From positions 7,753 through 71,752 of the forward strand of contig CACJRK010000003.1 in NCBI GenBank assembly GCA_902595795.1: a stretch of 64,000 nt of DNA, in the 5' to 3' direction. Source of the stretch: an uncultured Pelagibacteraceae bacterium (GTDB taxonomy: Bacteria > Pseudomonadota > Alphaproteobacteria > Pelagibacterales > Pelagibacteraceae). Each line of letters opens with the position of its first letter. The first letter of the stretch is position 1. The notes beneath the pieces are model-generated. The model saw only the letters and a list, made by a program, of their open reading frames with translations, did no database searches and had not been told where the DNA came from. Made by a program: the position numbers and the translations under genes. Shown piece after piece: positions 1-64,000 of this stretch.

Positions 1-168
1 GCTAGCCTTTTCAAACATTTGAATAAGTATTTTACCCTTAAGTGGAGAACCTCTATCAACCTCAAGAGTGCTTAACTTTCTTCTAAGATTTTTTCTTTTT
101 TTTGCATCAGCAATAACTTTTCTTAAATCTTTAGCAGGAATATCTTTCAAATTAATAAAATGTTTCAT
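1..168 (-). CDS. argF: Ornithine carbamoyltransferase, N-terminal part (runs off the window edge)
   Basis: Own translation from ATG at 168: MKHFINLKDIPAKDLRKVIADAKKRK...LKGKILIQMFEKAS, leading into the FEKxSTRT carbamoyl-phosphate motif; directly downstream of argD. Confidence 0.85.
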   Translation of the reverse strand, partial: MKHFINLKDIPAKDLRKVIADAKKRKNLRRKLSTLEVDRGSPLKGKILIQMFEKAS

Positions 169-169
169 T

Positions 170-1336
170 TTAATTTAGTTCTGAACAAACTTTTTTTATT
201 ATTTTAAGTGATAGGTTAATTTCATTTTTTTTTACATTAAGTGGTGGTAAAACTCTAACAACATTTTCAGCTGCTCTAATTGTTAATAAATTATTATCCA
301 TAAGTTTATTTATAAATTTTGCTTGATCTGTTTTTAGTTGTATTCCAATCAACAAACCTCTACCTCTAATTTCTTTAATAATATTGGGATGCTCATTTTT
401 TATTTTATTAAGATTTAACAAAAAATATTTTGAAATTTTTTTTACATTATTTAAAAATTTTTTGTTTGAAATAATATCTATTACTGAATTTCCAACGCTC
501 ATTGCTAAAGGATTCCCACCAAATGTCGAACCATGAGTTCCTGCCGTCATTCCAGAAGCAACTTTTTTGTTCATTAAAACTGCTCCGATTGGAAATCCGC
601 CTCCAATACCTTTTGCAATTGGCACAATATCTGGTTTTATCTTTGATTTTTCAAAAGCAAAAAAATCACCAGATCTCCCAATTCCACACTGAACCTCATC
701 TAAGATTAATAAAATATTTTTTTCATCACAAATTTTTCTAAGTTCCTTTAAACACCATTCAGGAATTTCTTTAATTCCTCCTTCTCCCATAATAGTTTCA
801 ATCATAATTGCAGCCGTGTTTTTAAAAATTTTTTTTTTTAAAGACTTATGATTACCAAATTCAAAGTGATCAAAACCAGTTACTTTTGGCCCAAAGCCTT
901 CAGTCATTTTTTTTGAACCACTCGCATATATTGCTGCCAGTGTTCTTCCATGAAAACTATTTTTGATACATAAGATTCTATTTTTTTTAGGTTTTCCAAT
1001 TGAATAAAAATATCTTCTTGCAACTTTTATTGCTGCCTCTGTTGCCTCTGCTCCACTATTTTGAAACATAACAAAATCTGCAAAAGTTTTTTTAGCTAAT
1101 TTTTTTGCTAAAATTTCTCCTTCTGGAATTTGAAATGCATTCGAGACGTGCCAAAGTTTTTTTGATTGTTTGGTTACAGCATTTACCAGTTTAGGATGTG
1201 AATGACCTAAGGAATTAACAGCTATGCCTTGAACAAAATCTAAATATTTTTTTCCATTAGTTGAATACAGAAAACTTCCTTTTCCGTATTTAAATGAAAT
1301 TTTTTTTCTATTATAATTTTTTGTTAAATAGCTCAT
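170..1336 (-). CDS. argD: Acetylornithine aminotransferase (class III PLP)
   Basis: NSGAEA, SFHGRT, DEVQCGIGRSG, AKGIGGGFP, HGSTFGGNPL motifs; next to argF. Confidence 0.93.
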   Translation of the reverse strand: MSYLTKNYNRKKISFKYGKGSFLYSTNGKKYLDFVQGIAVNSLGHSHPKLVNAVTKQSKKLWHVSNAFQIPEGEILAKKLAKKTFADFVMFQNSGAEATEAAIKVARRYFYSIGKPKKNRILCIKNSFHGRTLAAIYASGSKKMTEGFGPKVTGFDHFEFGNHKSLKKKIFKNTAAIMIETIMGEGGIKEIPEWCLKELRKICDEKNILLILDEVQCGIGRSGDFFAFEKSKIKPDIVPIAKGIGGGFPIGAVLMNKKVASGMTAGTHGSTFGGNPLAMSVGNSVIDIISNKKFLNNVKKISKYFLLNLNKIKNEHPNIIKEIRGRGLLIGIQLKTDQAKFINKLMDNNLLTIRAAENVVRVLPPLNVKKNEINLSLKIIKKVCSELN

Positions 1337-1504
1337 TTTTTTATCAGGTTTTATAAATTTTAATTCTTAGACACAAGCTATGATTGAAATAGTTAATTCA
1401 TTCAACTTTATATTTATGTTGATAAGTCTCATTTTTTAATTGATTAAAACAATTTTAAGTCCGTATATTGTGATTTATATAATACATTATACAATATATA
1501 GACT

Positions 1505-2005
1505 ATGAGCTGGAACGAAGAAAAAGTAAATAAACTTAAAGAACTTTGGGGCAAAAGTCATACTGCGAGCCAAATTGCTGAAATAATTGGTGGTATCAGT
1601 AGAAATGCAGTAATTGGAAAAGCACACAGACTGAATTTATCTGCAAAGATTAAAACGAGATCTGCAAGATCTAATCAAAATTTTGAAAATTCTAAAGAAG
1701 AAAAAAATTTAAAACCAAATAGAGGTCGAAAAAGTAAATTTAAATCTTTAATAATTGAGAAAGATTTTGAACCAGAAAATCCAAAACAATTGGAAGAATT
1801 AGATGAAAATTCATGTAAATGGCCTATTGGACATCCAGATGAGAAATCTTTTTATTTTTGTGGAAGGTCATCTTTAAAAGATTTTTCTTACTGTAAACTT
1901 CATCTACTTTACGCTTACCAGCCAAAAGGAAAAAAAGAAGAAATTACTGATAAAGACAAGGAAGAAGTTCCAGAATTTATTGAAAAGAAAATTCAATCAT
2001 CTTAA
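1505..2005 (+). CDS. gcrA: Cell-cycle regulator GcrA
   Basis: MSWNEEKV..LKELW..SASQIA..GISRNAVIGKAHRL N-terminus; C-terminal CKWPIGHP..FYFCG..YC..H; divergent from argD as in other alphaproteobacteria. Confidence 0.93.
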   Translation: MSWNEEKVNKLKELWGKSHTASQIAEIIGGISRNAVIGKAHRLNLSAKIKTRSARSNQNFENSKEEKNLKPNRGRKSKFKSLIIEKDFEPENPKQLEELDENSCKWPIGHPDEKSFYFCGRSSLKDFSYCKLHLLYAYQPKGKKEEITDKDKEEVPEFIEKKIQSS

Positions 2006-2009
2006 AAGA

Positions 2010-2999
2010 TTAATCATTTAAATTATTTTTAATACTTTTTTCAGATAGATATTTTTCAGTTGAAAATTGACCACCAACTTTCCACATATAACAATATCTT
2101 TTAACTTCTTGATCAAACAACCTTTTACTTGGAACACCAATATCTGAGTTAGTTTTATATTTTCCAGTTGGGATATTGTTGTATTTTAACAATCTTAACT
2201 GGTCTCTAGTAAGAAGAGGATTTGGTAAAATTTCAAAAAATCTTGCAGTTAATTCTGCAATTGGTAAAGGTAAAGGTATTAACAATCTTTTCTTTCCAAT
2301 TAGTGATAATAATTTTTGTAAAAGTTCTTTGAATGATATAATTTCTGGCCCTGTACATTCAATAATTTTAGAATAAATCTTTTTTGAAATTATGTGATAA
2401 ATTATATCTGTCAAATCTGAGCAATGTATAGGTGCAAATTTTGTTTCTCCTTTATAATAAATTGGAAATGCGGGCAATCTATTTAGTAAAGTCATTAAAT
2501 TTGTAGTAAAATTGTCATCTACCGAATATACAACTGAGGGTCTTAGAATTGTTGCTAATGGAAAGTTTTTCAAAACATTGTTCTCACCTTCTAATTTGCT
2601 TTTTGCATAATCTGAGTCTATTGCCTCGTTTATTCCTAATGCTGATAAATGAATAAAGTGTTCTATACTATATTCTTTACAAAGTTTAGCTAGCAAGGAA
2701 GGTAAAACTGAATGAATATTTCTAAAAGAATTACCTTTTTTATTTTCGAATAATATTCCTATTAAATTAATACAAATATCTGTTTTTTTAAAAAGGCTTA
2801 TAATTTTTTTTTCGTCAAAAATATTAGCTTCAACAATATCAATATAGCCTACATTAGCTTGGGTTTTAATAATATAACTTTTTTGATGAAGATTCCTTGT
2901 AACAACAGTTACTCTATAATTATTTTTTGTTAGCTTTCTGATTAAGTTTCGTCCAATTTGACCACTACCTCCGAAAATTAGACAATTTTTTGCTTTCAT
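2010..2999 (-). CDS. NAD-dependent epimerase / complex I NDUFA9-like SDR protein
   Basis: FGGSGQIG Rossmann motif, INLIGIL, YAKSK (YxxxK), ILRPSVV. Confidence 0.85.
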   Translation of the reverse strand: MKAKNCLIFGGSGQIGRNLIRKLTKNNYRVTVVTRNLHQKSYIIKTQANVGYIDIVEANIFDEKKIISLFKKTDICINLIGILFENKKGNSFRNIHSVLPSLLAKLCKEYSIEHFIHLSALGINEAIDSDYAKSKLEGENNVLKNFPLATILRPSVVYSVDDNFTTNLMTLLNRLPAFPIYYKGETKFAPIHCSDLTDIIYHIISKKIYSKIIECTGPEIISFKELLQKLLSLIGKKRLLIPLPLPIAELTARFFEILPNPLLTRDQLRLLKYNNIPTGKYKTNSDIGVPSKRLFDQEVKRYCYMWKVGGQFSTEKYLSEKSIKNNLND

Positions 3000-3025
3000 A
3001 CGAATTCCATTATATATGTTTAGAA

Positions 3026-3637
3026 ATGAGTAATAATATTAAATTACACAAAAATGATTTACCAGATGATTTAAGATTAGGCAATCTAATAGCAGTTGAT
3101 GGAGAATTTATGGGTTTAAATGTTAGAAGAGACCCTCTCTGCTTAATTCAACTATCATCAGGAAATTCTGAAGCACATATCGTTCAATTTGATAGAAAAA
3201 ATTATGATTGTCCAAACTTAAAAAAATTATTAACCGACGAGAACATTACAAAAATATTTCACTATGGAAGAGCAGATTTGGCTCACATAAAATATTATCT
3301 TAAAGTAGAAACTAATAATATTCTAGATACAAAAATTGCATCGAAGTTAGCAAGATCATATTCTGATAATCACTCTTTAAAAACACTTATAAAGGAATTT
3401 ATTAATATTGATATAAGCAAACAATTTCAAAGTTCTGACTTTGGTGGAGAGTTGTCTCCTGCACAATTAAAATATTGTGCTAATGATGTTATATATTTGC
3501 ATAAAATTCATGAAGAACTTAATAAAATATTAAAAAGAGAAAATAGAATTGAACTTTATAAAGATTGCTTAAAATTTTTAAAAACTAGAGTAAGTTTAGA
3601 CCTAGCACAATTTAAAGAAGATATATGGTCACATTAA
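3026..3637 (+). CDS. rnd: Ribonuclease D-type 3'-5' exonuclease (stand-alone DEDDy domain, no HRDC)
   Basis: IAVDGEFMGL, KIFHYGRADL, DTKIASKL, QSSDFG, YCANDV; start moved to ATG 3026 to avoid overlapping the divergent gene. Confidence 0.85.
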   Translation: MSNNIKLHKNDLPDDLRLGNLIAVDGEFMGLNVRRDPLCLIQLSSGNSEAHIVQFDRKNYDCPNLKKLLTDENITKIFHYGRADLAHIKYYLKVETNNILDTKIASKLARSYSDNHSLKTLIKEFINIDISKQFQSSDFGGELSPAQLKYCANDVIYLHKIHEELNKILKRENRIELYKDCLKFLKTRVSLDLAQFKEDIWSH

Positions 3638-4602
3638 TGAGCAAAAAATATATACCCATAGCAAAAAAAGTAATTGATCTTGAAATTAAGGCATTGCAAA
3701 AATTAAAAAAAAAAATTGACAATTCGTTTAATAAAGCTGTGGTTGCAATTGCCAAATGTCAATCAAAAGTAATTTTATGTGGTGTTGGAAAGAGTGGACT
3801 AATAGCTGCTAAGATATCATCAACTCTTTCGTCAGTCGGTACTCCTTCATTCAATTTATCAGCAAGTGACTCCTCCCATGGAGATTTAGGAAGTGTTACA
3901 AAAAAAGATATTTTAATTTTAATAAGCTATTCAGGAAAAACTAATGAACTTAAAAATATAATTCAATTTGCAAATAGAAATAAAGTTTTGTTAATTGGAA
4001 TTATGTCAAAAAAAGATTCTATTTTATATAAAGCGTCAGATATTAAACTTGTAATTCCTGAAGTAAAAGAGTCTGGAGGAATTGTGCCTACTTCAAGTAC
4101 AACCGCTCAGATCGCTTTAGGAGATGCGCTTGCAATATCAGCAATGCAATACAAAAAATTTGGAAAATTTGATTTTAAAAAAATACATCCGGCTGGTAAT
4201 CTTGGGGCTCAATTAAAAACAGTTGAAGATATAATGTTAACAGGAAATAAAATTCCATTTGTTAAAGAAAACTTAAATATGAAAAGTGCTTTAAAAATAT
4301 TAAGTAATAAAAAATTAGGAATTTTAATCGTTCAAAATAAACAAAAAAAAACTACTGGGATTATTACTGATGGTCAAATAAGACGATACAACGAAAAAAA
4401 ACAAAATTTAAATGAGATGATTGCTTTTAAAATTATGACTAAAAACCCAATAAGTATTGACAAACAATCTCTTGCCGTGAAAGCTTTAGCTCTAATGAAT
4501 GAAAAAAAAATTACTTCACTTTGCGTATATGACAAAAAAAATAAGGATAAAACAATCGGTGTTCTTCATATTCATAATATCTTGCAATCAAATATTGGTT
4601 GA
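3637..4602 (+). CDS. kdsD: Arabinose-5-phosphate isomerase KdsD (KpsF/GutQ; SIS + 2 CBS)
   Basis: GVGKSG, HGDLG, PTSST, HPAGNLG, C-terminal CBS pair; ATG overlaps the rnd stop (TAATG). Confidence 0.9.
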   Translation: MSKKYIPIAKKVIDLEIKALQKLKKKIDNSFNKAVVAIAKCQSKVILCGVGKSGLIAAKISSTLSSVGTPSFNLSASDSSHGDLGSVTKKDILILISYSGKTNELKNIIQFANRNKVLLIGIMSKKDSILYKASDIKLVIPEVKESGGIVPTSSTTAQIALGDALAISAMQYKKFGKFDFKKIHPAGNLGAQLKTVEDIMLTGNKIPFVKENLNMKSALKILSNKKLGILIVQNKQKKTTGIITDGQIRRYNEKKQNLNEMIAFKIMTKNPISIDKQSLAVKALALMNEKKITSLCVYDKKNKDKTIGVLHIHNILQSNIG

Positions 4603-5192
4603 TGAAAAAAGTTAATTTTCTTAAACTTTTATTAATTTCATCTTTAGTAATATTAACTTGGTTTATTTACTCTAAGTATTTTAAAAATAACGAGAATTTA
4701 TTATCTAAACCTATTAAATCCAGTCAATCCATTGACGAAGAAGTTATCTACAACTCAAATATAATTAAAGATATTAATTATACCTCGCGAGATTTAAAAG
4801 GTAATGAGTATATTCTAATTGCAAAAGAGGGTGAAATTGACTTAAATAATAGCGATATAATTTATCTTACAGATGTTACAGCATACATTAAGCTTATAAA
4901 AAATTCTGAATTAATTGTTATTACTTCAAATTATGGCAAGTATAACACCATAAATTATGACACTATTTTCTCAAAAAATGTAAACATAGATTATGTTGAC
5001 AATATAATAACAGGCGATTATTTAGATTTCTCGATGATGAATAATTTACTAATAATATCAAGAAATGTTGTTTATAAAAATCTTGAAAATACTTTAAAAG
5101 CAGACGTAATCGAACTTGATACAAATACTAAAGATACAAAAATTTTTATGTATAATTCAAGCGAACAGGTTAATGTTACAAACATAAATTAA
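4599..5192 (+). CDS. lptC: LPS export protein LptC-like
   Basis: Single N-terminal TM helix followed by a beta-rich domain; lies between kdsD and lptB. Confidence 0.7.
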   Translation: MMKKVNFLKLLLISSLVILTWFIYSKYFKNNENLLSKPIKSSQSIDEEVIYNSNIIKDINYTSRDLKGNEYILIAKEGEIDLNNSDIIYLTDVTAYIKLIKNSELIVITSNYGKYNTINYDTIFSKNVNIDYVDNIITGDYLDFSMMNNLLIISRNVVYKNLENTLKADVIELDTNTKDTKIFMYNSSEQVNVTNIN

Positions 5193-5193
5193 T

Positions 5194-5970
5194 ATGGGGT
5201 TAATAAAACAATTTAGAATAAAATCTCACAAAAAACCTAATTCCATTATTTCTTTTGAAAACATTAATCTTTCATATGGTAATAGATTAATCTTAGATAA
5301 TATAAATTTTAAAATAAACGAGGGTCAAATTTTTGGAATGCTTGGTCCTAATGGTGTTGGAAAAAGTACAATATTTAATTTAATAACTGGATTGATATTG
5401 CCTAATAGTGGTAAAATTAAATTAAATAATACAGATGTTATAGATTATCCAATTTATTTGAGAACAAAAAAATTTCATATAGGTTATGTTCCTCAACATG
5501 GTGGCTATTTTAATGATCTAACATTATTTCAAAATTTAAAAGCAATAGCAGAAATTGTAATAAATGATAAAAGCAAAGAAGATTCTAAAATTAACTCACT
5601 TATTTCAAAGTTTGAATTAGAAAATTTAAAAAATGTTAAAGCTAAATTTTTATCTGGTGGTCAAAAGAAAAAATTAGTTATTGCTTTATCTTTATTAAGT
5701 AATCCAAAAGTTCTTCTTTTAGATGAATGTTTCGCGGCACTTGATGTTTTAACAATTAAGATGCTGCAAGAAATAATTGTAAATTTGCAAAAAGAAACAA
5801 ATATAACCATATGTATATGTGACCACCAAGCTAGAGACCTATTAGCTTGTGTAGATAAAGCTATGATACTAAGTAACTGTAAAATAGTTGCAGAAGGTTC
5901 ACCCGAAGAATTAGTAAATAATATTCATGCTAAAAGTGCATATTTTGGTGACTCGTTTAATTTTAAATAA
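5194..5970 (+). CDS. lptB: LPS export ABC ATPase LptB
   Basis: GPNGVGKST, LSGGQ, LLLDE, DH switch, AYFGDSF C-terminus; synteny. Confidence 0.8.
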   Translation: MGLIKQFRIKSHKKPNSIISFENINLSYGNRLILDNINFKINEGQIFGMLGPNGVGKSTIFNLITGLILPNSGKIKLNNTDVIDYPIYLRTKKFHIGYVPQHGGYFNDLTLFQNLKAIAEIVINDKSKEDSKINSLISKFELENLKNVKAKFLSGGQKKKLVIALSLLSNPKVLLLDECFAALDVLTIKMLQEIIVNLQKETNITICICDHQARDLLACVDKAMILSNCKIVAEGSPEELVNNIHAKSAYFGDSFNFK

Positions 5971-5975
5971 ATTTA

Positions 5976-7295
5976 ATGAACAATCAAATCACCGTAAAAA
6001 AAAAAATTAATAAGTTTAATAAAAGTATAATTGTTCCAGGAGATAAAAGTCTAAGTATTAGATGGGCTTTATTTTCATCAATAGCAAAAGGTAAATCAAA
6101 AGCCTATAATTTACTTTTATCTGAGGATGTGTTGGCTGCAATCAATGCGGTTAAAAAATTAGGAGCAAAAGTAAAATTTAATAAAAATTATTGTACTATT
6201 TTTGGTAATGGTCTTGATGGATATAAGTATAAAAAGAATATTACTATTAACTCTAAAAACTCAGGAACATTAGGAAGATTAATTATGGGTCTTTTAATTG
6301 ATACTCCTTATAAAATTAAAATTATTGGTGATAAAAGTTTATCTAAAAGAGATTTTAATAGAATTGCAGAACCATTAAAAAAATTTGGTGCAGATATTAA
6401 ACTTAAAAATAATAGAGGATTGCCCTTAACTATATTAGGAGTTAAAAATCCGTTGCCAATTAATTATCTAGAAAAAAAAGCTTCTGCACAATGTAAAAGC
6501 AGTGTTATTTTTGCAGGGTTAAAAACAGTAGGCAAGACCTTTATTAAAGCAAAAAAATCAAGGGATCACACTGAGCTTTTGTGTAAATATTTAAAATTAC
6601 CTTTAAGAGTTAAAAAGAAAAAAAACTATGATTTTCTAGAAGTTCAAAAAGCTAAAAAAATAAAACCTTTAAATTATAATATACCTTCAGACATTAGCTC
6701 AGGTGCATTTTTTATAGTTCTTACAGCATTATCAAATAATTCAAAATTACTAATAAAAAATGTAAACATTAATCCATCTAGAATTGGTATAATAACTATT
6801 TTAAGAAAAATGGGAGTTGACATCCAGTTTAAAAATAAAAAAAATTATAAAGGGGAACTTATAGCTGATATTTCAATTATTAGTGCAAAAAAACTAAAAG
6901 CTATTAACTGTCCACCAAAGTTAAATAGTGGAGCAATTGATGAGTTTTTAATAATTTTTTTAGTTGCTGCTAAAGCACAGGGAATATCTTACTTCAAAGA
7001 TATTGGTGAGTTAAATCAAAAAGAAAGTCCAAGACTAAAATGGGGTTCAAAAATTTTAAATAAAATGGGAATTAAAACAATTACTACTGAAAACTCTATA
7101 AAAATATTTGGTAACCCTAATTTAGAAATCAATAAAAAAATTATTATTAAAAATTACTTAAAAGATCATCGAGTTTTCATGACAAGTGTGATTGCTGCAT
7201 TAACTTTTGGTGGAACATGGAATATACACGACAAAAACTCTATAAAAACTTCCTTTCCTTCATTTTTAAATATAATTAATGATTTAAAAAAATAA
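5976..7295 (+). CDS. aroA: EPSP synthase (class II-like)
   Basis: PGDKS, NSGT, SAQCK, SRDHTE, IDE, KES.R, DHR; aroA-cmk-rpsA order. Confidence 0.92.
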   Translation: MNNQITVKKKINKFNKSIIVPGDKSLSIRWALFSSIAKGKSKAYNLLLSEDVLAAINAVKKLGAKVKFNKNYCTIFGNGLDGYKYKKNITINSKNSGTLGRLIMGLLIDTPYKIKIIGDKSLSKRDFNRIAEPLKKFGADIKLKNNRGLPLTILGVKNPLPINYLEKKASAQCKSSVIFAGLKTVGKTFIKAKKSRDHTELLCKYLKLPLRVKKKKNYDFLEVQKAKKIKPLNYNIPSDISSGAFFIVLTALSNNSKLLIKNVNINPSRIGIITILRKMGVDIQFKNKKNYKGELIADISIISAKKLKAINCPPKLNSGAIDEFLIIFLVAAKAQGISYFKDIGELNQKESPRLKWGSKILNKMGIKTITTENSIKIFGNPNLEINKKIIIKNYLKDHRVFMTSVIAALTFGGTWNIHDKNSIKTSFPSFLNIINDLKK

Positions 7296-7951
7296 TGATT
7301 AAAAGAAAAAATATTATTAAAATTGCTATTGACTCACCAGCTGCCGCAGGAGCTGGAACATTGGCAAAAGCGATCTCTAAACATTATAATCTTTTTTATT
7401 TAGATACTGGAAAAATTTATAGAATGATTGCTTATCTTAAAATTAGATTTCCAGAAAAATTTAACCAAAAATTTATCAAAACAAAAATTAAAAATCTCAA
7501 AGTAGAAGATCTTACAAATAAATCTCTATTATCAGATGAAGTTGGAACAGAGGCATCAATTATATCAAAAGTAAAAAAAACAAGAAAACTTGTCCATTCT
7601 TTTCAACTAAATTTTGCTTACAACCCTCCAAAAAAGTACAAAGGATCATGTCTAGATGGGCGAGATATTACCTATAATATTATACCAGATGCAGATTTTA
7701 AATTTTATATAACGGCCAATTTAAAAACAAGAGCTATAAGACGATATAAAGAACTAAAGGTTCTAAATAAAAAAATTTCCTTACAAGAAGTGCTTAAAAG
7801 TATCAAAAAACGTGATAAAAGTGACTTTAATAGAAAAGTTTCACCATTAAAGAAAACTAAAGATTCAGTGTTGCTAAATACATCGAAACTGACTAAAAGA
7901 GCGTGTTTTTTAAAAATTAAAAAAATTATAGATAAGAAAATTAAAACTTAA
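7295..7951 (+). CDS. cmk: Cytidylate kinase (atypical P-loop)
   Basis: IAIDSPAAAGAGT, LDTGKIYR, DGRDI, RD..D..R..SPL; between aroA and rpsA. Confidence 0.88.
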   Translation: MIKRKNIIKIAIDSPAAAGAGTLAKAISKHYNLFYLDTGKIYRMIAYLKIRFPEKFNQKFIKTKIKNLKVEDLTNKSLLSDEVGTEASIISKVKKTRKLVHSFQLNFAYNPPKKYKGSCLDGRDITYNIIPDADFKFYITANLKTRAIRRYKELKVLNKKISLQEVLKSIKKRDKSDFNRKVSPLKKTKDSVLLNTSKLTKRACFLKIKKIIDKKIKT

Positions 7952-9678
7952 TGGAAATATATAAAGATCTATCAAATCCAGCATCAAAAGAATTTGAAAA
8001 ACTACTTAATAGCCAGCTTTCCAAAGTACAAATTGAGGAAGGCAAAATAATTGAAGGTAAAATTAATAAAATTACTGAAAAATTTGTTTTCTTATTTGTA
8101 GAAGGTTTAAAAAGTGAGCCTGTGCTAGATGTTAATGAACTTAAAAGCATGGGTCTTGGTGATGAAATTAAAGTGGGAAAAACAATTTCAGTTTTATTAG
8201 AAAAAATTGAAGATAAACATGGCGAAGTGTTAGTATCAGCAAGTAAAGCTCAAAAAATTAAAGGTTGGGATAAATTAGTTGAAGCTTATGAAAAAAATGA
8301 ACCAATAATGGGAAAAATTACATCTAAATGTAAAGGCGGATGTATAGTAGAACATATAGATACAGGTTCATTAATGTTTTTACCTGGGTCTCAGATTAGT
8401 GACAAACCATTAAAGGATATTAGCCACTTAATGAACGAGCCACAGAAATTTGCTTTAATTAAATTAGATAAAGTAAGAGGTAATGCTTGCGTCTCTAGAA
8501 AAGAAATTATTTCATCATTTAAAAAAGAAGATAAAGCTAAAATTATAGAGAAATATAAAGTTGGAGATATCATTAAAGGAGCCGAGGTAAAAGGCTATAG
8601 CTCTTTTGGTTGTTTCTTTAACGTTAATGGTGAATTAGATGTTTTAGTTCACTTACAAGAAATTTCTTATTCTAGGGTAAATCATCCTGACGAAGTTTTT
8701 AATATAGGTGAAAAACATGATTTGAAAGTAATTTCCGTTGATAAAGAAAAACTTCAAGTTGGATGTTCTGTTAAACAACTATCTCCTGACCCTTTTGAAC
8801 ATATCGAAAATTATGAATTAAATAAAATATATAAGGTAAAAGTTGTTAAGTTAATGGATTTTGGTGCATTTTGTGAATTAGAGCCTGGTCTAATAACTTT
8901 ACTACACTCAAGCGAACTAAGCTGGACTAAGAAAAATATTTCAGTAAAAAAAATGTTTAAGGTTGGTGATGAAATAAATTGTATTATTACAGAAATTGAT
9001 AAAGAAAAAAGACGTGTAGCAATTTCGCATAGATTAACTCAAGAAAACCCTTTTAAGACTTTTGAAGAAAAATATCCTGTTGGAACAATTCTTGAGGGTA
9101 AAGTTGTAAACAAAAATGAATACTCACTATTTGTAAGAGTTGAAGACCTAGATGTAGATGCTTTTTTACATTGTAATGATTTAACCTACTTAAACAATGG
9201 TGAAGAAGAATTAGGAAAATATAAAAAAGGTGATGTTGTAAAAGTAAAAGTTCTTGAAATTAAAGTTTCAGAGCAAAAAATTAGAGTTGGTTTGAGACAA
9301 ACTCAAACAGATCCTTTTGATTGGTTTAAAGATAAATCTAAAAACCAAATCATTACAGTTAAAGTAATCTCTACTAACAGTAAATTTTTAATAGTTAGAC
9401 CTGAAGGTTGTGAGATGGATTTTCAAATTAAGAAATCAGCAATTGCAGTTAATGCAGCAGATGCTAGACCAAGCAGATGGACAGGTGGAGAAAAGCTTGA
9501 CTGTGCTATAGCTGATATTGATTTTGAAAAAAGAAAGGCAATACTTAGTATAAAGCTATTAGAGGAAATAGAGAAAAAAGAGGCTTTAGACAAATACGGA
9601 TCTGAAGACTCAGGTAAAAACTTACCATTTTCATCACTTTCCGAGGATTTAAAGAAAAAAGAAGAAGATAAAGACTAA
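7951..9678 (+). CDS. rpsA: 30S ribosomal protein S1
   Basis: Tandem S1 domains (FLPGSQI, FGAFCELEPG, LLHSSELSW); synteny. Confidence 0.93.
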   Translation: MEIYKDLSNPASKEFEKLLNSQLSKVQIEEGKIIEGKINKITEKFVFLFVEGLKSEPVLDVNELKSMGLGDEIKVGKTISVLLEKIEDKHGEVLVSASKAQKIKGWDKLVEAYEKNEPIMGKITSKCKGGCIVEHIDTGSLMFLPGSQISDKPLKDISHLMNEPQKFALIKLDKVRGNACVSRKEIISSFKKEDKAKIIEKYKVGDIIKGAEVKGYSSFGCFFNVNGELDVLVHLQEISYSRVNHPDEVFNIGEKHDLKVISVDKEKLQVGCSVKQLSPDPFEHIENYELNKIYKVKVVKLMDFGAFCELEPGLITLLHSSELSWTKKNISVKKMFKVGDEINCIITEIDKEKRRVAISHRLTQENPFKTFEEKYPVGTILEGKVVNKNEYSLFVRVEDLDVDAFLHCNDLTYLNNGEEELGKYKKGDVVKVKVLEIKVSEQKIRVGLRQTQTDPFDWFKDKSKNQIITVKVISTNSKFLIVRPEGCEMDFQIKKSAIAVNAADARPSRWTGGEKLDCAIADIDFEKRKAILSIKLLEEIEKKEALDKYGSEDSGKNLPFSSLSEDLKKKEEDKD

Positions 9679-9692
9679 ACAAAAGAATTAAG

Positions 9693-9983
9693 TTGGCTAT
9701 TGTAAAATCAAAGCTTTTAAAACAACTCTCAGATAGCTACCCAAATTTTCTCAAAAAAGACCTAGAGAAATTTACCAATATTATTCTAAGTGAAATTAAA
9801 CGAGCACTCAAAAGAGGTGAACGTGTTGAGCTTAGAGGTTTTGGTGTATTTTCAACTAATATTCAAAAATCTAGGATATCAAGAAACCCGAGAACTGGAG
9901 AAAAAGTTAATACACCTCAAAAAAAAACAATTCACTTTAAAATGTCAAAAGACTTGTTTAAAAAATTAAATAATGAAGAATAA
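9693..9983 (+). CDS. ihfB: Integration host factor beta subunit (TTG start)
   Basis: RVELRGFGVF, RNPRTGE, HFKMSK; after rpsA. Confidence 0.9.
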   Translation: MAIVKSKLLKQLSDSYPNFLKKDLEKFTNIILSEIKRALKRGERVELRGFGVFSTNIQKSRISRNPRTGEKVNTPQKKTIHFKMSKDLFKKLNNEE

Positions 9984-10656
9984 AACAATATTTGTTGCTT
10001 GTGATACTTCAAATCTTAAAGAAATTAAAAAAATAATAAGCCATATTCAAACTAATAAATTGCAGATTATTCCAAAATTTGGATTACAATTTTTTTACTC
10101 TAAAAACGGCAGAAAATTTTTAGAAAATTTTAAAAATGACTTTTGGTTAGATTTAAAAATAAATGATATTCCCCAGACTGCCTTATCAGCAATAGATAGT
10201 CTTAAAGATTTAAAAAAATGTAGATTTATAACTGTACATGCAAATGGTGGTATGAAAATGCTTAAGGCTATTAAGAAAAAAGTTAATAAAAATATAAAAG
10301 TACTTGGGGTTACAGTTCTGACAAGTCTTAACAATAGTTCTCTTAAAGAAATAGGTTATACAAAATCAGTAGAAAAATTAGTACTAACTCAAGCTAATCT
10401 TATCAAAAAATCTGGATGTGATGGAGTAGTTTGTTCTGCTCATGAAGCTAAAATGATAAGAAAAAAACATAAAAACTTATTTATTGTAACTCCAGGAATA
10501 AGATTGCCTAAAGATGATATAAATGATCAATTAAGAGTGATGACGCCTAATGATGCTTTTAAAAATAAAGTTTCTGGTATTGTAATAGGAAGATCATTAA
10601 TAAAAGGAAATATCAAAAATAATATTCGAAAATTAATTGACCATTTGAACAAATGA
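9973..10656 (+). CDS. pyrF: Orotidine-5'-phosphate decarboxylase
   Basis: DLKINDIPQT, VTVLTS, VTPGIR, VIGRS. Confidence 0.93.
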   Translation: MKNKTIFVACDTSNLKEIKKIISHIQTNKLQIIPKFGLQFFYSKNGRKFLENFKNDFWLDLKINDIPQTALSAIDSLKDLKKCRFITVHANGGMKMLKAIKKKVNKNIKVLGVTVLTSLNNSSLKEIGYTKSVEKLVLTQANLIKKSGCDGVVCSAHEAKMIRKKHKNLFIVTPGIRLPKDDINDQLRVMTPNDAFKNKVSGIVIGRSLIKGNIKNNIRKLIDHLNK

Positions 10657-11282
10657 TCAAAGGTTCTAAAATTTGTGGGATATCAGATCTCGAAACTCTT
10701 AATTTTATTATCAATCATCAATACCCACCTCAATTTATTGGATTTATTTGTAATTATAAAAAAAGTTCAAGATATGTTGAAATTGAAAAGCTTAATGAAT
10801 TATTAATATTAGATAAAAAAAAATCTAATTTTGTAGCAGTACTGGTTAAACCTAATGAGGAAATTTTAGAAAAAATTAAGCATTTGCCCTTTGATTATTA
10901 TCAGATTTATGATTGCATGCCTGACGAAATAAAACAAATTAAAGAAACTTATAATAAAAAAATTATTACCGCTTTAACTATAAAAGAAGAAAATGATGTT
11001 CAAAATTACCATTTGTTCTCTGAGATAACAGATATTTATTTGTTTGATAGCAAAGGTTACGAAAAAAGTATGTCTTTTAATCATAAGCTTATTCAAAAAA
11101 TAAAGATTAACAAACCATTAATGATAGCAGGTGATATACAAATAAATGATGATCTTGAAAATTATAAAAAAATAGCAGATATTATAGATATATCTGGGGG
11201 TCTAGAGACTTCTGGGATAAAAGATAAATCCAAAATTGATATATTTTTAAATAAGATAAAACAGGTATACAATGAAACTTAA
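10653..11282 (+). CDS. trpF: Phosphoribosylanthranilate isomerase
   Basis: KICGI, LFDSKG, DISGGLE..GIKD; precedes trpBA. Confidence 0.88.
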   Translation: MIKGSKICGISDLETLNFIINHQYPPQFIGFICNYKKSSRYVEIEKLNELLILDKKKSNFVAVLVKPNEEILEKIKHLPFDYYQIYDCMPDEIKQIKETYNKKIITALTIKEENDVQNYHLFSEITDIYLFDSKGYEKSMSFNHKLIQKIKINKPLMIAGDIQINDDLENYKKIADIIDISGGLETSGIKDKSKIDIFLNKIKQVYNET

Positions 11283-12501
11283 AAGAGGAATTCCATTAAT
11301 TGATCAACATGATCAATATGGTTTTTGGGGTGGTAAATTTGGAGGAAGTTTTATTCCTGAAACTTTAAAAAAACCAATTGAAGATTTAACAAATGAATTT
11401 AGAAAACTAAGAAAAGATAAAAAATTTCTTAAAAAAAGAGATTATTATTTTAAAAATTATATAGGTGTACCTACCTCATTTATCAAACTTTATAATTTAA
11501 CAAATCATCTAGGTGGTGCACAAATTTGGACAAAAGTTGTCTCCGAGGCTAATGGGGGTGCGCACAAAATATACAATGCAACTGTTCACGCACTGATATG
11601 TAAAGCAATGGGTAAAAAATATATAGTTGGTGATACAGGAGCTGGTTATGCCGGTAAAATGTTAAGTATGGCAGCTAAAAAATTTGGTCTAAAATGTAAA
11701 ATATTTATGGGCGCAAAGGATATTAAAAGACAAAAGCCTAACTGTGATGCAATAAGAAAAAATGGTGCTGAAATAATTCCTGTTTTTTCAGGAAGTCAAA
11801 CTTTAGTTGATGCTGTAAGTGAATGTATGAGGTACTGGGTATCAAATTGTGACAATACTCATATGTGTGTTGGAAGTACTGTTGGTCCAAATATATTTGT
11901 TAAAATTTGTGGCTGGAGTACAGCGCAAATTTCAAGAGAATTAAAACTACAATTAAAATCAGAATTTAAAAAAATACCAAAAAAAATAAAATTGATTAAC
12001 TGTGTTGGGGGTGGAAGTTCAGCATATGGATTTTGGAGCGAATTTATTGACTATAATAAAAAACATATTGAATTAATTGGCGTGGAGGCAGGCGGACCTA
12101 AAAAATCAAAACTGCATGCAGCTCCATTAAGTTGTAATACTAAAATTGGAATTTTACATGGAGCTGCATCTTATGTATGTCAAAATAAAGAAGGACAAAT
12201 AAATGAAACAGAATCTATAAGTGCTGGTTTGGACTACCCTGGGGTAAGTCCTATGCACTGTTTTTTAAAGGATACAAAAAGAGCAAGATATACTTATGCA
12301 ACAGATGAAGAAGCATTAAACGCACATCAAATGGTAACTAAATTTGAAAATTTGAATCCTAGCTTAGAACCAAGTCACGCATTTGCAGAAGCAATTAAAA
12401 TTGCTCCTAAATTGAGTAAAGATACGATTATAATCGTTAATTCTTGTGGTGATGCAAAAAAAGATAGAGATATTTTAAGAGAGAGATTAGGTAAAAAATA
12501 A
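11272..12501 (+). CDS. trpB: Tryptophan synthase beta chain (divergent active site)
   Basis: FGGSFIPETL, GAHK (PLP lysine), CVGGGS, SISAGLDYPGV, LEPSHA; trpF-trpB-trpA order. Confidence 0.9.
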   Translation: MKLKRGIPLIDQHDQYGFWGGKFGGSFIPETLKKPIEDLTNEFRKLRKDKKFLKKRDYYFKNYIGVPTSFIKLYNLTNHLGGAQIWTKVVSEANGGAHKIYNATVHALICKAMGKKYIVGDTGAGYAGKMLSMAAKKFGLKCKIFMGAKDIKRQKPNCDAIRKNGAEIIPVFSGSQTLVDAVSECMRYWVSNCDNTHMCVGSTVGPNIFVKICGWSTAQISRELKLQLKSEFKKIPKKIKLINCVGGGSSAYGFWSEFIDYNKKHIELIGVEAGGPKKSKLHAAPLSCNTKIGILHGAASYVCQNKEGQINETESISAGLDYPGVSPMHCFLKDTKRARYTYATDEEALNAHQMVTKFENLNPSLEPSHAFAEAIKIAPKLSKDTIIIVNSCGDAKKDRDILRERLGKK

Positions 12502-13301
12502 TGAGTTCTCTAATTAATCAAGCTTTTCAAAATGCTCAAAGCGAAAATAGACCAGCTTTGTTAACTTATACAGTAGCTGGAGACAATACTAAAAAAAAAT
12601 CCTTGGAAATATTAAAATCAATTTCAAATTATGCAGATATTTGTGAATTAGGCTTTCCTCACAACACACCTATTGCTGATGGTGGTCAAATACAAACTAG
12701 TGCTTATCGTGCCATTAAAAATGGAATTAAAATAAACGATGTATTTTCAATTGCTAAGGATTTTAAAAGTAAGAGAAAAAATAAACCTATTATTTTAATG
12801 GGCTACTATAATATGATTTTTCAGTATAATGAAAATAAGTTTTTAGAAAAATGCAAAATATCAAAAGTAGACGGATTAATTATTGTAGATTTACCTTATC
12901 CAGAAAACAGAAGTTTTGCTGCTAAATGTAAAAAAAGAGGAATTAATTTTATTCAATTGGTATCACCAACTACATCTAAGCTTAGGTTAAAAAAAATAAT
13001 CAAAGATTCACATGATATGATTTACTACATTAGTATGCTTTCAACTACAGGAGGGAAATTAAAAGTTTCACCTAAAGAAATCCTGGAAAGATATAGTAAA
13101 ATAAAAAATCAAAATAAATCTAAAAATGTTGTAATTGGATTTGGTATTACTGAAAAAACAATAAAATCATTAAAAAAAGCTGATGGATTAGTTGTTGGAA
13201 GTGCAATTTGCAAAGAAATTACAAATGCAATTAAAAAGAGACAAAATCCTGTCACAAATGTTACTAGTATAGTTAAAAGATTAAAAAATAAAATTAAATG
13301 A
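12501..13301 (+). CDS. trpA: Tryptophan synthase alpha chain
   Basis: ELGFP..P.ADG..IQ, LMGYYN, IIVDLP, GFGI, VVGSA. Confidence 0.92.
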   Translation: MSSLINQAFQNAQSENRPALLTYTVAGDNTKKKSLEILKSISNYADICELGFPHNTPIADGGQIQTSAYRAIKNGIKINDVFSIAKDFKSKRKNKPIILMGYYNMIFQYNENKFLEKCKISKVDGLIIVDLPYPENRSFAAKCKKRGINFIQLVSPTTSKLRLKKIIKDSHDMIYYISMLSTTGGKLKVSPKEILERYSKIKNQNKSKNVVIGFGITEKTIKSLKKADGLVVGSAICKEITNAIKKRQNPVTNVTSIVKRLKNKIK

Positions 13302-14227
13302 ATTGGATTAAAAAAATTATAAAAGCAGGTGAAAAAATTAAAACTGCTATTCACGAAAGAGCTTCTAAAGAGGAGATAGCTAAAAGTGTTTGGACGAGTT
13401 GTTGTAGGGGGCCAATTTTAAAAAAAGACTTAGAGCAAAATTTATGGGTGTGTACAGATTGTAACAAACATCACCGTATTAAACCAAGCCAGAGATTTAA
13501 TATATTGTTTGGTGAAAATAATTATGAAGTATTTAAAACTCCTATACCAAAAGATGATCCCTTAAATTGGACAGACTCAAAATCATATAAAGATAGACTA
13601 AAAAATGCGCGTAAAAAAACTGGCATGGACTGTGGAATGATGGTTGTTTGTGGAACAATTAATAATATTAAAATCACAGCTGTCGCTTCAGATTTTGATT
13701 TTTTAGGAGCTTCAATGGCTGCTGCTGAAGGTGAAGCGTTTTTATATGGAATACAGCATGCTATTGAAAATAAAACTCCTTTTTTATGTATTAGTGCAGG
13801 CGGTGGAATGAGAATGATGGAGAGTTTAATATCTCTATCGCAAATGACAAGAACAACACTTGCAATTAATGAACTAAAGAAAAATGGACTACCTTATATA
13901 GTCTGTATTACAGATCCTACAGCAGGTGGTATTACGGCTTCTTATGCTATGCTTGGAGATATCCATATAGCTGAACCAGGTGCATTAATTGCTTTTGCAG
14001 GAGCTAGAGTTATTCAAGGTACAGTAAAAGAAGAATTACCTGAAGATTTCCAAAAAAGTGAGTATGTTGAAAAAACTGGATTTGTTGATTTAATTGTTGA
14101 ACGTAAAGATCTTGCCTCTAAAATTGGAACCTTATTATCAATATTGTTAAAAAAAAATTCTGATATAAGTTCTGAACAAAATGAAACTTCAGAAAATAGT
14201 CAGTCGCTTACAAGAGCTGCATCCTAA
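13298..14227 (+). CDS. accD: Acetyl-CoA carboxylase carboxyltransferase beta subunit
   Basis: GGMRMMES, PTAGGITASYAMLGD, AEPGALIAFAGARVI. Confidence 0.93.
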   Translation: MNWIKKIIKAGEKIKTAIHERASKEEIAKSVWTSCCRGPILKKDLEQNLWVCTDCNKHHRIKPSQRFNILFGENNYEVFKTPIPKDDPLNWTDSKSYKDRLKNARKKTGMDCGMMVVCGTINNIKITAVASDFDFLGASMAAAEGEAFLYGIQHAIENKTPFLCISAGGGMRMMESLISLSQMTRTTLAINELKKNGLPYIVCITDPTAGGITASYAMLGDIHIAEPGALIAFAGARVIQGTVKEELPEDFQKSEYVEKTGFVDLIVERKDLASKIGTLLSILLKKNSDISSEQNETSENSQSLTRAAS

Positions 14228-15449
14228 AGAAATAGATTTAAGTCTAGATCGTATTCAAAATCTCTGTAAAAAATTAGGAAATCCTCAAAATAAAATTAAA
14301 GCAATCTCATTTGTTGGTACTAATGGAAAGTATTCTACTATCCAAGCAATGTTTTCTATTTTAAAAGAAGCAAATTTTAAATGTAATATCTACACCAGTC
14401 CTCATGTCAAAAATATCAATGAAAGGTTTGTTTTTAATAATGAAGAACTTAATGATGAAGATCTAGCGAGTTTACTTGAAGAAATTGAAAATGTTAACAA
14501 TAATGAACCGATTACTTTTTTTGAAATATTGACTGCAGCTTATTTTTTAAAAGCATCTCAATACCCAGAAAATATCAATTTAATTGAGAGTGGATTATTC
14601 TTTAGATTTGACGCTACTAATATATTAAATAATAACCTTGCTAGTATTGTAACCTCTATTGGCCTTGATCATTTAGATTGGTTACCCAAAAATGAGCAAA
14701 CTATTGAAAAAATTATTTTTGAAAAAACATCAACTCTTTTAAACTCAAATATAATAGTCGCAAAACAAACTACCAAAGAAATTATGGATAATATTAAGAA
14801 AACAATATCAAATAATAGTTCGAATAAAGTTTTTCATAATGAAAATTATAGTTTTACAATGCAAGAAAATGAATTCTTTTATTATGAAGATCAATTTGGG
14901 GGAATAAAGTTACCGATACCAAATGTAAAGGGTTTATTTCAATTAGAAAATGTCTCAACAGCTATAGCAACTGTGAGAACTTTAAAAAATTTAAATATTA
15001 AAGATGATCACATTAAAAAAGGTATTTTAAAAATAAATAGTATTGGAAGATTACAAGAAATTAAATCTGGAAAACTTAAAGCGCTTGCAAAAGATCACAA
15101 ACTTTTTGTTGATGGATCTCATAACCCTTTGGGTGCAAAAGTTTTGAATGAATACTTGGAAAGTTTAGATTGCAATAAACATATCATTCTTGGAATGATG
15201 GCTAATAAAGATCATAATGAATATATGAGTTTCTTTAAGGATATTGCTACATTGACTACAATAGATATACCTAATCAACCCAATTCAATTAAAGGAAAAG
15301 AACTTAAAAATAAACTAAATGGCTTTTCAAATATAAATTATAAGGAAAGTATAGAGGATGCTATCAGATCAATTCAAGTCAAGGAAAATGATATAATAAT
15401 GATTACTGGATCTTTATATCTTGCGGGGGAAATTTTGAATTTAAATTAG
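14181..15449 (+). CDS. folC: Folylpolyglutamate synthase / dihydrofolate synthase
   Basis: GTNGK.ST, YTSPH, DATN, IGLDH, DGSHN, ITGSLYLAG; accD-folC order. Confidence 0.9.
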   Translation: MKLQKIVSRLQELHPKEIDLSLDRIQNLCKKLGNPQNKIKAISFVGTNGKYSTIQAMFSILKEANFKCNIYTSPHVKNINERFVFNNEELNDEDLASLLEEIENVNNNEPITFFEILTAAYFLKASQYPENINLIESGLFFRFDATNILNNNLASIVTSIGLDHLDWLPKNEQTIEKIIFEKTSTLLNSNIIVAKQTTKEIMDNIKKTISNNSSNKVFHNENYSFTMQENEFFYYEDQFGGIKLPIPNVKGLFQLENVSTAIATVRTLKNLNIKDDHIKKGILKINSIGRLQEIKSGKLKALAKDHKLFVDGSHNPLGAKVLNEYLESLDCNKHIILGMMANKDHNEYMSFFKDIATLTTIDIPNQPNSIKGKELKNKLNGFSNINYKESIEDAIRSIQVKENDIIMITGSLYLAGEILNLN

Positions 15450-15763
15450 ATATTTTTATCTAAAAATTCCTTCATGTGACTTTCGGGAACACCACCAACT
15501 TTTCTATCTACTTCAACACCTTTCTTATAAATGATAACTGTTGGAACACCTCTAATACCAGCAGCTGAACCTGTGTTAATTCCACCATCCTCAACATCAG
15601 CATAATAAAAACCAGCCTTATCTTTATATTCATCAGATAATTTATCCATTACTGGTTTTAGTGCCTTACATGGACCACACCATTCAGCTGAAAACTGGAT
15701 GACTGAAACATCTTCATTTTTAATTTTAGTATCAAAATCTTCATCTTTAAAATTTGTAAGCAT
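15446..15763 (-). CDS. trxA: Thioredoxin
   Basis: WCGPC motif; convergent with folC as in other alphaproteobacteria. Confidence 0.95.
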   Translation of the reverse strand: MLTNFKDEDFDTKIKNEDVSVIQFSAEWCGPCKALKPVMDKLSDEYKDKAGFYYADVEDGGINTGSAAGIRGVPTVIIYKKGVEVDRKVGGVPESHMKEFLDKNI

Positions 15764-15797
15764 ATAACCTTTCTATAAATTGCAGTCTTAAAGTCAA

Positions 15798-17234
15798 CTA
15801 GGCAATTTCATATTTTTTTTCTATAGACATAATAAATTCATTTATTTCATCTAATTTTTTTAATTCTTCTTCGTCATCTCGATTAGAAGCCTGATCTCGT
15901 AAGGTATCAATTTCTTGATAAGCCATTCCTATAGTTTGCCATTTTTCTCTATTTTTACTTAAAATTCGTCTAGCAATTTCGCTTTTTATATTTTTATATA
16001 AATCTGGTGGTAAAATATGTGGTGCTTCTTGATAGATAATTTTTTGCCCAAACCAACTGCATCTTTTATCTGTAAATTTATCTAACATTCTTAATTTATC
16101 TTCCCAAGAAGAACTATGCCAAGTTTTAAATAATTGGGTGTCTTTGTTGGGAATAAATTTTTCATATAAAGTTTCTTCTGGCAATAAATCTTCTTGAGTT
16201 TGAGTTTGAGCTTTCTCTTCAGCTGTTTCTCTATTAATGATTTGAATATTTTTACAAAAATTTTCACTATTTCTAACCATTTTTGCTCTTTTTTGAATAG
16301 TTTCTAAATCTAAGTCTGCATATGCCTTTTCCTTTAATGCAAACTTTTTATCTAATACAACAGGAGCTTTATTGGTTTTGATTACTCTAAGTGCTTTTGG
16401 ACTAAATTTTTTTAAATAAACTTTAAGATCATTTACTGACAAGTTTAATAATGGTTCGGGATCTCTTCTTAAATCAAATAAATATCCCCATGATGCATAT
16501 GATGGATGAAAACAATGATTTGGATGCAATGTAGAGACAAGATACATCATATTTTTTCCTTTAACGTTTTCAAAAATTGAATAAATCCCCTCACTTTTTA
16601 AAATAGTTTCAACGCTATTTTTTGTCGATGTGTTTAAAAAATTTTCCCAATTATCTTTGTGTTTATCTTTAATAATTCTGAGAATTTTTAAGCTTGTGAA
16701 TGCATCATGATAAGCAGTGTGTTGTTGAGATGTATCAAATCCTTGTTGTCTGGCTAAACCTTCTAGAGCGAGACTTTCATTTCCAGCTTCTGTTAATTCA
16801 GTCTTTAATGTCTCAGGATTTAAAGTTTGAGCTACTCTTGCAACATGTAAACCATCGTGTTCTTTATTAGGTGATGAATGTGTAATGTATGGATATCTAT
16901 TCCCTTTAAAAAAATTAAAATGAAACATTCGTCTATCAAAATTTAAGTTACTCCAACCCATAAACAATGCTGGACCAGCTTTAGAGAAAAAATTCTCTAC
17001 TGCGCCTAAAAAATCGTAATGCGAGTAATTGCCTTTAGTAAGTAAATCAATACTTGTTGAATTAACTAATAAGGCCTTTGCACTTGGAACCTCACCCTCG
17101 GGCATTCTGCCACGAATATTTAGCTTACCAATTTCTTTTAAGTTTTTATCGACAACTACAGCACCTACTTCAATTATTGAGCCCCAAATTGTGCTATTTG
17201 TTGTTTCCGTATCGTAAATTACTATTTTATCCAT
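15798..17234 (-). CDS. sbcB: Exodeoxyribonuclease I-like DEDDh 3'-5' ssDNA exonuclease
   Basis: YDTETT (Exo I), GWSNLNFD (Exo II), HTAYHDA (Exo III), plus ExoI-like C-terminal NKAPVVL and EETLY..FI...D; 478 aa. Confidence 0.75.
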   Translation of the reverse strand: MDKIVIYDTETTNSTIWGSIIEVGAVVVDKNLKEIGKLNIRGRMPEGEVPSAKALLVNSTSIDLLTKGNYSHYDFLGAVENFFSKAGPALFMGWSNLNFDRRMFHFNFFKGNRYPYITHSSPNKEHDGLHVARVAQTLNPETLKTELTEAGNESLALEGLARQQGFDTSQQHTAYHDAFTSLKILRIIKDKHKDNWENFLNTSTKNSVETILKSEGIYSIFENVKGKNMMYLVSTLHPNHCFHPSYASWGYLFDLRRDPEPLLNLSVNDLKVYLKKFSPKALRVIKTNKAPVVLDKKFALKEKAYADLDLETIQKRAKMVRNSENFCKNIQIINRETAEEKAQTQTQEDLLPEETLYEKFIPNKDTQLFKTWHSSSWEDKLRMLDKFTDKRCSWFGQKIIYQEAPHILPPDLYKNIKSEIARRILSKNREKWQTIGMAYQEIDTLRDQASNRDDEEELKKLDEINEFIMSIEKKYEIA

Positions 17235-17240
17235 AAAATC

Positions 17241-17927
17241 CTACGTTAAATTCGATAGCTCATTAAATTTTTTTAATCTTCCCAAAAACAAATTTTGATA
17301 AACAACTAAATCATGTCCTTGAATTTTAAATTCTTGGAATAATTTATCTGCTGTGCAAACGAGAATTACACAAGAAGTGATATTAGAGTTATACACAATG
17401 TTATGTGCTAATGAATATGCACTTGTTTGAAGAAGCCATGAATCTATATACTCAGCTTTTTTGGGTTTATTACTTTGTTTAAAATCAATTATTGTTTCTT
17501 TTCCTTCATACACTCCAACACAATCAGTAGTACCTGCATATTTCTCTGGGTAATAAAGAGTGCATTCAACTCCCCAAATTTCATCCAATCTATTTTTTAA
17601 ACCTTTTTCTATAATTTCTTTAGCCATTAATTTGTATTGTTCGTTATCTTCAAAAAAACTTAAATTCTCTCTTCCAAGTAAATAAGATTCTAAATAGTTG
17701 TGCATTTGAGATCCCCTGCTACTTGCTGCTTTTGTTATCGCTTCAGCTTCTTTTTGACCTGTTCTTTCACGCCAATTAGCGAGAGCAGCCTTATCTTCCT
17801 CTGATTTTGTTACGTCAAGTATTGAGGTAACACTTGGTAATTTTTTCTCCCCTAAAAGATATCTTCTAATTCCATCTACAGTTGCTCTTGAGGATGTAGG
17901 ATAATCATATTTTTTATTCCATTTCAT
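17241..17927 (-). CDS. PD-(D/E)xK exonuclease, MGME1/phage exonuclease-like
   Basis: LPSVTSIL..T, W.ER.G, RGSQMH, E..LYY..YAGTTD, IIDFKQS, LQTSAY. Confidence 0.8.
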   Translation of the reverse strand: MKWNKKYDYPTSSRATVDGIRRYLLGEKKLPSVTSILDVTKSEEDKAALANWRERTGQKEAEAITKAASSRGSQMHNYLESYLLGRENLSFFEDNEQYKLMAKEIIEKGLKNRLDEIWGVECTLYYPEKYAGTTDCVGVYEGKETIIDFKQSNKPKKAEYIDSWLLQTSAYSLAHNIVYNSNITSCVILVCTADKLFQEFKIQGHDLVVYQNLFLGRLKKFNELSNLT

Positions 17928-18002
17928 GATGAATCAAGTGATAACTTGTACTATTAAGTTTAATAATTATCTACTAGATATGATAAAAAGTTAAATTAAA
18001 TT

Positions 18003-19172
18003 ATGGAAGCAATTTTAGGAGTAATAGTAGGATTTGTAGCATTTGGTATTGTTTGGTTTTTTTTACTAAAACCAAAAAACAATCAAGCATCAATTGATGA
18101 ACTGAAATTAAAAGAAGAAGAATTAAAAAAATCTCAAATAGATTTAGCTACAAGGGAGGCAGAGATAAAAGCTGCAGAGGATGCAAAAAAAGACTTAACA
18201 AAACAACTTGACGATAAAAAAGTAGAGGTAACAAATCTTTATAAGAAAGTTGATGGTATCGTTGAAGGAGTAGGTGAATACAAGTCAATTTCTGAAAAAG
18301 CAATTAACAAACATGATGAAGCAATAGCACGACATACAAATTGGTGGGAAAAACTCACAACTAACATCACATATCAAGGAAAATTTAATCAAGAAATTTT
18401 AGAAAATCTTTTAGAAAGTGCAAATCTTGTAAAGAATAGAGATTTTTTTCCACAAAAAAAACAAACAACTTATGACATTGATGGTAATGAAGAGAAAGAT
18501 GTAATTCCTGATATGCTTGTAAAATTTCCAGAGAGAAATTATATCATTGATGCTAAAATGTCTTTAACACATTGGACAAAATATATTAATGAGAAAGATG
18601 AAAATCGAAAAAAACAATATCTTAAAGATCATATAGCATCAGTTAGAAATCACTTATTTGGACCAAAAGGTTTAGCTAAGAAAAATTATAACAAACTCTA
18701 TGGAATAAAATCATTACAGTCTGTTATTGTTTTTTTTCCAGCATCAAGCTTATATTCTGTAACACTTGATGCTGATAAAACTCTTCAAACAGAGGCTCTT
18801 AAAGCAAACTTTATTTTATCATCCCCTACTGAGCTGTTGAATATGATTAAGGTTTTTGAGCAAATCAAAAGTGAAAGGAAGCAAATTGAAAATATTAGTA
18901 AGATCATAAACTCTGCTAGTAAAATATTTGATAAATACTCAGATGTTAAAACTGCGATTAAAGGAGCACTTCAATCATATAAAACTCATGCAAATCAACT
19001 ACAAAGCCTAGTTACAAAATCTTGGGGTTCACAAGGATTAGAGAAGCAAATAAAAAAACTTGAAGATGAACATGGTGTAATACCTGGAAAACAAATTCCT
19101 GAAATACCACCTGAACAAGCAAATATTACTGAGGTTACAGATCCAGAGGAAGACAAAGATAAGTTAAACTGA
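18003..19172 (+). CDS. rmuC: RmuC-family protein (N-terminal TM, coiled coil, PD-(D/E)xK domain)
   Basis: Hydrophobic N-terminus, heptad region, LENLLE, PDMLVKFP, IIDAKMSL, VFFPASS, SPTELL. Confidence 0.75.
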   Translation: MEAILGVIVGFVAFGIVWFFLLKPKNNQASIDELKLKEEELKKSQIDLATREAEIKAAEDAKKDLTKQLDDKKVEVTNLYKKVDGIVEGVGEYKSISEKAINKHDEAIARHTNWWEKLTTNITYQGKFNQEILENLLESANLVKNRDFFPQKKQTTYDIDGNEEKDVIPDMLVKFPERNYIIDAKMSLTHWTKYINEKDENRKKQYLKDHIASVRNHLFGPKGLAKKNYNKLYGIKSLQSVIVFFPASSLYSVTLDADKTLQTEALKANFILSSPTELLNMIKVFEQIKSERKQIENISKIINSASKIFDKYSDVKTAIKGALQSYKTHANQLQSLVTKSWGSQGLEKQIKKLEDEHGVIPGKQIPEIPPEQANITEVTDPEEDKDKLN

Positions 19173-19176
19173 TCAA

Positions 19177-19308
19177 ATGGAATTGGCTTTTATAATTAAA
19201 ATATTCTTTTTTATAGCAGGTATTGTAACTTTATACGCAATAGGTAGGAACCTTGATATTATCAAAATTATACTAATTTATTGGAAAGACTTAATTTTTA
19301 GAAAGTAA
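19177..19308 (+). CDS. Putative 43-aa small membrane protein (not in ORF track)
   Basis: MELAFIIKIFFFIAGIVTLYAIGRNLDIIKIILIYWKDLIFRK; ATG 4 nt after the rmuC stop; fills the whole gap to hisG and overlaps its end by 18 nt. Confidence 0.55.
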   Translation: MELAFIIKIFFFIAGIVTLYAIGRNLDIIKIILIYWKDLIFRK

Positions 19309-19986
19309 TTTTAATATTTTTCTAAGACCCATTTTATTACCTGATGACTTAGAAATCATCATACAAGCCTCTGATTTTAGTATCTCTCCATCCTTTAAAA
19401 TACGTAAATTATTTGCTTTTAACGTTTCTCCAGTAGAAGTGATATCTGTGATTATTTCTGAAGAGCCTGTAAAAGGATAAGCTTCAGTTGCACCCAAACT
19501 ATCAATTAATTTGAATTGGGTAACACCCTTTGAAAACAAAAATTCCCTTGTTAAGTTTGGATATTTTGTTGCCACTCTTAATCTTTTTTTTTTCTTATCT
19601 TTAAATTCAAATGCAATTTCTTCTAAATCTGCAACTGTTTGTACATCTATCCATGGATCTGGAATTGCAACTACTAATGTGGCCTTACCGAAATTATATC
19701 TTTTTAAAACATTAATTTTTTTTTGAGTGTTTATTTCACTCTCTTTCAATAAATCAAAACCAGAAAAACCTACATCCAAGGATCCATCTCCAAGTCTTTC
19801 AATAATTTCCCTAGCATGAAGGTATAAAATCTTAATATTTTGATATTGCTTTATTGATCCTAAAAGATCTCTTTCTCCTCTTTCAGAAATAAGATTTAGT
19901 TTATTTTTTTTAAAAATATTTAAAACATCTTTTCTAAGTCTACCTTTGCTAGGAATACCTACAGAAAATTCTTTAAGATTATTCAT
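19291..19986 (-). CDS. hisG: ATP phosphoribosyltransferase, short form
   Basis: PSKGRL, RVATKYP, SLGATE, DITSTGETLKANNL; 231 aa. Confidence 0.93.
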   Translation of the reverse strand: MNNLKEFSVGIPSKGRLRKDVLNIFKKNKLNLISERGERDLLGSIKQYQNIKILYLHAREIIERLGDGSLDVGFSGFDLLKESEINTQKKINVLKRYNFGKATLVVAIPDPWIDVQTVADLEEIAFEFKDKKKKRLRVATKYPNLTREFLFSKGVTQFKLIDSLGATEAYPFTGSSEIITDITSTGETLKANNLRILKDGEILKSEACMMISKSSGNKMGLRKILKLLSKN

Positions 19987-20824
19987 ATTTATATTTTTTA
20001 AGTTGATCTCTAAAAGAAATATTAGCTTTATCGATAAGTTCTTTTTTTAATAAATTTTGAAAATTATTTTTAATACCTAAATTAAAAAATTTAATTTTTT
20101 TATTAATTGTTTGATTCATAACTGCTTCATCAAATCCTTTTTCATTCTCTAACTTGCTTAATTTGTCAAAATTACACGATTCTACAGATTTTTTTGCTTT
20201 ATCTAAATTAAATGAATTTTTTGATTTAGTTACATTTGAGATAAAATTAATTACTTTTTCGAAGGTCTTTAAAACTTCTTTTTGAAAATCTTCGTACTTT
20301 ATTGTTAATACAGGAAATTTATTACACTCTGACCAACTTTTTTCATGAAATTTCCAAGAACAAAGTGCATTAAATCCTAAATATCTATTATTAACTTTTT
20401 GAATTATTCCTTTGTTTTCAGTTATCAAAAAATCAAAAGCTTCCTCTTGAGATATTAAAAAATGATTTGCTATCGATGTGATTACATTTCTAGGGTCTCT
20501 TACAATATGAATAGCAGCTAAAGTATTATTTTCATTAGTAAAACTATTTCCGTTTATTTTTACCATAGCATTATGAGTTTTAAAGAATCTTAGTTTATTA
20601 TCTTTATTTATATTTTCTTGTTCTGATATCCAATATCTAGATGTACTAGCTGGATCAGAGAAATTATCTTTATACTTTTTAAAATAAGCTACACTTGGAT
20701 AAGCATCAATTTTTTTAAGTAAATCAAAATCAAAAGTCCCATCATCAGAAAAAAAATATGATGCCAACAATGATCTTAACCATGTATTTCCACTTTTAGG
20801 ATATGATGCAAGCCAAATAATCAT
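19979..20824 (-). CDS. Sulfotransferase-domain protein
   Basis: ASYPKSGNTWLR (5'-PSB loop), FKTH, IVRDPRNVITS (3'-PB), IKYED. Confidence 0.85.
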   Translation of the reverse strand: MIIWLASYPKSGNTWLRSLLASYFFSDDGTFDFDLLKKIDAYPSVAYFKKYKDNFSDPASTSRYWISEQENINKDNKLRFFKTHNAMVKINGNSFTNENNTLAAIHIVRDPRNVITSIANHFLISQEEAFDFLITENKGIIQKVNNRYLGFNALCSWKFHEKSWSECNKFPVLTIKYEDFQKEVLKTFEKVINFISNVTKSKNSFNLDKAKKSVESCNFDKLSKLENEKGFDEAVMNQTINKKIKFFNLGIKNNFQNLLKKELIDKANISFRDQLKKYKYE

Positions 20825-21871
20825 TTATAAATTTAAAGCAGCTCCTACTGCTGGAATTTGTTTTTTTGATCCCAGATCTAAAATCAAACCATCATAACGA
20901 CCACCATTAATAATATTTTTTGATAAACTTTTTGATTTGATATCAATTTTAAAAACCATTCCTGTGTAATATTCTAATTGTCTTCCAAAGGATGCTGAAA
21001 ATACTACGTTTAGTTTTGAAATTTTTCTATTCGAAATTGGAAAATATTTTTGATCTACAGCTAAATTAATTCTATTTTTTTTAAAAAATTCATTTAATTT
21101 ATTAGCTGCTTTATTTATTGGACATTTTATTTTTAAGAAATCTTTTATTATTTTTGAAACATTTTTTCCTTTATTAACTCCTCTAGGATCTTTTATTTTC
21201 TGATCAAATCTGTTTAATATTTCATTAATTGTTCTTCCTGCTACAATATTTGACAAATCCTCTTCAAGCATTTTGACATAACGCTTTTTATCTATTTCTA
21301 CAATCGTAGGATCAACATCTGCATTAGTTTCTAATCTTTTTAGCAAATCATTAAAATATTTTTCCCTCCAAAAATGTCTGGACAATCTTAGCCTCCATCT
21401 CTTTGGAATATCCAATTTAGAAATTAACAAATTAAAGATCTCAACATTTCCTATAGTGAGTGTTCCTGAGGAATGTTTGATATTTTGCAGTAATTTAAGA
21501 GATGTATTTATGATTTCTTTATCGTCATTTTTCTCATCCTTAGATCCTAAAATTTCAAATCCAATTTGATTTCTAATGATTGAATCTTTTTTGTTTTGTG
21601 ATTTTCGATAAGCCTGACCGCTGTAAAAAATTTTTTCCTTGCCCTTTAAATTATTTTCTAGGTATCTTAAACAAGATGCAATTGTTAAATCTGGTCTAAG
21701 GCACAACTCACTTCCATTATGATCAGTAAAAGAAAAGATAAATTTTCTAAAATTTTCTCCAGATCTTTGAACAATGTGATTAGCCTCAATTACTGAAGGT
21801 AAATCAATATATTTAAAACCCTTAGATTTTACTGATCTAAGAATATTTTCAGATAAGTTTTTCGACTTCAT
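20825..21871 (-). CDS. hisZ: ATP phosphoribosyltransferase regulatory subunit
   Basis: LRPDLT, QIGFE, LEYYTGMVF, GGRYD, PAVGAA; HisRS paralogue between hisS and hisG. Confidence 0.9.
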   Translation of the reverse strand: MKSKNLSENILRSVKSKGFKYIDLPSVIEANHIVQRSGENFRKFIFSFTDHNGSELCLRPDLTIASCLRYLENNLKGKEKIFYSGQAYRKSQNKKDSIIRNQIGFEILGSKDEKNDDKEIINTSLKLLQNIKHSSGTLTIGNVEIFNLLISKLDIPKRWRLRLSRHFWREKYFNDLLKRLETNADVDPTIVEIDKKRYVKMLEEDLSNIVAGRTINEILNRFDQKIKDPRGVNKGKNVSKIIKDFLKIKCPINKAANKLNEFFKKNRINLAVDQKYFPISNRKISKLNVVFSASFGRQLEYYTGMVFKIDIKSKSLSKNIINGGRYDGLILDLGSKKQIPAVGAALNL

Positions 21872-23243
21872 CGATTAAATTTTCTTTTGGAAATGTTTTA
21901 TTGTTTTCGCCCTTAACACCTTTAAGGTTTTTAATTGTGACAGTGTTTTCATTAAACTCATTTTCTCCACAAATAATCGCAACTGATAATTCACGTTTAT
22001 TTGCAAAGGTTAATTGTTTCCCTAGATTTTTTTTGATATCTAAAAAAATTTCAGCATTAATATTATTATCTCTCAGCTGATTTACTAATTCATAGTAATT
22101 CTTTAAATATTTTTGATCCATAACGCAGACTAAAACAGGTTTTTGATCTTCTATTTTAATTTGATCTAATTGCATTAAAGCAAATAACAATCGATCAACA
22201 CCAAAACTTATACCTGTTCCTGGAATATCAACTCCTCTAAATCTTGATATCAATTTTGCATAAGCTCCACCTGAACATATACTTCCAATATCTACTTCTT
22301 TTCCCTTATTATTTGTGACTTTAAAATTTAAGTTAGTCTCTACAATAAAGTCAGAATAATAAGCAAGGCCTCTTACAATCGTAAAGTTTGTTTTAACTTG
22401 ATTAAAATTTGATCCATATCCAAGAACTTCAAATACATTTTCTAACTCGTTTATTCCTTCTAGAGATAATGGATTTTTTAAAGTTTGTTTTAGTTCTTTT
22501 AATTCTTTTATTTTTAGAAAATTTAATATTTGTGCTGCTTGATCATTGGATAAGTCGGCTCCTTTAGTAATGGCGCCACTTTGATCTTTTCTCTCTTTTT
22601 TTAATAAATCTTCAACACCTTTTAATCCAAACCCTGGCTTATCTAATTTATCGATTGCTCTAATAACTTTTATTTTTTTTTCTTCAGAAATTTTTAATTC
22701 ATCAATTAGACCTTGAACGATTTTCCTATTACTTACATTGATTGTAAATTGATCATTATTTAAACCACAATCTGATAATGTACTTGATATTAAATTGCAA
22801 AGTTCTGCATTTGCCTGAGCAGGATTAACATTTCCAACTATATCAAAATCAGCTTGCATAAATTCTCTGTAACGTCCATTTCCTGCTTTTTCGTTACGAA
22901 ATACATTTTGAATTTGGTATCGTTTAAAAATTGATGGCAGTTCTTGATTGTTTTGAGCAACAAACCTTGCAAGTGGGCTTGATAAATCATATCGAAGCGT
23001 AATATTTTTTTCACCATCTTGAAATGAGAATACGTCAGACATAGGATTAGCCTCATCTTCTGCAAGAAAAGATCCTATGTTTTCACTAATTTCAAACGAA
23101 GGGGTTTCGAGAGCTTCTGCTCCAAATTTAATAAAATTATTCTCAATAGCTTTTAATAGCTTTTTTTTGAGAAGAATTTTTTTATCCCAACGATCTTCAA
23201 ATCCTGATGGTAATCCAGGAACTAATTTATTTTCTTTATTCAT
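21849..23243 (-). CDS. hisS: Histidine--tRNA ligase
   Basis: LRYDL, FRNEK..GRYREFMQADFD, VRGLAYY, GISFGVDRL; true start taken as ATG 23243 because the longer ORF overlaps tRNA-His. Confidence 0.94.
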   Translation of the reverse strand: MNKENKLVPGLPSGFEDRWDKKILLKKKLLKAIENNFIKFGAEALETPSFEISENIGSFLAEDEANPMSDVFSFQDGEKNITLRYDLSSPLARFVAQNNQELPSIFKRYQIQNVFRNEKAGNGRYREFMQADFDIVGNVNPAQANAELCNLISSTLSDCGLNNDQFTINVSNRKIVQGLIDELKISEEKKIKVIRAIDKLDKPGFGLKGVEDLLKKERKDQSGAITKGADLSNDQAAQILNFLKIKELKELKQTLKNPLSLEGINELENVFEVLGYGSNFNQVKTNFTIVRGLAYYSDFIVETNLNFKVTNNKGKEVDIGSICSGGAYAKLISRFRGVDIPGTGISFGVDRLLFALMQLDQIKIEDQKPVLVCVMDQKYLKNYYELVNQLRDNNINAEIFLDIKKNLGKQLTFANKRELSVAIICGENEFNENTVTIKNLKGVKGENNKTFPKENLIDEVEKLI

Positions 23244-23247
23244 TTTT

Positions 23248-23322
23248 TGGTACCCGGGCTGAGAATCGAACTCAAACTTAAAGTTCCACAAACTTTCGTG
23301 CTAACCGTTACACCACCCAGGC
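23248..23322 (-). tRNA. tRNA-His(GUG), lacking G-1
   Basis: GCCTGGG...AAAGT-TTGTGGA-ACTTT...TTCGATT...CCCGGGT-A-CCA; complete cloverleaf with encoded CCA. Confidence 0.95.
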
Positions 23323-23367
23323 ATTCCTTGTTTTTATATTATTTTTGTGTGGATTAAAAATTATATT

Positions 23368-23391
23368 ATAAATAAATAGCCTAAAGGCTAT
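23368..23391 (-). terminator. Small hairpin with U-rich tail (candidate attenuator/terminator) upstream of tRNA-His
   Basis: Minus strand ATAGCC-TTTA-GGCTAT followed by TTATTTAT. Confidence 0.4.
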
Positions 23392-23449
23392 GGAAGCAGA
23401 TTCTATGAGTGCTTCTTGAAGTATCTCTATATGTAATATTTATAATCAT
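23381..23449 (-). other. Candidate 22-codon leader peptide MIINITYRDTSRSTHRICFHSL (or structured sRNA)
   Basis: Open frame ATG 23449 to TAG 23381 with two His codons; putative promoter places +1 near the ATG; stop codon lies inside the hairpin. Confidence 0.35.
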
Positions 23450-23456
23450 GAGCTGT

Positions 23457-23484
23457 CTTTTAGACAAAAATTATGATTATTCAA
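23457..23484 (-). promoter_or_regulatory. Putative sigma70 promoter TTGAAT-N16-TAAAAG
   Basis: Minus strand TTGAATaatcataatttttgtcTAAAAG, overlapped by an ATAATCAT/ATGATTAT inverted repeat. Confidence 0.35.
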
Positions 23485-23495
23485 GACTTTAATTT

Positions 23496-23536
23496 AAAAA
23501 AGGACGTGAATCTATTTTATAAATTTAACACCCTTT
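23496..23536 (-). terminator. Intrinsic terminator downstream of the cold-shock gene
   Basis: AAAGGGTGT...ACGTCCTTTTTT imperfect stem with U tail starting 15 nt after the csp stop. Confidence 0.55.
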
Positions 23537-23550
23537 GAAATATTTTTAAA

Positions 23551-23763
23551 TTAGTCTATTTTTTTTAAATTAACTGCAGAGGCACCTTTTGGGCCTTCCT
23601 CTAGTGTAAACTCTAGTTTATCACCTTCATTAAGATATCTCATTCCAGCTTCTTTTACTGCTGAAGCGTGAACAAAAGCATCTTTTTCTTTATCATCTCT
23701 TTCAATGAAACCATAGCCTTTGGAACCATTGTACCATTTAATTTTACCAGTTAATGTGCTCAT
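23551..23763 (-). CDS. Cold-shock domain protein (CspA family)
   Basis: GKIKWYNGSKGYGFI (RNP1), AFVHAS (RNP2), GPKG.SAVNL; AAGGA SD upstream. Confidence 0.95.
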   Translation of the reverse strand: MSTLTGKIKWYNGSKGYGFIERDDKEKDAFVHASAVKEAGMRYLNEGDKLEFTLEEGPKGASAVNLKKID

Positions 23764-23846
23764 TATATTTTTTAGTCCTTTGTTATTTATTATTTGAATA
23801 AGTTAATTTTTTTTTAAATTATTTCAAGATGTAAAGTTGATTATAA

Positions 23847-23921
23847 TGGTGCCTCGGGAAGGATTCGCACCTCCGACACAAGCCTTTTCAGGGCTCTGCT
23901 CTACTCCTGAGCTACCGAGGC
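23847..23921 (-). tRNA. tRNA-Phe(GAA) with atypical D/T loops
   Basis: GCCTCGG...GAGCC-CTGAAAA-GGCTT...GGAGG-TGCGAAT-CCTTC-CCGAGGC-A-CCA. Confidence 0.93.
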
Positions 23922-23927
23922 AAAAGT

Positions 23928-24143
23928 TTAACCTCTAAAGATTATTCTGCCTTTTGTAAGATCATAAGGTGTCATTTCTACTGTCACATTATCGCCTTGC
24001 AATACTCTAATTCTATTTTTTCTTAACTTACCAGCAGTATGAGCTGTAACGGTGTGCCCATTTTCTAGCTTAACTCTAAACATTGCATTTGGAAGAAGAT
24101 CCATAACTTTTCCTTTAAATTCAAGCAAATCTTGTTTAGACAA
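23928..24143 (-). CDS. infA: Translation initiation factor IF-1 (TTG start)
   Basis: [27 protein letters not shown]. Confidence 0.96.
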
Positions 24144-24145
24144 TT

Positions 24146-25429
24146 TTATTTTCTCCTAATTCGTTTTTTTACAGATTGAGCGTGTCCTTCCAACCCTTCA
24201 TAATTTGCAAGTGTTATAACTGATGGTCCAAGACTTTCAATACCCTTTTTAGATAATTTTATATAAGAAATTCGTTTATAAAATTCATTAACACTTACTC
24301 CACTTGAATATCTTGCTGAACCATTGGTTGGTAATATATGGTTCGAACCAACATTATAGTCGGTCATTGCCATTATAGCATATTTCCCTAAACAAATTGA
24401 TCCTGCATTTTTAATTTCAGAAAGAAATGATTTATAATTTTTAACATTAAGTTCCAGGTGTTCTGGTGCAATTTTATTAACAACATTAATTATTTGTTTA
24501 TCAGAACTAATATACATTAAAATTCCATTATTCCTTAAGCTCTTTCTTGCTACAGATGCTCTTGGTATATCTTTTAATTGTTTTATAATTTCTTTTTCAA
24601 CTTTATTAATTAGTGATCTGTCCTTTGAAATTAATATACATTGAGCAAGATTATCATGCTCCGCTTGACCTATTAAGTCACTCGCGACCCATTCAGGATT
24701 TGAAAATTTATCACAAACGATAGTTATCTCAGAAGGACCAGCGGTCATTCCCTCAATTCCAACATCACCAAAAACTTCTTTTTTAGCCGCCGCAACATAA
24801 GCATTTCCAGGACCAACAATTTTATTTACCTTATCTATTTTTTTTGTTCCATAGGTTGCTGCAGCAATAGCTGACGGACCTCCAATTGAATAAATTTCTT
24901 TAATTTTGCATTTACGGGCTGCATATAAAACAGCAGGATTTTGTTTTCCTTTAAAACCAGGATTAATCATGATTATTCTTTTAACTCCTGCTACAATTGC
25001 AGGAATAGCATTCATTAATACACTAGATGGGTATGAAGCAGTTGATCCTGGAACATAAATCGCGACAGATTCTAAAGGTAGATATTTATACTCTATTCTA
25101 TTTTTCAAAACATCTTTGTATGAAATATTTCTAAATTTTTGAAGAGAGTGAAATTTATAAATTCTACTATAAGCAAGATCAATTGCTTGCTTTACTTTTT
25201 TATTCAGAGATTTTATTGATTTATAAATTTGTTTAGAATTAGGAACAATAATATTATTTTTATTAAACCTTTTTTCATACTTTAAAAGAGCCTTATCTCC
25301 ATTTTTCTTAACATCATTAATTATACTAGAAACTGAAACTAAATTAGACTGAACTTTTTTCTTTCTTTGTAAAAGCAAAATATCTAGAGTTTTATTAAAA
25401 TTTTTACTTTGACTATTTAATATTTTCAT
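24146..25429 (-). CDS. hisD: Histidinol dehydrogenase
   Basis: [31 protein letters not shown]. Confidence 0.94.
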
Positions 25430-25440
25430 TAGTTATTAAT

Positions 25441-25827
25441 TTAATTTTGGTCTTCTAGTATTACTTCAATTGTTTCTGTAGTTAAAGCTATGTAAGCATT
25501 ATTATCAAAAATTAAGTTTATTTCATATTCATCTCTATTTTTTAAAAAATCAATTGCAATCAATTCTAGAACTAAATCACTATTTTTTTGATCAATATTT
25601 TTTGATTTTACCTTATAAACAAAATCAAACCTGCAAACACTATGAATTTTTTTATCTTCCTGATCTATTTCGATTTTAGTTCTCTCTATTGATAATAAAA
25701 AAACTTTATTTTCTGCTAAATATTTAATATCTGACACCTTAATCTTTGCTCCAGAAGTGCATGCTGAAATCATTTGTAAACCTTCACTATCTGTTGCAAT
25801 AATTTTTGCCAAATATTTCTTAAACAT
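25441..25827 (-). CDS. DUF2948-family protein
   Basis: A.D.EGLQMISA N-terminus; conserved alphaproteobacterial position between murA and hisD. Confidence 0.7.
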   Translation of the reverse strand: MFKKYLAKIIATDSEGLQMISACTSGAKIKVSDIKYLAENKVFLLSIERTKIEIDQEDKKIHSVCRFDFVYKVKSKNIDQKNSDLVLELIAIDFLKNRDEYEINLIFDNNAYIALTTETIEVILEDQN

Positions 25828-27080
25828 TAATTAACTCTTCTAATTTTTGCTCCAACTTTTTTTAATTTTTTTTCTATATTTTCATAACCTCTATCAAGAT
25901 GATAAATTCTATTAATTACTGATTTACCTTTTGCATTTAGTGCTGCAAGTATTAATGAAACTGAAGCTCTTAAATCTGTTGCCATTAATTCAGCGCCAGC
26001 AAAATTAACATTTCCATTAACTTTTGCCTTATTTCCATTAATTGAAATTTTAGCACCCATTCTATTTAATTCAGCAACATGCATAAATCTATTTTCAAAA
26101 ATATCTTCTTTAATATTTGAATGTTTATTTGCCTTGCATAATAGCACCATTATCTGAGCCTGTAGGTCTGTTGGAAAGCCAGGATAAGCAGCAGTTTTGA
26201 TATTTATACTTTTTATTTTTTTATTGCCAATAATATGTATTTCATTTTTTTTTATATTAATTTTCGCACCAATTTTTTTTAATATATTAATCTCAGTTTT
26301 AATAATCTTAGGAATTACATTTTTAATTTTTAAATTTCCCTCAGTTACTGCTGCTGCGATTAGGTATGTTCCTGCCTCAATTCTATCGAACATAATAGAA
26401 TAAGAGATATCACTAATTTCCTTAACACCATTTATTTTAAGTGATCTTTTCGCAATCCACTTTATATTACACCCTGATTTAATTAAAAAATTAACCAAAT
26501 CTTTTATTTCAGGTTCAATTGCACAGTTGCTTAATATAGTCGTTCCTTTAGCAAGGCTTGCTGCAATAATCAAATTTTCAGTTGCACCAACTGATATTTT
26601 TGAAAAACGTATTTTAGATCCAATTAACCCCTTGGGTGCAGTTGCATAAACATACCCTTGAATAATTTTATATTTTACACCTAGCTTTGATAATGCATCA
26701 AGATGTATATCTACTGGTCTTGTACCGATTGCACATCCTCCTGGAAGTGATACTTTTGCATTACCAAATTTTGCTAATAAAGGTCCAAGAACTAAAATTC
26801 CAGCTCTCATAGTTTTTACTAAACTGTAAGATGCAAACCTTTTATTTTGTTTTGTATTATCTATAATTAATTTATTATTTTTAAACTTAATTTTAGATCC
26901 TAAAGATTTTAATAAACTTGTCATCGTCTCTATATCTTTCACTCTCGGTAAATTATTTAAGTAAACTTTTTTATAAGATAATAAAGATGCTGCTAAAATC
27001 GGTAGTGAAGCATTTTTAGAGCCAGATATTTCTATTTGTCCTTTGAGCTTATTTGCCCCAAAGACTTCTAATTTTTGCAT
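25827..27080 (-). CDS. murA: UDP-N-acetylglucosamine 1-carboxyvinyltransferase
   Basis: SGSKNA, LPGGCAIGTRPVDIH, PGFPTDLQAQ, ATDLRAS, HLDRGY. Confidence 0.96.
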   Translation of the reverse strand: MQKLEVFGANKLKGQIEISGSKNASLPILAASLLSYKKVYLNNLPRVKDIETMTSLLKSLGSKIKFKNNKLIIDNTKQNKRFASYSLVKTMRAGILVLGPLLAKFGNAKVSLPGGCAIGTRPVDIHLDALSKLGVKYKIIQGYVYATAPKGLIGSKIRFSKISVGATENLIIAASLAKGTTILSNCAIEPEIKDLVNFLIKSGCNIKWIAKRSLKINGVKEISDISYSIMFDRIEAGTYLIAAAVTEGNLKIKNVIPKIIKTEINILKKIGAKINIKKNEIHIIGNKKIKSINIKTAAYPGFPTDLQAQIMVLLCKANKHSNIKEDIFENRFMHVAELNRMGAKISINGNKAKVNGNVNFAGAELMATDLRASVSLILAALNAKGKSVINRIYHLDRGYENIEKKLKKVGAKIRRVN

Positions 27081-27082
27081 AA

Positions 27083-27637
27083 TTAAACTTTGGGTAACGT
27101 TACTCCTGTTTGACCCATATACTTTCCATCTCTATCAGCATATGTTACTTCTGGTTTTTCATTTCCTTTTAAGAATATAAATTGAGCAACTCCTTCATTA
27201 GCATATATTTTGGCTGGAAGTGGTGTTGTATTAGAAAATTCTAGAGTTACATGTCCTTCCCAACCTGGTTCTAAAGGCGTAACATTTACGATTATTCCAC
27301 ATCTTGCATAAGTAGACTTACCAAGACAAATAACTAAAATATCTTTGGGTATTTTAAATCTTTCTACAGTTCTAGCTAAGACAAATGAATTAGGTGGTAT
27401 AATGCATTCTGAAACTTTTTTAGTAACAAAATTTGTTGGCTTAAAATTTTTAGGATCAACTATTTCTGAATTTACATTTGTAAAAATTTTAAATTCGTTT
27501 GAAACTCTAGCATCATAACCAAATGAAGATAATCCATAAGATATTTTATTACCTCTAATTTGTTTATCTTCAAAAGGAGAAATCATTTCTTTCTCTTTTG
27601 ACATTTTTCTTATCCAATTATCTGATAATACTGACAT
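27083..27637 (-). CDS. dcd: dCTP deaminase
   Basis: [35 protein letters not shown]. Confidence 0.95.
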
Positions 27638-27737
27638 TATTTATTTTTTTTTTCATTTTCTTTATAAAAATTTTTCTTTTTTTTAAATTTTTTCTAAGAG
27701 CTTGACTAAGTCTCTCATTTTTTTCTTTTGAATTCAT
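27618..27737 (-). CDS. Putative 39-aa basic protein (not in ORF track)
   Basis: [39 protein letters not shown]; ATGA overlap with the upstream ORF; RL..ALR.NL.RRK-like pattern recalled from small proteins near murA in alphaproteobacteria. Confidence 0.6.
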
Positions 27738-27934
27738 TTTTTATCTGGATTAGTCAGAAAATCTAGTGTGATGGGTTTTGATGTATCTAAAATGTTTGGC
27801 TTAAGTTTTTCAGCTTTTGGACCTTCTTTTGCTAAACGTTTAGCTTTTTTTTCAGCAAGCTTTTTTTCTCTTTTAGCTTGCTTTTCCATAAGCTTCGTTC
27901 CTTTGGTGGATTTATAATCGTAATGAATTCCCAT
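27734..27934 (-). CDS. Hypothetical Lys-rich 66-aa protein
   Basis: ORF track; 17 Lys; heads the dcd-murA-hisD-infA run and is coupled to the next ORF. Confidence 0.65.
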   Translation of the reverse strand: MGIHYDYKSTKGTKLMEKQAKREKKLAEKKAKRLAKEGPKAEKLKPNILDTSKPITLDFLTNPDKK

Positions 27935-28033
27935 AACATTTTCTTAAAATAGATATAAATCATAATTACTTAAAAATTAAGGCAATAATTTGAAAAAAAT
28001 GCTTTATTATCAATAAAACACAAATTGTTTTAA

Positions 28034-28107
28034 GCTCCTGTAGTTAAATGGTATAACAAGTCATTGGTAATGACTAGTTCCCTGGTCAGTACAGGGTGGG
28101 AGCACCA
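28034..28107 (+). tRNA. tRNA-Thr(GGU) with non-canonical T loop
   Basis: GCTCCTG-TA-GTTA-AATGGTA-TAAC-A-AGTCA-TTGGTAA-TGACT-AGTT-CCCTG-GTCAGTA-CAGGG-TGGGAGC-A-CCA. Confidence 0.88.
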
Positions 28108-28830
28108 CTAATTTTTATAAAAAAACTTTCTTAAAAATATTGTAATTAAAATTAAAATAAAGAAAGATGTAATAGGAATATATATATCAGGTGAAAAAAT
28201 TACATCAGTTAATCCTGGCACTTTGGCATTTTGGTCTATAATTTTTTCTAAACCACTACCAATAGAAACAGCTAAAAAAATTTGAGGAATTATTCCAATT
28301 AAAGTAGCAAAGAAGAAATTTATAACTTTTACATTGAATAAAGTTGGCAAAAGACAACTTATCTGCCAAGGTATCCCGCCTATAAAACGGTAAATCAATA
28401 AATAAATAAATTCGGATTTTTTAAATTTTTTTTCTAGATTTTGGAACTTATTTAAAAATTTTTCTCTAATTAACTCTTTTAAAAAATAATTTCCAAAAAT
28501 ATACAAAAAAGTAGCACCAATACTTAAACCTAAAACAACAATAATAGTTCCAATCCATTTTCCAAATATAAAACCACCTATTATAGCGACTGGAGACCCA
28601 AATCCTATAAAAGGGAAAACCCAAAGAATAGTTAATGCTAAAAAAAATATAGAAATTAAAAATAAGTTAGATTGTTTGAGTTCAATAAAATAAGATCGAT
28701 TATCTCTTAAAAAATCATATGATGTAATTTCTGAAAGGGTAAATTTTGAAAAAAAAAAATACAAAAATAAGCAAATAATTAATAAATAAGATAACCCAAT
28801 AAATAATTTAATTTTTTTTGTATTTTCCAT
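28108..28830 (-). CDS. DedA/VTT (TVP38/TMEM64) family membrane protein
   Basis: GGFIFG..IGT, YRFIGGIP, FFFATLIGIIP; multiple TM segments. Confidence 0.8.
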   Translation of the reverse strand: MENTKKIKLFIGLSYLLIICLFLYFFFSKFTLSEITSYDFLRDNRSYFIELKQSNLFLISIFFLALTILWVFPFIGFGSPVAIIGGFIFGKWIGTIIVVLGLSIGATFLYIFGNYFLKELIREKFLNKFQNLEKKFKKSEFIYLLIYRFIGGIPWQISCLLPTLFNVKVINFFFATLIGIIPQIFLAVSIGSGLEKIIDQNAKVPGLTDVIFSPDIYIPITSFFILILITIFLRKFFYKN

Positions 28831-28862
28831 GATTCTTCTTATTTTAATGCTTAATCTTCTAT

Positions 28863-28890
28863 TTGCTATTTTAATTATTACTAATATAAA
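28863..28890 (+). promoter_or_regulatory. Putative sigma70 promoter of the rpmH operon
   Basis: TTGCTA-N16-TATAAA followed by a GC-richer discriminator (GAGGC). Confidence 0.4.
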
Positions 28891-28927
28891 GAGGCAAATT
28901 TATTAAAAAACTACATCAAATCTAATT

Positions 28928-29068
28928 ATGAAAAGAACCTATCAACCCTCAAATAGAAAAAGAGCTCGTAAACACGGCTTCCGATCAAAAATGAAAACTA
29001 AAGGTGGTAAAAAACTTTTGGCTAGAAGAAGAGCAAGAGGTAGAAAATCACTAACCGTTTCTGTATAG
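28928..29068 (+). CDS. rpmH: 50S ribosomal protein L34 (below ORF track cutoff)
   Basis: [46 protein letters not shown]. Confidence 0.97.
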
Positions 29069-29072
29069 AATA

Positions 29073-29414
29073 ATGAAAAGCAAAATACTTGCTCTTTCAA
29101 AAAATGAAGAATTTAAGAATTTACTAAAGCAAAAAAAAATTTCAAATAAATATGTAAGTATTTTTTTTGGGAAATTAATAAATAAAAATGAAAAAAGGCT
29201 AAATATCAGTTTTGTGACTAAAAAAAAAATTGGTAACGCAGTAAAGAGAAATAAAATTAAGAGAAGATTAAGAAACATCATGAATGAAGCTGTTAAAAAA
29301 ATATCCATAAACTCTAATTATTCATTTCTTGTTATCGCTAAGTCTTCTATGCTAAATAATGAATACAAAATTATAAAAGAAACTCTTTTTCAGGATTTTG
29401 AAAAAATAAAATAA
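29073..29414 (+). CDS. rnpA: RNase P protein component
   Basis: [17 protein letters not shown] (RNR-type motif); rpmH-rnpA-yidD-yidC order. Confidence 0.92.
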
Positions 29415-29665
29415 TGAATATATTTACTTTAATTTTAATTAAATTTATCAAAGCCTATAAATATTTGATTAGTCCATTATTGGGTCATTCTTGTAGATAT
29501 TTACCAACATGTTCTGAATACAGCATAGATGCTTTAAAAGAATATGGTTTTTTTAAAGGTTTATTTATGAGTATAAAAAGAATTTTATCCTGCCATCCAG
29601 TAAAATTTTTAGGTGGTGGCGAAGGGTTTGATCCAGTTAAAAAAGAAATGAAGGATAATAAATAA
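29414..29665 (+). CDS. yidD: Membrane protein insertion efficiency factor
   Basis: ISPL...CRY.PTCSEY, RILSCHP, GFDPV. Confidence 0.93.
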
Positions 29666-31344
29666 TGGAAACTAGAAATATAATTGCTGCCATAAGTTTA
29701 TCAGCTGCTGTAATTATATTATACTCGCTATTTTTTGCACCACCTCCTGTAACGAAAGAAAATTTAACCGAAAAAACTAAGACTGAAAAGAATTCAGATG
29801 CACCTAGTCTTGATCAAAAAGAAAATGTAACTGAAATTTCACGAGAAGAAGCGTTACAACAAAGTGAAAGAATTCAATTTGAAAACCAAAGTATTGTTGG
29901 ATCTATTTCTTTAAAAGGAGCTGCGATAGATGATCTAACTTTCAAAGAATATAATGTAAGTTTGGAAAGCGATGAAAAAGTAAAATTTCTTGCACCACGA
30001 AGCTCTAAAGAAGGTTATATAATTGAAAGCGGTTTTATAACTACTGATAAAAATATCGATATTCCAAATGTAGATTCTATTTGGTCAGTTTCTGGAAATA
30101 ATAAATTAACTGATCAATCTCCTATAAAACTAAGTTGGACAAATGATCAAGGTATTACTTTTGAAAAAGAAATAGCATTAGACGATAAATTTTTATTCAC
30201 AATAAAACAAAGAATTATAAATTCTACTGATAAAAACTACGACTTCTATTCATATGGACAAATTATAAGAAATCAAATTCCAGAAGGTTTAACAGATTTT
30301 TACATTCTTCATGAAGGACCTATAGCTACGTTAGATGAAGAATTAATTGAGGAAGATTATGACGATATTGAAGAGAAAAAATTTTCAAGAACAGCTCAAA
30401 AAGGATGGTTAGGAATTGGAGATAAATACTACATATCAACACTTATTCCACCAAGAGAAAAAGAATTCAAAACTACAATGGATTATAAAAATAAGTACAG
30501 AATAAACTTTGTTACAACAGAACCATTAGCGTTAAATGGCAATTCTTCTATAGAGGAAAACTTACAAATAATAGTAGCTGCAAAAAGAGTTGATATAATT
30601 GATGGGTACGCAGAGTCATTAAAAATTGATAAATTTGATTTAACAATTGACTGGGGCTTTCTATACTTTTTGACTCGTCCCTTGTTCACTGCTCTAGAGT
30701 ATTTCTTTAAAATATTTGGTAATTATGGATTAGCAATTATTGCTGTTACTGTTTGTATTCGTGTAGCATTTTTTCCTTTAGCTAATTTCTCTTTTAGAAG
30801 TATGGCGAAGATGAAGCAATTACAGCCTGAGATGGTGAGACTTAAAGAGGTACACAAGGATGATAAAATGAAATTGCAACAAGCGATGATGGCTCTTTAT
30901 AAAAAAGAAAAAGTAAATCCTATGAGTGGTTGCTTGCCCATTCTCGTACAAATTCCTGTATTCTTTGCTTTATACAAGGTTTTATTTGTAACAATAGAAA
31001 TGCGTCACATGCCTTTCTATGGTTGGATCGAAGACCTCAGCGCCAGAGATCCCACTTCTATATTCAATTTATTTGGATTGCTACCTTTTGATGTTCCAGG
31101 TTTCCTTGTGATAGGAGCTTGGCCGGTCGCCATGGGGGCCAGCATGTGGCTACAACAGAAGCTAAATCCAGCCCCAACAGATCCGATGCAAGCAAAAATA
31201 TTTATGTTCTTTCCTTTATTTTTAACAGTAATTCTTGCACCGTTCCCAAGTGGGTTAGTAATTTATTGGACAGTTAATAACATTTTAACGATGGCTCAGC
31301 AGGTTGTAATAATGAAACGTACAACAGTTAAAACTGCAACCTAA
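29665..31344 (+). CDS. yidC: Membrane protein insertase YidC
   Basis: IDWG, GCLPILVQIPVFFALY, WIEDLSARDP, FPSGLVIYW. Confidence 0.96.
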   Translation: METRNIIAAISLSAAVIILYSLFFAPPPVTKENLTEKTKTEKNSDAPSLDQKENVTEISREEALQQSERIQFENQSIVGSISLKGAAIDDLTFKEYNVSLESDEKVKFLAPRSSKEGYIIESGFITTDKNIDIPNVDSIWSVSGNNKLTDQSPIKLSWTNDQGITFEKEIALDDKFLFTIKQRIINSTDKNYDFYSYGQIIRNQIPEGLTDFYILHEGPIATLDEELIEEDYDDIEEKKFSRTAQKGWLGIGDKYYISTLIPPREKEFKTTMDYKNKYRINFVTTEPLALNGNSSIEENLQIIVAAKRVDIIDGYAESLKIDKFDLTIDWGFLYFLTRPLFTALEYFFKIFGNYGLAIIAVTVCIRVAFFPLANFSFRSMAKMKQLQPEMVRLKEVHKDDKMKLQQAMMALYKKEKVNPMSGCLPILVQIPVFFALYKVLFVTIEMRHMPFYGWIEDLSARDPTSIFNLFGLLPFDVPGFLVIGAWPVAMGASMWLQQKLNPAPTDPMQAKIFMFFPLFLTVILAPFPSGLVIYWTVNNILTMAQQVVIMKRTTVKTAT

Positions 31345-31361
31345 GAATTTAAAAATAATAA

Positions 31362-32210
31362 ATGGATCTAGAAAAGATATTACCTAAAGATGGGCCACCA
31401 CTAAATGAAGTAACAAAATATATTGAAAAATATAAAAATGATTTAATAGTAATAAAATATGGTGGAAATGTTTTAATTAATAGAAACATTTTTAATAACT
31501 TTATAACTGATCTTAGTATTTTAAATAAATTAGGTCTTGCAACTGTTGTAATTCATGGTGGTGGTCCTAGAATTAAAAGACAACTAGAAAAATCAAATAT
31601 ACAATCAAAATTTATAAGAGGACTAAGAGTAACTGATAAAAACATTATTAATATTGTTGAGGCTGTTCTGATTGATTTTAATGATGACATTGTTAGTTCC
31701 TTAAAAGATAAAGGAACAGAAGCAATCTCAATACATACAAAAAAAAATAACGTTATAAAAACTATTCCAGAAGAAGAAGAGCTAGGATTTGTAGGAATAC
31801 CAAATGAGATTAATAATGAACAAATATTAAATATAATTAATCAAAATAAAATCCCTATAATTTCGCCATTAGGATTAGGTCAAGAAAATCAAGCATATAA
31901 TATTAATGGAGATACAGCTGCAATGGCTATAGCGAAATCTTTAAAATCTAGAAGACTATTGTTAATGACAAATGTAGATGGTGTTCTAGATAAAAATAAA
32001 AAATTAATAGAGGAAATTTCTTCATCTGAGGTTGTAGAAATGATTAAAGATGAAATTATTACTGAAGGTATGATACCTAAAATAAATGCGTGCTTAGATG
32101 CAGTGAACAATGGTGTTACAGCAGTTGGAATAATTAATGGTACAAAGCCACATTCATGTTTATGGGAAATTTTCTCTGACAAAGGTTCAGGAACTTTAAT
32201 AAGGCAATGA
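31362..32210 (+). CDS. argB: Acetylglutamate kinase
   Basis: VIKYGGN, VIHGGGP, GLRVTD, NINGD, GMIPK. Confidence 0.94.
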   Translation: MDLEKILPKDGPPLNEVTKYIEKYKNDLIVIKYGGNVLINRNIFNNFITDLSILNKLGLATVVIHGGGPRIKRQLEKSNIQSKFIRGLRVTDKNIINIVEAVLIDFNDDIVSSLKDKGTEAISIHTKKNNVIKTIPEEEELGFVGIPNEINNEQILNIINQNKIPIISPLGLGQENQAYNINGDTAAMAIAKSLKSRRLLLMTNVDGVLDKNKKLIEEISSSEVVEMIKDEIITEGMIPKINACLDAVNNGVTAVGIINGTKPHSCLWEIFSDKGSGTLIRQ

Positions 32211-32878
32211 AAGAATTAAAAAATATCAAAAACATATTATTTGATTGTGATGGGGTACTCTACAGTGATCTTGAAGGAGTATTTGGTCAAGTAAGTAAAA
32301 AAATGACTCAATATATTTCAAATAAATTAAATGTAGATTTAAAAGAGGCAAAAGAGTTACAAACAAATTATTTTCATAAATATAACACTAGCCTTAATGG
32401 TTTAATGATACATCACGATATACCTCCAAGAGAATTTTTAGACTACGTGCACGATATTAATTTAGATTTTTTAGAGAAAGATACTGTTCTAAGGAATGAG
32501 TTAGAAAACATTAATGTGAATAAATTTGTATTTACAAACGGTAGTAAAGAACATGTTAAAAATATTATTACTCACTTGGGAATTGATGATCAATTTGATG
32601 GTGTATTTGATATTGTTGATGCCGAATACAGTCCAAAACCTCAAGCAAAAACATTTGATCTTATGATCGAAAAATTTCAAATCGATCCAACTGAGACACT
32701 CTATATTGAAGATATCGCAAAAAACTTATCTATTGGAAAAGAAAGAGGAGCAAAAACAGTTTGGTTAATCAATGATGAATACTGGGGGAAAAAAGAGTCT
32801 GATGAAGAATATATTGATTACAAAATAGAAAATCTTTCTTTATTTTTAAAAGAAATAAGGTTATTAAAAAACTCATAA
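32207..32878 (+). CDS. Pyrimidine 5'-nucleotidase (HAD family)
   Basis: [24 protein letters not shown]; argB-dapD synteny. Confidence 0.85.
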
Positions 32879-32883
32879 AAATT

Positions 32884-33711
32884 ATGAGTATTGAAAAAAC
32901 TATAAATGAAGCTTGGGAAAATAAAGACCAAGTAAACCAAAATTCAGATAAATCTTTAAAGGATGCCGTTAATCAAATTATTGATGATTTAGACAGTGGA
33001 AAAGCAAGAGTAGCTGAAAAGATCAATGGCGAATGGGTTACGCATCAATATCTAAAAAAAGCTATAATGTTAAGTTTTAGAATGTATCCAATGGAAAATT
33101 TAAATGGTCCATACAGTAGCTGGTATGACAAAGCTCATTTACTTAAAGGAAAAACGGCAGGATGGACAAAAGAAGATCATGAAAAAGCTGGTTTTAGAAT
33201 GGTGCCTAATTCACCAGTAAGAAAAGGATCATTTGTAGGAAAGAATGCGGTTTTAATGCCATGTTATGTAAATATTGGTGCATATATTGATGAAGGAACA
33301 ATGATGGATACATTTAGTCGTGCAGGAAGTTGTTGTCAGATTGGAAAAAATTGTCATATCTCAGCTGGAACTGGAGTTGGAGGTGTATTGGAACCTGCTC
33401 AAGCATTACCAACAATTATTGAAGATAATGTATTCTTAGGTGCAATGTCTGAAGTAGTAGAAGGTGTAATAGTTGGAGAAGGCTCTGTTTTAAGTATGGG
33501 AATGTACATTGGACAATCAACAAAAATTGTTAATAGAAAAACAGGTGAAATAACTTATGGAAAAATACCTCCTTATTCAGTAGTTGTTCCAGGATCTTTG
33601 CCAGACAAAAACAATCCACAAGCACCATCTTTATATTGTGCAGTAATAATTAAACAAGTTGATGAAAAGACAAGATCAAAAACATCAGTTAACGACCTTT
33701 TAAGAGAATAA
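32884..33711 (+). CDS. dapD: Tetrahydrodipicolinate N-succinyltransferase
   Basis: [46 protein letters not shown]. Confidence 0.95.
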
Positions 33712-33713
33712 AA

Positions 33714-34871
33714 ATGCAAAAAATTAACGAACTTCAATTAGCTAAAGAGCTAATTAGGTTTCCATCTATCACAAAAACTGATGCCGGTGTTGTAAAATTT
33801 TTAGAAAAAAAATTAAAAAAACTTGGCTTTAAAACTAAAATGCTCGAGTTCAAAGATAAAAATAGTTATCCTGTAAGAAATCTTTATGCAAGACTTGGTA
33901 CAGCAAGTCCAAATTTTTGTTATGCAGGTCATTTGGATGTAGTGCCGCCTGGTAATTTAAATGATTGGACTGTTAATCCATTCAAACCTGCTGTTAAGAA
34001 AGGATATTTAATTGGCAGAGGTGCAAATGACATGAAAAGCTCAATAGCTGCATTTGTTACTGCGGTAAGTAATTTTTCTAAAATAAATAAAAAATTCAGT
34101 GGGTCTATTAGTCTTCTGATTACTGGTGACGAAGAAGGAATTGCAATTAATGGGACGAAAAAAGTTGTTGAGTATTTGAGAAAAAGAAAAGAAAAAATTG
34201 ATTTTTGCTTAGTAGGAGAGCCCACTAATCCAAATAAATTAGGAGAAATGATAAAAATTGGTCGTAGAGGTAGTATGACTGGAAAATTATCTGTCATTGG
34301 AATTCAAGGTCATGTCGCTTACCCAAACATGGCAAACAATCCGTCAACAGCTTTAGTCCAAATACTCAAAGAGTTAAAAGAAATTAAATTTGATAAAGGG
34401 ACAAAAAATTTTCAACCTACAAATTTAGAGATAACAAAAATTAACATTGATAATTCAGCTGATAATGTAATTCCAGGATTGGCTAGTGCTTCATTTAATA
34501 TTAGATTTAATAACAAACACACATCTTACAAATTAAAGAATAAAATTAATAAAATAATAAAACAAATTTGTAATAAAAATAAATCAAAATATAAAATTGA
34601 ATATAGTGTTTCTGGTGAGGCCTTTTTAACTACGCCTAACAAAACCACATTTATGATACAAAATACAATTAAGAAAATTACTAAAATTAAACCAAAACTA
34701 TCTACAACTGGCGGTACGTCGGATGCTAGATTTATAAGAAAAATAGCTCCATGTTTAGAATTTGGGTTAGTAGGAAAAACTATGCATAAGGTAGGGGAAT
34801 GTGTGTCCTTATCTGATTTAAAAAGATTAACTTTAATTTATACTAAAATCTTAGATAACTACTTTAAGTGA
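33714..34871 (+). CDS. dapE: Succinyl-diaminopimelate desuccinylase
   Basis: GHLDVVP, GRGANDMK, GDEEG, GEPT, GGTSDARFI, MHK. Confidence 0.95.
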   Translation: MQKINELQLAKELIRFPSITKTDAGVVKFLEKKLKKLGFKTKMLEFKDKNSYPVRNLYARLGTASPNFCYAGHLDVVPPGNLNDWTVNPFKPAVKKGYLIGRGANDMKSSIAAFVTAVSNFSKINKKFSGSISLLITGDEEGIAINGTKKVVEYLRKRKEKIDFCLVGEPTNPNKLGEMIKIGRRGSMTGKLSVIGIQGHVAYPNMANNPSTALVQILKELKEIKFDKGTKNFQPTNLEITKINIDNSADNVIPGLASASFNIRFNNKHTSYKLKNKINKIIKQICNKNKSKYKIEYSVSGEAFLTTPNKTTFMIQNTIKKITKIKPKLSTTGGTSDARFIRKIAPCLEFGLVGKTMHKVGECVSLSDLKRLTLIYTKILDNYFK

Positions 34872-35797
34872 AAACTGGTTTAATTACATCAGATACATCT
34901 CAAAATCATGATACAGGTCCTGGACATCCAGAACAAATAGCAAGAGTATCAATTATAGTAGAAAATTTTAAAAAACATAATAATAAAAATCTTATATGGA
35001 AGAAACCATCTAAAATTTCGGATGATATTCTTTTAACGACACATGAAAGAAATTACTTAAATTTAGTAAAAAGTTCTTTTCCAAAAAAAGGTTTTTCTTC
35101 ACTTGATGGTGATACAATTATTTCACCTGGAAGCAAAGAGGCAACTTTCGATGCAGTTGGATCAATAATTAGTGCAATTGATGGGGTGGAAAAAAAAGAA
35201 TTTAAAAATGCATTCTGTAGTGTTCGACCTCCTGGACATCATAGCTCACAAAATAAGGCTGCTGGTTTTTGCATTTTAAATTCAGTAAGTATCGGTGCAA
35301 ATTATTTGTTAAAAAAATATAAATATAAGAAAGTTGCAATAATAGATTTTGATGTACATCATGGTAATGGAACACAGGATATTTTTTATGAAAATGAAAA
35401 TGTCCTTTTTATATCAACTCATCAATATCCCTACTATCCAGGAACTGGTTCTGAACAAGAAAAAGGTAAGTTTAATAATATCTTTAATATACCTTTGCCA
35501 GCTGGCATAAGTTCAGAAGAATATTTAAACGTATTTGACCGTGTACTAAAAAAGTTAGCAGACTTTAATCCAGAATTTATATTAATCAGTGCCGGTTTTG
35601 ACGCCCATGAGGATGACCCTCTCGCCCAATTTAATCTAAAAACAGATGATTATTTCACTATTACGAAAAGAATATTGGAGACTTCAAAAAAGTTTTGTGG
35701 TGGAAAAGTTGTTTCAATTTTAGAGGGCGGTTATGACCTAAAAGCACTTCGAGATAGTACTAAAAGACATGTTGATGCTCTTTTAGAATTTAATTGA
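34868..35797 (+). CDS. Zn-dependent histone deacetylase-family amidohydrolase (GTG start)
   Basis: GHPE, RPPGHH, GFCILN, DFDVHHGNGTQ, SAGFDAH, LEGGY all intact. Confidence 0.92.
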   Translation: MKTGLITSDTSQNHDTGPGHPEQIARVSIIVENFKKHNNKNLIWKKPSKISDDILLTTHERNYLNLVKSSFPKKGFSSLDGDTIISPGSKEATFDAVGSIISAIDGVEKKEFKNAFCSVRPPGHHSSQNKAAGFCILNSVSIGANYLLKKYKYKKVAIIDFDVHHGNGTQDIFYENENVLFISTHQYPYYPGTGSEQEKGKFNNIFNIPLPAGISSEEYLNVFDRVLKKLADFNPEFILISAGFDAHEDDPLAQFNLKTDDYFTITKRILETSKKFCGGKVVSILEGGYDLKALRDSTKRHVDALLEFN

Positions 35798-35833
35798 TAA
35801 TTCTCTAGAAAACTCTAAATAAAAAAAATCTTC

Positions 35834-36319
35834 ATGAAATTATATAAAATAAAAAAATCTGGAATTGATAATAAAGGTAGAGGACTTTATGCAACACAAA
35901 ACATCAAAGAGGGAACCAAAATAATTGATTATGTTGGAAAACTAATAACAAAAAAACAAACACAAGATTCTGATAAGTACGATAATAGTAAACCGATATA
36001 TTTATTTACAATAAACAAAAGATACGACTTAGATGGAGATTTTTCATGGAACACTGCAGGGTTAATTAATCATTCATGTGATAATAATTGTGATTATGAT
36101 GGTAAGGGTTTGAAAATTTGGGTTAAAGCAATAAAGGATATTAAAAAAGGTGAGGAGTTTACCTGTGATTATGGATTTGGTTATGATGAAAACTACAAAC
36201 AATTTCCTTGTAAATGTAAATCAAAAAACTGTTGTGGCTATATTGTAAGAGCTGAGTCTAGATGGCGAATAAATAAAAAGTTTGCGATGAGCAATAAAAA
36301 AATCAATAAAGAACTTTAA
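35834..36319 (+). CDS. SET-domain protein-lysine methyltransferase with post-SET Zn cluster
   Basis: GRGLYA, INHSC, EEFTCDYG, CKCKSKNC. Confidence 0.9.
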   Translation: MKLYKIKKSGIDNKGRGLYATQNIKEGTKIIDYVGKLITKKQTQDSDKYDNSKPIYLFTINKRYDLDGDFSWNTAGLINHSCDNNCDYDGKGLKIWVKAIKDIKKGEEFTCDYGFGYDENYKQFPCKCKSKNCCGYIVRAESRWRINKKFAMSNKKINKEL

Positions 36320-37043
36320 ATAAAAATAAACCACCTGGTGGAGCTGGTGGTGCACACTGTGTTCTTTTTTTTGACTTAAATTTATTTTCAAAAGTTTTCA
36401 AATCCCATTTCATTTCTCCTAAGTATTTCAAACAACCAACCATGGATCTTACCTGATGTTGTAAAAATGATTGAGAACTAAATTGAATTTCAATTTTATT
36501 TTTTGATGATTTAATTTTTATTGATTTAATAGTTTTAATTGGACTTTTTGCATTACAGCTTGAGGATCTAAAAGTTGAATAATCATTTGTCCCTATTAAT
36601 TTTTTTGCACCCTTTTTCATTAAATCTAAATTTAATTGCTTTCTAACATGCCATGCTCTATTTTTTTCAATTATTGGTTTGCTTATTTGATTAAAAATAA
36701 AATATTTATAAATCCTTTGTTTTGCTGAAAATCTAGCATGAAATTTATTGTTTCTTTTTTTTATCTTTTTAATTGCAACGTCTTTTAAATTTAAAAAATG
36801 ATTTATAGATTTTAAAAATTTATTTATATCGGTTATTTTATTTTTACAATCAAAGTGTGCAGATTGCTCCAATGCATGAACACCTGCATCTGTTCTTCCT
36901 TGACCATGTAAAATAATTTTTTCTTTTAATAATTTTGATAATTTTTCTTGAATTAATCCTTGAATAGTTGGACCTTTTTTTTGAATCTGCCATCCTCTAA
37001 AATTTGTCCCTGCATACTCAATAAGTATTTGGTATCTATTCAT
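36303..37043 (-). CDS. truA: tRNA pseudouridine(38-40) synthase
   Basis: GRTDAGVHA, FHARFSA, FLQHQVR, APPGGL. Confidence 0.95.
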   Translation of the reverse strand: MNRYQILIEYAGTNFRGWQIQKKGPTIQGLIQEKLSKLLKEKIILHGQGRTDAGVHALEQSAHFDCKNKITDINKFLKSINHFLNLKDVAIKKIKKRNNKFHARFSAKQRIYKYFIFNQISKPIIEKNRAWHVRKQLNLDLMKKGAKKLIGTNDYSTFRSSSCNAKSPIKTIKSIKIKSSKNKIEIQFSSQSFLQHQVRSMVGCLKYLGEMKWDLKTFENKFKSKKRTQCAPPAPPGGLFLFKVLY

Positions 37044-37966
37044 TATAAAAATGAACCCTTTTTAATTTGTGTTCCTAAAACAAATTCACCAATACTTTGA
37101 GGCTTTTTTCCTTGTCTTTGTATTTCTTTAATCTTTATTGATTTTTTATCTCCACATGAAATTTCTAAATAATCAGATAAAACCTCACCTGGTTTTCCTT
37201 GTGCTTGTCCAATATCTGCTTTTAATATTTTATATCTCTCACCCTTAAACATAAAATAAGCTCCAGGAGCTGGATAAAGTCCATTGATTTTACCAATTAT
37301 AATTTTAGCATTCTCTTTCCAATTTATTTGTCCCTCTAACTTTAGAATTTTTGAAGCATATGTAGCTGATGAATGATCTTGCTCTATAAAGTTAGCCTTA
37401 TCCTCGAAAATATCATCTATATTATCTAAAATTTTTTTTGCTGCCAAACTAGATAACTTTTCATTAATATCTTCAGCATTTAGATTATTGTCTATATTAA
37501 TTTTATAAACGTTACATACCGGTCCTGTGTCAAGCTCCTCTCTCATTTTCATAATACTTATCCCTATCTCTTTATCTAAATTCATAATTGATCTTTGAAT
37601 TGGAGCGGCACCTCTCCACTTTGGAAGAATAGATGCATGTATATTGATAAAACCTTTTTTAGTTAAATTTAGATATGACTCTGGTATTATTTGACCATAA
37701 GCAACAACTATTGCTAAATCTGCTTCTAATGATTTTAAATATTCAAATTCCTCTTTATTTTCTTTTAATGAATTTGGTGTTCTAAATTCTATATTTAAAG
37801 TTTCTGAAATTAATTGAACAGGGGACTTATTAATTTTTTGACCCCTTTTAGATCTTTTAGGGGGTTGAGTATAAACGCAAGATATAGGATATCCATTTTG
37901 GTAAAGTGATTTTAAAATAGGCACAGCAAACATGGGCGTGCCCATAAAAACTATTTTTTTTACCAT
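37043..37966 (-). CDS. fmt: Methionyl-tRNA formyltransferase
   Basis: FMGTP, NIHASILPKWRGAAPIQ. Confidence 0.96.
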   Translation of the reverse strand: MVKKIVFMGTPMFAVPILKSLYQNGYPISCVYTQPPKRSKRGQKINKSPVQLISETLNIEFRTPNSLKENKEEFEYLKSLEADLAIVVAYGQIIPESYLNLTKKGFINIHASILPKWRGAAPIQRSIMNLDKEIGISIMKMREELDTGPVCNVYKINIDNNLNAEDINEKLSSLAAKKILDNIDDIFEDKANFIEQDHSSATYASKILKLEGQINWKENAKIIIGKINGLYPAPGAYFMFKGERYKILKADIGQAQGKPGEVLSDYLEISCGDKKSIKIKEIQRQGKKPQSIGEFVLGTQIKKGSFL

Positions 37967-37969
37967 TGA

Positions 37970-38488
37970 TTAAGCTTCTGCAGAGGTAGATTTTAATTTT
38001 GATAATTTTTTAATTATCATTGATCTTTTTAATTTTGATAGATAATCAATAAATAATATACCTTCTAAATGATCCATTTCATGCTGTATACATGTTGCAA
38101 GTAGACCATCCGCTTTTAGCAATTTTTTTTTTCCATCATAATCTAAGTATTCAACTTCACATTTACTAGGTCTATCAATTTCTGCAAACTGATTTGGCAC
38201 AGAAAGACATCCCTCCTCGTAAGTTGCTTTTAGTGGATCTTTATTTTTAATAACTGGATTTACAAAATATCTTGGCTCTTTTTTATTCTCATCTTTGCTT
38301 AAATCCATTACAATAATTCTCTTTGGTACCCCAACTTGTATAGCCGCAAGACCGATTCCATTTGCCTCATACATTGTCTCAAGCATATCATCCATCAATA
38401 GTTGTTCTTTTTTTCCAACACTATTAACTGGTTTAGAAATTTGTCTGAGCAACTTATTGGGTTCTGTTATTATAGTTCTGATAGCCAT
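37970..38488 (-). CDS. def: Peptide deformylase
   Basis: GIGLAAIQ, EGCLS, QHEMDH. Confidence 0.97.
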   Translation of the reverse strand: MAIRTIITEPNKLLRQISKPVNSVGKKEQLLMDDMLETMYEANGIGLAAIQVGVPKRIIVMDLSKDENKKEPRYFVNPVIKNKDPLKATYEEGCLSVPNQFAEIDRPSKCEVEYLDYDGKKKLLKADGLLATCIQHEMDHLEGILFIDYLSKLKRSMIIKKLSKLKSTSAEA

Positions 38489-38514
38489 AACTGAATATTA
38501 TTTTATTATAATTT

Positions 38515-40278
38515 TTATACTTTTAAAGGAAGAACTTTTAGCAAAAGTTTATTTCTAATTAAATCAACATTTAATTGGTTTAATGTGTTAATAATAAAAT
38601 AAACTGTATCTTCATCAATATTTTCTATTTTATCAGGACCAATTACCTCAATTATTCTAAGCAATGCAGCTCCCATCTCATTATTATCTATCATTGTTTG
38701 TATATCTGCAGGCATTTCAGATTGCTTTATTTCGTAGAGACCATCATATTTTTTTGGAATTTCAATACCGTCAGATTTAAGCGCTTCTAAAAAAATTATA
38801 TCTTTTTTTGATAATAAATATTTTTTATCTTTTTTAATTTTCTTTAAAAATTTATTTAAATCATCTTCAATTTTAGATTTTGCATAATCTCCATTAAAAT
38901 AATTTATAAGTTTTGATTGATGTAAAATTTTACTATTGTATTTAATTTTTTTGACGGTAGTTTCTTTTTTATTTAAATTACTATTATAAAATGTTGTAAA
39001 GTTTGAAGGTACATCTTCGACATTGATATCACCTAAAAATTTTTTTAATTCCAAATCAAAAGCATCACCTATATTATCAGAAATAAATAAATCCTTTAAA
39101 ATTTTAATAAATTCTAATTTAAGTTTTGTTTCTTCTGTTAAAAGAGTTCGTTGATACAAAAGAGCACGTCCCTCAATTGAAGACAAAGATTTATATGCCT
39201 CTTTTGCATTTAAAAATTGGCTAAAATTAAACTGAAATTTTTTATAAAATTCAAACAACTCCTCTTCGGAATAGTTTTTGTCATTAACAGCTTTTTCTAT
39301 TGTAGAAATTTTTTCTACATCAGTAATTTCTACATCCTGAATTTTATAGAGTAAATTGGCAGCTGAAAGATATTTCCAAATTATTTTAGGAGTATCTTGA
39401 TTTGGTTCATAAGAAAACTCAGAATTTGTTCTGTGGGCTAAATGAAAATCTAAAATTGAGTTTATTGATATTTCTTTATCTACTTCATCTATATATCCAA
39501 ATAAATAATTAATTTTGTTTTCGTAATAATTATCTTCAAAACCTAACTCTTTTTTTAAATCTAGAATTAATTGTGCTTCTTCATTTTTTCCATAATTAAT
39601 TAAACAATATAAATTAAATTTAGATAAATATTCATCTTGGATAGGTTCAAGATTTTTTGAAAAAATCTCACATGATTTTTTTACATTTGATTCTGATAAA
39701 TAACTATCAACTAAATATCTTGTCAGATCTGGATGTAAATTTATTATTTGATTTTTAATTAAATATTCTTCTATTAATTGTAAGTTTGCATCTTTTATTA
39801 ACCAATCAGATTTAAAGCTCATGAATTCTTGCTCTGTAATATTTTGATTTGGAGTATGAGCATTAGTTAGTAAAGATATATGCATTATATCAGATGCATC
39901 CTCCGAGAGATTAAACTTACTAATATTCTGAAAGAGATTTTTTAATTTTGTTCCATCTGAATTTGACCACATATCCATACTTAGACCGTATTCACTTGGA
40001 TCGTATAACCCAACAATTTTAATTTCTTTTGATAAAAATTCTTTTTCAAGTTTAATTGTATCATTTTGTTTATTTGTTTGTAATTCATAAACACTATTCT
40101 GATTATTGCTTTCAGCGTCTTCACTTAAAATGTTAGTCTCTGAAATAATTTGAGTATCTTTTTTATCTATATTCCAAATATCAATTGGTTTTTCCTCGGC
40201 AAATACTGGTATAAGAAATATAAGATAAGCTAATTGAATTGTAAAAATTTTCTTATTTAACGATTTTAAAATTTTCAT
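38515..40278 (-). CDS. Large helical hypothetical protein with probable signal peptide
   Basis: Start at ATG 40278 gives MKILK...LIFLIPVFA-EE (signal peptide-like); VGLYDP..YGL..DMWSNS motif; predicted helical repeats. Confidence 0.7.
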   Translation of the reverse strand: MKILKSLNKKIFTIQLAYLIFLIPVFAEEKPIDIWNIDKKDTQIISETNILSEDAESNNQNSVYELQTNKQNDTIKLEKEFLSKEIKIVGLYDPSEYGLSMDMWSNSDGTKLKNLFQNISKFNLSEDASDIMHISLLTNAHTPNQNITEQEFMSFKSDWLIKDANLQLIEEYLIKNQIINLHPDLTRYLVDSYLSESNVKKSCEIFSKNLEPIQDEYLSKFNLYCLINYGKNEEAQLILDLKKELGFEDNYYENKINYLFGYIDEVDKEISINSILDFHLAHRTNSEFSYEPNQDTPKIIWKYLSAANLLYKIQDVEITDVEKISTIEKAVNDKNYSEEELFEFYKKFQFNFSQFLNAKEAYKSLSSIEGRALLYQRTLLTEETKLKLEFIKILKDLFISDNIGDAFDLELKKFLGDINVEDVPSNFTTFYNSNLNKKETTVKKIKYNSKILHQSKLINYFNGDYAKSKIEDDLNKFLKKIKKDKKYLLSKKDIIFLEALKSDGIEIPKKYDGLYEIKQSEMPADIQTMIDNNEMGAALLRIIEVIGPDKIENIDEDTVYFIINTLNQLNVDLIRNKLLLKVLPLKV

Positions 40279-40435
40279 TTGGAATAATTTTTTCAATTTC
40301 TTTTTTAGGTGCAGGAAAATCAATTGTATTTAGAAAAAAAATAATACCTAAAATAACCCCTAATAAAATTATAGATTTTATAACAAGTCCAAAGATACTT
40401 CCTTTACCTGAACTTGTATTTTTTATGAATTGCAT
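40253..40435 (-). CDS. Small single-TM hypothetical protein
   Basis: 60 aa with one hydrophobic stretch and P.P...IEK.IP tail; divergent from aroK. Confidence 0.65.
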   Translation of the reverse strand: MQFIKNTSSGKGSIFGLVIKSIILLGVILGIIFFLNTIDFPAPKKEIEKIIPNENFKIVK

Positions 40436-40492
40436 ATACTTTTAGATAATTTCAAATTAAGACATATTTATGTTTTTTCAATAAAGAAACTT

Positions 40493-41005
40493 ATGAAATC
40501 AAAAGAAAATCTAGTTTTTTTAGGAATGATGGGATCAGGAAAGAGCTCTATCGGATTATTAGTTGCAAAGAAATTAAAATTAAATTTTGTAGACGTTGAT
40601 GCTGAAATTGAAAAAAATTTGAATGCTACAATAAAAAAAATTTTTGAAAGTAAGGGTGAAGATTATTTTAGAAAGATTGAGGAACAGACAACATTAAAAA
40701 AACTTAAATTAAGGTCTACGGTAATTTCTCTTGGTGGAGGAGCATTTACAAATAATAATATTAGAAAGGAAATTTTAAAAAATCATTTATCTTTTTGGCT
40801 CAATTGGGATGATAAAATATTGTTAAATAGAATAAAAAATAGCAAGAAAAGACCACTAGCTATTAATGCAACTGATTTAGAGTTAATTGATTTAATAAAG
40901 AAAAGGTCTAACATTTACTCTAAAGCGTTATATGAAATAAAGTGTGATAATCTTACTAAAGATGAAATAGTAAATATAATTGTAAAAATTTATGAAACTA
41001 ACTAA
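40493..41005 (+). CDS. aroK: Shikimate kinase
   Basis: GMMGSGKS, GEDYFR..E, SLGGG, RPL; start at ATG 40493. Confidence 0.93.
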   Translation: MKSKENLVFLGMMGSGKSSIGLLVAKKLKLNFVDVDAEIEKNLNATIKKIFESKGEDYFRKIEEQTTLKKLKLRSTVISLGGGAFTNNNIRKEILKNHLSFWLNWDDKILLNRIKNSKKRPLAINATDLELIDLIKKRSNIYSKALYEIKCDNLTKDEIVNIIVKIYETN

Positions 41006-42098
41006 GTTAAATATAATAACTAAAAATGAAAAGTACCCAATAATTATTGGATCAAATTTAACCTCAAATATATCAAAAATTTTAAAATTAAATTCTATCG
41101 ATTTTAAAAAATGTCTTCTAGTTATAGATAAAAATATCCCAAAAAAATTTATTTCAAATATTAAAAGGTCTTTAAAAAAAAAAGAATTAAATACTTTGTT
41201 TTTTAATGCCAGTGAAAAAAATAAAAATCTTAATAGTGTAAATAAAATTCTAGAAATTTTGTTAACAAAAAACTTCACAAGAAATGATTGTTTAATTTCT
41301 TTAGGAGGAGGAATCACAGGAGATGTAAGTGGTTTTGCAGCTAGTCTCTTTAAAAGAGGTTTAAAGTTTGTAAATATTCCAACTACTCTTTTAGCACAAG
41401 TTGACTCATCTATAGGTGGTAAAACTGGAGTCAATTCTAGACATGGTAAAAATTTAATAGGAAGTTTTTATCAACCATCATTAGTTCTCTCGGATACACA
41501 ATTTCTTAAATCATTATCAAAAAGACAGATAATTTGTGGATATGGAGAAGTATTGAAGCATTCATTAATTGATAATAAAAAATTTTTTTATTTCTTAGAT
41601 AAAAATTTACAAGAAATTTTAAATCTTTCTTCTCCCTTTATTGAGAAAGCAATTTATCAAAGTTGTAAAATTAAAAAAAAGATAGTTGAAAAAGATGAAA
41701 AAGAAATTGGGTTAAGAAAAGTTTTAAATTTTGGTCATACATTTGGACATGCGTATGAGGCATGCTTAGGATACAGCTATAAACTAAATCATGGAGAAGC
41801 TGTTATACTTGGAATGAAAACTGCACTTAATTTTAGTTTAAGTAAAAACATTCTAAGTAAAAGTGAACATAATTTAATTATAAATCATATAGATAATTCG
41901 GATCTATCTTTTTCGATAAAAAAGTATTTTTCTATTAATGATTTAAATAAAATTTTATCTTTCATGATTAAAGACAAAAAAAATAATTCTGCAAAAATTA
42001 ATCTAGTTTTATTAAAAAAAATCGGTAAGCCAATTTTCAACAAACACTACTCCAAAAAAAACTTAAGTTTATTTCTAAGAAAATTTTTAATTAATTAA
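40992..42098 (+). CDS. aroB: 3-dehydroquinate synthase
   Basis: LGGGITGD, PTTLLAQVDSSIGGKTGVN, LNFGHTFGHA, HGEAV. Confidence 0.96.
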   Translation: MKLTKLNIITKNEKYPIIIGSNLTSNISKILKLNSIDFKKCLLVIDKNIPKKFISNIKRSLKKKELNTLFFNASEKNKNLNSVNKILEILLTKNFTRNDCLISLGGGITGDVSGFAASLFKRGLKFVNIPTTLLAQVDSSIGGKTGVNSRHGKNLIGSFYQPSLVLSDTQFLKSLSKRQIICGYGEVLKHSLIDNKKFFYFLDKNLQEILNLSSPFIEKAIYQSCKIKKKIVEKDEKEIGLRKVLNFGHTFGHAYEACLGYSYKLNHGEAVILGMKTALNFSLSKNILSKSEHNLIINHIDNSDLSFSIKKYFSINDLNKILSFMIKDKKNNSAKINLVLLKKIGKPIFNKHYSKKNLSLFLRKFLIN

Positions 42099-42347
42099 AA
42101 TCTGAATTGAATGAATAAATTCTTTTAATTCTTGATCTAAAATCTTATAAACTTTTTTATTACTTTCAATTTTATTCATTTTTTTTAGTTCTTTAGAAAC
42201 AATAATTATTTTTAAATGAAATTTTCCTTCTTGATTGCCCTTGTGATTTTTATGAAGAAAAGATTTATCTTCAATATTTATACTTTCAATATTTATTCGA
42301 TTTGATAATTTTTTTTTTACAATTGCAATTAGCTCATTTATATCCAT
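42087..42347 (-). CDS. bolA: BolA-family protein
   Basis: EDKSFLH..H, HLKIIIVS, IHSIQI; aroB/bolA/J-domain synteny. Confidence 0.8.
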   Translation of the reverse strand: MDINELIAIVKKKLSNRINIESINIEDKSFLHKNHKGNQEGKFHLKIIIVSKELKKMNKIESNKKVYKILDQELKEFIHSIQILIN

Positions 42348-42364
42348 ATATATTATTATATATC

Positions 42365-42898
42365 ATGAAAAATATTTGTGACTGGAATAATTGTAATGAA
42401 ATAGGTGAATACAAGGCACCTGTTGAAAAAGATAATAGTAAAAAATTTAGAATGCTTTGCCTTAAACATGTTAAAGAATTTAATAAAAATTGGAATTACT
42501 TCTCAGGAATGAATGATGATCAAGTAATGGATTTTTTAAAATCTGATATGATCTGGCACAAACCTACACAAAGCTTTAGCTCATCAGACAACTTTTTTAA
42601 GGTTTTATGGAACACTACTTTGAGAGATGAACTTGATAAAGAAAAAATAAATGGAGATTACAATCATATGCGTCAATTTAAATTTGATCATAAAGATATA
42701 AAAGCTTTTGGAATACTTGGGGTTTCAGTTGGTTTAAAGTGGAAAAAAATACAGGATAAATTCAAAGTTCTTGTGAAAAAATTTCACCCTGATATGAATT
42801 CCGGAAATAAAAAATATGAAGAAAAATTAAAACTTATAACATTAGCTTATACTCAATTAAAAAATACATATAGGGCAAAAATTGACACCAGATCTTAA
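42365..42898 (+). CDS. J-domain protein with N-terminal Cys/His (putative Zn) domain
   Basis: CDWNNC...YKAP...[16 protein letters not shown] and C-terminal KFHPD; start at ATG 42365. Confidence 0.85.
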
Positions 42899-43856
42899 CA
42901 CAGAACCTGATATTAAAGTTTCATTAAAACAAACTTTTGGAATTGACTCGGAAATGGAAGTAGATGCATTTTCAAAAAAGAATGAGTACGTTCCTGAAAT
43001 TGATAAAAACTATAAATTTGATAGAGATACTACACTAGCCATTATTTCAGGATTTGCTTTTAATAAAAGAGTTTTAGTTCAAGGTTATCATGGAACTGGC
43101 AAATCTACACACATTGAACAAATTGCTGCAAGATTAAATTGGCCTTGTATTCGAGTAAATTTAGATAGTCACGTGAGTAGAATAGATTTGATTGGAAAAG
43201 ATGCGATTGTTCTTAAAGAAGGTAAACAAGTAACTCAGTTTAAAGAAGGAATTTTACCTTGGTCAATACAAAATCCTGTTGCGCTTGTTTTTGATGAATA
43301 TGATGCTGGAAGACCAGATGTTATGTTTGTAATCCAAAGAGTTTTAGAAGCTGAGGGTAATTTTACATTGCTAGATAAAAATAAGGTAATTAAGCAAAAC
43401 AAATTTTTTAGATTATTTGCTACATCAAATACTGTGGGTCTAGGTGATACAACAGGTCTTTATCATGGAACACAGCAAATAAACCAAGGGCAAATGGATA
43501 GATGGAATATTGTAACTACATTAAATTATCTGAGCTTAGATAGAGAAATGGATATTATTTTATCAAAAAATAAAAACTTAAATAATGTAAAGGGAAAAGA
43601 AAAAGTTGCTAATATGATTAAGGTAGCATCCTTAACTCGTAAAGGGTTTATAGCTGGTGATATTTCAACTGTAATGAGCCCTAGAACTGTATTACACTGG
43701 GCTGAAAACTCAGAGATATTTAAAGACACTGGTTACGCTTTTAGAGTAACTTTTCTAAATAAATGTGATGATATTGAAAAAAATACTATCGCAGAATATT
43801 ATCAAAGATGTTTTGGAGAAGAATTACCAGAGTCTTTGGTTAATATTCAAATTTAA
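42882..43856 (+). CDS. cobS: CobS-type AAA+ (MoxR-like) ATPase (TTG start)
   Basis: [34 protein letters not shown]. Confidence 0.92.
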
Positions 43857-45656
43857 ATGAGCTCAAAAGAAACCAATTTAAAAGAAAAATTCCGAATTGC
43901 TTTAAACTCAACAGCAAAAGTGATTTCTGATGATATAGATTTAAATAAAAAAAACCCAGAAGATAAAAAAACTAAAGATATTATTTCAATAGAATTAGAT
44001 AATTTAACTAATCCAAGTGATTTTATAAGACTACGTGCTGAAAGTGACTCAAGGGCACTTAAAAAAAAATTTTCTGATGATTTAATTTATAAAAAAAATT
44101 TACCTAGCAATAATTCTTCAAGATCGCTTTACAATATCGCAGAAAAAATTAGATATGAGGCCTTAGGTGGCCAAATGCTTAAAGGTATAGAAAAAAACTT
44201 TCGTGAAAATTATTCTCAAATAATTAATCGTAAAAGAAAAGATAAATTAATTACAAAAGAAGATGTCCCCGTGACAGAAGCTTTTGAGTTATACATGCTT
44301 AAAAACTTTCATAAAATTAAGTTAAACCCTTTAACTTCCAGTATGTTAAATTTTTGGGAAAAAGATTTTGAGAAATCTATTGAAAAACATAAAGAATTTT
44401 TAATAAATAATCTAGAAGATCAAAACATCTATGCATCTAAGTTTTCTCAAATTTTAGAAGAAATGGATATTTTTCAAAGTGAAGAAGACGAAAAAAAAGA
44501 GGAGGAAAATCAAGATAAAGGTCAAGATAATCCCTCAAATGATGATCAGAATAGTGATAATGAGGATAACAAAGATGAAAACAACAATCAGGAAACCCAA
44601 GCAACTCTAGATGCAGATTATAGCATCGATGAATTTAACTTAGATGAACAACTAAACGATGTTGAGTCAGATGAACAAAGTTCTGATCAAATAGTAAAAA
44701 AAAATATAGATAATATTAATTTAGATTATAAAATTTTTACGACTCAGTTTGATGAAATTACAAAAGCAGAAAATTTAGAAAATATCGATGAGATAGCAAA
44801 ACTTAGGAGAAACTTAGACCAACAACTAGTTGGTTTTCAAGATGTAATAACTAAACTTGCAAATAAACTTCAAAGGCAATTACTTGCAAAACAAAATAGA
44901 GCGTGGGAATTTGATTTGGAGGAAGGTCTACTTGATAGCTCAAAACTTCCAAGAATTATTATGGACCCTTATAATTCTTTATCATTTAAGAAAGAAAAAG
45001 ATTTAGATTTTAAAGATACAGTAGTAACTTTATTAATAGATAATTCTGGATCTATGAGAGGAAGACCAATTACTATTGCAGCTATTTGTGCAGATATTTT
45101 ATCTAGAACACTAGAGAGATGCTCTGTCAAAGTTGAAATTTTAGGTTTTACAACTAAAAATTGGAAAGGTGGACAAAGTAGAGAGTTGTGGACAAAGAGC
45201 TCAAAACCTAAAACACCTGGTAGATTAAATGATTTAAGGCACATTATATATAAAAGTGCTGACGCTCATTGGAGACAAGCAAAAAATAATTTAGGACTAA
45301 TGCTTAAAGAAGGCTTACTTAAAGAGAATATTGATGGTGAAGCAATATCATGGGCTTACAATAGAATTAAGAAAAGAAAAGAAGAAAGAAAAATTTTGAT
45401 GGTAATTTCTGACGGGGCCCCCGTGGATGATTCAACTCTTTCTGTAAATTCAGGAGACTTTTTAGAAAAACATTTAAAAAAAATTGTTAAATTTATTGAA
45501 AATAAATCTGATGTCGAGGTTTTAGCTATTGGAATAGGTCATGATGTTTCAAGATATTATAAAAAAGCAATAAAAATTACTGATGTAAATGAGCTCGGAG
45601 ATGTTATGATATCTCAATTAAGTTCTTTATTTGAAAATAAAAAGAAACTTCACTAA
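43857..45656 (+). CDS. cobT: CobT-type VWA protein
   Basis: Acidic linker, DNSGSM (MIDAS), [19 protein letters not shown]. Confidence 0.92.
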
Positions 45657-46933
45657 ATATTAAATAAATCCTTATTATTCCATCTAATAATTACTTCCGC
45701 TCCACTTCTAGTTTTAGAATTTCTACAATTAATTGAAGCAAAATTTTTTTCTAAGAGCGTTTTTCCAATAAATAATCCAAGTCCTAGACCAGTTTTAGAT
45801 TTTTCTATCGGATCATTTGATTTTAAATATGGTTCTCCAATTTTAGACAAAATATCTCTTGGATAACCACTGCCATCATCTTCTACTGTAATCTCGGTGA
45901 TTTCACTGTCACTTTTTAAATTAATAAAAATAGTATTTTTCGCAAATTTATTAGCATTTCCTATAAAATTTCTTAATCCATAAACAACTTCTATTGATTT
46001 ACTTATTTTTTTTGGATTAGAGTCCTGATCAAAATTGAAGACAAACTCATTCTTACTTATTTCCCTAAATGATAAAATAATTTCATTCAAATAATCTCTA
46101 ATATTAATATCTTTATCAATAAACTCATCTTCCTCCACAGGATTTAATGTTAATCGCTTCAAAATTTTATTGCATCGATCAACTTGACTATTTAATAATT
46201 CTATATCTTTTTCTAAATCTTTTTGTCCTTTAAATTGTTTCATTAAATCATGAGCGATTATTGTTATTGTTGAAAGTGGAGTACCTAAAGAATGTGCCGC
46301 TGCAGCCGCTTGGCCACCTAAGGATAAAAGTTCGTGTTCTTTAGCCATCACTTCTTCCATTTTTCCTAGCGCCTCTTTTCTCAATCTAGATTGTGTTCCA
46401 AATGTCATTGCAAAGTAGTTTAAAAAAACTAAAGCAATAATTAAAGATGTTGGAATAGAGTAATAAAAATAATGATTATTATGAAAATCACTATTTAAAT
46501 TAATTGGTAAATCTTCATAATTAAATGTTAAAAACATAATTATAATTATTGTTAAAATTACTAACATAGTATTAGTTCTAAAACTTAAATTTGATGAAGA
46601 AAAAACACTTGGAATTAATATAAAAATTACAAATGGATTAGTTATTCCACCAGATAAATAAAGAAGAACACCTAATTGTAAAATGTCTATAAGTAGAAAT
46701 AAAAAAGCAGATCTATCTGATAGTTGTGTTTTTTTATAAATAAAAATTAAATATAAATTACTTAATACACCTAAAGATATAACTATATTTGATGTAAAAA
46801 AATGAAAATTAGAATTTAGAAAAAAATATACAAAATTTACTGCAATTAATTGTCCTATAATTCCGATCCATCTTAATGTTATATAAGTTGATTTTTTAAA
46901 TGAATGATATTTTGAAGTTTCAAAAAACTTCAT
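45653..46933 (-). CDS. regB: RegB/PrrB/ActS-family redox sensor histidine kinase
   Basis: LRW, GGITNPF quinone motif, [12 protein letters not shown]-box, RC redox Cys, [13 protein letters not shown]. Confidence 0.88.
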
Positions 46934-46935
46934 TT

Positions 46936-48996
<2,061 letters not shown>

Positions 48997-49107
48997 TTAA
49001 ATTTTGGAAAAAGAAAATTATAACATTTTTTAAAAAAAATGCTTATTTATCTTCACTAAAGAACTGTAAAATCCTAAAATTATCTATGAAAAATAAGGCT
49101 TATTTGA

Positions 49108-49197
49108 TGGCGGAGAGAATGGGATTCGAACCCATGAAAGAATTGCTCCTTTACACGCTTTCCAAGCGTGCGCCTTCAACCACTCGGCCACCTCTCC
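49108..49197 (-). tRNA. tRNA-Ser(GGA)
   Basis: GGAGAGG...CACGC-TTGGAAA-GCGTG, long variable arm, GGTTCGAATCC, TTCTCTCC-G-CCA. Confidence 0.96.
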
Positions 49198-49199
49198 AA

Positions 49200-51008
49200 C
49201 TATTTTTCTTTTGAAATCTTAAGTACACCAATAAATGCCTCTTGTGGAATTTCAACTCTTCCAAATTGTTTAGATCTAGCTTTTCCTTTTTTCTGTTTTT
49301 CTAAAAGTTTTCTTTTTCTATCCGTTGCTCCACCGCCATGAATTTTAGTTAATACATCCTTTTTAAATCCCTTAATTGTCTCTCTAGCAATAATTTTGCC
49401 TCCTATCGCCGCTTGAACTGGAATCATAAAATTATGTCGTGGGATTAAATCTTTCAATTTTTCACAAACTTCTCTCCCAGTTTTTTGAGCAAAATCTTTA
49501 TGAATCATCATGGCTAGAGCATCAACAGGTTCGCCATTTACTAATATTCCAAGCTTAACTAAGTCTCCTTCTCTATGCTCAATTATCTCATAATCAAAAC
49601 TTGCATATCCGCTAGTCATTGACTTCAATCTATCATTAAAATCAAAAACAACTTCGTTCAATGGAAGTTCATAGTTTACAACTGCCCTGTTTGCAGAATA
49701 ACTTAGATTAGTTTGTATTCCTCTTTTATCCTGACACATTTTAATTATTGAGCCTAAATATTGATCTGGAGTAATGATAGTTGCTTTAATCCAAGGTTCT
49801 TCAATATATTTTATTAATGTAGGATCTGGTAAACTTGATGGATTTTGTAAATCAATTGTACTGCCACTATTAAGATGAACTTTGTAAACTACTCCTGGGG
49901 TAGTTGTTAATAAATTAACGTCAAATTCTCTCTCCAATCTTTCTGTTACAATTTCCAAATGAAGCAAGCCTAAAAAACCACATCTAAATCCTAAACCTAA
50001 AGCTGACGAAGATTCGGGCTCAAAAGAAAAGCTTGCGTCATTTAATTGTAACTTTGCTAAACCATCTTTTAATTTTTGAAATTCAGAACTATCAACTGGA
50101 AACAATCCACAAAATACTACTGGTTTACTTGGTTTAAAACCTGGTAAAGCTTCTTTTAAAGGTTTTGATGCATCACAAATCGTGTCCCCAACTTTTGTTT
50201 CTGATAAAACTTTTATCCCTGTTGTAATAAATCCAATTTCTCCTGTTTTTAATTCATTAATATCAACTGGTTTAGGAGTAAAAACACCAACTTTTTCTAC
50301 AATATACTCTTGATTTGTAGACATCATTTTAATCTTCATATGTTTTGAAAGTTTTCCATCAATAACTCTAACTAATATAACAACACCTAAATAAGTATCG
50401 TACCAGCTATCTACTAATAGACATTTTAAATCTGAAGAACTTTCTCCTTTCGGTGCAGGCAAAGTAGTTATAATTTGTTCTAAAATATCTTGTATTCCTT
50501 CACCTGTTTTTCCAGAACAGGGGATGGCATTTTCAGTATCAATACCTATTACTTCTTCAATTTGTTTTTTTGTTCTGTCTAAATCAGAAGCAGGTAAGTC
50601 AACTTTGTTTAAAACTGGAACTATTTCATGGTTTATATCCATTGCTTGGTAAACATTTGCAAGTGTTTGAGCTTCAACTCCTTGCGTACTATCTACAATC
50701 AAAATTGAACCTTCACATGCATATAACGATCTACTGACCTCGTAACTGAAATCTACGTGACCTGGAGTATCTATAATATTTAAAATATACTTTTTTCCAT
50801 CTTTAGCTTTATAATTCAATTTTACTGTCTGTGCTTTAATTGTGATTCCTCTTTCACGCTCAATATCCATTGAATCTAAAACTTGAGCTTTCATCTCTCT
50901 TTCACTCAATCCACCACAACTATGTATTATTCTATCTGCAATCGTAGATTTTCCATGATCAATATGTGCAATAATAGCAAAATTTCTTATGTTATCAATT
51001 AAACTCAT
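49200..51008 (-). CDS. lepA: Elongation factor 4 (LepA)
   Basis: [36 protein letters not shown]. Confidence 0.97.
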
Positions 51009-51013
51009 TGGCT

Positions 51014-53422
51014 TTAGGAACGAATTTTTGCGCCAGTTTTATTTTCGACTGTTTTTATAATTAATTTATTAATTTTATCTAAATCAGAAACGTCTAAAGT
51101 TTTTTCTTGTGATTGGATAGTAACATTTATTGCAATCGATTTATGATTTTCTGGAATATTCTCACCTTCATAAATATCAAAAACTTTGATATTTGATATT
51201 AAATTTTTATCTACATTAGCAACTACACTTACTAAATCTTGAACATTGATTTTTTTATCAACTATAAAAGCAAAATCTCTCTCAGATTTTTGATAATCTG
51301 AAACAGAATATTTGGTCTTTTGATCTTTTAAAGATTTGTTTGATAATTTTAGGTTATCAAGAAATATTTCAAACCCAACTAAGGACTCTGTTTTCAAATC
51401 AGTTTGTTTAATAATATTTGGATGAATTTCTCCAAAAAAAGCAGCTACGCTTTCTTCATCCCTATTTAAAAATAACCTTCCTGACTTACCTGGGTGGTAA
51501 TAAGCCGGTGTTTCATCATCAACAAAAAATTTTTCAGAGTCATAACCAGCTTCCACTAATGTTTGGACAACATCTCTTTTAATATCAAAAACATCTACAT
51601 TTCTGTCTTTTTCTAACCATGAAAGACGTGATTTTTTTCCAGCTACCAATCCAGAAACCACTGTACTTTGCTGACCAGGTTGCGTTCCATAAAATATTGG
51701 TCCTATTTCAAAAATAGACAAATCTTTAATACCTCTATCTATATTTTTTCTCATATACATAATTAAATTAGAAAATATAGAATTTCTCAAAACACTTAAT
51801 TCTGAACTTATAGGATTAACAATTTTTAATTCTTTATTTTGGCCTTTAAAATGATCATTATATTTTGCATCAGTAAAAGACCAAGTAATAGCTTCTAAAT
51901 AGCCCTTTGAAGCAATAGACCTTTGAAGAAAATGAAATAATTTTTGTGTTTGTGTTAAAGTAGATTTTTTTCTTTCTTTAATTGGTTCTTCAATTTTTAT
52001 TTTGTCATATCCAGATATCCTCACTAATTCCTCTACTATATCTATTTCTTGAGAAATATCTGGTCTCCAAGAAGGTATAGTTAATTTGAGAGCTTTTTTA
52101 TCTTTTTTACATTGGAAACCAAGTTTATCTAAAATGTATAACATATCTTTTGTCGAAATTTTAAAACCAGTTACTTTCTCAAATGAATTTGGGTCAAATT
52201 TAATAATCTTATTTTTAAATTTATAAATTTTTTGAACATCTATTTTACTAATTTCACCACCACAAATTTCTTTAATTAAAAAAGCTGCTTTTTTTAATCC
52301 TTCTTCAATAGATAATTGATCAATACCTCTCTCAAATCTAAATTTTGCATCTGAATCAATATTTAATCTTTTAGCTGTGCTTCTTATTGATCTTGGATCA
52401 AAATAGGCTGACTCGATTAAAACATTTTTTGTATCAATCTCAGTACCAGATCTTGTTCCTCCAATAATACCACCAAGTCCTAAAACACCTTTGTCGTCAC
52501 TAATTACACACATGCCGTCTTCTAGTTTATAATTTTTATTATCAAGTGCGGTGAACTTTTCTCCAGATTTTGAATTTCTAACAATTATTCCTTTTTCAAT
52601 TTTATCTGCATCGTAAGCATGTAATGGACGATTAATATCGATCATTACATAATTTGTAATATCTACAATTGCTGAAATAGGTTTTTGACCTATTGAAATT
52701 AATTTGTCTTTTAACCATTTTGGACTTTCTACATTTTTTACATTTGTGAGGAGACAACTTCCAAAAGAAAAACATCCCTGATTTTTTTCATTTGTAATCT
52801 TTACTTTAATTGTTTGGGGTTTTTTTGAATTTATTTTTTTATTTTTTTCCTGTTTTAATTTACCAAAGCCTGAAGCTGCTAAATCTCTTGCTATTCCTCT
52901 AACACCAAGACAGTCTGGTCTATTTGGTGTGATAGATAGATCGATTAAATTAGAGTTAGTTTGAGTAAAAAAACTTTTTCCTATACTTTTATTATATTTT
53001 GAAAACGGAAGTTCTGTTATTCCATCACTTTCCTCAGATAAATTTAATTCTGACTCAGAACAAAGCATTCCATAAGATGTTACATCCCTTATTTTAGCAA
53101 CAACTAATTTAGTTTTATTTTTTGGTATTATTGCACCTGGAGGAGCGTAAACGGTAATTAAACCATCTCTTGCGTTTGGTGCACCGCATACTACTTTTTT
53201 AATCTCCTTTTTACCTATGTCTACGTCACAAACTTTTAATCGATCAGCATTAGGGTGTTTTTCAGTTTTTACTATTTTTGCAATTTTAAATAAATCTAAA
53301 CCCTCGGATAAATTCTCTACACTTTCAACTTCAAGACCAATATCTGTTAGTTTTTCAAGCAAACTCGCTTCATTTGAGTTTACAGTTAAGTGATCCTTTA
53401 ACCAGTCAAATGTTATCTTCAT
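51014..53422 (-). CDS. pheT: Phenylalanine--tRNA ligase beta subunit
   Basis: [30 protein letters not shown]. Confidence 0.96.
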
Positions 53423-54486
53423 CGACTCAGACCTCTATAATTTGTTGGAACATCAAGTGGGTCAAATCCAAAATGATTTAACCATCTGTAATCACAATCA
53501 AAAAAAGCTCTTAAATCATTAATTCCATATTTTAACATCGCCAATCGGTCTATTCCAATCCCAAATGCATATCCTTGATATTTAGCAGGATTTACTTTTA
53601 CATTTTTTAAAACATTTGGATGAACCATTCCACATCCTAATATTTCAAGCCAGTGATCTCCCTCTCCTATAATAATTTTTCCATCTTTTATTTCGTAACC
53701 AATATCTACTTCTGCTGATGGTTCTGTAAAAGGAAAATGGCTTGGTCTAAATCTCATTTTAATTTTCTCAACTTCAAAAAACTCTTTAATGAAATATTTC
53801 AAACATCCTTTTAAATGACCCATATTAATATTTTTATCTATATGAAGACCTTCTACCTGATGAAACATAGGTGAATGTGTTTGATCACTATCAGATCTAT
53901 AAGTTCTACCTGGTGCGATAATTTTAAAAGGAGGTTTATCTTTCAACATAGTTCTAATTTGAACAGGTGATGTGTGTGTTCTTAATAAGAATTTCTTATT
54001 TTCATCTAAATAAAAAGTGTCATGCATATCTCTTGCTGGATGGTTGTCGGGTGTATTTAAAGCTGTAAAGTTATTATATTCATTTTCAACGTCAGGACCT
54101 TCCTCAACACTGAATCCTATTTCAGAAAAAATTGAAGAAATTTCATCTATAGTTTGTGAAACTGGATGAACTTTACCTCTAACAAATGGTCTTTCAGGCA
54201 AAGATATATCAATTTTTTCTTTCTCTAATTTTTCATTTATTTTTTTTCCATCAATCTCATTAATTTTATTTGTTATCAAGTTCTGAAGTTCATCTTTCAC
54301 TTGATTTAAATCTGATGCGAATTTTTTTCTTTCTATTTCTGGTATCGATCCAATTGTTTTGAATAGAGAAGATATTTGACCATTTTTACCAAATAATTCT
54401 GTTTTGATTATATTGATTTCCTCCAAGCTTAAATCATTTTTAAGCTTTGATACAAATTGATCTCTAATATTTTTTATGTCTGACAT
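53419..54486 (-). CDS. pheS: Phenylalanine--tRNA ligase alpha subunit
   Basis: [35 protein letters not shown]. Confidence 0.97.
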
Positions 54487-54529
54487 ATTGGTAGATTATT
54501 TCCTTGAGAAATAAAAACAATAGCGAAGA

Positions 54530-54886
54530 TTAATTTAAAGCGGATTGAGCTTTTTGTACAATTGTTTTGAAAGCTTCTGGGCTATCATAAGCAATTTCAG
54601 CAAGAATTTTTCTATCTATTGCAATACCACATTTGCTTAAACCATTGATAAATTTTGAATAAGTTAAACCCTCTGATCTTACACCGGCATTGATTCTTTG
54701 TATCCACAATGATTTAAAATCTCTTTTTTTATTTCTTCTATCTCTGTAAGCATATTGCATGGATTTTTCCATTGACTGCTTAGCAACTCTGATTGTATTT
54801 TTTCTTCTGCCCCATTGGCCTTTTACAGCTTTTAGAACTTTTTTATGTTTAGCTTTACTGGTAACGCCTCTTTTAACTCTTGCCAT
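54530..54886 (-). CDS. rplT: 50S ribosomal protein L20
   Basis: [22 protein letters not shown]. Confidence 0.97.
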
Positions 54887-54888
54887 TA

Positions 54889-55095
54889 TTAACCTCTTAA
54901 ACTGTAAGGCATATATGATTTAACAATTTTTCCATCTTGTTTGGACAATGTTGTTGTGCCTCTTAGTTTTCTTATTTGTGAATTCGTTCTTTTAATCATG
55001 CCATGTCTTTTACCTGCTTGAGCAGAAATAACTTTACCTTTAGCAGATATTTTAAATCTTTTTTTTGCTGAGCTTTTTGTTTTTAATTTTGGCAT
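54889..55095 (-). CDS. rpmI: 50S ribosomal protein L35
   Basis: [15 protein letters not shown]. Confidence 0.97.
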
Positions 55096-55106
55096 AATTC
55101 TGCGGA

Positions 55107-55135
55107 CTTATACAAAGAAAGATATAATTTTACAA
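55107..55135 (-). promoter_or_regulatory. Putative sigma70 promoter for rpmI-rplT
   Basis: TTGTAA-N17-TATAAG, then TCCGC discriminator; the -10 box ends 11 nt before the rpmI ATG. Confidence 0.5.
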
Positions 55136-55148
55136 CCTCTATTAAAGC

Positions 55149-55694
55149 TTATAAAGGCTGAATTACCATGATCATTTGCTTTCCATCAAACTTAGGGTGC
55201 AATTCTACCTTGCCAATATCTTTCATATCTTCTTTAATCTTTACCATTAGCTCATTTCCTAGATGAGAATGCTGAAGCTCTCTACCTTTAAATCTTATGG
55301 TAAATTTTACCTTGTCTCCTTTAGCTATAAATTTTTTAGCATTTTTAACTTTAAATTCATAATCATGAGTTTCTGTAACAGGTCTCATTTTAATTTCTTT
55401 TAATGAAACAATTTTTTGTTTCTTTTTTGCAAGATTTGCTTTTTTTTGAGCATCATATTTAAACTTACCCATATCCATAATCTTACAAACAGGTGGGTTT
55501 GCATTAGCAGCTATTTCAATTAAATCTAAACCTTGGCTTTTTGCCAAAGAAATTGCTTCATTAGTATTCATTATACCAAGATTATCACCCTCACTTCCTA
55601 TAACTTGCACATCTGGAGAAGAGATTCTGTTGTTTGACCTCGGACCCTTATCTTTAGTTCTTCTTTGAAAGTAATTTTGTTTAAAATCTACCAC
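55149..55694 (-). CDS. infC: Translation initiation factor IF-3 (non-ATG start; exact start uncertain)
   Basis: LDLIEI..PPVCKIMD.GK.KY, KEIK.RP, GDKVK..RFKGRE; thrS-infC-rpmI-rplT order. Confidence 0.95.
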   Translation of the reverse strand: MVDFKQNYFQRRTKDKGPRSNNRISSPDVQVIGSEGDNLGIMNTNEAISLAKSQGLDLIEIAANANPPVCKIMDMGKFKYDAQKKANLAKKKQKIVSLKEIKMRPVTETHDYEFKVKNAKKFIAKGDKVKFTIRFKGRELQHSHLGNELMVKIKEDMKDIGKVELHPKFDGKQMIMVIQPL

Positions 55695-57611
55695 TTAATT
55701 TGAGGATGCTCTGTTTACAGCAGAAAATTTTTTTAAGAATTGATCTATACCCATATTTTCTTGTTTATTAGAGTCTAATCTTCTAATCGTTACAGAATTG
55801 GAGTCAACTTCTTTTTTACCACAAATTAATAAAAGCGGTATTTTTGCTAAGGAATGATCTCTTATTTTATAATTTAAATTATGATTTTTTAAATCTACTG
55901 CAGAACTTATACCTGAATTTTTAATTTTATTTGATACATCGACAGCATAATCATTAAATTCTTCTGAGATAGGAATTACTATTGTCTGCAAGGGAGACAA
56001 CCAAAATGGAAACTTACCTGCGTAGTTTTCAATTAGAATTCCAACAAATCTTTCTAATGAACCAAATAACGCTCTATGCAACATAACAGGAACTTTTTTA
56101 GTTCCATCTTTATCAACATATGACGCATCTAATCTTCCAGGTAAGTTTAAATCAACCTGTAAAGTTCCACATTGCCAATCTCTACCAATTGCATCTCTTA
56201 AAACAAATTCAATTTTTGGACCATAAAATGCTCCCTCACCCTTATTAATACTATATTCTAATTTGGAAGCTTTTACTGCTTCAAGCAAGGAAGCCTCTGC
56301 TTTATCCCAAATTTTATCATCACCAACTCTTACCTCTGGTCTATCAGCGTATTTAAGAATTACATTTTCGAAGCCTAAATCTTTATAAATATCTAGAATT
56401 AAATTAGTTACCTCTAAACATTCACTAGTAATTTGATCTTCAGAACAAAATATATGTGCATCATCTTGGGTGAACGCTCTTACCCTTAATAATCCATGTA
56501 AGGCTCCAGATGGTTCATACCGATGTACTTTTCCAAATTCTGCAATACGTAAAGGTAGATCCCTGTAACTTTTTAATCCCTGATTAAATACTTGGATATG
56601 ACCAGGGCAGTTCATCGGTTTAATTGCAAATACTTTTTCATCTGGTGTTTCTGAGGTATACATATTTTCTCCATATTTTTCCCAATGCCCAGATTTTTCC
56701 CATAATTGTCTGTCTAATATTTCTGGTGTATTTACCTCTTTATAACCAGCTGCATCTTGTCTACTTCTCATATAGTTAATTAATTTCTGAAATAGGGCCC
56801 ATCCTTTTTCATGCCAAAATACTGATCCGGGACTTTCTTCTCTAAAATGAAATAGGTCCATTTCTTTTCCAAGTTTTCTATGATCTCTTTTTTCAGCTTC
56901 TTCAATTCTTCTCAAATAATCATCTAAATCTTTTTGAGTTGCCCAGCTTGTACCGTATATTCTTTGCAACATTTCATTTTTAGAGTCACCTCTCCAATAC
57001 GCTCCTGAGACTTTAGTAAGTTTAAAGAATTTTCCAATTTTACCTGTTGAAGCAAGATGTGGTCCCCTGCAAAGATCATGCCACTCACCATGAAAATAAA
57101 TCGATACATCCTCATTTTCTGGAATTGCTTCAATTAATTCCGCTTTATAAGTTTCTCCTTTTTCTTTAAAATGTGAAATAGCTTTATTTCTCTCCCAAAC
57201 TTCTCTTTTTGTGATTTCATTTCTATCCACAATTTCTTTCATCTTATTTTCAATATTTTGTAAATCATCTTCCGTAAAAGGTTCTTTTCTTGCAAAATCA
57301 TAATAAAAACCGTTTTCAATAACTGGCCCTATAGTTACTTGTGTTCCGGGAAACAATTCTTGAACAGCCATAGCTAATATATGAGCTGTATCATGTCTTA
57401 TTGTTTCTAGGCCCTCAGGATTTTTTGAAGTAAAAATTTTAATTGAACAATCTTTTTCTATTAAAAAATCTAAATCTTTTAAATCACCATCAACACTTAT
57501 GACCATCGCTTGTTTAGCTAATGATTTGCTAATTTTTTCAGCTACTTCCATTCCAGTAACCTTATTAGGAAAATCAATATTGTTTCCGTCTGGTAGTGTA
57601 ATTATTGGCAT
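55695..57611 (-). CDS. thrS: Threonine--tRNA ligase
   Basis: RHDTAH, DLCRGPH, KPMNCP, RVRAFTQDDAH, FYGPK, HRALFGS. Confidence 0.97.
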   Translation of the reverse strand: MPIITLPDGNNIDFPNKVTGMEVAEKISKSLAKQAMVISVDGDLKDLDFLIEKDCSIKIFTSKNPEGLETIRHDTAHILAMAVQELFPGTQVTIGPVIENGFYYDFARKEPFTEDDLQNIENKMKEIVDRNEITKREVWERNKAISHFKEKGETYKAELIEAIPENEDVSIYFHGEWHDLCRGPHLASTGKIGKFFKLTKVSGAYWRGDSKNEMLQRIYGTSWATQKDLDDYLRRIEEAEKRDHRKLGKEMDLFHFREESPGSVFWHEKGWALFQKLINYMRSRQDAAGYKEVNTPEILDRQLWEKSGHWEKYGENMYTSETPDEKVFAIKPMNCPGHIQVFNQGLKSYRDLPLRIAEFGKVHRYEPSGALHGLLRVRAFTQDDAHIFCSEDQITSECLEVTNLILDIYKDLGFENVILKYADRPEVRVGDDKIWDKAEASLLEAVKASKLEYSINKGEGAFYGPKIEFVLRDAIGRDWQCGTLQVDLNLPGRLDASYVDKDGTKKVPVMLHRALFGSLERFVGILIENYAGKFPFWLSPLQTIVIPISEEFNDYAVDVSNKIKNSGISSAVDLKNHNLNYKIRDHSLAKIPLLLICGKKEVDSNSVTIRRLDSNKQENMGIDQFLKKFSAVNRASSN

Positions 57612-58766
57612 TTAATTTAATAATCTTTTATACTCTGAATATGTAGAAAAACACATTTTTTCAACATTAAATTTTTGAACTATGTTTTTTCTCCCTTCGG
57701 TACCAATTGATTTTAATAGTGTTTCATCTAAAAAAAGAAGTTTTAAAATTTTTTTACTTAAGGATTTAGCATTTCCTGCTTCATATAAAAAACCTGTCTT
57801 TTCATCTATAATTGTTTCATTTGAGCCACCAATATTACTTGCAACAATTGGTGTCTCCATTGATTGTGCTTCAACAGCAACTCTTCCAAAAGCTTCAGGC
57901 TCCGTTGAGGCTGAAACTACAATATCTGACAGCTTATAAGCTAAAGCCATATCCTTACAGTGATCTATAAATTTAATTTGCTTTGACAACCTATATTGTT
58001 CTGAAAGTCTAATTAACTTTTTCTTATATAAATCTCTACCTTGGTCACTACCCAGAATAACAGCATAAAATGCTTCGTAACCCAATTCTATATTAACTAA
58101 ATTAACTGCTTCAATAAAAACTTCTTGTCCTTTCCAAGATGTTAATCTTCCTGGCAAAAGAATAATTTTTTTATCTTTTTCCATATTCCATGTTGTTAAT
58201 AATTTTTTTTCATCAGACTCAAATTTTGTTGTTGGATCAAAATAATCAACATTAATACCTCTAAAAATAACTAACAATTTTTTCTTATCATTTAGATATT
58301 TAGAATAATTTTGTTTAATATGTGAAAATATAAAATTAGAGCCTGCAATTATTAAATCAGATCTTGTCATAATAGAATTATAAAATTTTTTTAAATTATT
58401 TTTAAAATTGTATGTTCCATGAAATGTTGTAACAAATTTTCTACCAGTTAGTTTCGTTGCTAATAAACATGACCAGGCTGGAGCTCTACTCCTTGCATGG
58501 ACTATAGAGATATTATTAATTAAAATTATACCAATTAAAATTATTGCATTTATTAAAATTAATAGTGGGTTTTTGCTATTTACTGGCAACCAAAATACTT
58601 TTACTTTTTTTTTATCTATAAATTTTAGTAAATCACCACCACTTGTAACTATAAAAGATTTACAATTGTTTTCGGGTAAGTAATGAGCGATGTCAAAACA
58701 GCCTGTTTCAGCTCCACCATAACCTAATTTTGGTATTACTTGTAAAACTTTTAAATCAGATGACAT
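57612..58766 (-). CDS. Glycosyltransferase family 4
   Basis: GGAE, HARSRAPAW, PGRL..WKG, PEAFGRVAVEAQ. Confidence 0.9.
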   Translation of the reverse strand: MSSDLKVLQVIPKLGYGGAETGCFDIAHYLPENNCKSFIVTSGGDLLKFIDKKKVKVFWLPVNSKNPLLILINAIILIGIILINNISIVHARSRAPAWSCLLATKLTGRKFVTTFHGTYNFKNNLKKFYNSIMTRSDLIIAGSNFIFSHIKQNYSKYLNDKKKLLVIFRGINVDYFDPTTKFESDEKKLLTTWNMEKDKKIILLPGRLTSWKGQEVFIEAVNLVNIELGYEAFYAVILGSDQGRDLYKKKLIRLSEQYRLSKQIKFIDHCKDMALAYKLSDIVVSASTEPEAFGRVAVEAQSMETPIVASNIGGSNETIIDEKTGFLYEAGNAKSLSKKILKLLFLDETLLKSIGTEGRKNIVQKFNVEKMCFSTYSEYKRLLN

Positions 58767-58808
58767 TTGATATGATTATATATTAATAGACAAAACTTAT
58801 AAACGATT

Positions 58809-59552
58809 ATGGTAAATTTCAGATTTCATAAAATATCAAATACAAAGAAAATCAGACATATTGCCAAAATTTTTAAAAATAGTTCTTTTATAGTTTTTTT
58901 ACACGGTTTTATGTCAGACCTTGAAGGGGAAAAACCAAATGCATTTGTAAAGTTTGCCAAGAAAAATAAGGTAAGTTTTTTAGCACTTGAATACTCCGGA
59001 CATGGAAAATCTTCAGGTAAATTTATAAATGGAAATATTTCAAAATGGAGTAAAGAGACGTCTATTCTAATAAAAAAATATGTAAAAAGAAAAGACTTTA
59101 TATTAATTGGTTCAAGTATGGGAGCATGGATTTCTCTTAATCAATTTAAAATTTTTAGAAAACAAATTAAGGGATTTTTGGGGATAGGAGCTGCTCCTGA
59201 ATTTTTAGAAAACTTAATGTGGAAAAAATTTACTAAAAAAATGAAAGACGAAACAATAAGAAAGGGTATTTACCATTTAAAACATGGAAATTATGAATAT
59301 CCAATTTCACTTCAGCTAATAAAAGATGGGAGAAAAAACAAAGTTTTAAATAAGAAAATTAATTCAAATATTAAAGTAACAATGGTGCATGGTGAAAAAG
59401 ATGAAGTAGTCCCTGTTTCCTATTCAAGAAAGATTTTAAAATTGTTTCCAAAAGCAAAAAAAAAATTAAATATTATTAAGAAAGGCGATCATAGTTTATC
59501 AAGTAAAAAAAGGTTAAAGGTAATTTTGAAAGAGCTTAATTTGTTAATTTAA
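58809..59552 (+). CDS. Alpha/beta hydrolase
   Basis: HGFMSD, YSGHGKS, GSSMG nucleophile elbow, HG..DEVVP, GDH. Confidence 0.9.
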   Translation: MVNFRFHKISNTKKIRHIAKIFKNSSFIVFLHGFMSDLEGEKPNAFVKFAKKNKVSFLALEYSGHGKSSGKFINGNISKWSKETSILIKKYVKRKDFILIGSSMGAWISLNQFKIFRKQIKGFLGIGAAPEFLENLMWKKFTKKMKDETIRKGIYHLKHGNYEYPISLQLIKDGRKNKVLNKKINSNIKVTMVHGEKDEVVPVSYSRKILKLFPKAKKKLNIIKKGDHSLSSKKRLKVILKELNLLI

Positions 59553-62500
59553 CTAACTTTTTTAACTTGTTTTTTTAATGTTATAGGATTTTTTAATTTA
59601 TCTAACATTTCTTTCGGACATACTTGAATAAAATTATTAATTTCATTATCAAAACTTTCTATTAATTTTTTAGACAAGTCTGATCCTGTTTCTTTGAGAT
59701 GCTGATTGATTAAATTTTTTAAAAATTCTTTCCAGTAATCTGTTTCTACATTTTGCCATACAACTGATTCAGGATTTACTTTTTTTTCAAATTGTTGTTT
59801 TTTATCATAAATAAATGCCATACCTCCGGTCATTCCTGCTGCAAAGTTATCGCCAACATTTCCTAATATTACAACTGTTCCACCAGTCATGTACTCACAA
59901 CCATTTGAATCACACCCTTCTATAACTGTTGTTGCACCTGAGTTTCTTACCGCAAATCTATCTCCTGCTAGACCTGCTGCAAAAAGTTTACCTGATGTGG
60001 CTCCGTACAAAACAGTATTACCAATAATAGTATTTTCATTTGAAATTAAATTACTCTCATCTGAAAGTTTTATTGCTATAGTTGCACCTGACAGACCTTT
60101 TCCAACATAATCATTAGCATCTCCTTTAAGTACTAGCTTTAATCCTTTTGTAGAGAAAGCACCAAAAGATTGTCCTGCTGATCCTTTAAAATTTAAAGTT
60201 AAAAAATTTTCATCTAACTTCTCATATCCATATTTTTTATATAGATGGTGTGAAATTCTAGTTCCTACTGCTCTATTTGTATTTTTAATTGAATATTCTT
60301 TTTCAATTTTTTGCGAATTATCCAATGCTGTTTCTATTTCTGGCCAAATTTCCTGATCTAAAGTATCAGGAACTTTATTTATTTCTGTGCTCTCGCAATA
60401 TCTTTTATTGTCCCCTGGATCTGCTTGAACAAACAATGGGTTTAAATCTAAGTCATCTAAATTAGGAGAGGCTTTATTGACTTGCATTAACAAATCAGTT
60501 CTTCCAATTATTTCATTAAGTGATTTAAAACCAAGTTCAGCTAATATTTCTCTAACTTCTGAGGCGATAAAAGTGAACAAGTTTACTACTTTATCAGGTG
60601 TCCCAGTAAATTTTTCTCTTAATTTTTCATCCTGAGTACACACTCCAACCGGACATGTGTTTGAATGACATTGTCTTACCATGATACAGCCCATAGCTAC
60701 CAAAGCTGTTGTTGCAACACCATACTCCTCTGCTCCCATCATTGCAGCAATTACAACATCTCTTCCAGTTTTAATTCCACCATCAGTTCTCAAAGTTACT
60801 TTGTGTCTAAGATTATTTAATGTTAAGACTTGGTTTGCCTCAGTTAGACCCATCTCCCAAGGTATTCCAACATACTTAACACTTGTTTGTGGCGTGGCGC
60901 CAGTTCCACCATTGTGACCTGAAATTAATATTATATCAGCTTCAGCTTTGGCTACCCCTGCTGCAATTGTTCCTACACCCGATGATGCAACCAATTTTAC
61001 CCCTATACGAGCTTTTGGATTTATCTGTTTTAAGTCATAAATTAATTGAGCTAAATCTTCTATTGAATAAATATCGTGGTGAGGAGGTGGAGATATTAGA
61101 GTAACTCCTGGAGTTGAATGTCTTAATTTTGCAATTTCATCTGTTACCTTGAAACCAGGTAGTTGACCTCCTTCACCTGGTTTTGCTCCTTGAGCAATTT
61201 TTATTTCAATTTCATTACAATTGTTCAAATAATTGATGGTGACTCCAAATCTTGCAGAAGCAATTTGTTTTACTCTTGAGTTTGCACTATCGCCACTTTG
61301 CATCACTTTAAATCTTTTTTCATCTTCACCACCTTCTCCACTACAAGAGGCTCCTTTTATTCTATTCATTCCTATTGCTAAAGTTTCATGAGCTTCTTTA
61401 GATAATGCACCATGAGACATACTACCGCTTCCAAATCTTTTTAATATATTTTGAATTGGTTCAACTTCACTTAAATCTATTGAAGGACCTAATTTCTTTT
61501 TTCTAAAGTCAATTAAATCTCTTAAATTTATAGGAGGCAAATTATAAATACCTTCAGCATATTTTTTATATGCATCATATGAGTTCGACCCAACTGCACT
61601 TTGCAGTAAATGAATTAATCTTCCTTGATATTGATGAGTTTCACCATTTTTTCTGTATCTATAAATACCACCAATTGGAAGAACTGTTTCTGAACTCTCA
61701 AAAGCCTCTTTATGAATTTCTCTAATCTTTTTTTCTATTCCAGTTAAGCCAATTCCAGAGATTTTTGAAGTAACACCAGGAAAATAATCATCAACTACAG
61801 TTCTGCTTAATCCAACAGTTTCAAAATTACAACCACCTCTATAAGAACTTAAAACTGATATACCCATTTTTGACATTATTTTTAATAGTCCTGCATTAAC
61901 AGACTTTATGTATCTCTCCACACAATCATCAAAACTAAATTGACCAAATAGTTTTTTTGAAAATCTTTGGTACAAACTATCAAAAGCTAAGTAAGGGTTA
62001 ACAGTAGTAGCACCTACACCAATTAATGTAGCAAATGAGTGTGTATCCATCGCCTCTCCTGATTGAACATTTATCGAAACATAACCTCTTAATTTTTTAT
62101 TAATTAAAAAAGTGTTTATAGATCCAACACATAAAAGCATTGGTATAGGTAGTTTCTGATCAGATATCTCTTTGTCACTAAGAATTAATTGAGTTACTCC
62201 TTGTCTTACAGCTATTTCGGCTTCTTTTTGAATTCTATTAATTGCATCGGACAAACTTTCATCTTTTGAAAAGCTGCAATCGATCATTACAGAATTTTTT
62301 CCAAAAAAATTAATAAATTTCTCAAATTGAGAATTAGATAAAATCGGACTATTAAGAACGTAAATATTTTCTTTTGTTAAAGTATCAAAATCTAAAATAT
62401 TACCTAGATTTCCAAAACGAGTTTTAAGACTCATAACTTTATTTTCTCGAAGCGAATCTATAGGTGGGTTTGTTACCTGGCTAAAATTTTGTCTGAAAAA

Positions 62501-64000
62501 ATGATAGAGTGGTCTATATTTATCCGATAATACTGCAAGTGGCGTATCATCTCCCATTGAACCAGTTGCTTCTTTTGCTTCTTCGGCCATTGGGTGTAAA
62601 ATTAACTCTAAATCCTCTAAACTAATTCCAAAAGCATATTGTCTTCTTCTTAGAGCTTCGCTTTCAAAAATATTTTTTTCATTAGATATGATTAATTTTT
62701 CATCAAGATCGACAATTTGAGAATTAAAGTGTTTAAATTCTTTAGCTAAATAATTCTTTATTTCAGTATTTGAAAATACCTTGCCTTTTTCAATTCTAAC
62801 ACCTAAAATTTCACCTGGTCCTAATCTACCTTTTGATAAAATTTTCTTTTCATTTAATTCTATCATGCCTGTCTCTGATCCAGCAAACAACATTTTATCT
62901 TTTGTAATTGCATATCTTAATGGTCTTAAACCATTTCTATCATTTGCTGCAATAACCCATTCATTATCAGTTGCAGCTATAGCGGCAGGTCCATCCCATG
63001 GTTCCATTGTGCTATTTAAAAAATTAAATAATTGTTGATGATTTTTTGGTAATGTCTTGTTTTTTTTTGACCATGCATCAGGTACTAACATTAGTTTGGC
63101 TAATGGAGCTGATTGTCCTGATTTATTTAATAGTTCAAAAACATTATCAAGTGCCGCTGAGTCAGAGACGCCTTTTTGTATAACAGGTTTTAAATTTTCA
63201 ACATTATCAAATAAAGGACTGCTCATTTCTTGCTCGTGAACTTTCATCCAATTTTTATTTCCTTTGTATGTATTTATTTCACCATTATGAGCAATCGCAC
63301 GGAATGGTTGAGCCAAACTCCAGCTAGGAGCAGTATTGGTAGAAAACCTTTGATGAAAAATAGCGTATCTAGATATGAATCTTTTATCTTTCAAATCCAA
63401 ATAAAAATCCGAAATTGCTTCAGCAAGGTATAAACCTTTATAGATAATTGACTTAGAACTAATAGAACAAATATAAAAATTATTTAAAGATAATTGAAAA
63501 GCTTTTTTCTCAATTTTTTTTCTAGTCTCATAAATTTTTCTCTCTAGATTTTTATCAAGTAAATTTTGATCATTTGATTTAAATAATACCTGAATAATTT
63601 CAGGCATAGTTTGAAGAGCTTTCTGTCCTAAAATTTTTGGATTTACAGGGACCTGTCTCCACCCATAAATACTAAAATTATTTTTAGTTAGTTCGCTCTC
63701 TACAATTGTTTTGCAGCTTTCTTGGGCTGAATAATCATTTCTTGGCAAAAATATCATACCAACACATATTTCAGCGTTGTCATAATCATGTCCTGTAACC
63801 TCAATTTTCTCTATAAAAAAATCTTTAGGTATCTCAACATGGATTCCTGCTCCATCTCCAGTTTTACCATCTGCATCAACAGCGCCTCTGTGCCAAACAG
63901 CTTTAAGTGCTTCTATTCCATGCTCTACAATTTCTCGAGATTTTTTACCCTCTGTAGAAACTATTACTCCAACCCCACATGCATCATGCTCCATTTCCTT
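59549..64000 (-). CDS. gltB: Glutamate synthase large subunit (5' end probably outside the window)
   Basis: HDACGVG (amidotransferase Cys), HQRFSTNT, IKIAQGAKPGEGGQL, CIMVRQCHSNTCPVG; frame remains open at the window edge. Confidence 0.97.
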   Translation of the reverse strand, partial: KEMEHDACGVGVIVSTEGKKSREIVEHGIEALKAVWHRGAVDADGKTGDGAGIHVEIPKDFFIEKIEVTGHDYDNAEICVGMIFLPRNDYSAQESCKTIVESELTKNNFSIYGWRQVPVNPKILGQKALQTMPEIIQVLFKSNDQNLLDKNLERKIYETRKKIEKKAFQLSLNNFYICSISSKSIIYKGLYLAEAISDFYLDLKDKRFISRYAIFHQRFSTNTAPSWSLAQPFRAIAHNGEINTYKGNKNWMKVHEQEMSSPLFDNVENLKPVIQKGVSDSAALDNVFELLNKSGQSAPLAKLMLVPDAWSKKNKTLPKNHQQLFNFLNSTMEPWDGPAAIAATDNEWVIAANDRNGLRPLRYAITKDKMLFAGSETGMIELNEKKILSKGRLGPGEILGVRIEKGKVFSNTEIKNYLAKEFKHFNSQIVDLDEKLIISNEKNIFESEALRRRQYAFGISLEDLELILHPMAEEAKEATGSMGDDTPLAVLSDKYRPLYHFFRQNFSQVTNPPIDSLRENKVMSLKTRFGNLGNILDFDTLTKENIYVLNSPILSNSQFEKFINFFGKNSVMIDCSFSKDESLSDAINRIQKEAEIAVRQGVTQLILSDKEISDQKLPIPMLLCVGSINTFLINKKLRGYVSINVQSGEAMDTHSFATLIGVGATTVNPYLAFDSLYQRFSKKLFGQFSFDDCVERYIKSVNAGLLKIMSKMGISVLSSYRGGCNFETVGLSRTVVDDYFPGVTSKISGIGLTGIEKKIREIHKEAFESSETVLPIGGIYRYRKNGETHQYQGRLIHLLQSAVGSNSYDAYKKYAEGIYNLPPINLRDLIDFRKKKLGPSIDLSEVEPIQNILKRFGSGSMSHGALSKEAHETLAIGMNRIKGASCSGEGGEDEKRFKVMQSGDSANSRVKQIASARFGVTINYLNNCNEIEIKIAQGAKPGEGGQLPGFKVTDEIAKLRHSTPGVTLISPPPHHDIYSIEDLAQLIYDLKQINPKARIGVKLVASSGVGTIAAGVAKAEADIILISGHNGGTGATPQTSVKYVGIPWEMGLTEANQVLTLNNLRHKVTLRTDGGIKTGRDVVIAAMMGAEEYGVATTALVAMGCIMVRQCHSNTCPVGVCTQDEKLREKFTGTPDKVVNLFTFIASEVREILAELGFKSLNEIIGRTDLLMQVNKASPNLDDLDLNPLFVQADPGDNKRYCESTEINKVPDTLDQEIWPEIETALDNSQKIEKEYSIKNTNRAVGTRISHHLYKKYGYEKLDENFLTLNFKGSAGQSFGAFSTKGLKLVLKGDANDYVGKGLSGATIAIKLSDESNLISNENTIIGNTVLYGATSGKLFAAGLAGDRFAVRNSGATTVIEGCDSNGCEYMTGGTVVILGNVGDNFAAGMTGGMAFIYDKKQQFEKKVNPESVVWQNVETDYWKEFLKNLINQHLKETGSDLSKKLIESFDNEINNFIQVCPKEMLDKLKNPITLKKQVKKVS

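Follow-up and report, generated by a model that had tools for sequence, protein, structure and literature searches.

A SAR11 tryptophan synthase beta subunit with a probably remodelled indole site and intersubunit switch in a trpF-trpB-trpA operon

Textbooks use the beta subunit of tryptophan synthase (TrpB) as a model of PLP catalysis, the channelling of substrates and allostery, and it is also one of the major platforms on which non-canonical amino acids are produced; to our knowledge, its catalytic Glu and its Gln-His loop are regarded as invariant. A trpB gene in a stretch of 64,000 nucleotides from an uncultured Pelagibacteraceae bacterium (the window) encodes a protein in which both have been replaced. 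The gene belongs to a SAR11 variant of TrpB1 that is here termed type A; like canonical TrpB1 genes, it is linked to and translationally coupled with trpA (Table 1), the product of which is, judging from the sequences, its probable co-evolved alpha subunit.

The homology to TrpB1 extends over the full length of the protein without large indels, both in profile and in solved-structure comparisons, and it shares the fold-type II PLP domain, the length and 37-44% identity from end to end with canonical TrpB1 (TIGR00263; Salmonella/E. coli TrpB, PfTrpB, LBCA-TrpB 5ey5). The TIGR00263 equivalog cut-off of 392.45 bits is narrowly missed, with 387.2 bits (E=8.5e-116, profile positions 4-382 of 385), and other alphaproteobacteria score 560-655 bits; because type A falls below this NCBI trpB cut-off, it may be mislabelled in automated annotation and in the prediction of SAR11 auxotrophies. 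The protein is not a TrpB2 (TIGR01415/PRK12391), a homologous PLP enzyme: its score of 86 bits lies below the cut-off of 518.85, and it has 409 residues instead of about 450 with an N-terminal extension, sits in the trpF-trpB-trpA operon, and groups with TrpB1, apart from TrpB2, in a tree rooted on the TrpB2 of its own genome.

Table 1. Positions in the window of the genes, the exchangeable cassette and the residues discussed (E. coli TrpB numbering where a canonical residue is named)
Feature	Positions	Strand	Evidence
trpF (PRA isomerase)	10653..11282	+	Pfam PF00697, E=1.2e-18; ORF list; 11-nt overlap with trpB
Swappable trpB-trpA cassette, extent	11254..13283		blastn against L114, a close relative with a type C pair
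trpB, SAR11 type A TrpB1 variant, 409 aa	11272..12501	+	TIGR00263, 387.2 bits; best PDB match TrpB, E=3e-100; clade support 100
PLP Schiff-base lysine, residue 99 (Lys87), kept	11566..11568	+	GGAHK; K in 227/227 type A
Asp, residue 121, for indole-activating Glu109	11632..11634	+	Codon GAT; D in 227/227 type A, E in 43/43 canonical
Tyr-Ala, residues 126-127, for Gln114-His115	11647..11652	+	Y in 225/227, A in 225/227
Val, residue 179, for Lys167 (partner of alpha-Asp56)	11806..11808	+	V in 227/227; within the modelled alpha-beta interface
Asn-Ile-Phe-Val, residues 207-210, for His195-Pro196-Tyr197-Pro198	11890..11901	+	Pro196 and Pro198 invariant in the canonical set
Ser, residue 250, for phosphate-loop Asn236	12019..12021	+	S in 227/227 type A
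Asp305, residue 321, kept, as is its partner Arg141	12232..12234	+	Alignment
Cys-Gly-Asp-Ala-Lys, residues 392-396, against Ser/Cys377-Gly-Arg379-Gly-Asp381	12445..12459	+	Only 379-381 type-specific
trpA, alpha subunit	12501..13301	+	Pfam PF00290, E=9e-66; start overlaps the trpB stop
Alpha residue 56, Thr instead of Asp	12666..12668	+	T in 105/110 type A TrpA, D in 33/33 canonical

The motif changes listed in the preliminary description of this DNA were all recovered in HMMER alignments to solved TrpBs and in a MAFFT alignment with E. coli TrpB numbering, namely E109D, Q114Y, H115A, KREDL to KVVSE, H195N/P196I/Y197F/P198V, N236S, R379D, G380A and D381K, and K167V, A108G, N89Y, H82N, R148A, R202G, Q205T and G310S can be added to them. 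Thus, the canonical motifs AETGAGQHG (which includes the catalytic Glu109), TLKDA, GPHPYP, GGGSN and GRGDKD read GDTGAGYAG, TLVDA, GPNIFV, GGGSS and GDAKKD in the window protein. The replacement of Ser377 by Cys, which had also been singled out, was dropped as a special feature, because 21 of the 43 canonical TrpB1 sequences, about half, also have Cys at this position, as does each of the four SAR11 types of TrpB. When 227 unique type A TrpB and 110 type A TrpA sequences were compared with 43 canonical TrpB1 and 33 canonical TrpA sequences, 53 of the 159 TrpB columns that are conserved to at least 90% in the canonical set turned out to be replaced in type A, including 17 of the 61 invariant ones. 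The structural roles of the substituted residues are taken from earlier work: Glu109 stabilises N1 of indole during C-C bond formation, Gln114-His115 lie at the tail of the carboxylate loop and form a wall of the indole subsite (PMC9512447), and Asn236 has a role in the phosphate loop (PMC11027755).

The retention of Lys87, Asp305 and Glu350, which had been claimed as well, was verified by alignment. The PLP-binding core, comprising Lys87 and His86, Gly232-Ser235, Glu350/Lys382 and residue 377, the hydrogen-bonding partner of the pyridine N, is present in the window protein and invariant in the 227 type A sequences, with Asn236 to Ser as its sole change, and the catalytic core together with Arg141/Asp305 has been kept in all 227; Thr110-Gly113, the GGGS loop and Tyr306 are likewise common to type A and canonical TrpB1. 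Among cluster representatives, AETGAGQHG is near-invariant in the roughly 100 other TrpB1 that show the motif, GDTGAG[YMF] is confined to SAR11 clusters, and the type A motif set was absent from every other TrpB1 group searched. On this comparison of sequences, the motif changes of type A go far beyond chance.

The alpha subunit has changed in concert. In TrpA, Glu49, Asp60, Thr183, Tyr175, Gly211, Gly213, Gly234 and Ser235 are kept in 109-110 of the 110 type A sequences, and as all the catalytic residues are retained, indole should still be produced next door. The intersubunit salt bridge between alpha-Asp56 and beta-Lys167 is absent: Lys167 has given way to Val, and with Thr in place of alpha-Asp56 the second half of the bridge has been lost too. 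The remaining three SAR11 types retain this acid-base pair, and type A alone has lost both sides of it. An alpha-beta complex with the canonical interface, that of helix H6/the COMM domain, was predicted in silico, with a score of 0.91 against 0.00 for the best control, at least 76% of contacts shared between runs and a partner pLDDT of at least 88. Of 80 solved complexes, 58 reach the mark applied to such models, as do 2 of 110 mismatched pairs, and passing it could simply reflect likeness, because tryptophan synthase complexes have already been solved.

The preliminary description had spoken of a naturally re-engineered tryptophan synthase, and this stands in the form of a remodelled site within a canonical trpF-trpB-trpA operon, fixed and selected in SAR11. 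The replacements at positions 109, 114, 115, 167 and 236 are fixed over a large SAR11 clade (counts in Table 1), and type A trpB is under strong purifying selection, with a median dN/dS of 0.03 at a dS of 0.30. Contigs with at least 85% identity across the whole trpF-trpB-trpA stretch were found in seawater RNA libraries from two studies; these are Logan contigs, each with 5-8% of the exact words, which give no expression levels and for which DNA carry-over is possible. An earlier study (Kagan et al. 2008, Genome Biol 9:R20, PMC2395257) described a single trpB with the same gene order in HTCC1062, found the SAR11 trpB cluster to be phylogenetically unusual and concluded that the gene must be functional; it contains no analysis of residues, the active site or co-change in TrpA, and no alternative cassettes.

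It should be noted that type A is not universal even among close relatives. The substitutions are present in most sister genomes, but about one in seven (~14%) of the genomes of the same genus carry a different, equally odd trpB-trpA pair, type C. The assignment of L170 (genome G119) to type C is based on its 36% identity. In a blastn comparison with the close relative L114, the window has 80% identity up to position 11253 and 85% from position 13284, and between these positions there is one weak match of 115 nt. The alternative trpB-trpA pair has been swapped in precisely at the gene borders, and this clean exchange between close relatives is a compact case in which two co-adapted subunits travel together.

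Type A forms a clade with a support of 100 in a maximum likelihood (ML) tree; its stem measures 1.34 changes per site, and its internal branches are short. It is possible, although we are inclined to doubt it, that type A arose when a trpB-trpA cassette was acquired from a deeply branching donor and then spread in SAR11 via homologous recombination in the conserved flanks. The free ML search placed type A outside the alphaproteobacterial clade and the canonical SAR11 type B inside it, but a single clade of type A, type B and the alphaproteobacteria was not rejected in the AU test (p 0.84), in which the likelihood was higher for the constrained tree, and long-branch attraction could explain the deep placement. 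The exchanges seen exactly at the trpB start and the trpA end would fit such a spread, as would a branching order within type A that departs from the genus and family assignments (G121 is an example), and the best PDB matches are a reconstructed ancestor and archaeal TrpB, not proteobacterial TrpB. However, no donor-like sequence was found among 1.8 billion cluster representatives, in which the identity falls from 77% to 44%.

As to function, the window protein is in all likelihood a true PLP-dependent TrpB with a remodelled indole site and allosteric switch, which pairs with the adjacent TrpA to form an alpha-beta complex and catalyses the condensation of indole and serine. One burst of change on the type A stem would have rebuilt three parts of the protein: indole activation and the indole subsite (Glu109 to Asp beside Ala108 to Gly, Gln114 to Tyr and His115 to Ala); the closed-state network, in which Gln114 and its hydrogen-bonding partner Arg148 have both been substituted; and the allosteric link between the subunits (beta-Lys167 to Val, matched by alpha-Asp56 to Thr). 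The core of PLP chemistry (His86, Lys87, Thr110, Gly111-113, Gly232-Ser235, Glu350, Lys382) and the closing salt bridge Arg141-Asp305 have been left untouched, and after the burst the protein would have returned to normal, strong constraint. Asp109 would then assume the role of Glu109 within a repacked pocket, and catalysis and channelling would still be functional, with an allosteric coupling unlike that of the Salmonella model.

Brzovic et al. reportedly found in 1992 that Salmonella E109D is impaired with indole and altered in its nucleophile preference, so that full activity with Asp would presumably require compensation. The same position is altered in that mutant and in the engineered tyrosine synthase TmTyrS1 (PDB 8egy), which is among the homologues of the window protein in the solved-structure search. 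In such laboratory variants, single or few changes in a canonical background impair or redirect the reaction, whereas Asp109 of type A occurs in nature, together with dozens of other substitutions that are likewise fixed, and in a gene that appears to be essential. A literature search combining tryptophan synthase with E109D returned nothing, GapMind and a paper on ncRNA contained nothing of relevance, and no enzyme assay of any type A protein was found in the literature. SAR11, among the most abundant marine bacteria, has replaced the catalytic Glu, the Gln-His loop and a key intersubunit salt bridge of an enzyme that still appears to be essential, and type A offers a natural, pre-compensated scaffold for studying the Asp-for-Glu109 substitution, channelling without the Asp56-Lys167 link, and substrate scope.

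A second trpB had been proposed as a point to check, and the source genome of the window indeed contains an additional, canonical-looking TrpB2 (L002, 1102-2463); unlike type A, this copy keeps the catalytic Glu (TETGAGQWG), has 453 residues and is unlinked to trpA. TrpB2 is, by the account of Busch et al. in 2014, said to be an O-phosphoserine-dependent stand-alone TrpB. Type A thus need not be the sole route to tryptophan in this genome, in contrast to most SAR11: most of the complete SAR11 genomes searched yielded no TrpB homologue other than type A, and one of them is a single contig of 1,308,759 bp (G041) with type A and no TrpB2. That TrpB2 is the "real" enzyme and has freed type A to drift was rejected as a general explanation, because just 9 of the 151 Pelagibacterales genomes had a TrpB2 above the cut-off, independently of the TrpB1 type.

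The simplest reading is that type A still forms tryptophan from indole and serine, based, indirectly, on the sole copy, the retention of the pathway (of 103 high-quality genomes, 102 have trpD) and the prototrophy of cultured strains, HTCC1062 and HTCC7211 growing on nothing but pyruvate, glycine, methionine and vitamins (PMC8437039). A more far-reaching combination, which we regard as rather unlikely, is that the Asp in a repacked pocket does the work of Glu109 with the Asp56-Lys167 switch missing, which would lead to kinetics or a substrate scope unlike those of the characterised TrpBs, for example, a very high affinity for serine or a broader range of nucleophiles, and that, in SAR11 populations, recombination and selection maintain two or more trpBA cassettes (types A and C) at one locus that are not interchangeable. 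If this were true, a very high serine affinity would suit a cell that makes serine solely from glycine.

It is considerably less probable that type A has been neofunctionalised, that is, that it mainly catalyses another beta-replacement, with O-phosphoserine, threonine or cysteine as the donor or with another nucleophile, and that tryptophan is made on the side or by some other means. In engineered TrpBs, the nucleophile scope shifts upon single changes at the position of Glu109, and functional shifts usually show in a tree as a long stem with strong constraint after it. The phosphoserine pathway is reportedly missing from SAR11 (Tripp et al., 2009), which makes O-phosphoserine an unlikely donor. 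The residues replaced at 109, 114 and 115 are those that set nucleophile activation and the geometry of the carboxylate loop (PMC9512447), but type A is without a TrpB homologue beside it in most of the complete genomes, trpD and a catalytically intact TrpA have been kept, the trpF-trpB-trpA operon persists despite genome streamlining, the modelled alpha interface is canonical, and the cultured strains have no tryptophan requirement (PMC8437039). Thus, the different amino acid donor or nucleophile that had been suggested for this locus found no support.

It is barely conceivable that the changes reflect damage tolerated under relaxed constraint during AT-biased, nitrogen-sparing streamlining: many replacements do lead from Gly, Ala, Arg or Pro to Lys, Asn, Ile, Met, Ser or Tyr and the locus has a G+C content of 28%, but a pseudogene or relaxed constraint was rejected on the dN/dS and the invariance of the new residues themselves across 227 sequences, and AT bias or nitrogen sparing was rejected as a sufficient cause, because fully canonical TrpBs (634-644 bits) are encoded by SAR11 type B loci with 33-34% G+C and by an alphaproteobacterium with 32.5% (L160), and because the change from His115 to Ala went to a GC-richer codon.

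The TrpB of the window is very probably a functional beta subunit of tryptophan synthase whose indole site and allosteric link have been remodelled. Its gene lies in the order himD, pyrF, trpF, trpB, then trpA, accD and folC, a run in which adjacent genes overlap by 1-11 nt. Pfam returned only the general PALP domain, and the protein scored 387.2 bits against the NCBIfam trpB equivalog model, slightly below the cut-off of 392.45, and 86 bits against the model of the separate TrpB2 family. The closest solved structures are a reconstructed ancestral TrpB (5ey5; E=3e-100) and Pyrococcus TrpB; Salmonella TrpB (E about 1e-78) comes next and aligns from end to end without large gaps in HMMER. The source organism belongs to the Pelagibacteraceae (SAR11), a group whose isolates (e.g., HTCC8051) and single-cell genomes supply the relatives with 88-96% identity; the protein database holds thousands of relatives with 85-93% identity. 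One database protein (P0004, 607 aa; 91% identical to the window TrpB) contains both PRAI and PALP domains, which reflects either a fusion of trpF with trpB or an error of gene calling spanning the 11-nt overlap.

Coordinates of trpB and its neighbours in the window
Gene	Position	Strand	Remark
pyrF	9973-10656		in gene run with trpB
trpF	10653-11282		in gene run with trpB
trpB	11272-12501	+	409-codon ORF
trpA	12501-13301		in gene run with trpB
accD	13298-14227		in gene run with trpB

Each motif change listed in the preliminary description was confirmed by HMMER alignments and by an alignment numbered on E. coli TrpB: AETGAGQHG is replaced by GDTGAGYAG (the Asp codon is GAT at 11632-11634), KREDL by KVVSE, GPHPYP by GPNIFV, GGGSN by GGGSS, and S/C-GRGDKD by CGDAKKD, while Lys87, Asp305 and Glu350 are indeed retained. 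Cys377, which had been counted as part of the rewiring, is withdrawn, as it occurs in 21 of 43 canonical TrpB1 proteins and in every SAR11 form. These 43 proteins (30 from alphaproteobacteria, three canonical SAR11 forms, nine distant cluster representatives, and E. coli TrpB) were also used to define replaced columns, i.e., columns at least 90% conserved in the canonical set in which fewer than 5% of the sequences of type A, the SAR11 form of the window, have the canonical residue. In type A, 53 of 159 conserved and 17 of 61 invariant columns are replaced, including the previously unlisted Ala108Gly, Asn89Tyr, His82Asn, Arg148Ala, Lys167Val, Arg202Gly, Gln205Thr and Gly310Ser. Asp109, Val167 and Ser236 are present in all 227 unique type A sequences, and Tyr114, Ala115 and Asp379 in 225 each. 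The PLP core (His86, Lys87, Thr110, Gly111-113, Gly116, Gln142, Asn145, Gly232-Ser235, Tyr306, Glu350 and Lys382) and the closing salt bridge Arg141/Asp305 are invariant in the same set.

In the Dunn/Mueller review (PMC9512447), the carboxylate of Glu109 is described as forming a hydrogen bond to indole N1 and stabilizing the formation of the C-C bond, with Phe306 and His115 on either side of the indole subsite. Gln114 is hydrogen-bonded through its side chain to Asn145 and Arg148 solely when the enzyme is closed (R state); Gln114Ala destabilizes this state, and Arg141-Asp305 locks it. Type A has Asp109 preceded by Gly instead of Ala, together with Tyr114, Ala115 and Ala148, and Asn145, Arg141, Asp305 and Tyr306 are unaltered. 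Therefore, both partners of the Gln114-Arg148 contact are lost, one of the walls of the indole pocket is trimmed, and a new aromatic ring is placed beside it. The replacement of Asn236, which contributes to PLP phosphate binding (PMC11027755), by Ser is a mild change. In type A, beta-Lys167 is replaced by Val (227/227) and alpha-Asp56 by Thr (105 of 110 sequences); at these two positions, the other three SAR11 forms retain Lys and an acidic residue, respectively. Following Weyand and Schlichting and Rowlett and Miles, beta-Lys167 is said to switch between two partners, alpha-Asp56 and beta-Asp305, during intersubunit signalling. Judged from the sequences, the shorter Asp109 might still reach indole N1 within the repacked pocket, and closure and alpha-beta coupling would depend on other contacts.

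The preliminary description had proposed a rewired enzyme, possibly with a different donor or nucleophile. The remodelled site stands, being fixed in the 227 type A sequences, but an important difference in chemistry or substrate range is unlikely. Five lines, i.e., copy number, pathway, culture, TrpA partner and complex model, say that type A is still a tryptophan synthase. The genome of the window does contain a second TrpB, a TrpB2 of 453 aa with the motif TETGAGQWG (PRK12391, 724 bits) on a different contig (C22; locus L002, 1102-2463), where its gene is flanked by a short-chain dehydrogenase-like gene on one side and by one without a known function on the other. TrpB2, which co-occurs with types A, B and C, was above the cut-off in only 9 of the 151 Pelagibacterales genomes searched, and thus type A is the only TrpB homologue found in most complete genomes; for example, the single-contig genome G041 has type A (GDTGAGYAG, TLVDA, GGGSS) without TrpB2. 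With respect to the pathway, of 103 Pelagibacterales genomes of high quality, trpD was detected in 102. For the isolate HTCC1062, Kagan et al. 2008 (PMC2395257) report one trpB in exactly the same gene order as the window and conclude that it must be functional; HTCC1062 and HTCC7211 grow in artificial seawater to which only pyruvate, glycine, methionine and vitamins are added (PMC8437039). In RNA libraries prepared from seawater in two studies, contigs match trpF-B-A along its entire length with at least 85% identity, giving weak support for expression. In two draft genomes, type A trpB contains one in-frame TAA (G131:C1:242770-243993 and G129:C1:43700-44386), which could be a sequencing error or real inactivation, and in the genome G150 (96% complete, trpD present) the trpB search gave no match better than E=5e-5.

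The partner subunit also retains its catalytic residues, Glu49 and Asp60, across 110 unique TrpA sequences of type A, as well as Thr183, Tyr175, Gly211, Gly213, Gly234 and Ser235, so that indole would still be made beside the type A beta subunit. The model of the window TrpB-TrpA complex scored 0.91, versus 0.00 for the best of three controls, above a mark that 58 of 80 solved complexes attained, as did 2 of 110 mismatched pairs, with at least 76% contact agreement between runs and a partner pLDDT of at least 88. In the modelled interface, which is canonical, loops 2 and 6 of alpha face helix H6 and the N-terminal segment of beta. As tryptophan synthase complexes have already been solved, the model shows likeness to them rather than proof of binding.

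Type A is evidently under selection: its pairwise dN/dS is 0.03 (pairs with dS of 0.30). In a maximum-likelihood tree its sequences group as a single clade with support of 100; the stem measures 1.34 changes per site, and the internal branches do not exceed in length those within ordinary alphaproteobacterial TrpB. The long stem, ordinary internal branches, fixed residues and low dN/dS together indicate that the changes arose in a single burst, after which constraint was normal and strong. Mere drift toward AT-rich codons would fit many of the replacements, yet canonical TrpB (634-644 bits) is kept at low G+C in SAR11 type B, whose loci have 33-34%, as well as in an unrelated alphaproteobacterium with 32.5%. 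A search of 1.8 billion cluster representatives gave no type A-like sequence outside SAR11; identity drops from 77% to 44%, and AETGAGQHG is near-universal among the non-SAR11 matches. Both acquisition from an unknown donor and rapid change in place are possible origins. In the free tree search, type A falls outside the alphaproteobacterial clade, but its grouping with type B and alphaproteobacteria was not rejected by the AU test (p 0.84), and the tree constrained in this way has the better likelihood. Two early-branching type A loci, L123 (G016) and L124 (G121), have the intermediate motifs GDTGAGM[AF]G, Val167, GGGSS and Cys at alpha-56, and L123 has Glu at alpha-60; they are helpful for ordering the substitutions.

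The SAR11 TrpB clade is already known. The text of Kagan et al. 2008 (PMC2395257) contains no residue-level analysis of SAR11 TrpB, a literature search retrieved no publication describing a naturally occurring Asp109 TrpB, and the active-site rewiring, the co-change in TrpA and the cassette polymorphism appear to be undescribed.

Four TrpB forms occur at the same locus in Pelagibacterales genomes, and Glu109 is altered only in type A. Of the 159 conserved columns, 43 are replaced in type C and 41 in type D. Both forms keep Glu109 and Lys167 and lack Asp305, and losing this half of the closing salt bridge is no less surprising than E109D. One genome (G094; 76% complete, 2% contamination) carries the type D trpB-trpA pair twice, at loci whose flanks are similar (L125 on C12, L126 on C10), plus a partial TrpB2, which could reflect duplication, mixed assembly or two strains.

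TrpB forms of the Pelagibacterales
Form	Characteristics	Score	Loci
A	form in the window; Glu109 changed		
B	fully canonical; nests among alphaproteobacteria		
C	CESGAGQH[YF]; Asp305 to Gln or Thr; LEPMA[AG]; alpha-Asp60 to Glu	394 bits	L114-L119, L166-L169
D	CETGAGAHL; Asp305 to Asn	462 bits	L125-L127

Type C takes the place of type A in 11 of 77 same-genus genomes sampled. One carrier, G087 (locus L114, G087:C1:78500-85500), is closely related to the genome of the window; the flanking proteins HimD, PyrF, AccD and FolC are 93%, 82%, 93% and 85% identical, respectively, whereas TrpB and TrpA are just 35% and 29% identical. DNA similarity is 80% up to 11253, is then lost, and returns at 13284 at 85%, while a comparison type A genome is collinear with the window throughout. 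The breaks are at most 20 nt from the trpB start and the trpA end, and therefore beta and alpha subunits have been swapped together, which is what co-adaptation within each pair would predict.
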